Part shown: positions 1 to 46,372 of the stretch, piece after piece | Position numbering within the stretch: the first letter of the stretch is position 1 | Layout: every line of letters begins with the position of its first letter | Source of the DNA: Candidatus Jorgensenbacteria bacterium RIFCSPLOWO2_01_FULL_45_25b | Lineage (GTDB): Bacteria; Patescibacteriota; Minisyncoccia; UBA6257; GWB1-50-10 | Assembly: GCA_001781035.1 (NCBI GenBank) | Contig: MFKK01000008.1 | Location: 1-46,372, forward strand | Reading direction: 5' to 3' | Length of the DNA stretch: 46,372 nt | Made by a program: the position numbers and the translations under genes | Notes under the pieces: model-generated | Told to the model about the DNA's origin: nothing | What the model saw: only the letters and a program-made list of their open reading frames with translations | The model's database searches: none

Positions 1-278
1 TAAAGAAAATTGCAAATGCGGGCGTAATGGGTCGCGGGCATACCCCGAAGCGTTCTATTCCGGGAGAAAAAATCTCTATCCGTTATGAAGTGCCAAATTT
101 GGACATTGTTTTGCACCCGAAAAAGAAAAGAGGAGAAGGATTTAAGAAGGCTTACACTGATTTTTCGGATAAATATCTAAAAACAAAAATGCTCGCTGTA
201 TTTCCAAACGGATTTGTTGTTTTTACATCACATATTTTTGAGCAAAAGAAAAAAGAGATAGATCAAGTCTCAAAATAA
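1..278 (+). CDS. 3' end of a low-GC hypothetical protein (5'-truncated by the window), possibly the restriction endonuclease partner of the adjacent methyltransferase
   Basis: Frame is open from base 3 (KKIANAGVMGRGH...) to TAA at 276-278; AT-rich like the neighbouring MTase gene and convergent with it. No diagnostic motif seen. Confidence 0.45.
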   Translation, partial: KKIANAGVMGRGHTPKRSIPGEKISIRYEVPNLDIVLHPKKKRGEGFKKAYTDFSDKYLKTKMLAVFPNGFVVFTSHIFEQKKKEIDQVSK

Positions 279-1790
279 TTTTGGAATAATTCTGGCACTT
301 TCTATCATTTTTTCTGCCATTCGAACATAGTCTGGATTTATTTCAAAACCTATATAAGATTGCCCTAATTCTTTTGCGGCAACACATTCCGAGCCGGTGC
401 CAACAAACGGCACTAGGACAACGCCATCTTTTTTAGGTGTAGCCGATTTAATCAATTTTCTAGAAAGCTCAAGTGGTTTTTGTGTAGGGTGCTTCATAAT
501 TTCATGCCCATTATGTTTTTGTAATTGTCGTGGTTCAAAAACATCGTCGCAGGTTTTACACAAAAACCACCTCTCAATCATTCCTGCTCCGCCAGCTAAA
601 GCCGCGATTTTTATAACATCTCTCGGTAGTGCGCCGCCTTCGTGGGCTTTATAGACGGTTTCCAGTCCACTTTTGCTAAATCTGCCAATAGTTCCCCTTC
701 TTACTTTTCCAGCTGCTCCGTTTAAAAATCCTTCTGTGTACGGTTCTCTGACAGCATCTTTATTAAAAATCGGTTTGTCTTTCCATGCACATATAATTGC
801 TTCATGGCTTCTCTGCCAAAAGTTAAGAGAAGCAACATTTTTGTTTGTGTAATGCCAAATTAACCAACGTTTATTTATGGGAATTTCAACGGATAAATAT
901 GCTAATATCTCGCTAAATCCATAAATAAATATTGTTCCTGTTGGCTTCATTATTCGTACGCTTTCATTGATCCATTCTTTACACCACGCCACATATTCGC
1001 TTAATTCTCTTTTATCAATATTATTTCCAAAATCTTTGCCGATATTATATGGAGGATCTATAACAATAACATCACAACTTTCGTTTGGAAGTTTTTTAAG
1101 CTCTACTACCGCATCGCCTAAAATAATTTTATTCAGCGGCAAAGATTTTGTTTTCTTTACTGTAGAGGTAGTAATTTTTTCTGCCTGTAATTCTTCTTCG
1201 TTTTGAATAACATCAACGACAATGCCCTGAATTTTTATATCTCGGTCTTTTCTAATAATTATCGGCTTATAGCTTGAATTGGCGGGCTGTAATCTGATTT
1301 GTGATCGTTCTTGATAGAACTTTTTTAGTGTTGCTTCATAGTTATCTATCAAGGCGACTACTTGTTGACCATTTTCCGCAGCCTCTTGCTGTTTTACTAA
1401 AACAACATCGCCGTCCTTGATATTTTCATCAATCATACTATTCCCACTTACTCGCAAAGCATAAACATCACCACTCTTAGGCAATTTTGTTTTTGGCACG
1501 GCTATAAATTCATGCTGACGGATTGCCTCAATCGGTTCTCCTGCGGCAATAGTTCCCAAAAGAGGAATTTTTACTAAACTAGAAATTGAGTTAGAGATTT
1601 GAATTCCTCTTGCTCGACCATGAGCTTTTTCTAAGTATCCTTTTTGTTGAAGCGTCGTGAGGTGTTCGTGTGTAGTTGATGGAGAAATTTTAAATCGGTG
1701 AGCGATTTCACGCTCCGTTGGCGCAATGCCTTTTTTTGATATTATCTTATTGATATAATCCTTAAGTTGTTTTTGTCGGGGAGTTAGCAT
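270..1790 (-). CDS. lexA: LexA repressor fused to a C-terminal N4/N6 DNA methyltransferase
   Basis: N-terminal wHTH (MLTPRQKQL...PTEREIA), Ala-Gly cleavage site (IAAG), catalytic Ser (GNSM) and Lys (TLKK); C-terminal MTase motifs IDPPYN, HPTQKP and PFVGTGS. Start placed at ATG 1790, just after a TATAAT. Confidence 0.92.
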   Translation of the reverse strand: MLTPRQKQLKDYINKIISKKGIAPTEREIAHRFKISPSTTHEHLTTLQQKGYLEKAHGRARGIQISNSISSLVKIPLLGTIAAGEPIEAIRQHEFIAVPKTKLPKSGDVYALRVSGNSMIDENIKDGDVVLVKQQEAAENGQQVVALIDNYEATLKKFYQERSQIRLQPANSSYKPIIIRKDRDIKIQGIVVDVIQNEEELQAEKITTSTVKKTKSLPLNKIILGDAVVELKKLPNESCDVIVIDPPYNIGKDFGNNIDKRELSEYVAWCKEWINESVRIMKPTGTIFIYGFSEILAYLSVEIPINKRWLIWHYTNKNVASLNFWQRSHEAIICAWKDKPIFNKDAVREPYTEGFLNGAAGKVRRGTIGRFSKSGLETVYKAHEGGALPRDVIKIAALAGGAGMIERWFLCKTCDDVFEPRQLQKHNGHEIMKHPTQKPLELSRKLIKSATPKKDGVVLVPFVGTGSECVAAKELGQSYIGFEINPDYVRMAEKMIESARIIPKLF

Positions 1791-1796
1791 ATAAAT

Positions 1797-1840
1797 ATTA
1801 TAACACTTATACCCGAGCAAAACCCGAGCAGTTATCCACA
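1797..1840 (-). promoter_or_regulatory. lexA-MTase promoter with tandem direct repeat (candidate operator) and a DnaA-box match
   Basis: Minus-strand TATAAT at 1797-1802, 6 nt from ATG; ACCCGAGCA at 1811-1819 and 1822-1830; TTATCCACA at 1832-1840. Confidence 0.55.
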
Positions 1841-2040
1841 GTAATGATTTGTTTACCCGCCGAAAAAAATTTTCAGCTCAGGCGAGGGCGCGGCGGAAAG
1901 GGGGGGGTGGGGGAGGAAATTTTTTGCCACACTCGCGTGGCTTGTTCTTTTTCTTTTCCTGGTTGTAATTTTTATACTGCTTCAACGAGTTTAATTTCAT
2001 CCACAGACGGGAGTATTTCTTTTTTGGTATGATTAGTGGG

Positions 2041-3720
2041 ATGGATTCGGGATTGTTTGATCTTGGCATTGTTTTTGTTCTCGCGGCGGCATTAGGGATC
2101 GGAGCCAGGCTTTTGAAACAGCCACTTATTTTGGCTTATCTCGCGGCGGGAGCTTTAATTGCTTATTTCAACGTCTTTCATATTGGAGAGAAGGATGTGT
2201 TTCTGGTTTTTTCAAAACTGGGAGTTATGTTTCTTCTTTTCCTTATCGGGCTTGAGATTAACTATTCGGCTTTGCGGGTGATTGGAAGGGTCTCTCTCAT
2301 ACTCGGTCTTTCGCAGATTGTTATTACCGCTGGTTTGGGATATCTCATCGCGTATTTTTTCGGGTTCGCTTTTCTTCCCGCGCTTTATATCGCAATCGCG
2401 CTCGCCTTTTCAAGCACTATTATTGTTTTGAAACTGCTTTCGGAGAAAAGGGAGGAGCATAGCTTGTACGGGCGCATCAGTATCGGATTTCTTTTGGTTC
2501 AGGATTTTGTCGCGATTTTGCTTTTAGTTGTTCTTGCCGGCGCGCAACAATCCGGCGGTTTTTCTTTTTGGAGAATGCTTCTTACGATTATTGAGGGGGC
2601 GGCGCTTTTTAGCGCGATGCTTTTTTTAGGAAGGAGAGTGTTTCCCGCGCTTTTTAACGTCATCGCGCGATCGCACGAGCTTTTGTTTTTGGTCAGTTTG
2701 GCGTGGATGTTTCTTATGGTTTCTTTTGTGCAGAGGCTTGGGTTTTCAATTGAGATAGGTGGTTTTCTCGCGGGACTCGCGCTTGCTAATTCTTCGGAGA
2801 ATTTTCAGATCGCGGGGAGGGTGCGTCCGCTTCGAGACTTCTTTATTCTCGTGTTTTTTGTGATTCTAGGCTCTTCTCTTTTGGCCGCGAATATATCGGG
2901 CATTATTCTGCCTGTTGTCGTTTTTTCGCTTTTTGTTCTTGTTGGCAACCCCCTTATCGTGCTTATCATCATGGCAATTCTGGGGTATCGGAAGAGGACG
3001 AGTTTTTTTACCGGACTCACGGTCGCGCAGATTTCGGAGTTTAGTTTGATTTTAATCGCTTTGGGGTTGCAGATGGGGCATATTGACGAGCGGGTTTCCG
3101 CGCTTGTTACCGCGGTTGCCGTTATCACCATTACTCTTTCCACCTATCTTATGTTGTATGCCGACAAATTTTTCTTGTATCTTTTGCCGTTTCTCTCGTT
3201 TTTTGAGAGAAAGCGGCTTACGGAAAAGGACGCTCCCGGCGGAATTTCAAAAAGCGTTGTATTGGTTGGATGCCATCGGATTGGACAGAGTATCGCGTTT
3301 AGCTTGCCCAAAGAGGAACTTTTGGTTGTTGATTTTGACCCCGATATCGCTCATGAGATGAAGAAGCACGGATTTGATTATCTCATGGGCGATATTTCCG
3401 ATCCCGAGACGTTTGACAGAATTGATATGACGGACGTTTGTTTGTTTATTTCTACCAGCCCCAATTTGGAAGATAATCTCGCGATCCTTTCTTTTTTTCG
3501 GAGTTTTTCTTCGCGTCCCCGTACGGTTCTTCGCGCCGAGAGCGAGGAGGACGCGGAGGTTTTGTATAAAGAGGGGGCGGATTATGTTATATTGCCGCAC
3601 TTTACCGCCGGGCAGTATTTTGGGAAGACCATTCTTGTTGACCCCGAAATGAAGATTTTAGACCAGTTGCGGGAGCGGGACCTGGCGCTCTTGAGACGGG
3701 TGCGAGCCGGCACTTCCTGA
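2041..3720 (+). CDS. CPA2/Kef-type cation:proton antiporter with C-terminal TrkA-N (RCK) domain
   Basis: Many TM helices, LGVMFLLFLIGLE, FSSTIIVLKLL, LLVQD, QISEFS; C-terminal VLVGCHRIG Rossmann-like motif. Start chosen 7 nt after TATGAT (2028-2033). Confidence 0.9.
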   Translation: MDSGLFDLGIVFVLAAALGIGARLLKQPLILAYLAAGALIAYFNVFHIGEKDVFLVFSKLGVMFLLFLIGLEINYSALRVIGRVSLILGLSQIVITAGLGYLIAYFFGFAFLPALYIAIALAFSSTIIVLKLLSEKREEHSLYGRISIGFLLVQDFVAILLLVVLAGAQQSGGFSFWRMLLTIIEGAALFSAMLFLGRRVFPALFNVIARSHELLFLVSLAWMFLMVSFVQRLGFSIEIGGFLAGLALANSSENFQIAGRVRPLRDFFILVFFVILGSSLLAANISGIILPVVVFSLFVLVGNPLIVLIIMAILGYRKRTSFFTGLTVAQISEFSLILIALGLQMGHIDERVSALVTAVAVITITLSTYLMLYADKFFLYLLPFLSFFERKRLTEKDAPGGISKSVVLVGCHRIGQSIAFSLPKEELLVVDFDPDIAHEMKKHGFDYLMGDISDPETFDRIDMTDVCLFISTSPNLEDNLAILSFFRSFSSRPRTVLRAESEEDAEVLYKEGADYVILPHFTAGQYFGKTILVDPEMKILDQLRERDLALLRRVRAGTS

Positions 3721-3847
3721 TGCTTACGTTTTCCTTTTTCGGTTTTGGAATGTCCGAATATGGTATAATTAGAGGGTAGTGTTCTACACAAGAAACTTTA
3801 TAAAAGGTCGGGCTGTATATTATTTCTTTAATCTCGTTTTCTGATAT

Positions 3848-4528
3848 ATGGTAGAAAGTTGGATTCAGGTTGTTGTTGATTCTTTGTATAACCTTTGGAT
3901 TGGAGCGATGGGAGTCGTCGGTAGCATTATCGGCGCCCTCGTCGTTTTTATCATCGGTCTTATCGTCGCTTCGGGAATTTCCGCCATTGTTGAGCGGGCG
4001 GTAAAGATTATCAAACTTGATGATCTTTTGAAGAAGCTCGGCATTGAGGAACATTTCGGACGCGCAGGTATTAAGATCAACAGCGCGCGTTTTTGCGGGA
4101 AGGTAGTGTATTGGTTTTTCGTTCTTGTTTTCCTTCTCGCGGTCGCGGACGTGTTGAGCTTCTCAACGCTCTCTAGTTTTCTTGAGCAGGTGTTGCTCTA
4201 TGTTCCGAACGTAATCGTCTCTATTCTTATTATGCTCGCGGCTTTTGTCGTCGCGCATTTCCTTAGGAATCTTGTGATTGCTTCGGTCAAGAGCGCGAGA
4301 CTACACTCCCCGACACTTTTGGGTTCCATCACGTGGTGGGCAGTTGTTATCTTCGGCTTTCTCGCGTCTCTTTCCCAGCTTGGCATCGCGATTAGCATTA
4401 TTAACGCCCTTATTACCGGGTTTATTGCTATGCTTGCTTTGGCTGGCGGAATCGCGTTTGGGCTTGGAGGGAAGGATGTCGCGGCTGACATCTTGGAAAG
4501 AGCGGAAAAGAATTTTAGAGAGAAGTAG
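3848..4528 (+). CDS. TM-helix repeat membrane protein (MscS-associated/CmpX-like)
   Basis: Hydrophobic helices, YVPNVIVSILI, C-terminal GIAFGLGGKD. Confidence 0.7.
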   Translation: MVESWIQVVVDSLYNLWIGAMGVVGSIIGALVVFIIGLIVASGISAIVERAVKIIKLDDLLKKLGIEEHFGRAGIKINSARFCGKVVYWFFVLVFLLAVADVLSFSTLSSFLEQVLLYVPNVIVSILIMLAAFVVAHFLRNLVIASVKSARLHSPTLLGSITWWAVVIFGFLASLSQLGIAISIINALITGFIAMLALAGGIAFGLGGKDVAADILERAEKNFREK

Positions 4529-4548
4529 GTTTCTCTGTCATGGTTTTT

Positions 4549-4578
4549 AAAAAGAGCCTCCAGCGCGGGGTTCTTTTT
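4549..4578 (+). terminator. Intrinsic terminator
   Basis: AAAAAGAGCCTC-cagcgc-GGGGTTCTTTTT hairpin with T tail after the stop. Confidence 0.6.
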
Positions 4579-4610
4579 GTTATGTTTTGTTTACGAAGTC
4601 AATGAAAACA

Positions 4611-4639
4611 TTGACTCTCGGATGTCTTCTTGATACTAT
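4611..4639 (+). promoter_or_regulatory. Sigma70-type promoter of rplU
   Basis: TTGACT (4611-4616), 17 nt, TACTAT (4634-4639). Confidence 0.7.
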
Positions 4640-4646
4640 ATCTTTC

Positions 4647-4721
4647 ATGTTCGCGATTATTGAAATCCCGCATAAATCCCTTTGGGATTCTGCGGGACAG
4701 GCAGGGGAAAATAACTTATGA
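4647..4721 (+). other. 24-codon upstream ORF / relic duplicate of the rplU 5' end containing a hairpin insertion
   Basis: MFAIIEIPHKSLWDSAGQAGENNL*; first residues copy the L21 start (MTFAIIETGG); TGA overlaps the rplU ATG (ATGA). Confidence 0.55.
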
Positions 4722-5026
4722 CATTTGCAATTATTGAAACCGGTGGGAAGCAGTATAAGGTTGGAGTTGGAAAGAAGATTCAGATTGAGAAGTTGCCTTT
4801 TGAAGCAGGAAAAACCTTTCGTTTTGACAGGGTGCTTTTGAAGTTTGACGGGAAGGAGACGGTATTTGGCCAGCCATATATTCCGGGCGCCGTTATTGAG
4901 GGGGAAATTTTGAGGCAGGCTCGCGGTAAGAAGAAGATTGTATTTAAATATCACTCAAAAACCCGGTATCGAAAGAAAAAGGGACATCGGCAGGATTTTA
5001 CGGAAGTAGAGGTTACGAAGATGTAG
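4718..5026 (+). CDS. rplU: 50S ribosomal protein L21
   Basis: FAIIETGGKQYKV...KKGHRQDFTEV. Confidence 0.97.
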   Translation: MTFAIIETGGKQYKVGVGKKIQIEKLPFEAGKTFRFDRVLLKFDGKETVFGQPYIPGAVIEGEILRQARGKKKIVFKYHSKTRYRKKKGHRQDFTEVEVTKM

Positions 5027-5068
5027 GAAAAAGTTGAAAGTTGTAAGTTGAAAGAACGAACGAGGTAA

Positions 5069-5099
5069 TAAAAAGAACGGCGAAGCGCCGTTCTTTTTA
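5069..5099. terminator. Bidirectional intrinsic terminator between rplU and recR
   Basis: TAAAAAGAACGGCG-aag-CGCCGTTCTTTTTA perfect stem. Confidence 0.8.
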
Positions 5100-5696
5100 A
5101 ATTCTTCGTTTGAGGGCGTTTCGGAGAGTTTCTTCGTCCGCGAATTCAATTTCGCCGCCGGTTGGGATGCCGCGACCGAGGCGGGTTATTTTTTCCGCCA
5201 GCTCTTTGAAATCTTGTTTTATGAGTTCAAAAATAATATCCGATATGGTGTGAGGATTTAGGGCAACGATGAGTTCTTCCAGCTTTTCTTCAGGAAGGTT
5301 TTTTATGTTTTCTTTCAGGCGTTCCAAGCGGAGTTTTTGTACGCTTCCCAACATACCCTGTTCGTGGAGTTCTCCCAGAACGAGATAGGTTCCATTAAAC
5401 TCCCGTACGCGCTCCATTGTCATTACGTCCGTATCTTTTTCCACGATTGCCACGATTGTTTTTGTTCTTTGCGGGTTTTTGCAGATTATACAGAAATTCT
5501 CATTTTTTTCTTTCACAAAGAAGCAGTGTTCACAGCGGTCTATGGTTTGGAGATTGTGGAGCGCGCGCGTGAGCTCGTTTCGCGTTCTCTCATCAAGATT
5601 CGCGATGTAAAAGGCGAGACGGGTTGCCGCTCTTGGACCGAAGCCCGGAAGGCGGCGAAAACACTCAATAAAATTTTTTATGGAATCGGGAATCAT
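5097..5696 (-). CDS. recR: Recombination mediator RecR
   Basis: LPGFGPRAATRLA HhH, C4 zinc finger (CEHC...CIIC), Toprim, GIPTGGEIEFAD. Confidence 0.95.
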   Translation of the reverse strand: MIPDSIKNFIECFRRLPGFGPRAATRLAFYIANLDERTRNELTRALHNLQTIDRCEHCFFVKEKNENFCIICKNPQRTKTIVAIVEKDTDVMTMERVREFNGTYLVLGELHEQGMLGSVQKLRLERLKENIKNLPEEKLEELIVALNPHTISDIIFELIKQDFKELAEKITRLGRGIPTGGEIEFADEETLRNALKRRI

Positions 5697-5699
5697 GGG

Positions 5700-5767
5700 G
5701 TAGGCTCTAGGCTTTAGGCTCTAGGCTTTAGGAAGCTCTTTTTCCTAATGCTTAACGCCTAGCGCCT
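5700..5767. repeat. Heptamer tandem repeat with imperfect inverted partner
   Basis: TAGGCTC/TAGGCTT x4 followed by CCTAATGCTTAACGCCTAGCGCCT. Confidence 0.65.
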
Positions 5768-5771
5768 TGGT

Positions 5772-7142
5772 TTATTCGTCAAAGCCTGTGTGCTGGGTAT
5801 CTATGTTGCGGAAGGAGGCTTTTTCCGGGTCAAATTTTAACCTTACGACTCCTACGGGGCCGTTTCGATGTTTTGCAATTACAACTTTTACGAGATTTTG
5901 TTCTTCGTTTGAGAGACTTTCGTGTTTATCCGACCCGAAGGCTTCGCGGTCTTTTCGCGCGAGAAAGATGACGATGTCAGAATCTTGCTCAAGCGAGCCT
6001 GATTCTCTCAAGTCGGAGAGGCGGGGAGTTTTATCATCGCGCTGGTCGGCCGCGCGCGAGAGTTGGGAGAGAGCAAGAACGGGGATATTCAATTCTCTCG
6101 CGAGAGACTTTAATCCGCGGGAAATTTCGGTTACCTGTTGCACCATGTTGTCGCTCGTTGTTCTTGGCCTGATAAGCTGGAGATAGTCAATGACAATGAG
6201 GTCAAGTTTGTGTTCCATTTGCAGACGGCGCGCCATGGAGCGCATCTGAAGAATGGTTGGCGAGGGGGTGTCGTCAATAAAGAGAGCAAAAGAGGAGAGT
6301 TCGTCCAAAGCGTTTCGCACCATTTCAAATTCCTCATCGTCGCTTAATCTTCCCGTGCGAAGGCGCCATAGGGGAACCTGCGCTTGCGCGGATATGAGGC
6401 GATCCATAATTTGTTCGCGGGACATTTCTATTGAGAAGATGCCGACTCCGAATCCTTGAGAGGCGGCCTGGCGGGATATATCCAGAGCGAGCGAGGTTTT
6501 TCCAAATGAGGGTCGGGCGCCAAGAAGAATAAGGTCTGATTTTTGGAGTCCCGAGAGAAGATTATCCAGTTGAGTAAAGCCGGTTGGGACTCCGCGAAGC
6601 GCCCCTCCCTGGTGTTCGTGGAGCTTCTCAATTCTTTCATAACTTGTTGCAAGCTCGTCTTTTATGTGGATGAATTTTTGAGTGTGGGAGAGCTGAGATA
6701 TACCGAAGATTTTTTTCTCCACCTCGTCCAAAACCTCCTCAAAGTTCTGGCTTTCAAAGGCCTTTTCATTTATTTCGGATGAAGCGCTTATGAGGTCTCT
6801 TCTCACCCGTTTTTCCCGGACGCTTGTCGCGTAATGGAGAATGTGCGCCGAGGAGGGAACGCTTTCAATGAGATCGGTTAGATAACTTATTCCTCCGACA
6901 TGTTCCAGCTGACTTTGTTCTTTAAGTTTGGTGTTTACGGTTAAGATATCTATCGGCTTGCCCGTTTCAAAAAGTTCAAGAATCGCTTTGTAGATTTTTT
7001 GGTTCGCGGGATTGTAGAAATCATTTGGGGTTATCATATCCCCGATTTTAAGAATCGCGTCTTTATCAAGCATCAGGGCTCCCAGAACGGATGTTTCCGC
7101 CTCAAGGTCTTGTGGCGGGATTCTTGGATTTTTTATGGACAT
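5772..7142 (-). CDS. dnaB: Replicative DNA helicase DnaB
   Basis: PPQDLEAE, Walker A GARPSFGKT, IDYLQL, SQLSR, LRESGSLEQD, AKHRNGP. Confidence 0.98.
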   Translation of the reverse strand: MSIKNPRIPPQDLEAETSVLGALMLDKDAILKIGDMITPNDFYNPANQKIYKAILELFETGKPIDILTVNTKLKEQSQLEHVGGISYLTDLIESVPSSAHILHYATSVREKRVRRDLISASSEINEKAFESQNFEEVLDEVEKKIFGISQLSHTQKFIHIKDELATSYERIEKLHEHQGGALRGVPTGFTQLDNLLSGLQKSDLILLGARPSFGKTSLALDISRQAASQGFGVGIFSIEMSREQIMDRLISAQAQVPLWRLRTGRLSDDEEFEMVRNALDELSSFALFIDDTPSPTILQMRSMARRLQMEHKLDLIVIDYLQLIRPRTTSDNMVQQVTEISRGLKSLARELNIPVLALSQLSRAADQRDDKTPRLSDLRESGSLEQDSDIVIFLARKDREAFGSDKHESLSNEEQNLVKVVIAKHRNGPVGVVRLKFDPEKASFRNIDTQHTGFDE

Positions 7143-7149
7143 AAGGGTT

Positions 7150-7289
7150 AAATTTCTAATCTCTAATTTCTAATCTCTAAACAAATCCAAAATCCAAATC
7201 TCAAAAACGGAAAAACGTACTTTGAATTTTGTCTGTCAGTTGACGGACTGAGATTGTTTAGAATTTATAAATTAAGATTTAGAGATTTT
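7150..7289. repeat. Long heptamer-built fold-back element with an inner GTCTGTCAGTTGACGGAC palindrome
   Basis: Left arm TCTAATC/TCTAATT...CTAAACAAAT, right arm ATTGTTTAG...TTTAGAGATTT; inner palindrome 7231-7248; overlaps the cysS stop. Confidence 0.75.
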
Positions 7290-8739
7290 GCTCTCGAGTT
7301 TTTTGGACTAGGGGGCCGAGCGGCGTGTCCTCCACCTTATATCCTAGAGATTCAATTTTTTTTCTCAAGGCGTCGGACTGGATAAACTGTTTATGAACTC
7401 TGGATAACTCTCGTTGGCGAGCAAGTTTTTGTATGTTTTTTGGCGTTTTTTCTGATGGAAGCTCAATTCCCAACGTGGTAAGGGTTTTGCGGAGAAAAGC
7501 GAGCATGTTCCCCGCGCTTTTTTGATTCAGCGACCATATTTGTTTGTTTGCTTCCGAGACGAGCGCGAAGAGCGCGGAAACGACTTCAGGAGTTCTGAAA
7601 TCATCTTCCATGTATTCTTCTATCTTTTTTTTCGTTTCTTTCAAAGTTTTTTCAAGGCTTATCGTTCCTTTTTTCTGTTTCTTTTTGACGAATTCCAATT
7701 TTTGAAATGTTTCTTTCAGGCTTTCAATTGTTTGTTCGCTTTGACGCGCTAGTTCTTCCGTGTAGTTTATAGGGGAGCGGTAGTGGTGCGAGAGGATTAT
7801 CCATCGTAACGTTTCTGTTCGCTTGTTTTTTAGAAAGTCGCGGATGGTTATGAAGTTTCCAAGACTTTTAGACATTTTTTGATTGTTAACGCGGATAAGC
7901 CCCACGTGCATCCATATTTTTACAAAAGGTTTTTTTCCGGAAGCGGCTTCTTGTTGCGCTATTTCCGCCTCGTGATGCGGAAATTTTAAATCAAGCCCTC
8001 CTCCGTGGACGTCATACTGCGGGCCGAAGAAGTGTTCCGTAATCGCGGTATCTTCAATGTGCCAGCCGGGACGGCCAGCTCCCAACGGAGAACCCCACGA
8101 CGGTTCTCCGTTTATGAGCTTATAACTTATAGCTTTTAGCTTATAGAGCTTTTTTATTTTTGTTTCTGTTCCAGTTTTCGCGAATTTCCAGAGACAGAAG
8201 TCGCCCCTGTTGCGTTTTTTATCTCCCTCATCAATTCGGGACACGCCGTCTTCCGCCTGCTCCACGGTGCGATGGGCGAGCTTTCCGTAATCGCTGAATT
8301 TTTTGATATCAAAATAGACGCCCTCTCCGTCAATCACGTAAGCGTACCCTTTTTTTTGAAGCGTCTTGATTTGTTTTACAATTTGCGGAATAAAATCCGA
8401 AGCTCGGGCGAACGTATCAATTTGAAATATCCCTAAGTTTTTTAGGTCTTTACGGTAGCTTTTTTCGTATTTTTTCGCGAGGCTTAGCGGACTTACCCCT
8501 TCTTTTCTCGCGCGCGCGATAATTTTGTCGTCAACGTCGGTGATGTTTTGTAGGTAGCGGACGTTCCATTTACGAGACCGTAAATAGCGGACGACGATGT
8601 CAAATGTAAGCTGGGCGCGAGCGTGGCCGATATGCGAATCGTCGTATACCGTTGGACCGCAGACAAACAGACGCAAGGGTTTACCGCGAGGTTTTTCCAA
8701 CCTTTCTTTTTTTCCGGAGAGGGTGTTGTAGATTTGCAT
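7279..8739 (-). CDS. cysS: Cysteine--tRNA ligase
   Basis: VCGPTVYD, HIGH, GRPGWHIED, HGGGLDLKFPHHE, KMSKS. Start set at MQIYNTLSG because the longer upstream frame is made of repeats. Confidence 0.97.
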   Translation of the reverse strand: MQIYNTLSGKKERLEKPRGKPLRLFVCGPTVYDDSHIGHARAQLTFDIVVRYLRSRKWNVRYLQNITDVDDKIIARARKEGVSPLSLAKKYEKSYRKDLKNLGIFQIDTFARASDFIPQIVKQIKTLQKKGYAYVIDGEGVYFDIKKFSDYGKLAHRTVEQAEDGVSRIDEGDKKRNRGDFCLWKFAKTGTETKIKKLYKLKAISYKLINGEPSWGSPLGAGRPGWHIEDTAITEHFFGPQYDVHGGGLDLKFPHHEAEIAQQEAASGKKPFVKIWMHVGLIRVNNQKMSKSLGNFITIRDFLKNKRTETLRWIILSHHYRSPINYTEELARQSEQTIESLKETFQKLEFVKKKQKKGTISLEKTLKETKKKIEEYMEDDFRTPEVVSALFALVSEANKQIWSLNQKSAGNMLAFLRKTLTTLGIELPSEKTPKNIQKLARQRELSRVHKQFIQSDALRKKIESLGYKVEDTPLGPLVQKTREQNL

Positions 8740-8742
8740 GAT

Positions 8743-8810
8743 ATACGAATGTACGAATCTTCTTACGAATGTACGAATATAACAAATTCGTTTATTCGTA
8801 TTCATTCGTT
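8743..8810. repeat. TACGAAT-type repeat fold-back upstream of cysS
   Basis: TACGAATGTACGAAT twice, followed by ATTCGT x3. Confidence 0.7.
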
Positions 8811-8821
8811 TTTCGCTGATT

Positions 8822-9922
8822 TTACCTGCTCCAGTTTAAGATGATGTCTTCCACGATGGGAGTTTTGGAGCGAGTGAGGTCGCTTATGATTCTTACCTTG
8901 TATCGAACGTAGCGTTTGTTTGTGAGTTCTGACCGGTCTACGCAAATGGGAGTGTTGCTTCCCGCCGCGGGGAAGGCGCTTCCGAATGTCGGGCAGGCGG
9001 TTCCATAATAAAGGGAGGCGTCTCCGTTCGGTCCTTTGAATGTCCAGGCGCCGGTTGAACAGGTCGGAGCGTTATCCGTTCCATTTGCGCAGTTTGAGAC
9101 GGCAATCTGGAAATCTACCGAGGTTCCTCCCGGCTGATTTCCTTGCCAGAGGATGCTGTTTAGCGCCGCGCCTCCTTCAGCCCGGGTATCAAAGACGGAT
9201 GATTCCAGATATCCGATTGAGCTTGTCGCTCTCCATGAGGTCATAACTTTGTATCCCGTTCCGTTGAAGCTTATCCAGCCCTCTATATCATTCCACGCGT
9301 AGCCGGAGAAGTCGCCCGTGTTTCCGCTTATGGATACTTTATAATTGGATTCTGTACAGGTGTTTGTTCCCCCGTGGCTTGTTTGGTCGCAGTTAAAACT
9401 TATCCAGCCGATTGTGTCGTTCCACGCGTACCCGGTTAGGATGCCGCCCGCGTTTCCATTTGGACAGGAGCCATCCGTTTCGTGCGGTCCCGGACCGTTG
9501 CATATTCCATAATTTGAAGTTCCACAGATACTTCCTCCGCTTGTTGTCGCGCAATCAAGTGAGATTTCCCCGATGTTTGCTGTCGCGTATCCGGTGAGGT
9601 TTGCTCCCCCAACCTGAACGTTGTGAGTCGTGTGAAAATCCCACCAACCGCTAAGGTCGGACCAGGCGCTGCTTTCCGCCGGATCGGATGAGATGTTTGT
9701 TTGCAGACTTTCATCCGCGTTTACCCGCTTTGAACGCGCGAGATTTGAGAGTATTCCTAGAAGCACCGCTACGCATATCGCAACCCAAAGAATAATGTTT
9801 ATGTGTTTTATTCCAACAGAGAAGCCGCGATTTTTAGAGGCGCTTGTTTTGTTGGAAGCTCCCTTTGTTCTCTCTTTTTTTACGCGATTGCTTTTTGTTC
9901 GCATGATTATTGGGTTGTACAC
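8822..9922 (-). CDS. Membrane-anchored Cys-rich surface protein with GYAWND.GWISF repeats
   Basis: N-terminal TM segment, two GYAWNDxxGWISFN repeats, paired cysteines, C-terminal RYVRYKV beta motif. Confidence 0.7.
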   Translation of the reverse strand: MYNPIIMRTKSNRVKKERTKGASNKTSASKNRGFSVGIKHINIILWVAICVAVLLGILSNLARSKRVNADESLQTNISSDPAESSAWSDLSGWWDFHTTHNVQVGGANLTGYATANIGEISLDCATTSGGSICGTSNYGICNGPGPHETDGSCPNGNAGGILTGYAWNDTIGWISFNCDQTSHGGTNTCTESNYKVSISGNTGDFSGYAWNDIEGWISFNGTGYKVMTSWRATSSIGYLESSVFDTRAEGGAALNSILWQGNQPGGTSVDFQIAVSNCANGTDNAPTCSTGAWTFKGPNGDASLYYGTACPTFGSAFPAAGSNTPICVDRSELTNKRYVRYKVRIISDLTRSKTPIVEDIILNWSR

Positions 9923-10365
9923 GATGTGGAGGAGGAGGTTTCTTTTCCGGTTATTTTTTCATAAACGGTCGTTTTAATTTCATTTATCACTCCGCCGTCG
10001 TTCGCTGTTTGTTCTATTTTTTTGACGAGCTTTTCTGTTTCCTCAATTTTTTTCACGAGCTCTTCGTTGTTTTTTTGTTCTTCCGCTCCCGTCGTTGCGT
10101 TTTTTTCGCCTATTGTTTCTTTTTTCATCAAGCCTTCTTTTATTGCCGAGATATTTTTTTCAAGCTGGTCTAGAAGCTCCGCCCTTCGTTCCATGGGCGG
10201 AGTCGCGGTATCCTTTATTTTTTCTTTTACGGATTTCGGAATGATTTCGGAGAGAGCGGCTTTTGTCCGCGTATATGCCTGTTCTTTGAATTTCGCCGGA
10301 ATGAGGCTTGAGATTCCAAGAACCACAAGAATGATAATAATGATTTTTAGCAATGCTTGTAGCAT
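9907..10365 (-). CDS. Hypothetical membrane-anchored coiled-coil protein
   Basis: MLQALLKIIIIILVVLG signal/TM followed by a K/E-rich region; the longer ORF start overlaps the divergent gene. Confidence 0.65.
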   Translation of the reverse strand: MLQALLKIIIIILVVLGISSLIPAKFKEQAYTRTKAALSEIIPKSVKEKIKDTATPPMERRAELLDQLEKNISAIKEGLMKKETIGEKNATTGAEEQKNNEELVKKIEETEKLVKKIEQTANDGGVINEIKTTVYEKITGKETSSSTSCTTQ

Positions 10366-10424
10366 ATGTTCTTTTATTTTATAGTTTACGCGAAGTTTCT
10401 TCAAGACAGATATTTGCAGGGCGT

Positions 10425-10949
10425 ATGGTCGCGGTTTTACACAACATCCGAAGCATTCATAATGTCGGTTCCATCTTTCGCACGGGAGAGGCTCTTGGCG
10501 TTTCAAAGATTTATCTTTGCGGATTTACGCCCGCGCCGATTGACCGATTCGGACGGATGCGACGGGATTTTATGAAGGTCGCGCTTGGCGCCGAGCGGAC
10601 GGTAAAGTGGGAGAGCGTTTCTTCCACTACGCAACTTCTTACGCGATTGCGGAAGGAGGGGCGTCGCGTGTATTCGGTTGAGCAGGATTCGCGTTCGTGT
10701 CCGTATGATGAGGCGCGTGTTTTATCGGAAGCGGAATTTGAGCGCATAGCGCTTGTCGTGGGAGATGAGGTAAAAGGACTTAGCGAGGCGATTTTGAAAA
10801 AATCGGATGAGATTTTGGAAATTCCCATGAGAGGGGCGATGATTAGAGATGTTGAACATCCGCGGCGCACGGGGCGCGGGAAGGAGTCTCTGAATGTTTC
10901 AGTCGCGTTTGGGATTGTGGCGTACCGGTTACGAGAAGCTAGAAATTAG
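10425..10949 (+). CDS. TrmH/SpoU family RNA methyltransferase
   Basis: LHNIRSIHNVGSIFRT, VVGDEVKG, IPM...ESLNVSVA. Confidence 0.92.
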   Translation: MVAVLHNIRSIHNVGSIFRTGEALGVSKIYLCGFTPAPIDRFGRMRRDFMKVALGAERTVKWESVSSTTQLLTRLRKEGRRVYSVEQDSRSCPYDEARVLSEAEFERIALVVGDEVKGLSEAILKKSDEILEIPMRGAMIRDVEHPRRTGRGKESLNVSVAFGIVAYRLREARN

Positions 10950-10980
10950 AAGCTAGAATATAGTCTGTCAGCTGACGGAT
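10935..10980. repeat. TAGAAGC/TAGAAAT heptamers plus GTCTGTCAGCTGACGGAT palindrome
   Basis: Palindrome at 10963-10980 nearly matches 7231-7248; the same heptamers recur at about 22129-22165. Confidence 0.65.
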
Positions 10981-10983
10981 AGG

Positions 10984-11457
10984 ATGAAACATATGTTATG
11001 TAAAAAGGTTTTTGCGTTGTTTTTGATTTGCGGAGGAGTATTTTTTTTATTTTTTCGGGGAGATAAGAACCAGGAAATTTATGACGGCGGGGCGATTGTT
11101 AGCATCGGAAAGCATCGATTTGTCGCAGAAATCGCGGATACGGAGGAGGAGCGGGCGCGAGGGCTTTCCGGCAGAGACGAGTTTGCCGAAGGATATGGGA
11201 TGCTTTTTCTTTTTGACACGCCGGAAGTCGGGCATTTTTGGATGAAGGATATGCGCTTCCCGATTGATATTATTTGGGTTCGTGAGGGAAAAGTTATTGG
11301 CGTGGAGGAGCGTGTGTTGTCGCCATCTTCCTCTCTTGCTCTTTCCGAACTTCCTTTGTATGTTTCTCCCGGGCCTGTGGATATGGTGTTTGAGGTTCGG
11401 GCAGGAACCGCGGATATTCTTACTATTTCCGTTGGAGACGCATTTTCGTTGAATTAG
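10984..11457 (+). CDS. DUF192 family protein
   Basis: EIADTEEERARGLS, GMLFLF, FWMKDMRFPIDIIW. Confidence 0.9.
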   Translation: MKHMLCKKVFALFLICGGVFFLFFRGDKNQEIYDGGAIVSIGKHRFVAEIADTEEERARGLSGRDEFAEGYGMLFLFDTPEVGHFWMKDMRFPIDIIWVREGKVIGVEERVLSPSSSLALSELPLYVSPGPVDMVFEVRAGTADILTISVGDAFSLN

Positions 11458-11503
11458 AGGAGTGCGTGGCTTTTTACATTCTTCTTTATTATAATTATTG
11501 GAT

Positions 11504-12517
11504 ATGACAAACATAGCGATTAACGGGTTTGGTCGGATAGGGAGATTATTTTTTCGCCAGATTTGGGGAAGAAAGGAATTTAAGATTGTCGCGATTAATG
11601 ATTTGGGAAGCGTGGAGAATCTCGCGTACCTGTTGAAATATGATTCGGTGTATCGTACGTTTTCCGAGGAGGTTTCGGTGAAGGCTGGAAATTTAGTTGT
11701 CGGAGGAAGAGAGATTGCGTTTTTGCAAATTAAAGATTCAAAAGAATTGCCGTGGAAAAAGTTTGGCGTTCAAGTTGTTGTTGAATCCTCGGGCGCGTAT
11801 GAGTCGTTTGAGTCGGCAAGGGCTCATTTGAATCAGGGCGCCAAGCGCGTTGTTATTTCCGCTCCCGCGAAGGACGCGGAGGGAATCGCGGACGGAAGAA
11901 CTGTGCTTGTAGGGATAAATGATGGGAAGCTTTCTTCTCTCAGGCTTACTTCTAACGGGTCATGCACAACGAACGCGGTCGCGCCTGTTATCGCGGTTTT
12001 GTCGGAGGAGCCTGGAATTGAAAAGGCGATTTTGAACACTGTTCACGCGTATACCGCGACCCAGGGAATTGTGGACGGGCCCGTAAGGGGAAGTGATTTT
12101 CGGCGCGGAAGGGCGGGGGCGCAGAATATGGCGCCATCTTCCACGGGCGCCGCAATTGCCGTTACGCGCGTTTTGCCCGACTTGCAGGGAAAGTTTGACG
12201 GAATCGCGATTCGCGTTCCGATTATTGCTGGTTCCATTGCCGACATTACATTTGTCGCGAAACGAAAAACGAGCGTGGAGGAGGTCAATAAGATTCTTAC
12301 TGATGCCGCTTCATCTTCCAAATGGGAGGGTATGTTGAAGGTAACAAATGAGCAGATTGTTTCTTCCGATATTATTGGCGAGGAGTGCGGAGCGATTATT
12401 GATTTGAATTCCACGAAGGTTGTGGATGGAACTTTAGTGAAGGTGCTTTCCTGGTACGATAACGAGTGGGGATATGTCGCGACGTTGGTGGAGCATGTTG
12501 CGAGAGCAGTGAAGTGA
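11504..12517 (+). CDS. gap: Type I glyceraldehyde-3-phosphate dehydrogenase
   Basis: AINGFGRIGR, SNGSCTTN, SSTGAA, SWYDNEWGY. Confidence 0.97.
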   Translation: MTNIAINGFGRIGRLFFRQIWGRKEFKIVAINDLGSVENLAYLLKYDSVYRTFSEEVSVKAGNLVVGGREIAFLQIKDSKELPWKKFGVQVVVESSGAYESFESARAHLNQGAKRVVISAPAKDAEGIADGRTVLVGINDGKLSSLRLTSNGSCTTNAVAPVIAVLSEEPGIEKAILNTVHAYTATQGIVDGPVRGSDFRRGRAGAQNMAPSSTGAAIAVTRVLPDLQGKFDGIAIRVPIIAGSIADITFVAKRKTSVEEVNKILTDAASSSKWEGMLKVTNEQIVSSDIIGEECGAIIDLNSTKVVDGTLVKVLSWYDNEWGYVATLVEHVARAVK

Positions 12518-12623
12518 GAGGTTTGGTATAGAGGTTATCCACATTTTGTTTTTTGAGATTTCTGGTAGCATAGATTAAAGCACGTTACGGCAGACGAAAG
12601 AGTTTTTCCTTTTTCGCCTGCCC

Positions 12624-12659
12624 AACACTCCGCCTAACATGGCGGGGTGTTTCGTTTTT
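12624..12659 (+). terminator. Intrinsic terminator preceded by a second hairpin
   Basis: AACACTCCGCC-taacat-GGCGGGGTGTT then TCGTTTTT. Confidence 0.65.
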
Positions 12660-12709
12660 GACGAGACGAGATTTTGTCATTTTTCAATGAATAAGATTAT
12701 CATGTTTAT

Positions 12710-13780
12710 ATGAGATATTGGCTTTCTGTTTTTGCCGCTTCCCTTGTTTCCTTTTTATTTTCAGGGGCATTATATGTGTTTTTTCATCCCCCCCGCGATT
12801 TTGAGGCGCGTTCCGCGGATATTTCAGATACGATGTCTTCCTCTGTTTCGCCGGTTGGCAGACTCGGCGCGGTAGGGGTGAGCGCAAGGGTTAACGCGAC
12901 CCCTCTTTCCAAATTTTTTGAGAACAAGGAGCACTCCCTTCTTTTTGTTGGAGATATCATGCTTTCCAGAAACGTGGGGGCGGAGATGGAGCTTCGGAAC
13001 GATTATGCTTATCCGTTTCGGAAGATTGCCGATGTTCTTCGTTCGGCTGATTTGACGTTTGGGAATTTAGAGGGGCCGATTTCTGACGTGGGAAAGGACA
13101 AGCATAATTTGTATTCTTTTCGCGCCGACCCCCGAAGCGTGGAAGGATTAAAAATTTCCGGGTTTGATGTCGTTTCGCTCGCGAACAATCATACGATGGA
13201 CTGGGGAGAGGAGGCGATGGAGCAAACCATTGAACTTTTGCGGAAGGAACACATCCTTTCTGTGGGTGCGGGAAAGAACGCGGAGGAGGCGGGTCGGCCT
13301 CAAATTTTTGACGCGGGTGATTCGTTTCGCGCCGGATTTTTGGCATACACAACAGTTGCTCCTCCGGGCGCGGGCGCGCTCTCTAATCGCGGAGGCGTAA
13401 GTGAGACGAGTTTGGAGAATATGAAAAAGGCGGTTCGGGAGCTCCGCGATGAAGTTGATGTTTTAGTTGTTTCTTTTCATTGGGGAGAGGAGTATGAAAA
13501 ACGGTCGGGTTCCGAACAGCAACGCATAGCATACGGGCTTGTGGACGCGGGCGCGGATATTATTGTCGGCCATCATCCGCATGTTTCACAGGAGATTGAG
13601 AAGTACAAGAATGGGTGGATTGTTTATAGTTTGGGGAATTTTGTTTTTGACCAGTATTTTTCCAGACAAACGATGGAGGGGCTTATGGTTAAGGCTATTG
13701 TTCGCGAGGGGCGTATTATTGATATTCAGTCCATTTTTACTCCTCTTACGGAGACGTATCAGCCGTATGTTGAAAACTAA
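12710..13780 (+). CDS. CapA family (PGA_cap) metallophosphoesterase
   Basis: VGDIML, GNLEG, LANNH, HWGEEY, GHHPHV, YSLGNFVFDQ; N-terminal TM. Confidence 0.92.
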   Translation: MRYWLSVFAASLVSFLFSGALYVFFHPPRDFEARSADISDTMSSSVSPVGRLGAVGVSARVNATPLSKFFENKEHSLLFVGDIMLSRNVGAEMELRNDYAYPFRKIADVLRSADLTFGNLEGPISDVGKDKHNLYSFRADPRSVEGLKISGFDVVSLANNHTMDWGEEAMEQTIELLRKEHILSVGAGKNAEEAGRPQIFDAGDSFRAGFLAYTTVAPPGAGALSNRGGVSETSLENMKKAVRELRDEVDVLVVSFHWGEEYEKRSGSEQQRIAYGLVDAGADIIVGHHPHVSQEIEKYKNGWIVYSLGNFVFDQYFSRQTMEGLMVKAIVREGRIIDIQSIFTPLTETYQPYVEN

Positions 13781-13895
13781 AAACGCAAAGCGTAAAACGA
13801 AAAGCAACATATAATGATTTAAGAGGACATAGAGAAAGGAATTTCAAGCGAGAAAGATTTTATATATTCGTAGTTTCGGATAACATATATACGTT

Positions 13896-14822
13896 ATGCG
13901 ACGTGTTTGCTTTTTGGTGTTTGGTTTTGTTGTGTTTGCGGTTCTTACTCTTTTTTTAGGGGGATTTTTTTCTCGGACGCTTGTTGAATACAATGCCCCT
14001 CTTAAAGAGAGAAGTTTTTTTTCTTATCAAGAGAATGCTTCTTCTTCCCAATCCTTTTTCTTTGAGGATAAAGATGCTTCCGTTCTTCTTCCCGCGATTA
14101 GCGTTTCCGCGATGCTTGTGGCGGATGTGGATACTGGAGAGATTATTTTAGGCAGTAGAGAACATGATTCATTGCCTATCGCATCGCTTACGAAGTTTAT
14201 GACTGCCGTAGTCGCGAGCGAATTTGTGGATTTTGAGAAGCTTATTGTTATTACTCCTTCCATGCTTATGGATTCGGTGCAATCTTTTCCTTTGGAGGCT
14301 GGCGCGAACTATCGAATGCTTGATCTTTTATATCCGGCTCTCAAGGAATCTTCCAATGGAGCGGCTCGGGCTCTCGCTGGTTTTTTGGGTGAGGAGTATT
14401 TTGTACGGCAAATGAACGAGAGGGCAAAGATGCTTGGAATGGATTCTACGGTTTTTGTTGACCCTGTCGGAGTCGGGGAGGGGAACACTTCTTCGCTTAC
14501 GGATTTGAGAGTGATGGCGAAGCATATATTAGACAAGAGGAAATTTTTATTTGATATTTCCCGCAAGGAACGCGGGACTTTGGAAAAAAATATATTTTCC
14601 GATATTCCGAACTACAACGAATTTTATGACGACCCCGCCATTATTGGCGTGAAGAATGGCGAGACGAGGGCGGCGGGGCAGACCTTTCTTGGTGTTTGGG
14701 AGATGGAAGATTCAAGTGGAGCGAAGAGGAATATTATGATTAGTCTTTTAGGCTCAAAAGATAGAAAGAGCGACGCGCTCGTATTGCGTGGTTGGTTGAA
14801 GGAGCGTTTTGGGGTAGAATGA
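13896..14822 (+). CDS. D-alanyl-D-alanine carboxypeptidase (peptidase S11)
   Basis: ASLTKFMTA (SxxK), SSN (SxN), KNG (KTG variant). Confidence 0.88.
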   Translation: MRRVCFLVFGFVVFAVLTLFLGGFFSRTLVEYNAPLKERSFFSYQENASSSQSFFFEDKDASVLLPAISVSAMLVADVDTGEIILGSREHDSLPIASLTKFMTAVVASEFVDFEKLIVITPSMLMDSVQSFPLEAGANYRMLDLLYPALKESSNGAARALAGFLGEEYFVRQMNERAKMLGMDSTVFVDPVGVGEGNTSSLTDLRVMAKHILDKRKFLFDISRKERGTLEKNIFSDIPNYNEFYDDPAIIGVKNGETRAAGQTFLGVWEMEDSSGAKRNIMISLLGSKDRKSDALVLRGWLKERFGVE

Positions 14823-15346
14823 ATAAGTTTATGAACATATATATTGGAGCTGACCATCGGGGGTTTGAGTTGAAGGAGCAATTAAAGCAGTTTATTCAGG
14901 GGCTTGGGTACCCGATTGTTGATGTTGGAAACACTCGGATTGATGAGGCGGACGATTATCCTGATTTCGCGCGCGCCGTTGCCGAGAAGGTAAGCGGAGA
15001 CTATGAGCACAGCAGGGGAATTTTGCTTTGCGGTTCGGGAATTGGAGTTTCCATTGTGGCGAATAAGTTTCCGCGCGTTCGGGCGGGGCTTGTTATGACT
15101 TCGGATCAGGCGTTTGACAGTAGGAATGACGATGACACGAATGTTATCGCGCTTCCCGCCTCATATCTTGGATTTGATGATATGAAGCGCATTGTTACCA
15201 CCTGGCTCGGAACCCCCTTTTCGGAAGAGGGGCGGCATAGAAGGAGAAGGGACAAGATTTCGGAGATTGAGGCGGGTCTTCAGGATGAGGCGCGAAAACG
15301 AGGAGAAGATGATATTGAAGCGCCCCGCTTTATGAGGCGTTCTTAA
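14819..15346 (+). CDS. rpiB: Ribose-5-phosphate isomerase B
   Basis: IGADHRG, DDYPD, CGSGIG, ANK, GRHRRR. Confidence 0.93.
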   Translation: MNKFMNIYIGADHRGFELKEQLKQFIQGLGYPIVDVGNTRIDEADDYPDFARAVAEKVSGDYEHSRGILLCGSGIGVSIVANKFPRVRAGLVMTSDQAFDSRNDDDTNVIALPASYLGFDDMKRIVTTWLGTPFSEEGRHRRRRDKISEIEAGLQDEARKRGEDDIEAPRFMRRS

Positions 15347-15361
15347 CGTTTCTTATTTTTT

Positions 15362-15997
15362 ATGGAGATTATCCCATCGGTTAATTGCCCGGATATTTCC
15401 TGTGTTCGGGAGAGGTTTGAACAGATTGTTTCCTTTGGCGCCTCATGGGCGCATGTTGATGTTTCAAACGGGACGTTCGCGCCTCCTGTTACGTGGAATA
15501 ACCCGCATGAATTAATTTCTAATTCCAAACTTAACATTGAAGTTCATTTGATGGTTCAAGAACCGGAGAAATTTGTGCCGGATTGGGTTCAGGCCGGTGC
15601 CCGGAGAATTATTCTTCAGGTTGAGATGATTGACCGCGAACGGCTTTATGAAATTCTTGAGATGGTTCATGCGGATTGCGAGGTCGGTCTTTCGGTTTCT
15701 CTCCCCACGCCGATTGAGGAGGTGTTTCCTTATTTAGAGGAGATTCATTTTGTTCAGTGTCTCGCGGTTTCTCCCGGACTTTCCGGTCAGAAATTTCAGC
15801 ATGATACGTTAGATAAAATTCGCGTCCTTCTTCGGGAGGATGTGGATGTACTGGTTGAGATTGACGGAGGAGTTACGCCCGATGTCGCGCGGCTCGCGTA
15901 TGAGGCGGGAGCTCGCGTTGCTGTTTCTTCCTCTTATATTTTTACTAGTTCCGACCCGAAACTCGCGTATGCGCGCTTATCTGCGATTGGCGAATAG
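15362..15997 (+). CDS. rpe: Ribulose-phosphate 3-epimerase
   Basis: HVDV, EVHLMV, VSPGLSGQ, IDGGV. Confidence 0.9.
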   Translation: MEIIPSVNCPDISCVRERFEQIVSFGASWAHVDVSNGTFAPPVTWNNPHELISNSKLNIEVHLMVQEPEKFVPDWVQAGARRIILQVEMIDRERLYEILEMVHADCEVGLSVSLPTPIEEVFPYLEEIHFVQCLAVSPGLSGQKFQHDTLDKIRVLLREDVDVLVEIDGGVTPDVARLAYEAGARVAVSSSYIFTSSDPKLAYARLSAIGE

Positions 15998-16031
15998 AGA
16001 CCTATTTACAACATGGTACAATTAAATACAT

Positions 16032-16892
16032 ATGTCGTTGCATGACGAGAAGTTAAAATATTTGGAAGAGCTCGCGTATCAGATTCGGGAGGGAATTATT
16101 GAAACTCTCCTTCTTGCGGGTTCGGGGCACACCGCAGGACCTTTGGGAATGGCGGAAATTTTTACCGCGCTTTATTTTCATGTTTTGAAGCATGACCCGA
16201 AGAAGCCCGACTGGCCTTTTCGCGACCGGCTGATTTTGTCTAATGGACATATTTGTCCCGTACAATATGTGGCGCTCGCACAGGCGGGATATTTTTCGCC
16301 GGATGAATTAAAAACATTACGGAAGATTAATTCACGATTGCAAGGACATCCTCATCGCGGAAGCGTTCCTGGAGTTGAGACGACCTCTGGGCCCTTGGGG
16401 TCGGGTCTCGCGCAAGCCTGCGGAGTCGCGCTTGCTTTGCGTTTGGACGAGAAGAAGAGCCGTGTGTACTGCCTTACTTCCGACGGGGAGCATCAGGAGG
16501 GGAATCATTGGGAGGCTGTTCTTTTCGCGCGAAAGCACCGCTTGTCAAATCTTACGGTTTTTGTTGACCGGAATAATATTCAGATTGACGGAAATACGGA
16601 AGATGTGATGCCGCTGGATTCTCTTCGCGCGAAGTATGAGGCTTTTAACTGGAATACGCTTGAGATTGATGGGCATAACATTCGCGAGATTGTGGATGCG
16701 ACCCTTGAGGCGGAAGCGACTTGGGATAGGCCAACCGTTATTATCGCGCATACGATTCCCGGAAAGGGAGTGAGTTTTATGGAGAAGGATTATACGTGGC
16801 ATGGACGACCGCCGAAAGATAGAGAGGAGGCGGATAGGGCCTTACGGGAGATTCGAATGTTTCAAAGGGGAGTAAGGTTGGAGCATGAATAG
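16032..16892 (+). CDS. Transketolase, N-terminal (TPP-binding) subunit
   Basis: SGH, DRLILSNGH, LQGHP, SDGEHQEG...N, GKG. Confidence 0.93.
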   Translation: MSLHDEKLKYLEELAYQIREGIIETLLLAGSGHTAGPLGMAEIFTALYFHVLKHDPKKPDWPFRDRLILSNGHICPVQYVALAQAGYFSPDELKTLRKINSRLQGHPHRGSVPGVETTSGPLGSGLAQACGVALALRLDEKKSRVYCLTSDGEHQEGNHWEAVLFARKHRLSNLTVFVDRNNIQIDGNTEDVMPLDSLRAKYEAFNWNTLEIDGHNIREIVDATLEAEATWDRPTVIIAHTIPGKGVSFMEKDYTWHGRPPKDREEADRALREIRMFQRGVRLEHE

Positions 16893-16958
16893 TTAAAATT
16901 ACTAATGTGTTGAAACAAATAAAAAAATGTTACGAAGCAACGTGCGATTAATTAAATT

Positions 16959-18374
16959 ATGAATAGAGTTATTTTAGATCAACGAGTTAATGCAGAAATG
17001 ATTGATGGGCTAAAAAATAATACTCGAGCACTTCTGTCTTTTTTACAGAATCAAAATGAGGGAACAATTGTTTATGTTTTGGAAAAGTTGGGAAGGTTGA
17101 AAAATGGCTCTAGCAAGGAACCCTTACTAAGCTTATTAAATAGTCAGAACGAAAATATCAGAACATTATCAATAAAAAATCTTGCCAAAATAGGAGATAT
17201 TTCTCTTTTGCCCATTTTTGTTAAATATGCTCGTTCAGATGAGAGCACAGAAGTTAGGAGAGAATCTGTTTCTGCGGTCGGCAGATTAAGAAACGAAAAA
17301 GCAATTCCAGTCTTAATTGGATTTTTGAAAGATAATGATCCAAAGGTGGTAATGCAGGCAATTAGAGGATTACTTATATTTTCTCAAAGGGAAGAAGTTG
17401 AAGAAAAACTTAAAAAAATGATTAACCACCCAAACGAACTGATTAAGGAAGTAATTAGTAAAGAAATCAATGGAGTTAACTATGGTTCTAATAATAAGGA
17501 AAAGCATGATGAATTTCCAACTTTTTTAAAAAACACAATCGTTCAGGGCGATGTCATGGAAACATTAAATTATGTTCCAGATGAATCAGTTCACTTAACT
17601 TTTACTTCACCGCCCTATTATAATGCTAGAGATTACTCAATATATCAAAGTTACAATGAGTACTTAAATTTTTTAGAAAAAGTATTTAAAGAAATCCATC
17701 GAGTTACCAAAGAAGGAAGGTTTTTTGTCTTGAATACTTCGCCAATTATTATCCCAAGAATAAGTCGCGCCCACTCAAGCAAAAGATACCCCATTCCATA
17801 CGATGTTCATCCAATTTTGATAAAAATGGGGTGGGAATTTATTGATGATATTGTGTGGGTAAAGCCAGAAGCAAGTGTAAAAAATAGAAATGCGGGTTTT
17901 TTGCAACACAGAAAACCATTAGGATATAAACCAAACGCTGTTTCAGAAATGATAATGGTTTATAGAAAAAAGACCGATAAGTTAATTGATTGGAATATAG
18001 GCCAATATAATTGGGATAAAGTTAAAAAAAGTAAAGTTGCAGATAAGTATGAGACAACAAATATTTGGCACATTGGTCCCGCTTTTGATAGGGTGCATAG
18101 TGCAGTTTTCCCGATAGAGCTGTGTAATAAGGTTATTACATATTATTCATTTGTAGAAGATTTAATTTTTGACCCTTTTGCGGGAAGTGGGACGCTAGGT
18201 CTGGCAGCTGTTAATTTAAATAGACATTTCTTTTTGACGGAAAAAGAATCAAAGTATATTAATAGAATGAAAGAAGATTTAATTAAGGGAAGGAGGCTGT
18301 TTGATTCAAAAAACGGTCAGCCAAATTTTGTAGATATTAAAAATTTTATATCCTTAACTAAAGAAACAGTATGA
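16959..18374 (+). CDS. Beta-class DNA methyltransferase (TSPPY, probably N4-C) with N-terminal HEAT repeats
   Basis: HEAT-like repeats (VRRESVSAVGRL, DPKVVMQAIRGL); TSPPYYN, HSAVFP, DPFAGSG; low GC. Confidence 0.9.
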   Translation: MNRVILDQRVNAEMIDGLKNNTRALLSFLQNQNEGTIVYVLEKLGRLKNGSSKEPLLSLLNSQNENIRTLSIKNLAKIGDISLLPIFVKYARSDESTEVRRESVSAVGRLRNEKAIPVLIGFLKDNDPKVVMQAIRGLLIFSQREEVEEKLKKMINHPNELIKEVISKEINGVNYGSNNKEKHDEFPTFLKNTIVQGDVMETLNYVPDESVHLTFTSPPYYNARDYSIYQSYNEYLNFLEKVFKEIHRVTKEGRFFVLNTSPIIIPRISRAHSSKRYPIPYDVHPILIKMGWEFIDDIVWVKPEASVKNRNAGFLQHRKPLGYKPNAVSEMIMVYRKKTDKLIDWNIGQYNWDKVKKSKVADKYETTNIWHIGPAFDRVHSAVFPIELCNKVITYYSFVEDLIFDPFAGSGTLGLAAVNLNRHFFLTEKESKYINRMKEDLIKGRRLFDSKNGQPNFVDIKNFISLTKETV

Positions 18375-19282
18375 CAATAACAGAACAAGTTGCAAAAAAT
18401 ATAATTAGAAAGTTACTAAAGGGAAAGGACTATAGGATTGAAGTCATAACACTTATTAACGCCGAGTTTTTGCAATTCTCTGTTAATTTTTTTAAGAAAA
18501 TTATTAATGCAAAGCTTAAAAACAAAGGCATAACAGTAGATTGGTATAAAAAGGAATTTCTTAATCCAAATTTACCGATTCGAGACATTACAATCAATTC
18601 GGGATTAAACGAAAAGACAATCCACAACATGTTTAATTCCTCAACAAAGGAAATTGTGATTGATGCTTCAAACGAACATTATGACACTCTTTATGAGGTA
18701 ATTAAAAACCTTGTAGACGCGGAGCATGATCTTGACCTTACTTTAACGATTAAATTTAAAGGAGTGAGCGTTGATTTAGATGTTAGCGAGAGTCTAATCG
18801 TGATAAACACATTGGCAGTAAAAAGATCTGCATTGAGAGGCGGTTTGTGGAGCACTGCTGGCAAAAGAGTTGAAAAACCTTTAATGCAAACTCTCTGCAA
18901 ATTATATGGTATCTCTGGTAATAATTATTCCTTAAAAATAAAAGGCAAAGAAATTAAGGAAGATGATTTTGAAAGAGAGATAGATTTTTATTTAGTTGAG
19001 AACAAAAATCAACATAAGTGTGAGGTTAAATTAATGGGTAGTGGTAACCCAGAAGGTGCCGATGCGGTCATTGCAAGAGATAGTAAGGTTTTTGTGGCAG
19101 ACAAACTTTCAGATACAAACAAAAAGCAATTAAATAGCCGAAAAGTTGAATGGGTTGAATTAAGAAGCGATGTTGGATTTAAAAGATTTGAAACAATTTT
19201 AGATCATCTCAAAATACCACACGAAAAACTACCTGAAAATATTGATAAAAAATTAGAAAAGGTGTTTAAGGAAATTTTTTAA
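18371..19282 (+). CDS. Type II restriction endonuclease, CfrBI-like family (tentative)
   Basis: ATGA-coupled to the MTase; STAGKRVEK, REIDF...CEVKLMG PD-(D/E)xK core; low GC. Family name recalled, not searched. Confidence 0.75.
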   Translation: MTITEQVAKNIIRKLLKGKDYRIEVITLINAEFLQFSVNFFKKIINAKLKNKGITVDWYKKEFLNPNLPIRDITINSGLNEKTIHNMFNSSTKEIVIDASNEHYDTLYEVIKNLVDAEHDLDLTLTIKFKGVSVDLDVSESLIVINTLAVKRSALRGGLWSTAGKRVEKPLMQTLCKLYGISGNNYSLKIKGKEIKEDDFEREIDFYLVENKNQHKCEVKLMGSGNPEGADAVIARDSKVFVADKLSDTNKKQLNSRKVEWVELRSDVGFKRFETILDHLKIPHEKLPENIDKKLEKVFKEIF

Positions 19283-19304
19283 CTATGAAAAAGAAATAGG
19301 TTGT

Positions 19305-20297
19305 ATGATTAATCCAAAGGTAAAACTAAACAAAAAGATTTTTGAGGCGGACATTTCTCAGTCTCCGATTCGCGACGGGTATGGGGACGGTCTGCTTTTT
19401 CTTGGAAAGGAGAATCCAAATGTTGTCGCGCTTTGTGCCGATTTGAAAGAATCCACGCGGGTTGAGGCGTTCGCGAAGGCATATCCGAATCGGTTTTTTG
19501 AGTGCGGAGTTTCCGAGCAGGCGATGGTGACGGTTGCCGCGGGCTTGGGAATTTCGGGGAAGATTCCCTTTATCTCGTCATACGCTACGTTTTCACCTGG
19601 TAGAAATTGGGAACAGATACGGACGACTGTGGCTTATAACGATTCAAACGTGAAGATTGCGGGACATCACGCGGGTATCTCAGTTGGACCCGACGGAGCG
19701 ACTCATCAGGCGTTGGAAGATATCGCGATTATGCGCGCGCTTCCGAACATGAGAGTTATTGTTCCGTGCGACGCGATTGAGGCGAGGAAGGCGACCATAC
19801 AGGTGGCGCATCTTTGGGGGCCTTGTTACTTGCGGTTTCAGCGGGAAAAGACTCCTCTTTTTACAACAGACGAGACGCCATTTGTTTCGGGTAGAGCGGA
19901 GGTGTTTTGGCAGTCGCGTGGAGCGATCGCGACAATTATCGCGTGTGGCGCGATGGTTTATATCGCTCTTCGCGCCGCGGAGGAGCTCAAAAAGGAAAAG
20001 ATAGGAGTTGTCGTTTTGAACAATCACACTATAAAGCCGATTGACGAGAAGACGATTATAAAATTTGCGAAGGCGACGGGAGCCGTTGTTACGGTTGAGG
20101 AGCATCAAGTTGCGGGAGGGCTTGGCGGGGCGGTCGCGGAACTTCTTGTCGCGAAACACCCCGTTCCTATGGAATTTGTCGGGATGGAGGATTCGTTTGG
20201 AGAGTCGGGGAAACCAAACGAGCTTTTGAAGAAGTATGGAATGGACGTTTTGGATATTGTGAAGGCGGTGAAAAAGACCTTGAAACGTCGAGAATAA
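19305..20297 (+). CDS. Transketolase, C-terminal subunit
   Basis: LCADL, GVSEQ, GPDGATHQ, VTVEEH, FGESG. Confidence 0.93.
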   Translation: MINPKVKLNKKIFEADISQSPIRDGYGDGLLFLGKENPNVVALCADLKESTRVEAFAKAYPNRFFECGVSEQAMVTVAAGLGISGKIPFISSYATFSPGRNWEQIRTTVAYNDSNVKIAGHHAGISVGPDGATHQALEDIAIMRALPNMRVIVPCDAIEARKATIQVAHLWGPCYLRFQREKTPLFTTDETPFVSGRAEVFWQSRGAIATIIACGAMVYIALRAAEELKKEKIGVVVLNNHTIKPIDEKTIIKFAKATGAVVTVEEHQVAGGLGGAVAELLVAKHPVPMEFVGMEDSFGESGKPNELLKKYGMDVLDIVKAVKKTLKRRE

Positions 20298-20326
20298 CTT
20301 ACGAGTTACGATCTCGTAAGTTATTC
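20292..20326. repeat. REP-like palindrome at the RAYT 3' end
   Basis: GAATAACTTACGAG-ttacgat-CTCGTAAGTTATTC, a 14-bp stem containing both convergent stop codons. Confidence 0.85.
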
Positions 20327-21016
20327 GAGAAGGGCGCTCTTTTCCAATGACGACGCGCCTCTTTCTTTTAACCAATCAAATACTTTTTTCTCATACTCCG
20401 AGCCCTTTCCAATTATTTCTTCAAGGAAGTTTGTTTCTATGACTAATGGAAAATTTTTCTTTCCCGCGTAATCTAGATAACTACTCCACCGATATGAGTT
20501 TAAAAACTCAACAGTTTTTTTGTGATTTTGAATTTCCTTATTTCTCCAGTTTGGTTCTATCATATCGAGAGGATTGAGGTGAATATAATAAGGGAGATGA
20601 ATTAGATGCGAGTCGTCTTTTACATGAACGGCCTTGAACCGTCCCTGAAAGAGAGTTCCAGACCGTTCGTTTTTTAGATTAAAATACATGGCGTATCCTA
20701 TCCCGATTTTTTTCATAAATTCTGATACGCCATTGTCTTCAATTTGCTCAAGAAGGAGATGAAAATGGTTTGGCATGAGACAGAAGGCGTGAATTTTTAC
20801 CAGAGGTTTTCGTTCGCGGTTATCTTCCTTAAAATTATGAGATCGTAACTCGTAAGATTTGTAGTAGATGTTTTCGGCGAGGGCGATGTCGTTGAATTCA
20901 AACAGATTGTGAACCATTCGGAAATGATCTCCTTTATCAAGAAAGATTTTTCTCTTTTCGACACCTCGGTTATAGACGTGATACAGGTTGTTGTTGGCGA
21001 ATTTTGGCCTTTTCAT
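20321..21016 (-). mobile_element. REP-associated tyrosine transposase (RAYT, Y1 HUH)
   Basis: YHVYNRG, CLMPNHFHLL (HUH), FQGRFK, YIHLNP (catalytic Tyr), YRWSSY; flanked by REP palindromes. Confidence 0.92.
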
Positions 21017-21033
21017 AGTAGGTTTATTATATC

Positions 21034-21085
21034 ATCTTATGAGATCGTAACTCGTAAAACTTTACGAGTTACGATCTCATAAGAT
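21034..21085. repeat. Inverted REP doublet (REPIN-like) upstream of RAYT
   Basis: ATCTTATGAGATCGTAACTCGTAAA-ac-TTTACGAGTTACGATCTCATAAGAT, 25-bp perfect stem. Confidence 0.9.
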
Positions 21086-21122
21086 TTTGCGAATGCGGGA
21101 ATTTGGGGTATAATGCTTATAT

Positions 21123-22127
21123 ATGTTTGATGTCATAACTATCGGGACGGCGACGAGGGACGTATTCTTGACGAGTGGAGAATTTCGGGTTTTGAAAGAC
21201 CCGGAGCATTTAGAGAAGCTTGGATTTCCGACCGCGGAGGCTGAATGCTTCGCGCTTGGAGGGAAGGTTGAAGTTGAGTCTCCGTTTTTCACGACGGGAG
21301 GGGGCGCTTTGAATGCCGCTGTTACGTTTTCGCGCGCCGGTTTGAAGACGGGCGCGGTTTTTAAGATTGGAAAGGATGAGATTGGGAGGGACCTTTTGTC
21401 TGATATTAAAAAGGAGAACGTTTTGTCTATTCCCGCTTATGACAAGTCTCTTTGTACCGCTTACTCAACCATTATTTTGAATAAAACCGGAGAACGAACT
21501 GTATTAGTTTATCGAGGCGCCTCTAACTCGTTGGAGAAGCGAGATGTTCCTCTTTCCAAGCTTCGCGCGAAATGGGCGTATGTTGTTTCCGGCTATACAT
21601 CACTCTCTCTTATGGAGCAGGTTTTTTCGTCCTTAAAGAAACAGGGGGCTTCCATCGCGCTTAGCCCATCAAAGCATTATGCTCAACTCGGGCACCAAAA
21701 GCTGAAGGCTGTGTTGCGATACGTTGACCTTTTAATCATGAATCGCGAGGAGGCGGCGGCGTTTACGCGGGAGGAGTATAATCGCGAGAAGAAGATTTTT
21801 AAGAAATTTGATGAAATTGTTCGCGGAATCGCCATTATGACCGATGGGGAGCGGGGAGCGTATGTTTCCGATGGGAGGTATTTGTATCGTTCGGGAGTGT
21901 TTAAGGAGAAGAAGCTTGTTGACCGGACGGGAGCGGGAGACGCTTTTGGCTCTGGTTTTGTCGCGGGACTTATTGAGAAGAATGATATTTCGTACGCTCT
22001 TCGTTTTGCCACGGCGAACGCGACTTCTGTGGTTGAGCATATCGGAGCGCAAGCTGGAATTTTAAAGAAGAAGGACTTCCAGAATAAGCGGTGGGGGTAT
22101 CTTGATTTGGACGTGGAACCGCTTTAA
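21123..22127 (+). CDS. PfkB family carbohydrate kinase
   Basis: GGGALNAA, MNREEA, DRTGAGDAFGSG. Confidence 0.92.
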   Translation: MFDVITIGTATRDVFLTSGEFRVLKDPEHLEKLGFPTAEAECFALGGKVEVESPFFTTGGGALNAAVTFSRAGLKTGAVFKIGKDEIGRDLLSDIKKENVLSIPAYDKSLCTAYSTIILNKTGERTVLVYRGASNSLEKRDVPLSKLRAKWAYVVSGYTSLSLMEQVFSSLKKQGASIALSPSKHYAQLGHQKLKAVLRYVDLLIMNREEAAAFTREEYNREKKIFKKFDEIVRGIAIMTDGERGAYVSDGRYLYRSGVFKEKKLVDRTGAGDAFGSGFVAGLIEKNDISYALRFATANATSVVEHIGAQAGILKKKDFQNKRWGYLDLDVEPL

Positions 22128-22186
22128 TTAGAAGCTAGAATTTAGAACATAGAATCTAGAAAACGGAAAGTAGAGAATAAATTTTT

Positions 22187-23467
22187 ATGGGTCAGGTGCA
22201 TGAAAAATTAGCTCGCATATTGCGGACTGATAAAGATACTATCATCAACATTGACAAGAGATTGTCGGAGGTTACGGGAAAGAAAGGAATTATTGAGAAG
22301 ATTATCTCGGAGAAAGAGAGGCGCATCGCGGAGCATCTTCAAATTTTCGGATTATCCCCAGCCGCTTCTCCGAGAGATGTTTTTCAGTCGCTTATAAAAA
22401 AAGTGGAGGCGGATGAGGAGTTTTTGAAGGTTGTGTTTGGAAATCCAGATTCTTCCCGACCAGAGGGTTTGGCGCGTATATTAGAGATTATTCGCGGTGT
22501 TGTTGGCCCAACGAAGGGATTTTTTTTGAAGGAAGAGAAGGCGCGCGAGTTTTTAACTAAGGAACCCCCGAAGAAGGTGATGGAGTATCTTGGTTATTCT
22601 TCCTCCGAGGCGATGCTGGGGAAGGAGAACTTGTTTGAGGTGTATAGCGCGCTTCGGTTTGTTGAGGATTCGGAATGGATGAACGGCGTGTTTTTTAAGC
22701 AGTATGAGGCGCTTACGCCGGACGATTTTGAGGAGCGGGAGATTCGTCTTCAGGTTTTGGATATAAAGTGGCTTCGTTCCGCGGAGCATTTTTTGACTCA
22801 TAAGCTTCATAATATTTCCCATCTTAAGGAAATGGGGGTTGTGTTTGTTATTCCCGCCACGTTTGGAATTTCGGGAGAGATTCTTCGGATGACGAGTTTG
22901 ATTTTTCACTATCTTTCGGAGGTTCCGTATTATTCGGATATGTTTCGTAGAATCGCAAAGATGCCGACGGGCGAGAAGAGTTCTTTTGGCTCAAATCTTA
23001 TCTCTCTTCTTCGGGGAGATGTTATTGACCGAAATCCTTCCGATAACAACTTTGAGGGCGGGCGGATGTTTTGGCTTGTGATTCAGCGATATCTCGCGAA
23101 AGATGACCAAAACGACTGGCGGCTTTTTGTTCCCCACATTAATCCGGAAGCGATTCACTGGCTTCGCGCGGAGGAACATTTAGTTGAGGTTGGGAAGAAG
23201 TTTCAGGGAGTTTCTCGCGGATTGGATTTTTGGCTGAATATGGATTGGGTTGGGGATTTTTTTCGCGATGATGATGGAAATGACATCTTAATCAGTTTTG
23301 ACCTTGTGGATACGGTGATGAGTTTGGTGAAAAAGAAGGAACATATAAAATTTTTGTATCATCATGAGGAGGCTTTGTGGAACAAGATATTTATGGAATA
23401 TTTCGGGCGGGAGAAACTTGTGGCGTACTCGCAGGAACATTTGCTTAAGGGATATGTTGAGATATAG
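22187..23467 (+). CDS. Hypothetical protein
   Basis: 426-aa ORF with host-like composition; no motif recognised. Confidence 0.75.
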   Translation: MGQVHEKLARILRTDKDTIINIDKRLSEVTGKKGIIEKIISEKERRIAEHLQIFGLSPAASPRDVFQSLIKKVEADEEFLKVVFGNPDSSRPEGLARILEIIRGVVGPTKGFFLKEEKAREFLTKEPPKKVMEYLGYSSSEAMLGKENLFEVYSALRFVEDSEWMNGVFFKQYEALTPDDFEEREIRLQVLDIKWLRSAEHFLTHKLHNISHLKEMGVVFVIPATFGISGEILRMTSLIFHYLSEVPYYSDMFRRIAKMPTGEKSSFGSNLISLLRGDVIDRNPSDNNFEGGRMFWLVIQRYLAKDDQNDWRLFVPHINPEAIHWLRAEEHLVEVGKKFQGVSRGLDFWLNMDWVGDFFRDDDGNDILISFDLVDTVMSLVKKKEHIKFLYHHEEALWNKIFMEYFGREKLVAYSQEHLLKGYVEI

Positions 23468-23621
23468 CTCAAGTTTGCAAGTTTATAAGTTGGTAAGTTT
23501 TTTTGCAAGCAAAAATGAAGGATTAAAGATTAAGGATTAAAGAACTGTTGCGGAAATGTTTCTTTTCTAAACTTTTTTGCCTGTAAAAGTTTTTCTTTTT
23601 TGGTTGTGTTATAATGTGTTC

Positions 23622-24017
23622 ATGGAGACAAAAACGGGCGCTCGGGTTCTTATTGTGGATGATGATGTTGAATTTACGCGTATATTAGCGGATAAGCTTG
23701 AAAGCGAGGGATTTTCCGCGCTTCTTGCGCATGACGGAAATCAGTGTATTCTGACAACTGAAGAGAGTAATCCCGACTTAATTCTTCTTGATTTAAAGAT
23801 GCCTAATATGGATGGAGCCGACACTCTTAGAGAATTGGGAAAGAAATCCGCTACCAAAGACATTCCTGTTATTATTCTTACTTCGTATAATCAAGATGAG
23901 CCGGTTAAGCTTGATGCAGAAACCGCGAGGAAGCTTGGGGCGATCGGTTTTTTGGAGAAGGGCGCCGATTTGGGAGAGGTTGTGCGTCGGGCTCGGGAGG
24001 CGCTTGATATGTTGTAA
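23622..24017 (+). CDS. Single-domain response regulator
   Basis: LIVDDD, PDLILLDLKMP, IILTS, K; TATAAT at 23610-23615. Confidence 0.92.
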   Translation: METKTGARVLIVDDDVEFTRILADKLESEGFSALLAHDGNQCILTTEESNPDLILLDLKMPNMDGADTLRELGKKSATKDIPVIILTSYNQDEPVKLDAETARKLGAIGFLEKGADLGEVVRRAREALDML

Positions 24018-24084
24018 GTTATGACTGCACGTTTCGGTTGTTCCTGATTTTTTGGGAAAGCACAATCGCTTTCTATTTTCTTTT

Positions 24085-25656
24085 ATGAAAGGCAAGACAT
24101 TACAAGTTGACGGAAACCATCTTCGTTTGGAAGATGTTGCTTTATTTGTTTCGGATTCTTCTTTTAAGCTTCGGGTTTCTCCCGTGGCGCTGATTCGGGT
24201 TCGGGCATCGCATTCTTTCGTCGCGAATGAACTTGGTGAACGGGTGGTGTATGGCGTAAATACTGGATTTGGGCCGATGGCTTCGTTTATGATTGGTCCG
24301 GACAAGCTTGTCACGCTTCAATATAATCTTGTTCGGAGCCATGCTTCCGGAATCGGCAACCCCCTTCCCGAGAGATATGTCGCCGCGGCGATGATTGTCC
24401 GTTTGAATACGTTGCTTCGCGGATACTCCGGCGTTTCCGAGGAGCTTATTCACAAGCTTGTTCTTTTTTTGAATCGTCGTATCTTTCCCGTTGTTCCGGA
24501 GCACGGCGCGGTTGGAACGAGCGGGGATTTGGTTCAGCTCGCGCATATCGCGCTTGCGTTGATTGGCGAAGGAGAGGTTTTGCATGAGGGAAAGAGACAG
24601 GCAACAGCAAAAGTTCTTCAGAAATTAGGCATTTTGCCTCATGTTCTTTTGCCGAAGGAGGGACTCTCGCTTATCAATGGAACATCGCTTATGTCTGGTA
24701 TCGGAGCGCTTGGCGTGCTTCACGCGGAACGATTACTTTCACTCGCGCTTCGGGCGGGAGCTCTCGCGCTTGAATCCGTTTCGGCTTATTCGGACGGCAT
24801 TCTTTCGGAGCTTCATGAGCTTCGTCCTCATTCCGGACAGAAGGAGGCCGCGCGCGTTCTTCGGGAGCTTGTTCGCGCGTCTGAATTTTTGCGCGACCGC
24901 GCGAGGCTTTCAAAACGTTCCCGCGCGGGGGTGGAACATATCAATGATGACGTTCAGGAATTTTATTCTTTCCGGTGCATTCCGCAGATTTTGGGGCCCG
25001 TGTTGGACACGATTCGGAATGCCCGCGGAGTTTTGCAGATTGAGATTAATTCTGTGACGGATAATCCGATTGTGGATGTCGCGAACAAGAAATTTCTTCA
25101 TGGAGGAAATTTTCACGGAGAGTATGTCGCGACCGCGCTTGATGAGATGAAGGCGGGACTTGTAAAACTTACGATGCTTTCGGAGCGGAGGACGAACTAC
25201 TTTTTGCACGCGAAGATTAATCATCGTTTTCCGCCGTTTCTTAATATGGACACGCCCGGACTTACTCTCGCGCTTCAAGGATTGCAGTTTGTTTCAACTT
25301 CCACGACCGCGCTTAGCCAGACGTACGCGTTTCCGCATCGGGTTCATTCCATTCCGACGAATAACGATAATCAGGATTTGGTGAGCATGGGCGCGGACGC
25401 GGCTCTGCTTTTTATGAAGGTGGTGGAGCAAGCGTATATTGTTTTGGGAATTGAGCTTGTATCGCTTTGTCAGACGGTTGATATTTTGAAGGGGGAGCAG
25501 AAACTTTCCGAATCTTCGCGCGAGCTGTATCGGGCGGTGCGCGCGATTATCCCTCCCGTTATTCAGGACCGTCCTCTTTCTTTGGAATTGCAGAGTCTTA
25601 TTTCGTTTCTTCAGAATACGGAGCGGTTTGATATTTCCTTTCGATTAAGTTCGTAG
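24085..25656 (+). CDS. MIO-dependent aromatic amino acid ammonia-lyase (HAL/PAL/TAL family)
   Basis: YGVNTGFG, NLVRSH, GTSGDL (Thr-Ser-Gly MIO triad), KEGLSLING, YSFRC, DNP, GGNFHG, NQD. Confidence 0.93.
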   Translation: MKGKTLQVDGNHLRLEDVALFVSDSSFKLRVSPVALIRVRASHSFVANELGERVVYGVNTGFGPMASFMIGPDKLVTLQYNLVRSHASGIGNPLPERYVAAAMIVRLNTLLRGYSGVSEELIHKLVLFLNRRIFPVVPEHGAVGTSGDLVQLAHIALALIGEGEVLHEGKRQATAKVLQKLGILPHVLLPKEGLSLINGTSLMSGIGALGVLHAERLLSLALRAGALALESVSAYSDGILSELHELRPHSGQKEAARVLRELVRASEFLRDRARLSKRSRAGVEHINDDVQEFYSFRCIPQILGPVLDTIRNARGVLQIEINSVTDNPIVDVANKKFLHGGNFHGEYVATALDEMKAGLVKLTMLSERRTNYFLHAKINHRFPPFLNMDTPGLTLALQGLQFVSTSTTALSQTYAFPHRVHSIPTNNDNQDLVSMGADAALLFMKVVEQAYIVLGIELVSLCQTVDILKGEQKLSESSRELYRAVRAIIPPVIQDRPLSLELQSLISFLQNTERFDISFRLSS

Positions 25657-25660
25657 CATC

Positions 25661-26734
25661 ATGAAGCCGGTTTTTTTTTCTCCCAACGTTTCTTCCCATC
25701 GCAGGCGGATTTTTTCGCTTCGTCGGAGGAAAGATATACGTGTTTTTGATTCGTACCGCGACCAGCTGTACGACCTTTTTTTGGTTCGGAATCCGGATAT
25801 AAAACTTTCTCCCAAAGATGCTTCCCGCCGTTTTGGAGCTTTTTTAAGTGAGGTTGTTTCTAAGCATTCTCTTTTTGAGTGCGGGAGGTGGGTTTTTTTT
25901 CCGTGGAACAAAACACTTGTCCACTTGCTAAACCAAGAGGATTTTTATGAGCTTCGGACGGCGCGAAACCGCGACCTTATTACGCCCGAGGAGCAGGGAA
26001 TTCTTGCGTCAAGCGTTCTTTCTATCGCGGGACTTAGCGTTGGGAATTCAGCCTTTCTTACCCTTCTTCTTGAGGGTTTTTCGGACTTCCATATTTCCGA
26101 CCCCGATACACTTTCGGTTTCAAATCTTAACAGGATTCGTTCGGGCGTTTCTTCGCTTGGAGTTTCAAAAACAACCATTGCTTTGGAGGAGGCGTATGAG
26201 CTTCATCCGTACGCGATTATTCATCCTTTTTCGCGGGGGATTCGGAGCATGAAGAATGCCTTATTATTTTTAAAGAAAGACGGGCGTCCGGTTTCCGCGC
26301 TTATTGAGGAGGTTGATGATATCGGCGCGAAGATTCTTCTTCGGCAAGTGGCCTCCAAGTTACGCGTTCCGGTTGTTACCGCGACCGATTGTGGCAATAA
26401 CGCGCTTATTGATGTTGAGCGGTTTGATATTGAACCGCGCCGGGAGTTGTTTCACGGAGCGCTTCGCGGAGTTTCCCCGCAAACACTTTCTTCTATGGAT
26501 TTTCCCGAAAGAATGAAACTTGTTGACAGGATTGTGGGAAGGAAGTTTCTTTCAAGTCGTATGAAGGAGTCGCTTTCGCGTGTCGGGAATACTCTTTATT
26601 CTTGGCCCCAGTTGGGGAGCGCGGTTATGCTTAGCGGCGCCGCCGTTGCCCACGTTGTGAGAAAAATTGTTCTTGGTTCCAATATGCCAAGCGGGAGGTA
26701 TGTTGTTGATTTTGACGGGATATTTAATGGTTAA
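25661..26734 (+). CDS. ThiF family adenylyltransferase (Rv1355c/OxzB N-domain-like)
   Basis: FPW, RNRDLIT, IAGLSVG, DPD...SNLNR, EEVD, DVERFD, WPQLG. Confidence 0.85.
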   Translation: MKPVFFSPNVSSHRRRIFSLRRRKDIRVFDSYRDQLYDLFLVRNPDIKLSPKDASRRFGAFLSEVVSKHSLFECGRWVFFPWNKTLVHLLNQEDFYELRTARNRDLITPEEQGILASSVLSIAGLSVGNSAFLTLLLEGFSDFHISDPDTLSVSNLNRIRSGVSSLGVSKTTIALEEAYELHPYAIIHPFSRGIRSMKNALLFLKKDGRPVSALIEEVDDIGAKILLRQVASKLRVPVVTATDCGNNALIDVERFDIEPRRELFHGALRGVSPQTLSSMDFPERMKLVDRIVGRKFLSSRMKESLSRVGNTLYSWPQLGSAVMLSGAAVAHVVRKIVLGSNMPSGRYVVDFDGIFNG

Positions 26735-26749
26735 GGATATGAACATACT

Positions 26750-27310
26750 ATGAAAACAACAAAAATAATCTTTCTTCGGCATGCTGAAACTCAAAAAGAC
26801 CCTCTGGTGAATGCCGTATTGTGGGGGCTTTCCGAGAGAGGAAGAGCGCAAGCGGAAGAGGTTTCAAAACAGCCGATTATGAGTACGGTTGATATGATTT
26901 ATGTGTCGGAAGAAAAAAAGACGGCGTTTACGGCTGAACCGATTGCGAAGAAGTTCTCAAAAGAAGTTTGCGCGTCAGGTTTTTTTAATGAGGTCGGAAG
27001 AGGCGACAAGTTTTTTTCCGCCGAAGAATTTGAAGCAGAGAAAGCGCGACAACTTACCAACCTTTCGTATCGGGCGTTTGGCGGCGAGTCGGGGCTGGAC
27101 GCTCTTTTAAGATTTAAAAAAGGAATCAATGAGATTGTCAGAAAGAATCCGGAAAAAACTATTCTTATTGTGACTCACGGTACCATACTCAATATCTATT
27201 TTGCCGACATGTTGAACTTTTTTGAGAAGCTTCCTGAACGCTGGAGTAAGACGGCTTTTTGCGCGTACGGTATTATTGAGAATGGGGAGGTGAGAAAAGA
27301 CATTGTCTAG
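26750..27310 (+). CDS. Histidine phosphatase family protein
   Basis: LRHAET, GGES, VTHG. Confidence 0.88.
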   Translation: MKTTKIIFLRHAETQKDPLVNAVLWGLSERGRAQAEEVSKQPIMSTVDMIYVSEEKKTAFTAEPIAKKFSKEVCASGFFNEVGRGDKFFSAEEFEAEKARQLTNLSYRAFGGESGLDALLRFKKGINEIVRKNPEKTILIVTHGTILNIYFADMLNFFEKLPERWSKTAFCAYGIIENGEVRKDIV

Positions 27311-27359
27311 CTAGTATTATTGGTTTTTCGGAATTTAATAGAAGTTGTATTATGTATGT

Positions 27360-28808
27360 ATGAGTGATATTCCCGAGGGGTTTTCAAAGGCGCTTGAGGT
27401 TTTTCGTCGCGCGGCAAAGACGGTTCCCGCGTATCAGGATTTTTTAAGGCGCCACGGAATACGGGCGGGAGAAGTTTCTTCCCCGTCTCATTTTTCGCGC
27501 CTTCCCATCACCGATAAGAAGAATTATATCAAGCACTATTCTTTTCGCCGACTTTTTTCCGGAGAGCGGATTCCTCCCATGATTCATATGAGTTCGGGCT
27601 CTTCCGGGAAGCCGACTTTTTGGTTTCGAGGAGACGAACATGAGGAGTGGGGCGGGGAGGCGCATGAGGCGGTTTTTCACGACATTTTTGGAATAAAAAA
27701 AGAAGAACCCACTCTTGTTATTATTTCCTTCGCGATGGGAGTTTGGGTCGCGGGAACATATACGCTTGCCGCGTGCCGAGAGGTTTCTCGGAGAGGGTAT
27801 CAGGTTTCCACGGTTACTCCCGGCATCGGGCAGAACGAGATTTTTCATATTCTTCGAGAGCTCGCGCCGAAATTCAATCACGTTATTCTTGTCGGATACC
27901 CGCCGTTTCTTGCGGATATATTGCGAACCGCTTCCAAAGAAGGAATTCTTCCCTCCAAGCGTTTTTCGGTTCTTGCCGCCGCGGATTTATTTTCGGAAGC
28001 GTGGCGTAATGGAATGCTTCCGTATCTTTCTCCCCGCGACCCCTATCGCGCGATTGTAAATATGTATGGTTCCGCGGACGCGGGAGTTATGGCGCATGAG
28101 ACCCCTCTTAGTATTTTTATGCGAAGAGCCTCTCTTTCAAATAAGGAGTTTTTTCGCGAGCTTTTCGGAGAGACCTCTCTTCTTCCGGGTTTGTATCAGT
28201 ATGACCCGTCGCGCCTGTTTTTTGAGGAGGTAAACCAGGAACTTATACTTACCACTTCCACCGCCACGCCGCTTATCCGTTACAATACGCATGATGTCGG
28301 GCGCGTTATACCGTATAGAGAGATGGTTCAGCTTCTTCGCCGTTTTTCATATTTTCAGGAGGCGGAGAAAAAGAAGTTTCTTCGGTGGAAGCTTCCGTTT
28401 CTTGTTATTAAAGGAAGGACGGATGTCGCGGTTACGTTTTACGGGCTGAATATCTTTCCCGAGCATATTCGGCAGACATTTGAAGACTCCCGCCTTTCAA
28501 CTATTCTTTCCGGAAGTTTCACGGCGTACAACGCGCATTCAAACCGAACGAAGAGAGAGCGTCTTTACGTGAGATTTGAGCTTCAGCGAAACACGCGTTC
28601 TTCACGGAAAATTCTTCGTGTTGTTGAGGAGGCGCTTTTTCATTCGCTTCGGCATACGAATACGGAATTTCGGAAGCTTTCCGACTCCTTAGGTTCGCGC
28701 GCCCGCCCTTCTGTTTCCCTTTTTTCTTTCGGAGACGAGCGTTTTACGGTTTTTCAGGCAAGAGGTATGATATCCTTAAAGGGTAAGAAGCCGCGTGTTG
28801 TTCTTTAA
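27360..28808 (+). CDS. Phenylacetate-CoA ligase (PaaK)-like aryl/acyl-CoA ligase
   Basis: VPAY, SSGSSGKP, YGSAD, PLIRYNTHD, GRTD. Confidence 0.88.
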   Translation: MSDIPEGFSKALEVFRRAAKTVPAYQDFLRRHGIRAGEVSSPSHFSRLPITDKKNYIKHYSFRRLFSGERIPPMIHMSSGSSGKPTFWFRGDEHEEWGGEAHEAVFHDIFGIKKEEPTLVIISFAMGVWVAGTYTLAACREVSRRGYQVSTVTPGIGQNEIFHILRELAPKFNHVILVGYPPFLADILRTASKEGILPSKRFSVLAAADLFSEAWRNGMLPYLSPRDPYRAIVNMYGSADAGVMAHETPLSIFMRRASLSNKEFFRELFGETSLLPGLYQYDPSRLFFEEVNQELILTTSTATPLIRYNTHDVGRVIPYREMVQLLRRFSYFQEAEKKKFLRWKLPFLVIKGRTDVAVTFYGLNIFPEHIRQTFEDSRLSTILSGSFTAYNAHSNRTKRERLYVRFELQRNTRSSRKILRVVEEALFHSLRHTNTEFRKLSDSLGSRARPSVSLFSFGDERFTVFQARGMISLKGKKPRVVL

Positions 28809-28820
28809 TCTTTTTTTGTT

Positions 28821-29873
28821 ATGAGAGACGCCATTCATTCTATTTTAGAGCAGGCCATACACGCTCCATCCGGCGAGAACTGCCAGCCGTGGGAATTTGT
28901 CGCGCGAGAGAATTCCGTATCTGTTTATAATCTTCCCGAACGAGATAACAGTCTTTATAATTTTCGGGGACGTGGCTCTCTTGTCGCTCACGGAGCTCTT
29001 TTGGAAAACATCTCGCTTATCGCTCCCACTTATGGACTTCGCGCCGACATCGCTCTTTTTCCGGAGGGAGAGGAGGCGCGTCTTATCGCCACGGTTTCAT
29101 TTTCTTCAGCGGATACATATGTTTCGCCGCTTGTGGAGTGGATTCCGCGCCGAGCGACGAATCGGAAGTCGTACGAAAAAACATACAAACTTACCGAGAA
29201 GGAGAGAGAGTTGATTCGTAACTCTCCTCTTTCGGAAGAAGGGGAGGCGCGGCTTATTGAGGATGAGGCTTCTCGGAAGGAACTCGCTCGCGCTATTTCT
29301 TTGAACGAGCGGATTATTTTTGAGAATTATGACCTTCATTCGTTTCTTTTTTCTCATATTCGGTGGACGAGGAAAGAGGAGGCGGAGAAGGGCGGGGGGC
29401 TTTATATTGAAACTCTTGAGCTTCCCCCACCCGTTGCGGGCGGTTTTCGGCATCTGTTTTGGAGATGGAGGGTTCTTCAGGCGCTGAACCGTATTGGTTT
29501 TTCCAAATTTGTCGCCTTACAGAACGCCGGAACTTATTTTTCTTCTTCAGCTATAGGAGCTCTTATTCTTCCAGGAAGTTCTCCTTTGCATTTTCTTCGG
29601 GCGGGCAGGGCTATTCAACGAATGTGGCTTCGGCTTACCAGCGCGGGACTTTCCATGCAGCCTATTACCGGTCTTGTGTATCTGCGTGAACGAATTGTTT
29701 CGGGCGAGCCCGCGTCTCTTACTCCCCTTCATCAAACACTTATCCTTCGCTCATATCTTCTTATCGCGCATCTTTTTAAGGTCGAGGATGCCTGTATCGG
29801 AATGACGTTTCGCATAGGAAGGGCGCTTCCTCCCACTGCTTCTTCCGCGCACTTCTCGCCGAATATTTTATGA
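28821..29873 (+). CDS. Nitroreductase-like FMN-binding protein (Acg/OxzB C-domain-like)
   Basis: APSGENCQPW, RRATNRK, AGRAIQRMWL, FRIG. Confidence 0.82.
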   Translation: MRDAIHSILEQAIHAPSGENCQPWEFVARENSVSVYNLPERDNSLYNFRGRGSLVAHGALLENISLIAPTYGLRADIALFPEGEEARLIATVSFSSADTYVSPLVEWIPRRATNRKSYEKTYKLTEKERELIRNSPLSEEGEARLIEDEASRKELARAISLNERIIFENYDLHSFLFSHIRWTRKEEAEKGGGLYIETLELPPPVAGGFRHLFWRWRVLQALNRIGFSKFVALQNAGTYFSSSAIGALILPGSSPLHFLRAGRAIQRMWLRLTSAGLSMQPITGLVYLRERIVSGEPASLTPLHQTLILRSYLLIAHLFKVEDACIGMTFRIGRALPPTASSAHFSPNIL

Positions 29874-31507
29874 ATATTCTTGAGCTTTTTCGTTTTCAAA
29901 ATATTGACCTTCTTACGGTAGGCGTCGCGCTTGCGGCGAGTTTGTTTTTGGGAGGCATTACGTATTTTAATGACCGGCGAAGCATTACGCATCAGACATT
30001 TTTCTTATTTTCTATTTTTTCCGCCTGTTGGAGCACGCTTAATTATCTTACGTATCAATTTCCTTCGGACTTTGTCGTTATTTGGGTTCTTCGCCTCTCG
30101 GTTTTTTTTGCCGTTCTGCATTCCTTCGCGCTCTTTCAGCTTTTTTACGTGTTTCCAAAACCCAGCGTTCAATTTTCCAAGTTATATCGTTTTGGACTTG
30201 TTCCGCTTGTGCTTTTTACCGCCATACTGAATCTTACGCCGTTTGTGTTTCGCCGTGTTCTTGAATTTGATTCCGAGGGCAAGGTTTCAAAAGTATTGAA
30301 CGGCCCCGGCCTTCCGCTTTTTGCCGTTGTTACCGCGGGACTTACCCTTCTTACGATTATTTTTCTTTTGCGAAAGCTTTTTCGTTCTAGCGGGGAGACG
30401 CGTCGGCAGGTGAGGGTGATGTTTTTTGGGGTGATACTCTCGTTTGTGTTGATACTGCTTTTTAATCTGGTACTTCCGGCTTTTTATAATGACGCGCGGT
30501 TTATATCCCTTGGGGCGGTATTCACCTTTCCCTTTATCGCATTTACCGCGTATTCAATTTTAAAACACCACATGCTGAATGTGAAGATTATCGCGGCGGA
30601 GGCGCTTGTGTTCACGCTTTCTATCGTTACCTTCGCGGAGGTTGTTGTTTCAAAGGGTGTTCCAGGTATTCTGTTTCGTTCGGGTGTTTTTCTTCTCGTC
30701 CTTGCCTTTGGCGCCCTGCTTATCAGAAGCGTGCGAAGAGAGGTGGAACAGAGAGAGAAGTTGGAGGTTTTAACCCGAGAGCTTAGCGCCGCGAATGAAC
30801 GTCTCCGCGAGCTTGATAAGGTGAAGAGCGAGTTTCTTTCCTTCGCGTCTCATCAGGTGAAATCTCCGATGAGCGTCGTGAAGGGGTATGCCACGCTTAT
30901 TTATGACGGAACATACGGGCCGGTTTCGGAGAAGATTCGCGGGACCGCGGATAAGATTCGCGAGTCTGCCGACCGAATGATCGCGCTCGTTAACAATCTT
31001 CTTAGTCTTCGGAGGATTGAGGAGGGGAAGATGGATTACGCCCCGGAGCCTGTCGTTTTACAGGAACTTGTATCCAGTATCGCGGATGAGTTTAATATGC
31101 TCGCGGAAGAGAAGGGGCTTCAGTTTTCTTTTTCCTCCTCGGTCGGGGAGGCGCGGGCAAGTGTTGATACGCAGAAGTTTCGGCAGGTGATTCAGAATCT
31201 CATAGACAACTCCATTAAGTATACCGAGAGAGGCTGGGTTAAGGTTTCTTTGGATGTCGACAAATCAAAGAAGTTTTTGGTGGTTAGTGTTGCCGATTCC
31301 GGCAGAGGAATTCCCAAAGAACTTTTGCCAAAGCTTTTCCAGCAGTTTTCGCGCGACTCATCGGTGGCGAAGATGATTCAAGGGACGGGGCTCGGGCTCT
31401 ATATTGTTCGCCAGATTGTTGAGGCTCATCAGGGACGAGTGTGGGTGGAATCTTTGGGCGAGGGGCAGGGAAGCATCTTTTATGTTGCCGTACCGATGTT
31501 GGTTTGA
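29870..31507 (+). CDS. Sensor histidine kinase with multi-TM (HisKA-7TM-like) input domain
   Basis: Hydrophobic N-terminal ~285 aa; H-box ASHQVKSP, N-box NLIDNSIKY, DSGRG, GTGLGL; ATGA-coupled to the nitroreductase. Confidence 0.93.
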   Translation: MNILELFRFQNIDLLTVGVALAASLFLGGITYFNDRRSITHQTFFLFSIFSACWSTLNYLTYQFPSDFVVIWVLRLSVFFAVLHSFALFQLFYVFPKPSVQFSKLYRFGLVPLVLFTAILNLTPFVFRRVLEFDSEGKVSKVLNGPGLPLFAVVTAGLTLLTIIFLLRKLFRSSGETRRQVRVMFFGVILSFVLILLFNLVLPAFYNDARFISLGAVFTFPFIAFTAYSILKHHMLNVKIIAAEALVFTLSIVTFAEVVVSKGVPGILFRSGVFLLVLAFGALLIRSVRREVEQREKLEVLTRELSAANERLRELDKVKSEFLSFASHQVKSPMSVVKGYATLIYDGTYGPVSEKIRGTADKIRESADRMIALVNNLLSLRRIEEGKMDYAPEPVVLQELVSSIADEFNMLAEEKGLQFSFSSSVGEARASVDTQKFRQVIQNLIDNSIKYTERGWVKVSLDVDKSKKFLVVSVADSGRGIPKELLPKLFQQFSRDSSVAKMIQGTGLGLYIVRQIVEAHQGRVWVESLGEGQGSIFYVAVPMLV

Positions 31508-31522
31508 CAAAAAGGGCTTAAA

Positions 31523-31564
31523 CTTACGAGATCGTAACTCGTTAACGAGTTACGATCTCGTAAG
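31523..31564. repeat. Dispersed REP doublet of the RAYT family, perfect 42-bp palindrome
   Basis: CTTACGAGATCGTAACTCGTT|AACGAGTTACGATCTCGTAAG. Confidence 0.9.
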
Positions 31565-31626
31565 AGTGTTTTGCTTACTCCGTCATTGCTTTTATTATTC
31601 CCTCTGATTCGTTATAATCAGAGCAT

Positions 31627-32034
31627 ATGGAGCGAAAGAAATTTGTTATTCTTATCGCGGATGACAATCAGGATTTTTTGGATATTCTTATCGCGAAGCT
31701 TACCCGAGAGAAGTTTGACGTGCATACGGTTACGGACGGACGGGAGGCGATTGAGATGGCAAAAGAATTACGTCCCGACCTTCTTATTCTTGACCTTGAG
31801 ATGCCCGTTATGGGAGGAATGGAAGCGTTTTTTGAACTGCGAAAAGACTCGCGCTTCAGCAAGTTGAAGGTTGTGTTTATTACGACTCACGGGGATGACT
31901 CGGAGAAGACCGCGTGGGTGGACGACAAGTTCGCGCGGGAGGAGGGGATACGGGATTTTATCCGCAAGACCGACGACCTTGATTCAATCGTGAAACAAAT
32001 TTTGCGAATATTACGTGTTCCCGCGGGAGCATAA
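31627..32034 (+). CDS. Single-domain response regulator
   Basis: IADDN, PDLLILDLEMP, FITT, K. Confidence 0.92.
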   Translation: MERKKFVILIADDNQDFLDILIAKLTREKFDVHTVTDGREAIEMAKELRPDLLILDLEMPVMGGMEAFFELRKDSRFSKLKVVFITTHGDDSEKTAWVDDKFAREEGIRDFIRKTDDLDSIVKQILRILRVPAGA

Positions 32035-32050
32035 TTTTTTTGTGTTTAAG

Positions 32051-33754
32051 ATGAGCTCTGCAACACCAAAGCAAAAAATTTTTATTGTTGAGGATAATCG
32101 CTTTCTCGCGATGCTTGTTTCCGAGAAGCTCCGCTCGGAAGGAATGGAAGTTATTACCTGTTTTGAGGGAGCGGATTGCGTGAAGAAGGCGGAGGAGATG
32201 AAACCGTCGCTTGTTCTTCTTGACCTTCTTTTGCCCGGTTCCATTGACGGGTTTGGAGTGCTTTCCAGATTGCGGAAGTCAAAGATTACTAAAGATGTTC
32301 CGGTTGTTGTTCTTACGAATCTTGAGGGAGGGGAGGATGTGGAGAAGGCGGTAAAGCTTAAGATCGGCGGGTATCTTGTGAAGGCGCATACCTCAACCGC
32401 TGAAATTGCCTCCCGGGTAAAGGACGTGCTGGAACATAAAGATAAGCTATTCCAACTTGCCGACGTTTCTTCTTCCCCATCTCCAACACAGGATAATGTG
32501 GAAGAAGCGCGTTCCAAGCTTGCTGTGGAGCGTTCTTTGGTACTGAAGGCTTCCATTGACAAGGCGCTTGTTAGACCGGAGGAACTTTCCATTATTACAC
32601 TTGTTGACGAGCTTGTTCAGTATGCTTTTTTCTCCCGCGCGTCGGATATCCATGTTGACCCGGAGGACGGGAAGATGCATATCCGATTTCGCGTTGACGG
32701 AGTGATGCGGGAGATGTTTTCATTTCAGAAAGAAATTCAGTCAGAGGTTATTACACGTATCAAGGTTCTTTCCGGTTTGCGAACGGATGAGCATCAGGCC
32801 GCGCAGGACGGGCGGTTTAAGGTTTCCATTGAAGATGTTGGGGATGTTGATGTTCGTGTTTCTATCGCCCCCACTTATTACGGAGAGAATTGCGTGATGC
32901 GTCTTTTAGCCGACCAATCCGAAGGATTTACGCTTGAGACGCTCGGGTTTTCCGGAAGCAATTTGAAGGTGGTGCATAAGGCGATTCGGAAGCCGTATGG
33001 CATGGTGCTTGCAACAGGCCCTACCGGTTCGGGAAAGACGACGACGCTTTACGCGATTCTCCGAAAACTAAATACTCCCGAAGTTTCGGTTATTACGATT
33101 GAGGACCCGATTGAGTATTCAATTAAGGGAATTGATCAGATTCAGGTTAATCCTCTCACGAATCTTACGTTCGCGGCGGGTTTGCGCTTTATTCTGCGAC
33201 AGGACCCCGATATTATTATGGTGGGAGAGATTCGGGATGATGAGACTGCGAATATCGCGATTAACGCGGCGATGACCGGACACTTAGTTTTGTCCACGCT
33301 TCATACCAATGACGCGGCGACGACTCTTCCGAGGCTTATAGATATGAAAATTGAGCCGTTTCTCGTCGCGACAACCGTGAACATCGCCATTAGCCAGCGC
33401 CTTGTCCGCACGATTTGTTCTTTTTGTCGCGTTCCAAAAAAACTTACGGATATTGAGTTTGAAAATCTCAAGGAGTTTATGCCGGATTCGATTTTGAAGG
33501 GAAAGAAATCGTTTTTTTATGGAAAGGGATGCGACCATTGCGGGGATTCCGGATATCGCGGGAGGGTCGGCATTCATGAAGTGATGGAGATAACGGAGGA
33601 GATTCGCAATCTTATCATGAAGCAGGCGAACGCGAATGATATCAAGGTCGTGGCAGTAAAAGCAGGGATGAAGACGCTTCTTGAGGACGGGTTTTCCAAG
33701 GCGATGGAGGGGATTACGACGATTGAGGAGGTTCTTCGGGTTTCAAGGGATTAG
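32051..33754 (+). CDS. Receiver domain fused to a PilB/GspE assembly ATPase
   Basis: N-terminal REC (IVEDN, LLDLLLP, LTN, K); ASDIH, QDGR, GPTGSGKT, TIEDPIE, LRQDPD, GHLVLSTLHTN, CxxC...CxxC. Confidence 0.93.
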   Translation: MSSATPKQKIFIVEDNRFLAMLVSEKLRSEGMEVITCFEGADCVKKAEEMKPSLVLLDLLLPGSIDGFGVLSRLRKSKITKDVPVVVLTNLEGGEDVEKAVKLKIGGYLVKAHTSTAEIASRVKDVLEHKDKLFQLADVSSSPSPTQDNVEEARSKLAVERSLVLKASIDKALVRPEELSIITLVDELVQYAFFSRASDIHVDPEDGKMHIRFRVDGVMREMFSFQKEIQSEVITRIKVLSGLRTDEHQAAQDGRFKVSIEDVGDVDVRVSIAPTYYGENCVMRLLADQSEGFTLETLGFSGSNLKVVHKAIRKPYGMVLATGPTGSGKTTTLYAILRKLNTPEVSVITIEDPIEYSIKGIDQIQVNPLTNLTFAAGLRFILRQDPDIIMVGEIRDDETANIAINAAMTGHLVLSTLHTNDAATTLPRLIDMKIEPFLVATTVNIAISQRLVRTICSFCRVPKKLTDIEFENLKEFMPDSILKGKKSFFYGKGCDHCGDSGYRGRVGIHEVMEITEEIRNLIMKQANANDIKVVAVKAGMKTLLEDGFSKAMEGITTIEEVLRVSRD

Positions 33755-33798
33755 AACATTAGTTGTAAGTTGAAAATTTTAAGTTGAAAGGAATACAT

Positions 33799-34848
33799 AT
33801 GTTGTTTTTATCGGTTCCGGTGCAGGAAAAAATTAATTTCGCGAGGCATTTGCATTTGACCGTAAAGAGCGGGCTCGCTCTCGTTGACGGCTTGAAGCTC
33901 GTGGAGAAGCAGACTTCTTCGGGTTCGCTTCGGAAGATTATTTCCCGTCTTGTCGCCGACCTTAACAGCGGAAAGTTTTTGTCGGAGGGACTTTCGCGGT
34001 ATCGGAGCGTGTTCGGCGATTTTTTTATCAGTATCGTCCAAGTTGGAGAGAAGAGCGGAAAGCTTTCGGAGAACCTTCTTCATCTTTCTCTGGAATTGCG
34101 AAAGAAAAAGGAGCTTCAATCAAAAATTGTTGGGGCGCTTGTGTACCCCATCATTATTTTTGTCGCTACGATTGGAATTACTATTTTTCTTGTTTTCTTT
34201 ATTCTTCCCAAAATTCTTCCGGTTCTGCAGGATTTGCATGTCGCGCTTCCGCTTAGCACTCGTATTCTTATTTTTATCGTCAATATGTCCACGCAATTTG
34301 GTTTGTACATATTGGGCGGAGGTATCATTCTTCTTATTTGCGTTCGAGCGCTTTTTCAGTTTTCTTTTGTACGATTCTTTTTTCATCGGATAGTTCTTTA
34401 TATTCCGATTGTTTCCGGTCTTACGCGGCGCGTTACGTTGGTTGATTTTTCCCGTTCATTCGGACTTCTTTTGCAAAGCGGAGTTTCTATCGTTGACGCG
34501 CTTACGATTTCCGCCGGTACGATTCGCAATCTCTATTATCGCCAGCTCATTCTTTTTTCCGTGGAACATGTTCGCAAGGGAGAACAGGTCGCTGATTATT
34601 TTGCGAAACATCAGTATCTTTTTCCCATTATGTTTTCCAATCTTTTGAAGATTGGGGAGAGTACCGGGCATCTTGAGTCTAATTTGTTTTACCTTTCGGA
34701 GTATTACGAGGGCGAGGTGGACGATAGTGTGCGAGGTCTTACCGCTATTATGGAACCTCTCTTACTTCTCTTTATGGGACTTATGGTTGGATTTGTCGCC
34801 ATCTCTATTATTTTGCCGATTTACAAAATTTCACAGCCGGCGGTATAG
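33799..34848 (+). CDS. pilC: Type IV pilus platform protein PilC/GspF
   Basis: Two T2SSF repeats: GEKSGKL...YP and GESTGHL...MEP. Confidence 0.9.
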   Translation: MLFLSVPVQEKINFARHLHLTVKSGLALVDGLKLVEKQTSSGSLRKIISRLVADLNSGKFLSEGLSRYRSVFGDFFISIVQVGEKSGKLSENLLHLSLELRKKKELQSKIVGALVYPIIIFVATIGITIFLVFFILPKILPVLQDLHVALPLSTRILIFIVNMSTQFGLYILGGGIILLICVRALFQFSFVRFFFHRIVLYIPIVSGLTRRVTLVDFSRSFGLLLQSGVSIVDALTISAGTIRNLYYRQLILFSVEHVRKGEQVADYFAKHQYLFPIMFSNLLKIGESTGHLESNLFYLSEYYEGEVDDSVRGLTAIMEPLLLLFMGLMVGFVAISIILPIYKISQPAV

Positions 34849-34897
34849 CTTATAGATTAAAATATTTTTCATAATTTATAGACTTTTTCAAGATTTA
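34845..34897 (+). repeat. 53-bp direct repeat, copy 1 (upstream of pilin 34902)
   Basis: Matches 37013-37065 with one mismatch. Confidence 0.9.
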
Positions 34898-34901
34898 CGT
34901 T

Positions 34902-35522
34902 ATGCGTCTACAAGCTAAAAGCTACAAGCTAAAAGCTAAAGCCCCGTTAGAGAGCGTTGTTGCTCACAATGGGAACAAAAGCCAAGCAAGAGAGCGCGGG
35001 GCTTTGTCCTCTCTAACGGGGCTCACCCCGTTAGAGAGCGTTGTTGCTCACAATGGGAACAAAAGCCAAGCAAGAGAGCGCGGGGCTTTGTCCTCTCTAA
35101 CGGGGTTTACGCTTATTGAGGTTCTTCTTGCTATGGGAATATTCGGGCTTTTGTTTGGACTTGGAGTTCCCTCTGTTTACCGGATGTATCGCGGATTTGT
35201 TTTTTCATCCGAAGTTCAGAAGTTCGCGGACGCTCTTCGGACGGCGGAGGCGCGCTCGTTTACGAATCAGTTTGGCAAGTCGCACGGGATTTTTATTCAA
35301 TCAGACTCTTTTTTTGTTTTTCAGGGCGGTTCGTTTGTAAGCCGTGATGTTCAATATGATGAAACGTACGCGCGAGCGGATGGCATTTCTGTTTCGGGAC
35401 CGCAGGAGATTGTTTTTTCGCAATTTTCAGGCGCTCCGTCTCTTTCGGGCGTGTGGATTTTTAGCAACGAGGCCGTTTCTTCAACACTTTCCTTAAATTC
35501 GCAGGGCGCGCTTTCGTGGTGA
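34902..35522 (+). CDS. Type IV pilin-like protein with repeat-expanded leader
   Basis: G|FTLIEVLLAM class III signal at residue ~68, preceded by two in-frame 28-codon repeats. Confidence 0.85.
   Translation: MRLQAKSYKLKAKAPLESVVAHNGNKSQARERGALSSLTGLTPLESVVAHNGNKSQARERGALSSLTGFTLIEVLLAMGIFGLLFGLGVPSVYRMYRGFVFSSEVQKFADALRTAEARSFTNQFGKSHGIFIQSDSFFVFQGGSFVSRDVQYDETYARADGISVSGPQEIVFSQFSGAPSLSGVWIFSNEAVSSTLSLNSQGALSW
34942..35105. mobile_element. Two tandem copies of an 80-bp MITE-like element
   Basis: 34942-35021 and 35026-35105 are identical; 13-bp terminal inverted repeats CCCCGTTAGAGAG/CTCTCTAACGGGG; period 84. Confidence 0.8.
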
Positions 35523-35531
35523 GCTTTTGTT

Positions 35532-37016
35532 ATGCTTTCCTTTTTTAATAAACAATCTTTTTGCCGTGATTCTTCTTCCGGGCAGGTTCTCATGGAAATT
35601 CTTGTCGGAATTTCTCTTTTGGTTTTGGGCGCGGGACTTGGTTTTACGCTCATGAGCGGAGCCCGAAGCGTTCTTAAGGACAGGACGCAGAGCGTTTCGG
35701 CTAATTATTTGGCTGACGAGGGGGCGCGCGCGGCCAAATCGATTCTTCTTGGTAATTGGAGTTCGGTTGGTGACGGGACGCATGGTCTTTTGTATTCCGA
35801 TGGAATTTGGAGTTTTTCGGGAAGCCAGGACGTTCAGGATGTTTTTACCAGAACGATTCAGGTTACGAGTATTGATGAGAATAAGAAGGAGGCTGTGGCG
35901 CGAGTTTCTTGGATGGCTGACCAAGGAAGAGGTGTGTCTGTTGAATATCCCACGGTTGTTACCAATTGGAGCGAGGTTTTGGGCGGAGGCGGAGGAGCCG
36001 GAGGTGGCGGAGGAAGTGGAGGAGGAGGAACAAGCGGAGAGGATGTGTGCGGAATTGTTTCGGGAAATTGGAGCCGTCCGCGCGTTATCGCGAGCGTTGA
36101 CCTCGGCTCCGGAAGAAGCGGTACCGATATCGCTTACCGAAACCAGCTGTTGTATGTTTCAAGCGTTGCCTCTACCGCATCAAAAAAGGATTTTTCCATT
36201 TTTGATGTTTCAAGTTCCACTTATCCTCGGTTGCTCGGAGAGGTTGATACGGGAGGAGGAATCAACGAGTTTGTGATAAACGGCAATTACGTCTACGCGG
36301 TTTCTTCCGATAATTCCAAAGAATTTGTCGTGATAGATGTTTCCAGTTCAACGAATCCTTTGATGATCGCGAGCAAGGATTTAGACGGTGGCGCTGACGG
36401 GAATTCGGTCGCGTATTACGGAGGGTACGCGATTGTGGGGCGGCCACATTCTTCCTCAAAAGAGCTTGTGGTTTTGAATGTTACATCTTCCACTTCGCCT
36501 GTTGTTTCCAATGAAGTTCATATTAGCGATTCTGTTTTAAACATATACGCGTTTCAGGAGAAGCTTTATTATAGTTATTATGACGTGACGGACGATATTG
36601 GAATTCGGAGTCTCGCGAGTCTTCCTTCCATTCCGTTTTTGGGAAGTTGGGACGTTGGCGAGGACGATATCGGCTCTTTTTTTGCCGAATCGTCTTCCGC
36701 GTTTTCTTTGGGGGGCGTATTTGGTGAGTTGGCGTATTACGGCAATGGGTCAAGCGACGATTCTTTTTCTCTTTTTGACAGTTTTGACGCGGATGGAGAA
36801 GTGAACGACTTGATTGCTTCGGGAGATTATATATTTCTCGCGACATCGGACGCTTCTTCCGAATTTCAGGTTGTGAACAAGAACAATCCCAGCTCTCTTT
36901 CTCTCCTTGGTTTTTTGAATCTTCCCCAAGAGGCGACCGGTATTACTTGCGCGGATAACAAGATATTTCTTTCCCTAAGAAGCAATGATTCGGTGAGAAT
37001 TATCGGACCGGAATAG
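35532..37016 (+). CDS. Minor pilin-like protein with Gly-rich linker and LVIVD-like beta-propeller (putative tip adhesin)
   Basis: G|QVLMEILV, poly-Gly linker, repeated FSIFDVSS/FVVIDVSS/LVVLNVTS..P units. Confidence 0.75.
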   Translation: MLSFFNKQSFCRDSSSGQVLMEILVGISLLVLGAGLGFTLMSGARSVLKDRTQSVSANYLADEGARAAKSILLGNWSSVGDGTHGLLYSDGIWSFSGSQDVQDVFTRTIQVTSIDENKKEAVARVSWMADQGRGVSVEYPTVVTNWSEVLGGGGGAGGGGGSGGGGTSGEDVCGIVSGNWSRPRVIASVDLGSGRSGTDIAYRNQLLYVSSVASTASKKDFSIFDVSSSTYPRLLGEVDTGGGINEFVINGNYVYAVSSDNSKEFVVIDVSSSTNPLMIASKDLDGGADGNSVAYYGGYAIVGRPHSSSKELVVLNVTSSTSPVVSNEVHISDSVLNIYAFQEKLYYSYYDVTDDIGIRSLASLPSIPFLGSWDVGEDDIGSFFAESSSAFSLGGVFGELAYYGNGSSDDSFSLFDSFDADGEVNDLIASGDYIFLATSDASSEFQVVNKNNPSSLSLLGFLNLPQEATGITCADNKIFLSLRSNDSVRIIGPE

Positions 37017-37065
37017 CTTATAGATTAAAATAATTTTCATAATTTATAGACTTTTTCAAGATTTA
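37013..37065 (+). repeat. 53-bp direct repeat, copy 2 (upstream of pilin 37065)
   Basis: Matches 34845-34897 with one mismatch. Confidence 0.9.
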
Positions 37066-37601
37066 TGCGTTTACAAACTAAAAAGGGGATTTACCCAGCA
37101 CCACTTTTTAACGTAAAAAGTGGTGCTGGGTTTACTCTCATTGAGGTTCTTTTGTACGCGGCTCTGCTCTCGCTCTTTTTCGGGTTTTCAATTGTTTCAA
37201 CGATTAATATTTTTTCCATGAACCGATTGTTTCTTGAGCGCACCGAAGTGTTGCAGAATCAGGAATTTATTCGGCAGAAAATTAGATGGGCATTTCATCA
37301 GGCGCGAGAGATTTCCGTACCCTCTCCAAACTTAAGTTCAGCAACGAATCTCACCCTTACCGCTTATGATTCTTCATTGAACCCGATTTCATTTTCTTTT
37401 TCATCCAGCAGTCTCTTGCTCTCGCTTTCAGGCGGAGAGCTTGTTCCTTTAGAGGGAGGCAGAGTTCGGGTTGCCAGTTTTCTCGCGGACCATCGGAGTT
37501 CCAGTCAGACCTCCTCAACGCTTATGGTTACAATCGGTTTGCAAAGCAGGCAAGACCCTCGTGTTTCTTCAACAGTTGTTTATTCACTTTCCTTTCCATG
37601 A
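37065..37601 (+). CDS. Type IV pilin-like protein
   Basis: G|FTLIEVLLY; leader contains a 37-bp hairpin. Confidence 0.85.
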   Translation: MRLQTKKGIYPAPLFNVKSGAGFTLIEVLLYAALLSLFFGFSIVSTINIFSMNRLFLERTEVLQNQEFIRQKIRWAFHQAREISVPSPNLSSATNLTLTAYDSSLNPISFSFSSSSLLLSLSGGELVPLEGGRVRVASFLADHRSSSQTSSTLMVTIGLQSRQDPRVSSTVVYSLSFP

Positions 37602-37975
37602 AAAAAGAAGAAGGATATATCGCGATTACAAGCGCTATTATTGTTTCCCTACTTCTTTTGGGTTCGGCGCTTTTGATTAGTTCCGGAAATTTTTCCGGAT
37701 ACGCGAATTCCCAGCTGTTTGAGGCAAAGGAGATAGGATATTCGGTTTCGGAGGGTTGCGTGAATTATGTCCGTTTGAAACTTTCTTCCGGCGCGTACGC
37801 CGGAGGAGAGACGATTTCCATTTCTTCTTATTCGTGTATTATTTCTTCAGTTCAGGATCAGGGGACGACCTATCTTTTTCAGGTTAGCGTGACGGTGAGA
37901 AATACGATGACGAATTTGAGGATTGTCTTAAATAAACTGAATCTTTCCATTGGAGAATGGAGGGAGATTCCATAG
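37598..37975 (+). CDS. PilX-like minor pilin
   Basis: MKKEEG|YIAITSAIIV, no Glu5, SEGCV. Confidence 0.7.
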   Translation: MKKEEGYIAITSAIIVSLLLLGSALLISSGNFSGYANSQLFEAKEIGYSVSEGCVNYVRLKLSSGAYAGGETISISSYSCIISSVQDQGTTYLFQVSVTVRNTMTNLRIVLNKLNLSIGEWREIP

Positions 37976-38002
37976 AACAAATGCCCACTAATCTACACCC
38001 AC

Positions 38003-38102
38003 CAAACTACAAATTATCCGAATCTACAAATTACTACGAATATGCGTAACACACATCACTTTCATTTGAAGAAGTTCGTAGATTCGGATTGTTTTGTAGT
38101 TT
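38003..38102. repeat. CTACGAA/ATCCGAATCTAC fold-back element overlapping the pilin start
   Basis: AAACTACAAA..ATCCGAATCTAC pairs with GTAGATTCGGAT..TTTGTAGTTT; the left arm is shared with 42581-42630 and 42941-42997. Confidence 0.7.
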
Positions 38103-38638
38103 CGGGGGCATCAGGGTTTACCCCGTTAGAGAGCGTTGTTGCTCACAATGGGAACAAAAGTCATGCAAGAGAGCGCGGGGCTTTGTCCTCTCTAACGGGG
38201 TTTACGCTTATAGAGGTTTGCATTACGGTCGGGCTTGTTGCTCTTCTTTCGGTTTCTTTGTTTTTTATTGTGAGTCCCGCAAAAAGATTCGCGGACGCGC
38301 GCAATCAGAAACGTTTATCGGATGTGAATGCCGTATTGAATGCCGTTAGTCAGAATATCGGAGATTATAAGGGTACGTTTTTTTGTCCTTCAGGACCTAT
38401 TCCGATCGCAACCTCTACGCGGATGGCTTCCGGGGCGGGGAGTTATAATATTTTTCCCTGTATTTATCCCGCGTATATCCAGCAGATTCCTTTTGACCCT
38501 CAAGTAATTGGAGCCCACTTTACGAGTATTTCCGACTACGACCTCGGGTATTTCATTGTTTTGAATACCGCGAATAATCGGGTTACTGTTTCCGCCCCAT
38601 TCGCGGAGGACGGGGCGAATATATTCGCGACTCGATAA
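38042..38638 (+). CDS. Type IV pilin-like protein with repeat-expanded leader
   Basis: G|FTLIEVCITV...ARNQKRLSD, IPFDP; leader includes the 80-bp element. Confidence 0.85.
   Translation: MRNTHHFHLKKFVDSDCFVVSGASGFTPLESVVAHNGNKSHARERGALSSLTGFTLIEVCITVGLVALLSVSLFFIVSPAKRFADARNQKRLSDVNAVLNAVSQNIGDYKGTFFCPSGPIPIATSTRMASGAGSYNIFPCIYPAYIQQIPFDPQVIGAHFTSISDYDLGYFIVLNTANNRVTVSAPFAEDGANIFATR
38121..38200. mobile_element. Third copy of the 80-bp MITE-like element
   Basis: Two substitutions relative to copies 1 and 2; flanked by TTTA on both sides. Confidence 0.8.
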
Positions 38639-38669
38639 ACATTCTTTTTTTGTCTACGTTGATTTGTTT

Positions 38670-38711
38670 GCGTGCCTCAAACTTTACCGTACGGTAAAGT
38701 TTGAGGCACGC
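38670..38711. repeat. Perfect 42-bp palindrome, left of the PaaX/Cas2-like gene
   Basis: GCGTGCCTCAAACTTTACCGT|ACGGTAAAGTTTGAGGCACGC. Confidence 0.92.
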
Positions 38712-38772
38712 TACAGAATGGTATAAACTAAATTAGTACAAACTAAATTACTAGGAACATAGAATAATTTAT

Positions 38773-39291
38773 ATGGGAAAAACATCCGTAGACGCAAAAC
38801 GTCATATGCGTGCGCTTGGCGAACTTTTTCGTGAAAGCAGAACCGTGAGCGATGAGGTTGTTCGAGCGTTTTTTGATGCGTATGAACATCGAAAGTATCT
38901 GAAGCAGAGCTTACGACGAATGATGTCGCAAGGTATTGTTCGTCGCAATGCTTCTTCTTATGTTCTTACTCGATTTGGTGTACGTTTTTTTCAGAAGCAG
39001 AAAGCTCAAGAATCTTTTTCGCCTGATCTGTGGGATGGGAAGTGGCGTATTATTAGTTTTGATGTTCCTGAGAAATATTGTGATCGCAGATATCGGCTTC
39101 GCGCGCTTCTCAAAGAATTTAATTTTTTTCCGCTTCAGAAAAGTGTATGGGTTTGTCCCGCGCATCTTTCTGAAAAATTGTGGAAACTGATTGTGGATGA
39201 GCGTCTTCATGCATATTGTAAGGTTATGCTTGTTCAGATTATTGAAGGAGATAAGAATTTGAGAAAGTATTTTAAGCTTTCACAGAAGTAA
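38773..39291 (+). CDS. PaaX-like wHTH plus Cas2/VapD-like ferredoxin-fold protein
   Basis: LRRMMSQG...YVLTRFG wing; WDGKWRIISFDVPE, R..LR..L..F, LQKSVWVCP. Confidence 0.82.
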   Translation: MGKTSVDAKRHMRALGELFRESRTVSDEVVRAFFDAYEHRKYLKQSLRRMMSQGIVRRNASSYVLTRFGVRFFQKQKAQESFSPDLWDGKWRIISFDVPEKYCDRRYRLRALLKEFNFFPLQKSVWVCPAHLSEKLWKLIVDERLHAYCKVMLVQIIEGDKNLRKYFKLSQK

Positions 39292-39311
39292 TTTCTTTTG
39301 TCGCGTGTTGA

Positions 39312-39355
39312 TAAGTGCCTCAAACTTTACCGTACGGTAAAGTTTGAGGCACTTA
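39312..39355. repeat. Perfect 44-bp palindrome, right of the PaaX/Cas2-like gene
   Basis: TAAGTGCCTCAAACTTTACCGT|ACGGTAAAGTTTGAGGCACTTA; 38-bp core identical to the left copy. Confidence 0.92.
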
Positions 39356-39391
39356 AGGAGTTTTGGAAAGCTTGTGATGTTGTGTATTTGT

Positions 39392-39590
39392 TGCTTGTAT
39401 TTTTGAATCTTGCTTGTTTTTGGATTCTGTTTGTATTTTTGGATTCTGCTTGTTTTTGAATCTTGCTTGTTTTTGAATCTTGCTTGTTTTTGAATCTTGC
39501 TTGTTTTTGGATTCTGCTTGTTTTTGGGCGCTGCTTCTTTTTGTTTTTGATTGTTACTTGTTTTTTTGATGCCGCTTGTTTTTGGATGTT
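39392..39590. repeat. 17-bp tandem repeat array, decaying rightwards
   Basis: TGCTTGTTTTTGAATCT and TGCTTGTTTTTGGATTC units, about 8 good copies to ~39527, then degenerate ones. Confidence 0.85.
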
Positions 39591-39611
39591 TTTTAGTTTT
39601 TAATGGTTTGT

Positions 39612-40361
39612 ATGGCTAACGAAAGTGCGATGCGTATTAAAAAAGTTATATTGGAGGTTCGTGCCGGCACGGGTGGAGATGAGGCAGGGCTTTTTGCTGG
39701 GGATTTGGTTCAAATGTATCGCAGGTATGCGGAAAAGCGTGGATGGAAATTTTTGGTTCTTGATGCGAGCGAGAATGCGAGCGGGGGGTATAAGACACTT
39801 GTGGGGGAGATGAGCGGTGAGGGCGTGTATGATGATTTGAAAAATGAATCCGGCGTACATCGCGTTCAGCGAGTCCCCTCTACGGAGCGGCAGGGACGCA
39901 TTCATACTTCCACCGCCTCGGTTGCTGTTTTGCCCTATGTAGAGCCGACCAAAGTTCAATTGAACGAGGGTGATTTGGAAGTTACATTTTCTCGCGCGGG
40001 AGGCCCTGGTGGGCAGAACGTGAACAAGGTGGAAACGGCTGTGAGGATTTTGCACAAGCCGACAGGCATAGTTGTCGGGTCGCGGGTGGAGCGTAGCCAG
40101 CACGCGAATCGTGAATTGGCGATGAATATTTTGCGGGCAAAACTTTTTGAATTGCAGAGAGAGCAGTCGGTTGGGTCCATTGACCAAATCAGGCGGGAAC
40201 AGATTGGGTCGGCGGATCGTTCGGAGAAAATACGAACTTACAATTTCCCGCGGGACAGGATTACCGACCATCGCATCGGCAAGAAGTGGGGAAATATAGA
40301 GAAGATTATGGACGGGGATTTTGGGAAGATCGCGAGGGAGTTTCAAGAAGGGATAAAGTAA
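39612..40361 (+). CDS. prfA: Peptide chain release factor 1 lacking N-terminal domain 1
   Basis: [26 protein letters not shown] (PxT), [16 protein letters not shown]. Confidence 0.9.
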
Positions 40362-40461
40362 TTAATCAGTGAATTTTTTTGCGCAGCGCGAGGGGCGCTT
40401 TTGTTCGCGCGCAACTATTTAAGAATTTAAAGATGTAAACATTTCAAGTTTAGAGGACTGG

Positions 40462-41868
40462 CTAACCGTTTAGGATGTTGATGTCGTTCTGAAAGCGTTT
40501 TGCTTTTTGGGCGACCGGCTCCCCGTACACCCAGCGGTAGGTGTACCATCGTTTGCCGGAGTAGTACTGGGCGGCGGCGCAACGTTCTAGAAGAAGCTGT
40601 TTGTTTGATGGGTCTTCATTTGAATAGTTTTTGCAGGTTGTTGAATTCAGAGATTCTTTGAGGTAGAGCGCTGTCGCGGCGAAGGCGTCGGCGTTTGACC
40701 AGGGGTTTGCCGGATTGCTTCCGGTTACGCGTGAAACTTCTTTTTCATACAGCTTCCATGTGGAGGGAATGAATTGTGCGGGACCCATCGCGCCGCCGTA
40801 TGAACCGTCCCGAACGATCGGGCACGAGACATAGGCAGAACGCGAATTTTTATCTATTCCCAGTCGTTCCAGGATATTTTCAAAAATTGAAATGTCTGAC
40901 GGACGCATAACCGTTACTCCGGTTTTCGGATGAATATCGTTGTATTTGCACTGCCCGACGTTTTTTCCAAAGTTTGATTCTTGGTTTAGAATCGCGAGGA
41001 TGAAGGCGGCGCGAACGTTTGTCGCTTTTTCGGCGAGACGGGCGTATTCGTACGCCTTTTCAAACGTAAGCTCTCCTCCTCCCAGAAGCTGGAAGATTCT
41101 TGAACGTATTTGCGCCGCGGTCTCTTTTGATTTTTGGAGCAGTTTTTGATATTCGGATTCTTTTCCTTTCGTTGTCGTGAGAAGCTTTTCCTTTTCTTTT
41201 TGAGTTAGAGAGACTGTTTGTTTTTGTACTTCTTGACCGCGTTTCAGATTTTCATTATCTTCTTTCTTTAACGCCAGTTCTTCTTTCTGACTTAGGAGGT
41301 CTCCGCGAAGCACTACGATTTCTTTGAGCTGAGCGCGAAGATTTTCCTGAACGAGCGCGATATTATTTATGGCGTTAAAAAAGTCGGAAAACTTTTCGTG
41401 AGCAAGAAGGAGCTCCATAAATCCCTCCTGGTCGGATTCATCAATTGCCTGAAGCGCTTTTCCAAGCGCTTCCTTGTGAAGGTCTATTTTGTTTTCCGTT
41501 TTGTTAATTTGTTTTTGGGTTTCTATGATGTTCAGATTTACTTTTGAAATTGTTATCTCAACCGCTTTGATTTGAAGATTCAGTTTTTTGATATTTGAGT
41601 TTAAGGTGTTGATTTCACTTTTTAGACTTGTTCCCTGTTTTTGGTATGTTTGAACTTGTTTTTCCTGTTCGGCAATTTCGCGCTCCAGTTCCGCGAGGCG
41701 CGTCTCAAGATCTTCCCGTTGTTCCTTCGCGTTGCTTTCTTCCGCGCGAAGGTCGCTTAAGTCATCAGTTTGCGCGCGCGTTTTCGGAACGAGATTTCCA
41801 TTTCCAATCCCTCCCACGATCATTATCGTGATTAGAAGAAGCGCCGCGCGCGCCTTGTGTTTACTCAT
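40462..41868 (-). CDS. Secreted coiled-coil protein with C-terminal lytic murein transglycosylase (SLT_2-like)
   Basis: Signal peptide, long coiled coil, ILNQESNFG, GGAMGPAQFIPSTW, A.YL. Confidence 0.88.
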   Translation of the reverse strand: MSKHKARAALLLITIMIVGGIGNGNLVPKTRAQTDDLSDLRAEESNAKEQREDLETRLAELEREIAEQEKQVQTYQKQGTSLKSEINTLNSNIKKLNLQIKAVEITISKVNLNIIETQKQINKTENKIDLHKEALGKALQAIDESDQEGFMELLLAHEKFSDFFNAINNIALVQENLRAQLKEIVVLRGDLLSQKEELALKKEDNENLKRGQEVQKQTVSLTQKEKEKLLTTTKGKESEYQKLLQKSKETAAQIRSRIFQLLGGGELTFEKAYEYARLAEKATNVRAAFILAILNQESNFGKNVGQCKYNDIHPKTGVTVMRPSDISIFENILERLGIDKNSRSAYVSCPIVRDGSYGGAMGPAQFIPSTWKLYEKEVSRVTGSNPANPWSNADAFAATALYLKESLNSTTCKNYSNEDPSNKQLLLERCAAAQYYSGKRWYTYRWVYGEPVAQKAKRFQNDINILNG

Positions 41869-41900
41869 GTTTCTTATCATACTGGATTTTTTTATAACGA

Positions 41901-41923
41901 AAAACCCCCAACTCGGGGGTTTT
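41901..41923 (-). terminator. Intrinsic terminator after rplY
   Basis: AAAAACCCCC-aactc-GGGGGTTTT. Confidence 0.7.
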
Positions 41924-41933
41924 AACATCTATC

Positions 41934-42578
41934 TTATTTCGCGTCTTTTTTCTTTTCCGCTTCTACAATTGGCTTAATCGCTTCTTTCTCTTTCTCCTCC
42001 TCGCTTACCGGTTCCGGCGGCGCGACCACCTCTTCTTCTTTGTGTTCCGTGAGTGTGATGATGACGGTTTCCGGCGGAACGAGAATTTTAATTTTGCTTC
42101 CCAATTTTAGGTCTTTCACGTGAATCGTATCTTTGTCATTTATGAGATGTTCCAAGGAGATTTGGATGGAGTGAGGAAGGTCGTTTGGCAGAGCCTCCAC
42201 CTCCAACTCGCTTAATACTTTTACCAAGAGGAGTCCTTGTTTTGTTCCCGGCGCCTCTCCCTCAAATTCAATCGGGATGTGGGTTTGGATTTTTTCATCC
42301 ATTCGTATCTGGTGAAAGTCCGCTGATATGAAACTTCCTTTAATCGGGTCTGTTTGAACACCTACAATCATGGTGGGAAGCGAATCTTTTTCAAGCAGAA
42401 TATTGATAACTGTATGTTCCCCAGCTTCTTTATATATATTCGCGAACTCTTTTGATGAGACGGTTATGTGTTTGTTTTCCTTATTGTGTCCGTAGATTTC
42501 TGCCGGAAGAAGCCCTTCTTTTCTAAGGGAGTTTGTTTTTTTGCCGAAAATTTCGCGGGGGAGGGCTTTTAGTTGCAT
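41934..42578 (-). CDS. rplY: 50S ribosomal protein L25/CTC
   Basis: LRKEGLLPAEIYG, ADF, ALPNDLP, IHVKDL. Confidence 0.94.
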   Translation of the reverse strand: MQLKALPREIFGKKTNSLRKEGLLPAEIYGHNKENKHITVSSKEFANIYKEAGEHTVINILLEKDSLPTMIVGVQTDPIKGSFISADFHQIRMDEKIQTHIPIEFEGEAPGTKQGLLLVKVLSELEVEALPNDLPHSIQISLEHLINDKDTIHVKDLKLGSKIKILVPPETVIITLTEHKEEEVVAPPEPVSEEEKEKEAIKPIVEAEKKKDAK

Positions 42579-42580
42579 AT

Positions 42581-42630
42581 AACCGATGCGAAACTACGAA
42601 TTTATCCGAATCTACAAATAGCTACGAATA
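42581..42630. repeat. Dispersed CTACGAA-family repeat directly upstream of rplY
   Basis: AACCGATGCGAAACTACGAATTTATCCGAATCTAC matches 42941-42975 with one mismatch. Confidence 0.8.
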
Positions 42631-42665
42631 CTCCGAGTGCTTTAATTTGTGTTATTTGTGTTGGG

Positions 42666-42935
42666 TTATTTCTTCTTTTTTATGGTTTTGCGGACGGTTT
42701 TTTTCGCTTTTTTCTTTTCCAGGGTTTCCGGTTTTGCTTTCGCGCGGCGGGTGGCGAAGCGTTCGGCGCGTCCCGCGGTATCTATCAGCTGTTGCTTTCC
42801 GGTATAAAAAGGATGGCAGTTGGAGCAGATTTCCACCTCTATATTTTCTTTTGTCGCTCCAATAGTAAAGGAGTGCTTGCAGGCGCACCTTATCTTCGCT
42901 TCCTTATAATAGGTTGGATGGATGTCTTTCTTCAT
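42666..42935 (-). CDS. rpmE: 50S ribosomal protein L31
   Basis: [24 protein letters not shown]. Confidence 0.97.
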
Positions 42936-42940
42936 AATTA

Positions 42941-42997
42941 ACCGATCCGAAACTACGAATTTATCCGAATCTACGAAATCTACGAATTGCTACGAAC
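42941..42997. repeat. Dispersed CTACGAA-family repeat directly upstream of rpmE
   Basis: Near copy of 42581-42630. Confidence 0.8.
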
Positions 42998-43072
42998 AGG
43001 TGTTATGGTAAGGGTTTTTAAGAAGTTTTGCAAGGGTTTGACTTTTTTTGGGTGGGTTTGCTATGCTTGGCT

Positions 43073-43195
43073 TGTTTGATGGAGAGCGTCGTCTCTCATC
43101 AGACGGTCGCGAGGTGTGTGTCGGAAGTAGGCAGGGGGGCTGAGGTCGCAAGGCCTATGAAGCCCTGGTTGACCGAACGTGGCACACACCAGCAC
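43073..43195 (+). ncRNA. Candidate structured small RNA of unknown family
   Basis: Promoter TTGACT (43038)-18 nt-TATGCT (43062); hairpin 43073-43105; rod 43113-43190 closed by GGTGTGTGTC/GGCACACACC; T-rich tail. Confidence 0.4.
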
Positions 43196-43351
43196 TTTTA
43201 CATTTTTTTTCGTATCGGAGGATGTTCGTTTTTCCTCCGACGGGAGATCGTGTTTATATCTCCCAAATCGTCGGGGGCGGAAACTTGTTTTCTGCCCCTT
43301 TGCGTTTTTGCTTCTTTCCGAATTTCGCCCTCATTACAGAGGGTTGTTTTT

Positions 43352-43389
43352 TTTATCCCCACACCTTCGTGAGAAGGTGTGGGGATAAA
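43352..43389. repeat. 17-bp-stem palindrome next to the rRNA promoter
   Basis: TTTATCCCCACACCTTC-gtga-GAAGGTGTGGGGATAAA. Confidence 0.8.
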
Positions 43390-43390
43390 T

Positions 43391-43420
43391 TTGACACGTC
43401 GGGCATTCTTTCTCTACAAT
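43391..43420 (+). promoter_or_regulatory. Putative rRNA promoter
   Basis: TTGACA (43391-43396), 18 nt, TACAAT (43415-43420). Confidence 0.7.
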
Positions 43421-43621
43421 GACTCTTGCGCTTGAGGTTCTCAATAGAAAGGGCTTTGGGTGGCGGATGAACGGACTTTGACAACTTCAAATCAGCGACC
43501 AAAAAATGTAGGAGAGTTTTTTTAGTCATCCGGGATAGATACTATACGAGCGCGGATTGTACGGAGACTTACGCGGAATTATATTTCAGCGGGAGTCTTC
43601 GTACTGTCAGTTTTCTGCGTA

Positions 43622-45418
<1,797 letters not shown>

Positions 45419-46372
45419 AAGAACCGCGCCTGGCAGGCGCGTAGACAAGAGGGTTAAAATCCCTTCCTCCGATACTCGATCGGAGCGTAGTTGAAAGGTA
45501 GTGGGATGTCGCGAGACATCTTGCGGAGGATCTGGAAACAAAGAACAGCCTATATCAAAAAAAGAGTCGCCGACCTGCGAATGTCCCCGAAAAAGAGTAA
45601 AACTCTCTCGGGGCAGGGTGGTGAGCGCAGGGAAGGTATTTCCCCGTTGGCTCGATGTAGGATGTTTAGAAGTGTTTACGCGTTAACCCAGGGAGATCTG
45701 ATGTCGTCCTCGCCAACGATTTTATATGTGTTATAATCGGTGGGCGAGGTAATGAAACTTACGCGGCGTCAGAAGTCAGCTGGATCATAGTACCCCGCTT
45801 AGCGGGAGAAGGGTCCACTCTGTGCAGAAATATGCATCACGAATATGTTCTTGGTCTTGTTGATGGAGAGGGAAGTTTTACCGTTTATATTCGGAACCCT
45901 TTGGAAGTAACAGCGCGAAAGCGACGAGTTTTGGTAGAGCCAAAATTCTACATAAAACTTGCGGAGGGAGATAAAGATATTCTTTATACTCTGCAAAAGT
46001 TTTTTTCTTGTGGAAATATCTATTTCCAAAAAGATTCTCGTCCTAATCATCAGCATTGTTATCGGTACGAAGTTTCGAAGAGAGACGACTTACGAGAAGT
46101 AATTATTCCGTTTTTTCGTAAGCATTCTTTGCGGTTTCCCTCAAAACAACGAGATTTTCTCTTGTTTTGTCGTCTTTTTCGGATGATTGAACAGGGAATA
46201 CATAAAACTAAGAATGGATTAGAGAAGATGTATCGCATAAAACAGCGTATGCACTAGAGCTCGCGTAGTGCGGGAAATCCGCTCGCTACGCTCCGACGCA
46301 AGGTCGGAGAGTCAATCTTGGCAACAAGCATTGGCTTGGGAACATCAATGTCAAGTTTCTGATAGATAATCG
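45419..46372 (+). mobile_element. Intron in 16S rRNA near E. coli position ~1400, group II(C)-like, 3' end not reached
   Basis: rRNA homology stops after TGTACTCAC; DIII-like CAGAAGTCAGC...ATCATAGTACC...GAAGGGTCC (45770-45818); DV-like CGCGTAGTGCGGGAAATCCGCTCGCTACG (46262-46290). Confidence 0.75.
45832..46257 (+). CDS. Single-motif LAGLIDADG homing endonuclease (intron-encoded)
   Basis: YVLGLVDGEGSF, FFSCGNI, IIPFF, K..DF. Confidence 0.92.
   Translation: MHHEYVLGLVDGEGSFTVYIRNPLEVTARKRRVLVEPKFYIKLAEGDKDILYTLQKFFSCGNIYFQKDSRPNHQHCYRYEVSKRDDLREVIIPFFRKHSLRFPSKQRDFLLFCRLFRMIEQGIHKTKNGLEKMYRIKQRMH

Follow-up and report, generated by a model that had tools for sequence, protein, structure and literature searches.

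Miniature inverted-repeat elements of a GIY-YIG nuclease family recur at the prepilin cleavage site in a patescibacterial genome

Two prepilin genes of Candidatus Jorgensenbacteria bacterium RIFCSPLOWO2_01_FULL_45_25b carry an 80-nt repeat directly in front of the codons for the cleavage site. The locus raises the question of what this repeat is and how both genes stay open with it in such a position. The window, that is, the whole stretch of 46,372 nt of contig MFKK01000008.1 that was analysed, holds three copies, which the initial annotation had taken for a selfish, MITE-like element inserted in frame. The overall explanation that we favour, with a probability of roughly 0.7, is that a MITE of a GIY-YIG element survives in the pilin leader because the peptidase discards that part of the protein.

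The repeat and its host genes

All three copies are built alike, with CCCCGTTAGAGAG, 54 nt and CTCTCTAACGGGG adding up to 80 nt in direct reading, and their ends form perfect 13-nt terminal inverted repeats (TIRs) (Table 1). The repeat search grouped them as direct-repeat family D1 (three copies, 85-100% identity across 105 nt) and returned their arms as perfect inverted repeats of 13-15 nt (I13, I16 and I21). They have one reading frame in common, PLESVVAHNGNKS[Q/H]ARERGALSSLTG, which in copy 1, within the pilin-1 leader, translates as PLESVVAHNGNKSQARERGALSSLTG. Each copy ends in ACG GGG, and TTT ACG CTT AT[T/A] GAG (with the Gly codon, G|FTLIE) follows at once on the single copy and on the tandem pair, so that the position first described, just ahead of G|FTLIE in two pilins, was confirmed. 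The size of the element and its duplication amounts to 84 nt, or 28 codons of which the last is always Gly. Each insertion hence lengthens the leader by 28 codons and supplies Gly(-1) from its own right end, as the initial annotation had stated, and a TTYA duplication rebuilds Phe-Thr. Copy 3 lies between TTTA and TTTA, and taking out 84 nt does leave ...TCA GGG TTT ACG CTT ATA GAG. TTTA flanks did not hold up for the tandem copies, as AAAG stands to the left of copy 1 and CTCA parts copy 1 from copy 2. The pattern exceeds chance: the transcript of the element folds at -36.5 kcal/mol (z = -4.6), a stability that none of 200 shuffles reached. Rfam gave sub-threshold chance matches only. Direct reading also shows an in-frame TTG inside the element, five codons before the Gly.

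Table 1. Coordinates of the elements, pilin genes and neighbouring genes in the window
Feature	Position	Strand	Basis or remark
pilB (T2SSE ATPase, N-terminal receiver domain)	32015-33754	+	domain search
pilC (T2SSF)	33784-34848	+	immediately precedes pilin 1
Prepilin gene 1, 206 aa	34902..35522	+	ORF, profile matches
14-nt tandem duplication (CTACAAGCTAAAAG x2), pilin-1 leader	34908..34935	+	repeat search (D9)
80-nt element copy 1	34942..35021	+	direct reading, repeat search; 13-nt TIR CCCCGTTAGAGAG / CTCTCTAACGGGG
CTCA spacer between tandem copies 1 and 2 (84-nt period)	35022..35025	+	direct reading
80-nt element copy 2	35026..35105	+	ends with GGG (35103-35105), which encodes Gly(-1) of pilin 1
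TTTA right of the array of copies 1 and 2	35106..35109	+	Phe codon and first base of Thr
Prepilin gene 2, 178 aa	37065..37601	+	leader MRLQTKKG[IYPAPLFNVKSGAG]FTLIE
37-nt perfect hairpin, 17-nt arms, second element family	37094..37130	+	repeat search (I11), folding
Prepilin gene 3, 198 aa	38042..38638	+	with ATG 38042 as start, G|FTLIE is preceded by about 53 aa
Left TTTA target-site duplication, copy 3	38117..38120	+	direct reading
80-nt element copy 3	38121..38200	+	ends with GGG, which encodes Gly(-1) of pilin 3
Right TTTA target-site duplication, copy 3	38201..38204	+	direct reading

The copies are hosted by prepilin genes 1 and 3, and the neighbouring pilB and pilC together span 32015..34848 (+). 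In the ORFs of pilins 1 and 3, the profiles of the prepilin N-terminal methylation motif (PF07963 / TIGR02532) score at cut-off or slightly below it. All three pilin ORFs have Gly(-1), Phe(+1) and Glu(+5) in G|FTLIE, with a hydrophobic stretch of about 20 residues after it, and an intact mature part. Ahead of the Gly stand about 70, 22 and 53 residues in pilins 1, 2 and 3, which departs from a short basic leader; the stretch in pilin 1 consists of MRLQAKSYKLKAKA and 2 x 28 element codons. Removal of the elements restores short leaders, with 25 residues left in pilin 3. The 14-nt duplication in the pilin-1 leader alone would shift the frame, yet the ORF is open. A third element-bearing pilin, on contig C21, has at least three further copies in an array that is interrupted by a run of N in the assembly. 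Since the odd CTCA spacer occurs in the tandem arrays of both pilin 1 and contig C21, these two arrays are related by descent or recombination and do not represent independent insertions. To our knowledge, no characterised prepilin leader is as long as those described here (about 53, about 70 and at least 94 aa). The proposed comparison of pilins for empty sites turned up neither an empty-site allele nor an insertion-free ortholog.

Searches of the assembly (97.6% complete in 38 contigs, so that absence is not proven) for a prepilin peptidase gene, with PF01478 (Peptidase_A24) and PF06750 (A24_N) at E up to 10 and by tblastn with the PilD of four relatives, gave no match. Such a gene is present in 38 of 40 relatives, from which prepilin processing in the present organism is presumed.

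A family with GIY-YIG members

Using nhmmer, eight full copies (E <= 1e-20) and a partial one were recovered from the 803,513-bp genome. Members of the family carry the termini CCCGTTAGA...TCTAACGGG and are flanked by a 4-nt duplication of the target, for the most part TNNA; the duplications in this genome are TTTA, TGAT, TTCA, TGAA, CCTG, TTGA, TCAA and TGTA. Among the 17 pairs of left and right termini in this genome, two delimit elements of 277 and 285 bp that enclose an ORF with a GIY-YIG domain (PF01541). The nuclease is intact in the contig C37 element (88 aa) and interrupted by one TGA in the contig C19 copy. PF01541 covers residues 1-68 of the 88-aa protein, with no further domain above cut-off, and its best solved relative is the UPF0213 protein BH0048 (1zg2, E = 5.6e-10). 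Members of 277-285 bp encode this nuclease of about 88 aa and nothing else. The 80-nt repeat is best read as a non-autonomous representative of this inverted-repeat family, whose full-length members carry the GIY-YIG gene.

The family is found well beyond pilins. In-frame copies are also present in FolD, in a protein of the beta-lactamase family (PF00144) and in a DUF4012 protein. Two pilins and a DUF4012 gene hold tandem arrays whose period is exactly 84 nt. Elsewhere in the genome an element rebuilds the 5' end of a tRNA-Pro, and another rebuilds a GTG start that overlaps the stop of the nuclease; the intergenic copies of contig C34 carry stops. The search of this genome and its relatives therefore supported one part of the initial expectation, as three of the five loci of the subfamily here are at the pilin site, and spoke against the other, as the family is not pilin-specific.

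Recurrence and reading frames in other genomes

In relatives, a perfect 4-nt duplication flanks 53 of 82 copies in one sample and 29 of 43 in another, compared with 1/256 expected per copy, which bears out the MITE-like character of the elements with their inverted repeats. TNNA accounts for 39 of the 53 perfect duplications in the first sample, and a reversed-pattern control gave 0 matches in 61 genomes. The nuclease is encoded in 151 of 301 sampled genomes of the phylum, this genome counted in, and about 10 of 29 nuclease loci in other genomes bear these inverted repeats at a spacing of 265-421 bp.

Outside this genome, seven of the 123 to 125 sampled copies (two counts differ by two) lie at a pilin site, four in the sample of 82 and three in that of 43. 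Their layout is M..basic..GF[T/I]-PLE...SLTG-FT(L/M)(I/V)E, and copies of different genomes have only the termini in common, their internal sequence being wholly different. About 24% of copies are at start codons and many others are intergenic. The cleavage site thus stands as a recurrent site of landing or survival, whereas the G-F-T codons do not qualify as a specific target, most copies being elsewhere. The fit to pilins follows from the TNNA target preference, for which the TTYA of Phe-Thr qualifies, and from a terminus that ends in a Gly codon.

None of the seven external pilin-site copies contains a stop, and the length of each is divisible by three. The baseline for both properties is 31% of 232 orientation-instances from 116 non-pilin copies; length alone is a multiple of three in 61 of these 116 (53%).

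A second hairpin family in the middle pilin

The hairpin in pilin 2 belongs to a second element family and is flanked by TTTA at 37090-37093 and 37131-37134. Its last codons read KSGAG and lie at the same pilin site. The repeat offset is 41 nt and the addition 42 nt, so that the frame is kept; the 14-nt duplication of pilin 1 and this 41+1-nt addition both leave their ORFs open. In two metagenome contigs, full-length members of the second family have their nuclease fused in frame to prepilins as GIY-YIG-...KSGAG|FT(I/F)(L/I)E.

How the insertions may persist

Under the favoured explanation, full-length parents of about 277-285 bp, with a single-domain GIY-YIG nuclease of about 88 aa as their sole gene, would insert with duplication of 4 nt, usually TNNA, and the Phe-Thr codons TT(T/C) ACN of the cleavage site contain such a target. 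The right end, in the C-terminal frame of the nuclease, reads ...S-L-T-G, with a Gly codon as its last three bases. Landing in the TTTA of GGN-TTT-ACN would leave the old leader upstream, add 80 + 4 = 84 nt (28 stop-free codons) and recreate Gly(-1)-Phe(+1)-Thr(+2) right before the unaltered mature pilin. Copies would persist there because prepilin peptidase normally removes that part of the protein. The same logic may account for the other niches, in which a TGAx duplication would give a stop and a rebuilt start codon, and for the one tRNA 5' end. The nuclease probably mobilises the elements, translation presumably starts at the upstream ATG, and the long leaders are likely cleaved; we infer likewise that host processing removes the element from the protein. 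GIY-YIG nucleases are not known to carry out target-duplicating transposition. In addition, 84 nt keeps the frame automatically and openness is inherited from the 3' end of the nuclease, so the in-frame status of the copies in this genome alone is weak evidence of selection.

Function of the repeat itself, which the initial annotation had raised as tuning of pilin stoichiometry by the mRNA hairpin, is an unlikely alternative, by which the hairpin or the number of 84-nt units would set translation or export of individual pilins (tuning, phase variation). The stable fold (-36.5 kcal/mol, z = -4.6) is consistent with it, as are the arrays of exact 84-nt period in two pilins and the DUF4012 gene, the run of N in the C21 array, such as a variable repeat would give, and a depth of element unitigs of 3-5 times that of their flanks in four metagenome runs. 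However, most of the family lies outside pilins, in spacers and in genes of other kinds, copies at pilin sites agree between genomes in their termini only, and the metagenome contigs searched contained neither copy-number variants nor empty sites.

The frame statistics bear on a further alternative, that the pilins have been disabled, by the insertions or otherwise, and that they read through by coincidence, because 84 = 3n and the frame comes from the nuclease gene. Seven open copies out of seven against the 31% baseline would arise by chance in roughly 3 in 10,000 cases if independent, the mature parts of all three window pilins are intact, the frame-shifting 14-nt duplication and 41-nt hairpin insertion are compensated, and stops do occur in the intergenic C34 copies. 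Disablement is accordingly quite improbable in our estimate, even given that no peptidase gene was detected in the assembly, that the leaders are far above the usual length, that 84 nt is frame-neutral by construction and that 53% of the non-pilin copies are likewise a multiple of three. The least probable alternative is a start at the internal TTG, with MSSLTG as leader and the rest of the element as 5' UTR: TTG TCC TCT CTA ACG GGG at the right end, a purine-rich AGAGAG 9 nt upstream and one relative's copy with an internal Met and basic residues (MHRRKKSLTG) would suit it, but it predicts free length and stops, whereas all seven external and all own pilin-site copies are open from an upstream M-basic-G-F leader, the TTG sits in the 3' arm of the hairpin and MSSLTG has no basic residue.

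Returning to the MITE of a GIY-YIG element in a discarded leader, an extension can be offered tentatively, and we regard it as doubtful. The elements may form a new class of minimal transposon whose ends provide Gly as last codon and whose duplication completes a host signal: TGAx would become a stop that overlaps the rebuilt start codon of the host gene, TTYA would become the Phe-Thr of the class III signal, and a full-length copy at a pilin site would be a nuclease-prepilin polyprotein split by the peptidase. The cut would free the nuclease in the cytoplasm and leave an unchanged pilin in the membrane, and the 80-nt copies of the window would be decayed remnants keeping that trick. Fusions of this kind are known from the second (sister) family, of which the window's middle pilin carries a member.

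If the favoured explanation is true, a selfish element lasts in essential-looking genes by way of a discarded protein part and rebuilds the processing site with its own end. In-frame palindromes of the kind seen in Rickettsia would gain a candidate enzyme, a single-domain GIY-YIG nuclease, and a very small autonomous DNA element, common in CPR genomes, is suggested. Predictions also arise on the leader length that prepilin peptidases tolerate. For annotation, such elements would account for odd 'leaders' of 50-100 residues, missed pilins, and anomalies of start codons and tRNA ends in ultrasmall bacteria.

Comparison with known systems

We found no published report of elements with such an insertion habit. 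Rickettsia palindromic elements (RPEs), reportedly described by Ogata et al. in 2000, are like this family short palindromes within ORFs that lie in frame and are read as extra peptide, with several subfamilies in one small genome. According to the part of a MITE review that was available (PMC10969869), RPEs are about 150 bp long, confined to Rickettsia and without a known enzyme partner, and the words pilin, signal peptide and GIY-YIG each have 0 occurrences in that part. The MITEs of the present family, in contrast, measure 26-97 nt, have a clear 4-nt target duplication, have termini in common with GIY-YIG elements of about 280 bp, and recur at features that they rebuild (prepilin cleavage site, start codons, tRNA 5' end).

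Ssn, as presented in the available part of Chenal et al. 2025 (PMC11893778), is a single-domain GIY-YIG ssDNA nuclease of about 90 aa with NTS/SRM hairpin repeats, and its authors remark on an IS-like layout of repeat, gene and repeat, with NTS rarely within genes (2%). Both systems combine a single-domain GIY-YIG gene that has its own repeat on both sides with many gene-less copies. However, the flanking repeats here are mutually inverted with a target duplication, whereas those of Ssn are local hairpins, and the degenerate SRM motif had no match in four regions (the two full-length elements, each with 150-nt flanks, and MITE copies) and 2 genome-wide.

Classical bacterial MITEs (Correia, ERIC, BOX and others), in the available part of PMC10969869, resemble this family in their TIRs, target duplication, small size, lack of an enzyme, many copies and occasional in-frame fusions. 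The presumed autonomous partner here differs, being a unit of about 280 bp with an 88-aa nuclease only and no IS with a DDE or serine transposase. REPs are extragenic and are not known to produce a target duplication. With REP/BIME and their IS200/IS605-like RAYT, as outlined in the available part of PMC11893778, the family has in common the pairing of a hairpin repeat with a small enzyme, which there acts on ssDNA hairpins and here may do so. The fold of that enzyme is HUH there and GIY-YIG here. Type IVb prepilins have a class III signal whose leader, although well over 5-10 residues, nevertheless undergoes processing after Gly, and known long prepilin leaders are about 15-30 aa and not made of mobile-element sequence, whereas the leaders described here run from 53 to at least 94 aa and are built of repeat units.

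Mobile elements at the prepilin cleavage site

The feature in the window is real and is a mobile-element insertion. Three copies of an 80-nt element, each made up of 54 nt between perfect 13-nt inverted repeats (CCCCGTTAGAGAG / CTCTCTAACGGGG), lie before the cleavage site of two pilin genes, as the initial annotation had described and as direct reading and a repeat search confirmed. Copies 1 and 2 are arranged in tandem with a period of 84 nt and a CTCA spacer, and the TTTA that had been reported on both sides of copy 3 is indeed present on direct reading. All three copies share a reading frame that gives PLESVVAHNGNKS(Q/H)ARERGALSSLTG, and their 3' end, ACG GGG, is followed immediately by TTT ACG CTT AT(T/A) GAG. 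As RNA, the element is predicted to form an extended hairpin that encloses two stem-loops (-36.5 kcal/mol, z = -4.6); an Rfam search returned only sub-threshold chance matches to miRNA and snoRNA models, indicating that the element belongs to no known RNA family. The corresponding codons of the middle pilin (pilin 2) contain another element, a perfect 37-nt hairpin between two TTTA, which is read as IYPAPLFNVKSGAG before FTLIE and is single-copy in the assembly.

Across that assembly (G000; 803,513 bp in 38 contigs, with the window as contig C8), nhmmer identified eight full copies and one partial copy of the 80-nt element, including the three in the window. An array of at least three copies on contig C21, interrupted by an assembly gap, lies directly before G↓FTLIE (↓, cleavage site) of another pilin located just 3' of a pilC. 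Since the window and C21 arrays have the same CTCA spacer, which is not a duplication, they do not represent two independent events and are related through descent, recombination or movement as a dimer. In addition, two tandem copies with 70% identity to the window copies occur in frame near the N-terminus of a DUF4012 protein (752 aa), and one copy lies 5' of a long ORF on C32. A motif scan for pilin-like N-termini found six and missed pilin 3, so the assembly harbors at least seven pilin-like genes, of which three carry the 80-nt element, one the other hairpin and three nothing. The 80-nt subfamily appears to be specific to G000: BLAST with the 80-mer in 60 relatives gave no copy and a single 22-nt partial match, and the element-encoded peptide, searched in proteins of 113-361 aa, returned only the window's own proteins.

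Location of the elements and of neighboring features
Feature	Location	Basis or remark
80-nt element copy 1	window 34942-35021	direct reading and repeat search
80-nt element copy 2	window 35026-35105	direct reading and repeat search
80-nt element copy 3	window 38121-38200	direct reading and repeat search
Host ORF of copies 1 and 2 (pilin 1)	window 34902-35522	prepilin N-terminal motif present
Host ORF of copy 3 (pilin 3)	window 38042-38638	prepilin N-terminal motif present
Pilin 2	window 37065-37601	
Pilin-2 hairpin	window 37094-37130	
pilB	window 32015-33754	upstream of host pilin ORFs
pilC	window 33784-34848	upstream of host pilin ORFs
57-nt repeat	window 34841-34897; 37009-37065	before pilin 1; before pilin 2
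494-aa protein gene	window 35532-37016	between pilins 1 and 2
Element with 31-nt arms	window 37998-38108	
38-nt palindromes	window 38672-38709; 39315-39352	
172-aa ORF	window 38773-39291	
17-nt tandem units	window 39400-39500	
285-bp GIY-YIG element	C37 19945-20229 (L010 1478-1762)	5' end of tRNA-Pro(TGG)
Hairpins of about 26 nt	C4 20874-20903; C34 4780-4809; C3 957-986; C13 1024-1053	G000 contigs
GIY-YIG (82 aa)-prepilin fusion via ...KSGAG↓FT	L276 2179-2820 (-)	metagenome contig
GIY-YIG (82 aa)-prepilin fusion via ...KSGAG↓FT	L272 5367-6263 (+)	metagenome contig

A wider family encoding a GIY-YIG nuclease

The outer 9-10 nt of the 80-nt element (CCCGTTAGA / TCTAACGGG) are common to a wider family of 17 left-right pairs in G000, with the 4-nt flanking duplications TTCA, TGAT, TGAA, CCTG, TTGA, TCAA, TGTA, and TTTA. 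Two long members, of 277 bp (C19) and 285 bp (C37), contain the assembly's two best matches to GIY-YIG (PF01541). The C37 gene is intact and encodes a single-domain protein of 88 aa, whose best solved relative is UPF0213 BH0048 (E = 5.6e-10); the C19 gene is interrupted by one TGA. In C19 the nuclease frame continues across the right inverted repeat and reads ...FLSLTG there; the element's final three bases form the Gly codon, and the 80-nt copies in pilins are read in the same frame as this 3' end. The C19 element is inserted at a start codon: the ATG of the host gene, contained in the left duplication, has become the start of the nuclease frame, and at the element's right end G+TGAT provides both the nuclease's TGA stop and, overlapping it, a rebuilt GTG start. 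In the full-length C37 element, the terminal five bases double as the first bases of a tRNA-Pro that is still called intact. Further short members interrupt FolD and a PF00144 (beta-lactamase family) protein without breaking the frame, and hairpins of about 26 nt, consisting of the family's two termini only with CAAG/CTTG flanks, insert 10 in-frame codons into long ORFs of 781 and 494 aa. Intergenic copies on C34 contain stops.

An exact-terminus-pattern scan of one genome per species returned at least 118 stretches, distributed over many CPR lineages, some Omnitrophota, Planctomycetota, and others. Among the matches listed, 82 copies in 80 loci were recognized, with a perfect 4-nt duplication in 53, of which 39 are TNNA. 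The 60 relatives contain 43 copies across 19 genomes (perfect duplication in 29/43), and a reversed-pattern control gave no match across 61 genomes. The nuclease is present, often in multiple copies, in 151 of the 301 genomes sampled from the phylum, counting G000, and family inverted repeats 265-421 bp apart were found at about 10 of 29 inspected nuclease loci; two of 12 flagged pairs (L154 and L160), weak and away from the gene, were left uncounted. When the 135 copies from G000 and the loci of the two terminus scans (one genome per species; relatives) were folded as single strands, the termini paired around two inner hairpins in 92, compared with 57 when the interior was shuffled, which hints at a conserved Y shape.

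The pilin-2 hairpin belongs to a sister family. At least 119 metagenome stretches contain its 17-nt arm, and contigs from other organisms of the same metagenomes also lead into the hairpin. Among the matches listed, sister-family elements measure 34-116 nt and 279-316 nt with TNNA duplications, with a GIY-YIG protein of 82 aa encoded in the longer class. The pilin-site test is passed by L240 and L272 among the matches listed, while L265 ends with its contig after GFTL. In locus L276, a full-length sister element occupies the TTTA of an MSTKKG↓FTILE pilin, and its nuclease ORF continues in frame into the pilin (...KKRAGILKSGAG↓FTILELM), so that PF01541 and PF07963 both match a single ORF; its flanks are shared by L287, and L272 contains another in-frame fusion. 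These fusions are the basis of a bolder and rather doubtful reading, that a full-length element at a pilin is expressed as a nuclease-prepilin polyprotein split by prepilin peptidase.

Pilin sites as one of several insertion niches

The inverted-repeat search that the initial annotation had proposed placed three of the five loci of the 80-nt subfamily in G000 at prepilin cleavage sites, and, elsewhere, 4/82 cross-phylum copies among the matches listed and 3/43 copies in relatives. In the same two sets (the former again among the matches listed), the junction forms an ORF start codon in 20/82 and 10/43 copies, 5/82 and 7/43 lie within long ORFs, and 53/82 and 23/43 lie elsewhere. One locus considered as a nuclease behind a G-F-T leader (L152) is actually a start-codon insertion with stops ahead. 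The seven pilin-site copies outside G000 come from different lineages and have differing interiors, and all seven follow the pattern M-(basic)-G-F-(T/I)-PLE...SLTG-FT(L/M)(I/V)E. All seven are also stop-free and a multiple of three in the orientation used, compared with 31% of 232 orientation-instances from 116 non-pilin copies.

A 0.8-Mb genome contains 9,343 TTTA sites versus a handful of pilin cleavage sites, so the 5-7% share at pilin sites is far above chance. The core of the safe-harbour proposal is retained, but the pilin site is one of several niches and not a dedicated target. Because non-pilin TTTA insertions have no GG 5' of the target, survival at a tolerant site together with a TNNA preference accounts for the pilin excess better than recognition of the G-F-T codons does.

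At the pilin site, the prepilin sequence GGN TT(T/C) ACN includes a preferred TNNA target. The left duplication copy would keep the old leader, ending G-F, the element would then be read as T/I-P-L-E...S-L-T-G, and the right copy would restore F-T, with Gly(-1) supplied by the element's own final codon, which encodes Gly whatever the outer base. An insertion of the 80-nt subfamily adds 84 nt and so preserves the frame; prepilin peptidase would cut after Gly(-1), adjoining the hydrophobic segment, and the mature pilin would therefore be unchanged. The rebuilt start codon at C19 and tRNA-Pro 5' end at C37 are parallel cases in the same genome. That reading through the element matters is indicated by the frame statistics, by a 14-nt duplication in the pilin-1 leader, which is frame-breaking by length yet leaves the frame intact, and by pilin 2, where the 41-nt hairpin-plus-duplication and one extra base add 42 nt in all.

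Alternatively, translation could begin internally, as an in-frame TTG five codons before the Gly would yield a short leader. The 57-nt regions before pilins 1 and 2 are 96% identical, resembling a promoter or 5' leader that has been duplicated, and both ORFs begin with ATG CGT YTA CAA (MRLQ); the repeat followed by this shared beginning favors these ATGs as start codons.

G000 has two pilC loci and at least seven pilin-like genes, but searches for a prepilin peptidase (Peptidase_A24) gene gave no match; such a gene is present in 38 of 40 relatives, often beside pilC. The fragmentation of G000 into 38 contigs means that the missing gene may lie in an assembly gap, and we infer that leaders are processed by prepilin peptidase in this organism. 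The empty-site orthologs or alleles sought for comparison did not emerge: the mature part of pilin 1 matched only the window's own proteins among those of 113-361 aa, Logan contigs of four sequencing runs break at the repeats with none bridging an empty site, and the 24 nt to the left of copy 3 had no match in a metagenome scan. Four joints in the contigs of those runs have sides of 20-30 nt and join repeated pilin 5' ends. No RNA dataset was listed among 15 sequencing runs matching the organism.

Other features near the pilin genes

The pilB-type ATPase has a response-regulator receiver domain at its N-terminus. The protein encoded between pilins 1 and 2 combines LVIVD beta-propeller repeats with a Gly-rich stretch, GGGGAGGGGGSGGGG, in which 3 nt are deleted (at 35997) in contigs of one sequencing run. 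The inverted-repeat element with 31-nt arms spans the presumed pilin-3 ATG (38042) and the first part of its leader; its 16-nt core occurs nine times in G000, including window 42604, and summed contig depth over it rises 3-5-fold in four metagenome runs. The two 38-nt perfect palindromes are identical, are the only copies in G000 and flank an ORF with a PaaX central Cas2-like domain, and may represent a small cassette or a pair of operator sites. The 17-nt tandem units (TTTTTGAATCTTGCTTG-like) lie just before the next gene.

Comparison with known systems

No earlier report was found of pilin-leader repeats or of GIY-YIG inverted-repeat elements with target duplication, the published accounts sought being of repeats in prepilin leaders and of such elements in bacteria; the supplementary lists of the Ssn study might include CPR members. 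In their in-frame insertion into genes, the elements behave most like Rickettsia palindromic elements, as these are described in the review PMC10969869. The Ssn single-domain GIY-YIG nucleases, which have flanking hairpin repeats, are similar to the candidate enzyme; the authors of that work remark on an IS-like layout (PMC11893778). The SRM repeat motif of the Ssn system, as published there, is absent here, and the resemblance consists of the single domain and the flanking repeats.

Follow-up and report, generated by a model that had tools for sequence, protein, structure and literature searches.

A short PaaX-like gene bracketed by identical perfect palindromes, most likely its own binding sites, in a Patescibacteria genome

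We analyzed a stretch of 46,372 nucleotides (the window), positions 1 to 46,372 of contig MFKK01000008.1 of Candidatus Jorgensenbacteria bacterium RIFCSPLOWO2_01_FULL_45_25b, an ultra-small member of the Patescibacteria. Between positions 38670 and 39355 it holds a small cassette: a gene for a 172-aa protein (38773..39291, + strand), described here from the ORF list, Pfam, a structure model and a homologue alignment, lies between two perfect, loop-less palindromes that have no strand of their own. The upstream palindrome, which we propose as operator O1, occupies 38670..38711 with arms of 21+21 nt (38670-38690/38691-38711), and the downstream palindrome, the proposed operator O2, occupies 39312..39355 with arms of 22+22 nt (39312-39333/39334-39355), beginning 20 nt past the stop codon. 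By sequence reading and a repeat finder, both contain one 38-nt core (38672-38709 and 39315-39352) in 100% identical copies, and the symmetry runs on beyond the core via GC/GC upstream and via TAA/TTA downstream. A sequence-only reading of this DNA had described just such a pair with differing symmetric flanks, and both statements are borne out. The upstream palindrome has the outer motif CCTCA/TGAGG and the centre CGTACG, and as single-stranded DNA it is predicted to fold at −24 kcal/mol (z −9.7). A search for the core with ≤3 mismatches gave two sites in the window and matches in 0/100 shuffles. The genome-wide count suggested by the same reading found the core at the two window sites only (803,513 bp searched), together with five related, non-identical palindromes at other intergenic places.

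The protein begins with a predicted winged helix (approximately residues 1-80), in which KYLKQSLRRM is the recognition helix, and continues into a domain of PaaX_M/Cas2 fold (approximately residues 86-161) with the motifs FDVPE and LQKSVW. The Pfam model PaaX_M (PF20803) matches residues 86-161 at 63.9 bits (cut-off 24, E 1.5e-17). The winged-helix model HTH_45 gives a sub-threshold match (E 0.055), the Pfam PaaX N-terminal model gives none at E ≤1, and PaaX_C (PF08223) has no match in the protein, whose chain stops at residue 172. The ORF contains the sequence ISFDVPE, and its Cas2-type Asp, D97, is invariant in 23/23 aligned close homologues, in line with the original description of a winged-helix plus Cas2-like gene keeping this Asp. 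The structure model (pLDDT 83) has three helices and a two-strand wing in its N-terminal half and a b-a-b-b-a-b arrangement in its second half, with predicted elements E91-95, H104-115, E119-122, E125-129, H130-142 and E150-154. Its best Foldseek matches are E. coli PaaX (8a39, E 5e-5, over 137 alignment columns) and Rv0674 (3kfw, E 1e-4), and then Cas2 chains, for example 5zyf_C with probability 0.97. Judged by profile match and modelled fold, the protein is PaaX-like.

The protein is also predicted to homodimerise through the Cas2-fold domain. The predicted homodimer scores 0.46 compared with 0.00 for the best control, with 100% contact agreement over three runs and partner pLDDT of at least 73, and the mark used for a pass is attained by 20 of 30 homodimers of solved structure and by 1 of 23 monomers, though the pass may mirror likeness to known structures because solved PaaX and Cas2 dimers exist. 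The predicted interface comprises residues 90, 93, 95-97, 121-125 and 150-158, all within the Cas2-fold domain.

One close comparison is PaaX itself (E. coli W structure 8a39), the phenylacetyl-CoA-responsive repressor of the paa operons. As given in the review PMC9493321, the E. coli PaaX site is TGATTC-N27-GAATCA, and PaaX exerts autorepression at Px by steric hindrance. The 172-aa protein resembles PaaX in its order of domains, a predicted N-terminal winged helix and then the PaaX_M (Cas2-like) dimerisation domain, and in a predicted site that, from the sequence, would overlap the protein's own promoter. The site is also built of spaced inverted half-sites over ~38-39 bp, here CCTCA-N22-TGAGG within the 38-bp core, with a half-site spacing ~5-6 bp shorter than in that PaaX site. 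Several features set it apart. PaaX is ~305 aa long, whereas the present protein lacks PaaX_C and therefore has no known ligand pocket. No paa genes are nearby, the neighbours being pilin-like genes, a release factor and a lytic transglycosylase-like gene. The entire 38-44 bp is perfectly palindromic here rather than the half-sites alone, a second identical site follows directly past the stop codon, and each paralogue has a private site.

The likeness to Cas2 and VapD lies in the predicted ferredoxin-like b-a-b-b-a-b fold with an Asp ending strand 1, and in a modelled dimer that would form through the last strand. In these families, however, the domain is not fused to a winged helix as it is here, and nuclease activity is only hypothetical for the present protein. 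The NCBIfam cas2 model TIGR01573 scores 22.6 bits, under its cut-off of 24.5. In agreement with the earlier reading, which had noted the absence of cas1 and of a CRISPR array, a Cas1 search (PF01867) had no match in the genome (97.6% complete), and a crude scan of it found no CRISPR-like array. FDVPE and QKSVW are equally conserved in PaaX-type proteins of 270 aa that carry PaaX_C and are annotated as regulators, and the Asp is therefore no marker of a nuclease.

Upstream of the gene, two −10-like elements were identified by eye. The first, the extended −10-like element TGGTATAAA (38719..38727, + strand), is a candidate promoter for the gene and stands 7 nt past the upstream palindrome, the right arm of which covers the −35 region. 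The second is the hexamer TAGAAT (38760..38765, + strand), 7 nt before the ATG. A 15-bp tandem duplication (38721..38750, + strand; repeat finder family D5, two units 93% alike) lies between operator and start codon and makes the spacer longer than in the homologues. In close homologues the order is palindrome, 5-8 nt, TGnTATAAT, 6-8 nt, ATG, which puts their −10 at a leaderless position matching the window's TAGAAT. A two-hexamer consensus promoter scan of 38500-39700 listed no promoter on the + strand; TGGTATAAA is absent from the list because it has no −35 match, which the scan demands. Restriction-modification C proteins, like other autoregulators with long symmetric operators, offer a comparison: they are small dimeric helix-turn-helix proteins with a symmetric operator of ~35 bp at their own promoter. 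They differ from the present protein in fold, and here there are no adjacent restriction or modification genes and a second operator is proposed past the gene.

The arrangement recurs widely. We scored palindromes with arms ≥15 nt, ≤1 mismatch and a loop ≤2, located ≤260 bp upstream or ≤250 bp downstream of a gene. Among close homologues in other Patescibacteria such a palindrome is found upstream in 17/32, downstream in 20/33, on either flank in 24/32 and on both in 12/32; in the remaining 8/32 none was found with arms ≥15 nt and ≤1 mismatch. The corresponding figures for distant homologues are 24/55 (either) and 12/55 (both), and for control genes of the same loci 8/126 and 1/126. The suggestion that homologues might carry cognate flanking palindromes of their own was therefore correct for 24/32 close homologues against 8/126 controls. 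The upstream copies are also coupled to a promoter-like element: a −10-like hexamer begins 3-16 nt past the gene-proximal end in 18/34 (10 of them TG-extended), compared with 5/34, 6/45 and 5/45 on the other three palindrome sides.

Protein and site also vary together. A KYLKQSLxRL helix goes together with TGAGG or TGAAG as the outer end of the site, and the other helices of paralogues and distant relatives are paired with different motifs there, such as TGTGATA in the case of KRT-type helices. Judging from these pairings, the outer motif of the palindrome, CCTCA/TGAGG in the window, changes along with the recognition helix. The centre of the site shows an association as well. Of 54 proteins, 19 carry E directly behind FDxP, and 17/19 of these have a base other than T at position 2 from the centre, whereas T stands at that position in 25/35 non-E proteins, but this association is confounded by clade. 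In the subfamily that combines V/G with CATATG, the window protein departs from the rule by having E and CGTACG. In a mutual-information analysis of protein columns against site positions, the signal comes mostly from the divide between close and distant subfamilies, and residue 100, though among the top-ranked pairs, does not stand out.

The downstream copies allow a different account of the palindromes to be weighed, in which they act mainly at the RNA level or as generic structures (terminators, stabilisers or insulators), are unrelated to the protein, and the protein acts elsewhere. They lie 0-90 nt beyond the stop codon, several solo copies sit at 3′ ends of genes, and a perfect palindrome gives the same transcript hairpin from either direction, all of which would suit such a role. 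However, a T-tail follows only 3/45 downstream palindromes and 0/20 in the close subfamily, the palindromes average 36% G+C, and neither window palindrome was called by a terminator scan, so we reject the intrinsic-terminator reading. Sequence reading and the promoter/terminator scan likewise found no T-tail or −10 beside the window's downstream palindrome. In the window the upstream copy precedes the −10 element and is therefore outside the gene's own transcript. Nor does an RNA-level account predict that each paralogue has private sites, the same on both flanks, that co-vary with the recognition helix, and we regard it as very improbable. As a general rule, the downstream palindrome is not the operator of the next gene either: that gene shares the strand in 18 loci, convergent in 24/45 and absent in 3 (n = 45), and a −10-like hexamer follows the downstream palindrome in 6/45. 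The position of the downstream copy follows the stop codon and not the next gene, and a pure repressor model gives no account of this copy.

The rest of the genome (0.8 Mb) contains three PaaX_M genes in all. The other two, the C10 and C37 paralogues, score 82.7 and 57.8 bits with PaaX_M, and each is flanked by its own, different palindrome family. A tblastn search of the genome found these two paralogues only, ≤37% identical over partial alignments and with differing ends, and no near-identical second copy of the 172-aa gene. Insertion sequences differ in this respect, with several near-identical copies in a genome. The five solo palindromes do not look like a regulon. Their neighbour genes are functionally unrelated, with unrelated Pfam names, and one copy overlaps the stop codon of a MiaA-like ORF. 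Two relatives have 5 and 1 solo copies, and none of the neighbours of these six is shared with the solo sites of this genome. A conserved regulon at the solo palindromes is rejected on both grounds.

The two arms of the palindromes do not change independently. Set against each other locus by locus (24 pairs), the upstream and downstream palindromes show 34 mirrored changes compared with 11 in one arm, a count that is limited by the palindrome detection threshold, and 4 double changes that break the pairing. The seven family-A palindrome sites show 10 differences inside ±16 of the centre, every one of them mirrored. That a dimer tolerates variation in the inner part of its site gives no cause for both arms to have the same variant, and therefore an extra process or a structural role of the hairpin is needed. 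From the sequences, the mirrored variation points to arm-to-arm copying or to selection for the hairpin. Template switching at quasi-palindromes is an established route to mirrored changes of the arms that works independently of any particular protein. The hairpin-copying step of the sequence-only reading thus fits the mirrored changes, while a dedicated protein for it is not needed.

These hairpins suggest a comparison with RAYT/REP systems, and one is at hand in the window. A RAYT-like ORF (20321-21016, − strand; Y1_Tnp match, E 1.4e-7) is surrounded by REP-like hairpins at 20292-20326 and 21031-21088. The layout is as similar to the present cassette as had been noticed at the outset, with an unrelated protein; the hairpins differ in sequence from the palindromes around the 172-aa gene, so this RAYT uses another repeat and the palindrome does not belong to it. 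By analogy, the 172-aa protein could belong to a hairpin system of this kind, selfish or domesticated, that recognises the palindrome folded as a hairpin or cruciform, nicks it or helps to copy it by means of the Asp and so seeds the solo copies. A single-copy gene bracketed by cognate hairpin-forming repeats with further intergenic copies is common to both systems. Some solo copies adjoin other small dispersed hairpin repeats and some, 2-3/6 of those in the relatives, sit between convergent genes; the single-strand hairpins are very stable, arm co-variation preserves pairing, and the invariant D97, like its Cas2 counterpart, falls within the predicted dimer interface. On the other hand, Pfam matched neither Y1_Tnp/HUH nor any other known transposase or recombinase domain in the protein, and solo copies number 1-5, tiny compared with REP populations. 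The palindromes are loop-less and AT-rich, and the constant distance between the upstream copy and the −10 suits an operator rather than a transposition substrate. The motifs around the Asp are shared with the long annotated regulators described above, and the mirrored changes can be explained by template switching. We consider a RAYT/REP-like system unlikely.

A broader version of this idea, to which we give only slightly more weight and still regard as rather unlikely, is a new class of self-bracketed Cas2-fold elements. Here the dimer would recognise the palindrome as a hairpin or cruciform and nick it or promote its copying through the Asp, keeping the arms identical and seeding solo copies, and the cassette would be lost, gained or swapped at places like the region upstream of prfA. 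It would be an analogue of RAYT/REPIN and possibly a relative of the Cas2 ancestor that was recruited by CRISPR adaptation. The selfish nuclease cassette proposed in the sequence-only reading fares similarly: scattered solo copies, empty sites and the prfA-linked copies that do not form one clade speak for it, but there is no near-identical second copy, at least one lineage has kept its context, and the Asp does not mark a nuclease.

The evidence on mobility is mixed. The cassette adjoins the release-factor gene prfA, directly upstream of it, and the empty sites that the sequence-only reading had suggested looking for between pilin and prfA do exist: two relatives keep pilin beside prfA with a gap of ~45-55 bp, without the cassette and without the 17-bp array. 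This would fit a mobile cassette that recombines at its palindromes in the manner of integron cassettes or Xer-exploiting elements, with solo copies as landing sites or footprints and the protein as an accessory. In addition, prfA is immediately preceded by a homologue in 5 loci, which have three different neighbours on the upstream side, and an AU test rejects these five copies as one clade (p 0.0025, lnL difference 63.6). The family is patchy and multi-copy (0-5 matches per relative genome, 25/41 genomes with a match), and the identical pair of palindromes constitutes direct and inverted repeats at once. However, the homologue tree is a quick one on ~170 fast-evolving columns with most forks unsupported, and the trxB-linked lineage forms one well-supported clade, the context of which is therefore vertically inherited. 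No solo palindrome footprint is present at the empty pilin-prfA sites of the two relatives, no recombinase travels with the cassette, and the copies in the genome all differ from one another, as noted for the paralogues. Four public DNA runs contained no cassette-spanning joint or inversion, though their contigs end at both palindromes. On balance a mobile cassette seems quite unlikely.

We consider it probable that the gene encodes a PaaX-type dimer without a ligand domain that binds the operators on its flanks and regulates itself, and the flanking palindromes are most likely the protein's own binding sites. Specifically, we infer that the homodimer binds the long palindromes bracketing its own gene. 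The outer CCTCA/TGAGG motifs, 22 bp apart, would be read by the two winged helices, and the Cas2-fold dimer would lie over the middle of the site, probably touching the CGTACG centre. Because the upstream site ends 7 nt before TGGTATAAA and spans the −35 region, its occupancy would set transcription of the gene itself, the likely sign being repression as for PaaX at the Px promoter. At the downstream site the protein would bind a second time and may bridge to the upstream site, looping the gene; alternatively, it may act as a barrier to polymerases moving between the cassette and prfA. The five solo palindromes could be further binding sites or relics. We propose that copying of one arm onto the other, possibly by template switching at quasi-palindromes, keeps the arms symmetrical and their variation mirrored, the alternative being selection for the hairpin or cruciform. 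A regulator with looped operators had been offered in the sequence-only reading as its second explanation; the regulator is the better supported part, by the PaaX likeness, the −10 coupling and the co-variation with the helix, and the looping is a proposal.

The window locus appears to be one instance of a large, apparently undescribed family of self-bracketed protein/site pairs. A profile of the close subfamily, searched against 1.84 billion representative proteins, matches 2,100 representative clusters at E ≤1e-10 and 5,324 at ≤1e-3, and the best 150 matches listed are mostly ~165-210 aa long. The aligned close homologues (n = 22) have 155-211 aa, with PF08223 seen only in weak matches of 271-274 aa, and some homologues also match Pfam CRISPR_Cas2. 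A literature search, subscription journals and supplementary files aside, found no description of a self-bracketed PaaX-like/palindrome module. The position upstream of prfA is occupied by at least two lineages of the family in different genomes.

To our knowledge, very few recognisable regulators are present in Patescibacteria, and almost nothing is known of how their genes are controlled. If the short proteins are self-contained repressor/operator pairs, they would make up a major share of the regulatory repertoire of the phylum, and would be a case in which a Cas2-fold domain shares in the reading of DNA. With private specificities, such pairs would also constitute a natural orthogonal set of proteins and sites. 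If instead the proteins act on hairpins, the family would be relevant to the origin of Cas2 and to the spread of small palindromic repeats.

The 172-aa gene at 38773-39291 on the forward strand is the sole open reading frame between two perfect, loop-less palindromes, at 38670-38711 (arms of 21 nt) and 39312-39355 (arms of 22 nt). As the sequence-only reading had claimed, the two are identical over a 38-nt core (38672-38709 and 39315-39352); each continues symmetrically into different bases, GC/GC upstream and TAA/TTA downstream. Searches that tolerated three mismatches or fewer located the core nowhere but in the two copies flanking the gene, in the window as in the whole 803,513-bp genome, and 0 of 100 shuffles matched it. 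The protein scores 63.9 bits against Pfam PaaX_M (cut-off 24) and 22.6 bits against NCBIfam cas2, just under the threshold of 24.5. An AlphaFold model (pLDDT 83) built from 23 sequences predicts a winged helix followed by a β-α-β-β-α-β domain; in structure comparison the model comes closest to E. coli PaaX (8a39) and Rv0674 (3kfw), with Cas2 chains next.

The absence of cas1 and of a CRISPR array was likewise borne out: the genome gave no match to Cas1 and no CRISPR-like array. The Asp described as Cas2-type is indeed present, but its value as a sign of a nuclease did not hold up, because PaaX-type proteins of 270 aa that have a PaaX_C domain share FDVPE and LQKSVW to the same extent; it is a family feature. 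We also considered membership of the Cas2 family and of RAYT systems and rejected both, the defining features of each being missing from the cassette. A RAYT cassette of similar layout does lie in the same window, as had been noted: a 231-aa IS200-like, RAYT-type Y1_Tnp gene on the reverse strand (20321-21016) with flanking REP-like hairpins (20292-20326 and 21031-21088) that differ in sequence from the palindromes. Hairpins related to these are found at 31520-31567 and on two other contigs, C13 (77128) and C34 (18999).

The self-bracketed arrangement is systematic and not a single curiosity. The genome has three PaaX_M genes, and the paralogue on contig C10 is bracketed by a private pair of 38-42-bp palindromes, which differ at one position with the change mirrored in both arms. 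The third gene (contig C37, region 1522-2496; locus L085) has a perfect palindrome 3' of its stop codon and an imperfect upstream copy with TGGTATAAT; gene and downstream palindrome are found upstream of a tRNA-Ser(GGA), about 230 bp away. We then took 80 homologue-encoding loci from Patescibacteria genomes and further loci from relatives of this genome; the family profile matched 104 ORFs, duplicates being counted once. A palindrome was scored when its arms reached 15 nt or more with no more than one mismatch, its loop did not exceed 2, and it lay no further than 260 bp upstream or 250 bp downstream. Among close homologues, 17 of 32 have one upstream, 20 of 33 downstream, 24 of 32 on either flank and 12 of 32 on both; for distant homologues the values are 24/55 (either) and 12/55 (both), compared with 8/126 and 1/126 for other genes of the same loci. 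The expectation that homologues carry flanking palindromes of their own was thus confirmed.

The palindrome sequence is private to each gene, and the design is common: the outer motif is conserved, the middle varies but stays symmetrical, and the centre is a 6-bp palindrome (CATATG, CGATCG and CTATAG are examples; the window has CGTACG). Other long perfect loop-less palindromes (34-40 bp) of this design, with centres CGATCG, CGTACG and CTTAAG, lie at C19 5616, C20 16634, C27 18737, C11 13105 and C15 20409; no matching PaaX_M gene was found in the assembled genome, and they may be orphans whose gene was lost or not assembled, or may belong to another protein. A further palindrome family has the outer motif of the C10 paralogue's sites, GTGATACA, with each half-site 5 bp nearer the centre, one helical turn in total (C13 36851 and 19372, C37 56200 and 52532); no PaaX-like gene adjoins these sites.

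Protein and site appear to vary together. Where the recognition helix is KYLKQSLxRL, the half-site carries TGAGG or TGAAG on its outer side, and proteins with other helices, including both paralogues, have different outer motifs. According to the review PMC9493321, E. coli PaaX binds TGATTC-N27-GAATCA and represses itself at Px through steric hindrance; the geometry of the window core, with CCTCA and TGAGG 22 bp apart within 38 bp, resembles that site. The predicted homodimer scores 0.46, while none of three controls exceeded 0.00; contact agreement between runs was 100% and partner pLDDT at least 73. Of solved homodimers 20 of 30 attain the mark applied, and of monomers 1 of 23. The predicted interface lies entirely in the Cas2-fold domain, including F96 and D97. 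Since PaaX and Cas2 dimers have already been solved, this result may reflect likeness to them. The residue after FDxP is E in 19 of 54 proteins, 17 of which have a non-T at position 2 from the centre, whereas T is found there in 25 of the 35 others; among 23 close homologues only the window protein has E, and its centre is CGTACG instead of CATATG. Most of this association comes down to a single split between clades, and we count it as a lead.

In the close subfamily the palindrome is followed after 5-8 nt by TGnTATAAT and, 6-8 nt later, by the ATG, a layout that would correspond to an extended -10 promoter and a leaderless message, with the palindrome over the -35 region. At 18 of 34 upstream palindromes a -10-like hexamer, TG-extended in 10 of them, starts 3-16 nt past the end nearest the gene, compared with 5 of 34 on the far side, and with 6/45 and 5/45 on the two sides of downstream palindromes. 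By these counts the upstream copies are tied to a promoter. In the window, the -10-like element TGGTATAAA (38719-38727) starts 7 nt after the upstream palindrome; a 15-bp tandem duplication (38721-38750) lengthens the spacer, and a second -10-like hexamer, TAGAAT (38760-38765), lies 7 nt 5' of the ATG, the -10 place in homologues.

The downstream copies lie about 0-90 nt past the stop codon irrespective of the next gene, which reads in the same direction in 18 cases of 45, is convergent in 24 and missing in 3. We rejected intrinsic terminators as an explanation: a T-tail follows 3 of 45 downstream palindromes (0/20 in the close subfamily), the mean G+C of the palindromes is 36%, and a terminator scan of the window found none at either copy. 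In three homologues from different genomes (loci L005, L017 and L030) the 8 bases GTGGGGAT directly follow the downstream palindrome and may be a further conserved element.

To compare arms we used the upstream and downstream copies of single loci, both presumably met by the same protein. The 24 pairs show 34 mirrored differences that keep pairing, 11 in one arm and 4 in both arms without pairing, a ratio inflated by a palindrome threshold that allows one one-arm change per palindrome. A less biased sample is the window's own palindrome family in this genome, collected by half-site search: within 16 nt of the centre 7 of 7 sites are perfectly symmetrical and 10 of 10 differences from the window core are mirrored, while all 7 one-arm differences fall at positions 17-19. 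A variant-tolerant dimer alone gives no reason for mirrored arms; they point either to regular arm-to-arm copying, for which template switching at quasi-palindromes is a known route, or to selection for a hairpin or cruciform form. The suggested hairpin-copying step is therefore reasonable as a mutational process, and the differing extensions of the window copies are one more mirrored example.

Five related solo palindromes, all intergenic, lie on contigs C7, C18, C21 and C34 (two). Nothing unites their neighbours, which are a sigma-70 region-4 protein, RNase HII, a beta-lactamase-like protein, tRNA-Leu and hypothetical proteins. One of the palindromes shares bases with the stop codon of a 334-aa ORF taken from its sequence to be MiaA-like. 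Three of the five have close by, at 25-60 bp, a different small hairpin repeat that is dispersed over no fewer than eight places and has a core of 22-25 bp (e.g. C7 6234-6294, C21 511-571, C34 66084-66107); repeats of several families seem to accumulate in intergenic regions. Two relatives carry the cognate palindrome of their prfA-linked homologue in 7 and 3 copies, two flanking plus 5 and 1 solo, and mismatched variants are mostly mirrored too. The neighbours are unrelated in kind, the six solo copies of the relatives have none in common with those of this genome, and 2-3 of the six lie between convergent genes; the solo copies thus resemble dispersed repeats more than a conserved regulon, which counts most for the rival readings, among them a selfish, mobile or hairpin-acting cassette.

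Of 24 same-family relatives whose prfA locus was read, two carry a homologue immediately 5' of prfA. Two others answer the search for empty sites: pilin gene and prfA are separated by about 45-55 bp, the cassette, a solo palindrome and the 17-bp array are all absent there, and one of them holds the most similar prfA (85%). In the window the stretch from downstream palindrome to prfA is filled by a T-rich 17-bp tandem array (39392-39543; about 7-9 units, 85% matches). The order homologue-prfA-transglycosylase recurs at five loci, named genomes included, with three different upstream neighbours. An AU test of this group, set from synteny before the tree was seen, rejects one clade (p 0.0025). 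By contrast, the five trxB-linked genes group as a single clade with good support (SH-aLRT 99), in a tree of 170 columns with most forks unsupported. A small membrane-protein neighbour is common to seven genes, and no genome has near-identical copies of the gene. We conclude that the cassette moves or gets replaced only rarely; the cassette may prefer the region 5' of prfA or be functionally linked to it. The release factor itself (39603-40361, 252 aa) lacks its N-terminal part, matching positions 100-194 of the 194-position PCRF model and the whole RF-1 domain; since open frames of about 245-320 aa occur in 25 of 25 family relatives searched, this is a lineage trait and not damage by the cassette.

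The sequence-only reading had left the choice between a regulator and a selfish hairpin cassette. The -10 coupling of the upstream copies and the fit of helix and motif favour the former, and we regard it as reasonably probable that a PaaX-type dimer devoid of a ligand domain would bind its private palindromes and so control its own promoter; a hairpin-acting or selfish role appears unlikely. We class the cassette as a probable autoregulated PaaX-like repressor. A search with the close-subfamily profile matched 2,100 representative clusters at E ≤ 1e-10 and 5,324 at E ≤ 1e-3, the best 150 matches being mostly 165-210 aa long. Our literature search found no published description of a self-bracketed PaaX-like module, and the module apparently belongs to a large, undescribed family.
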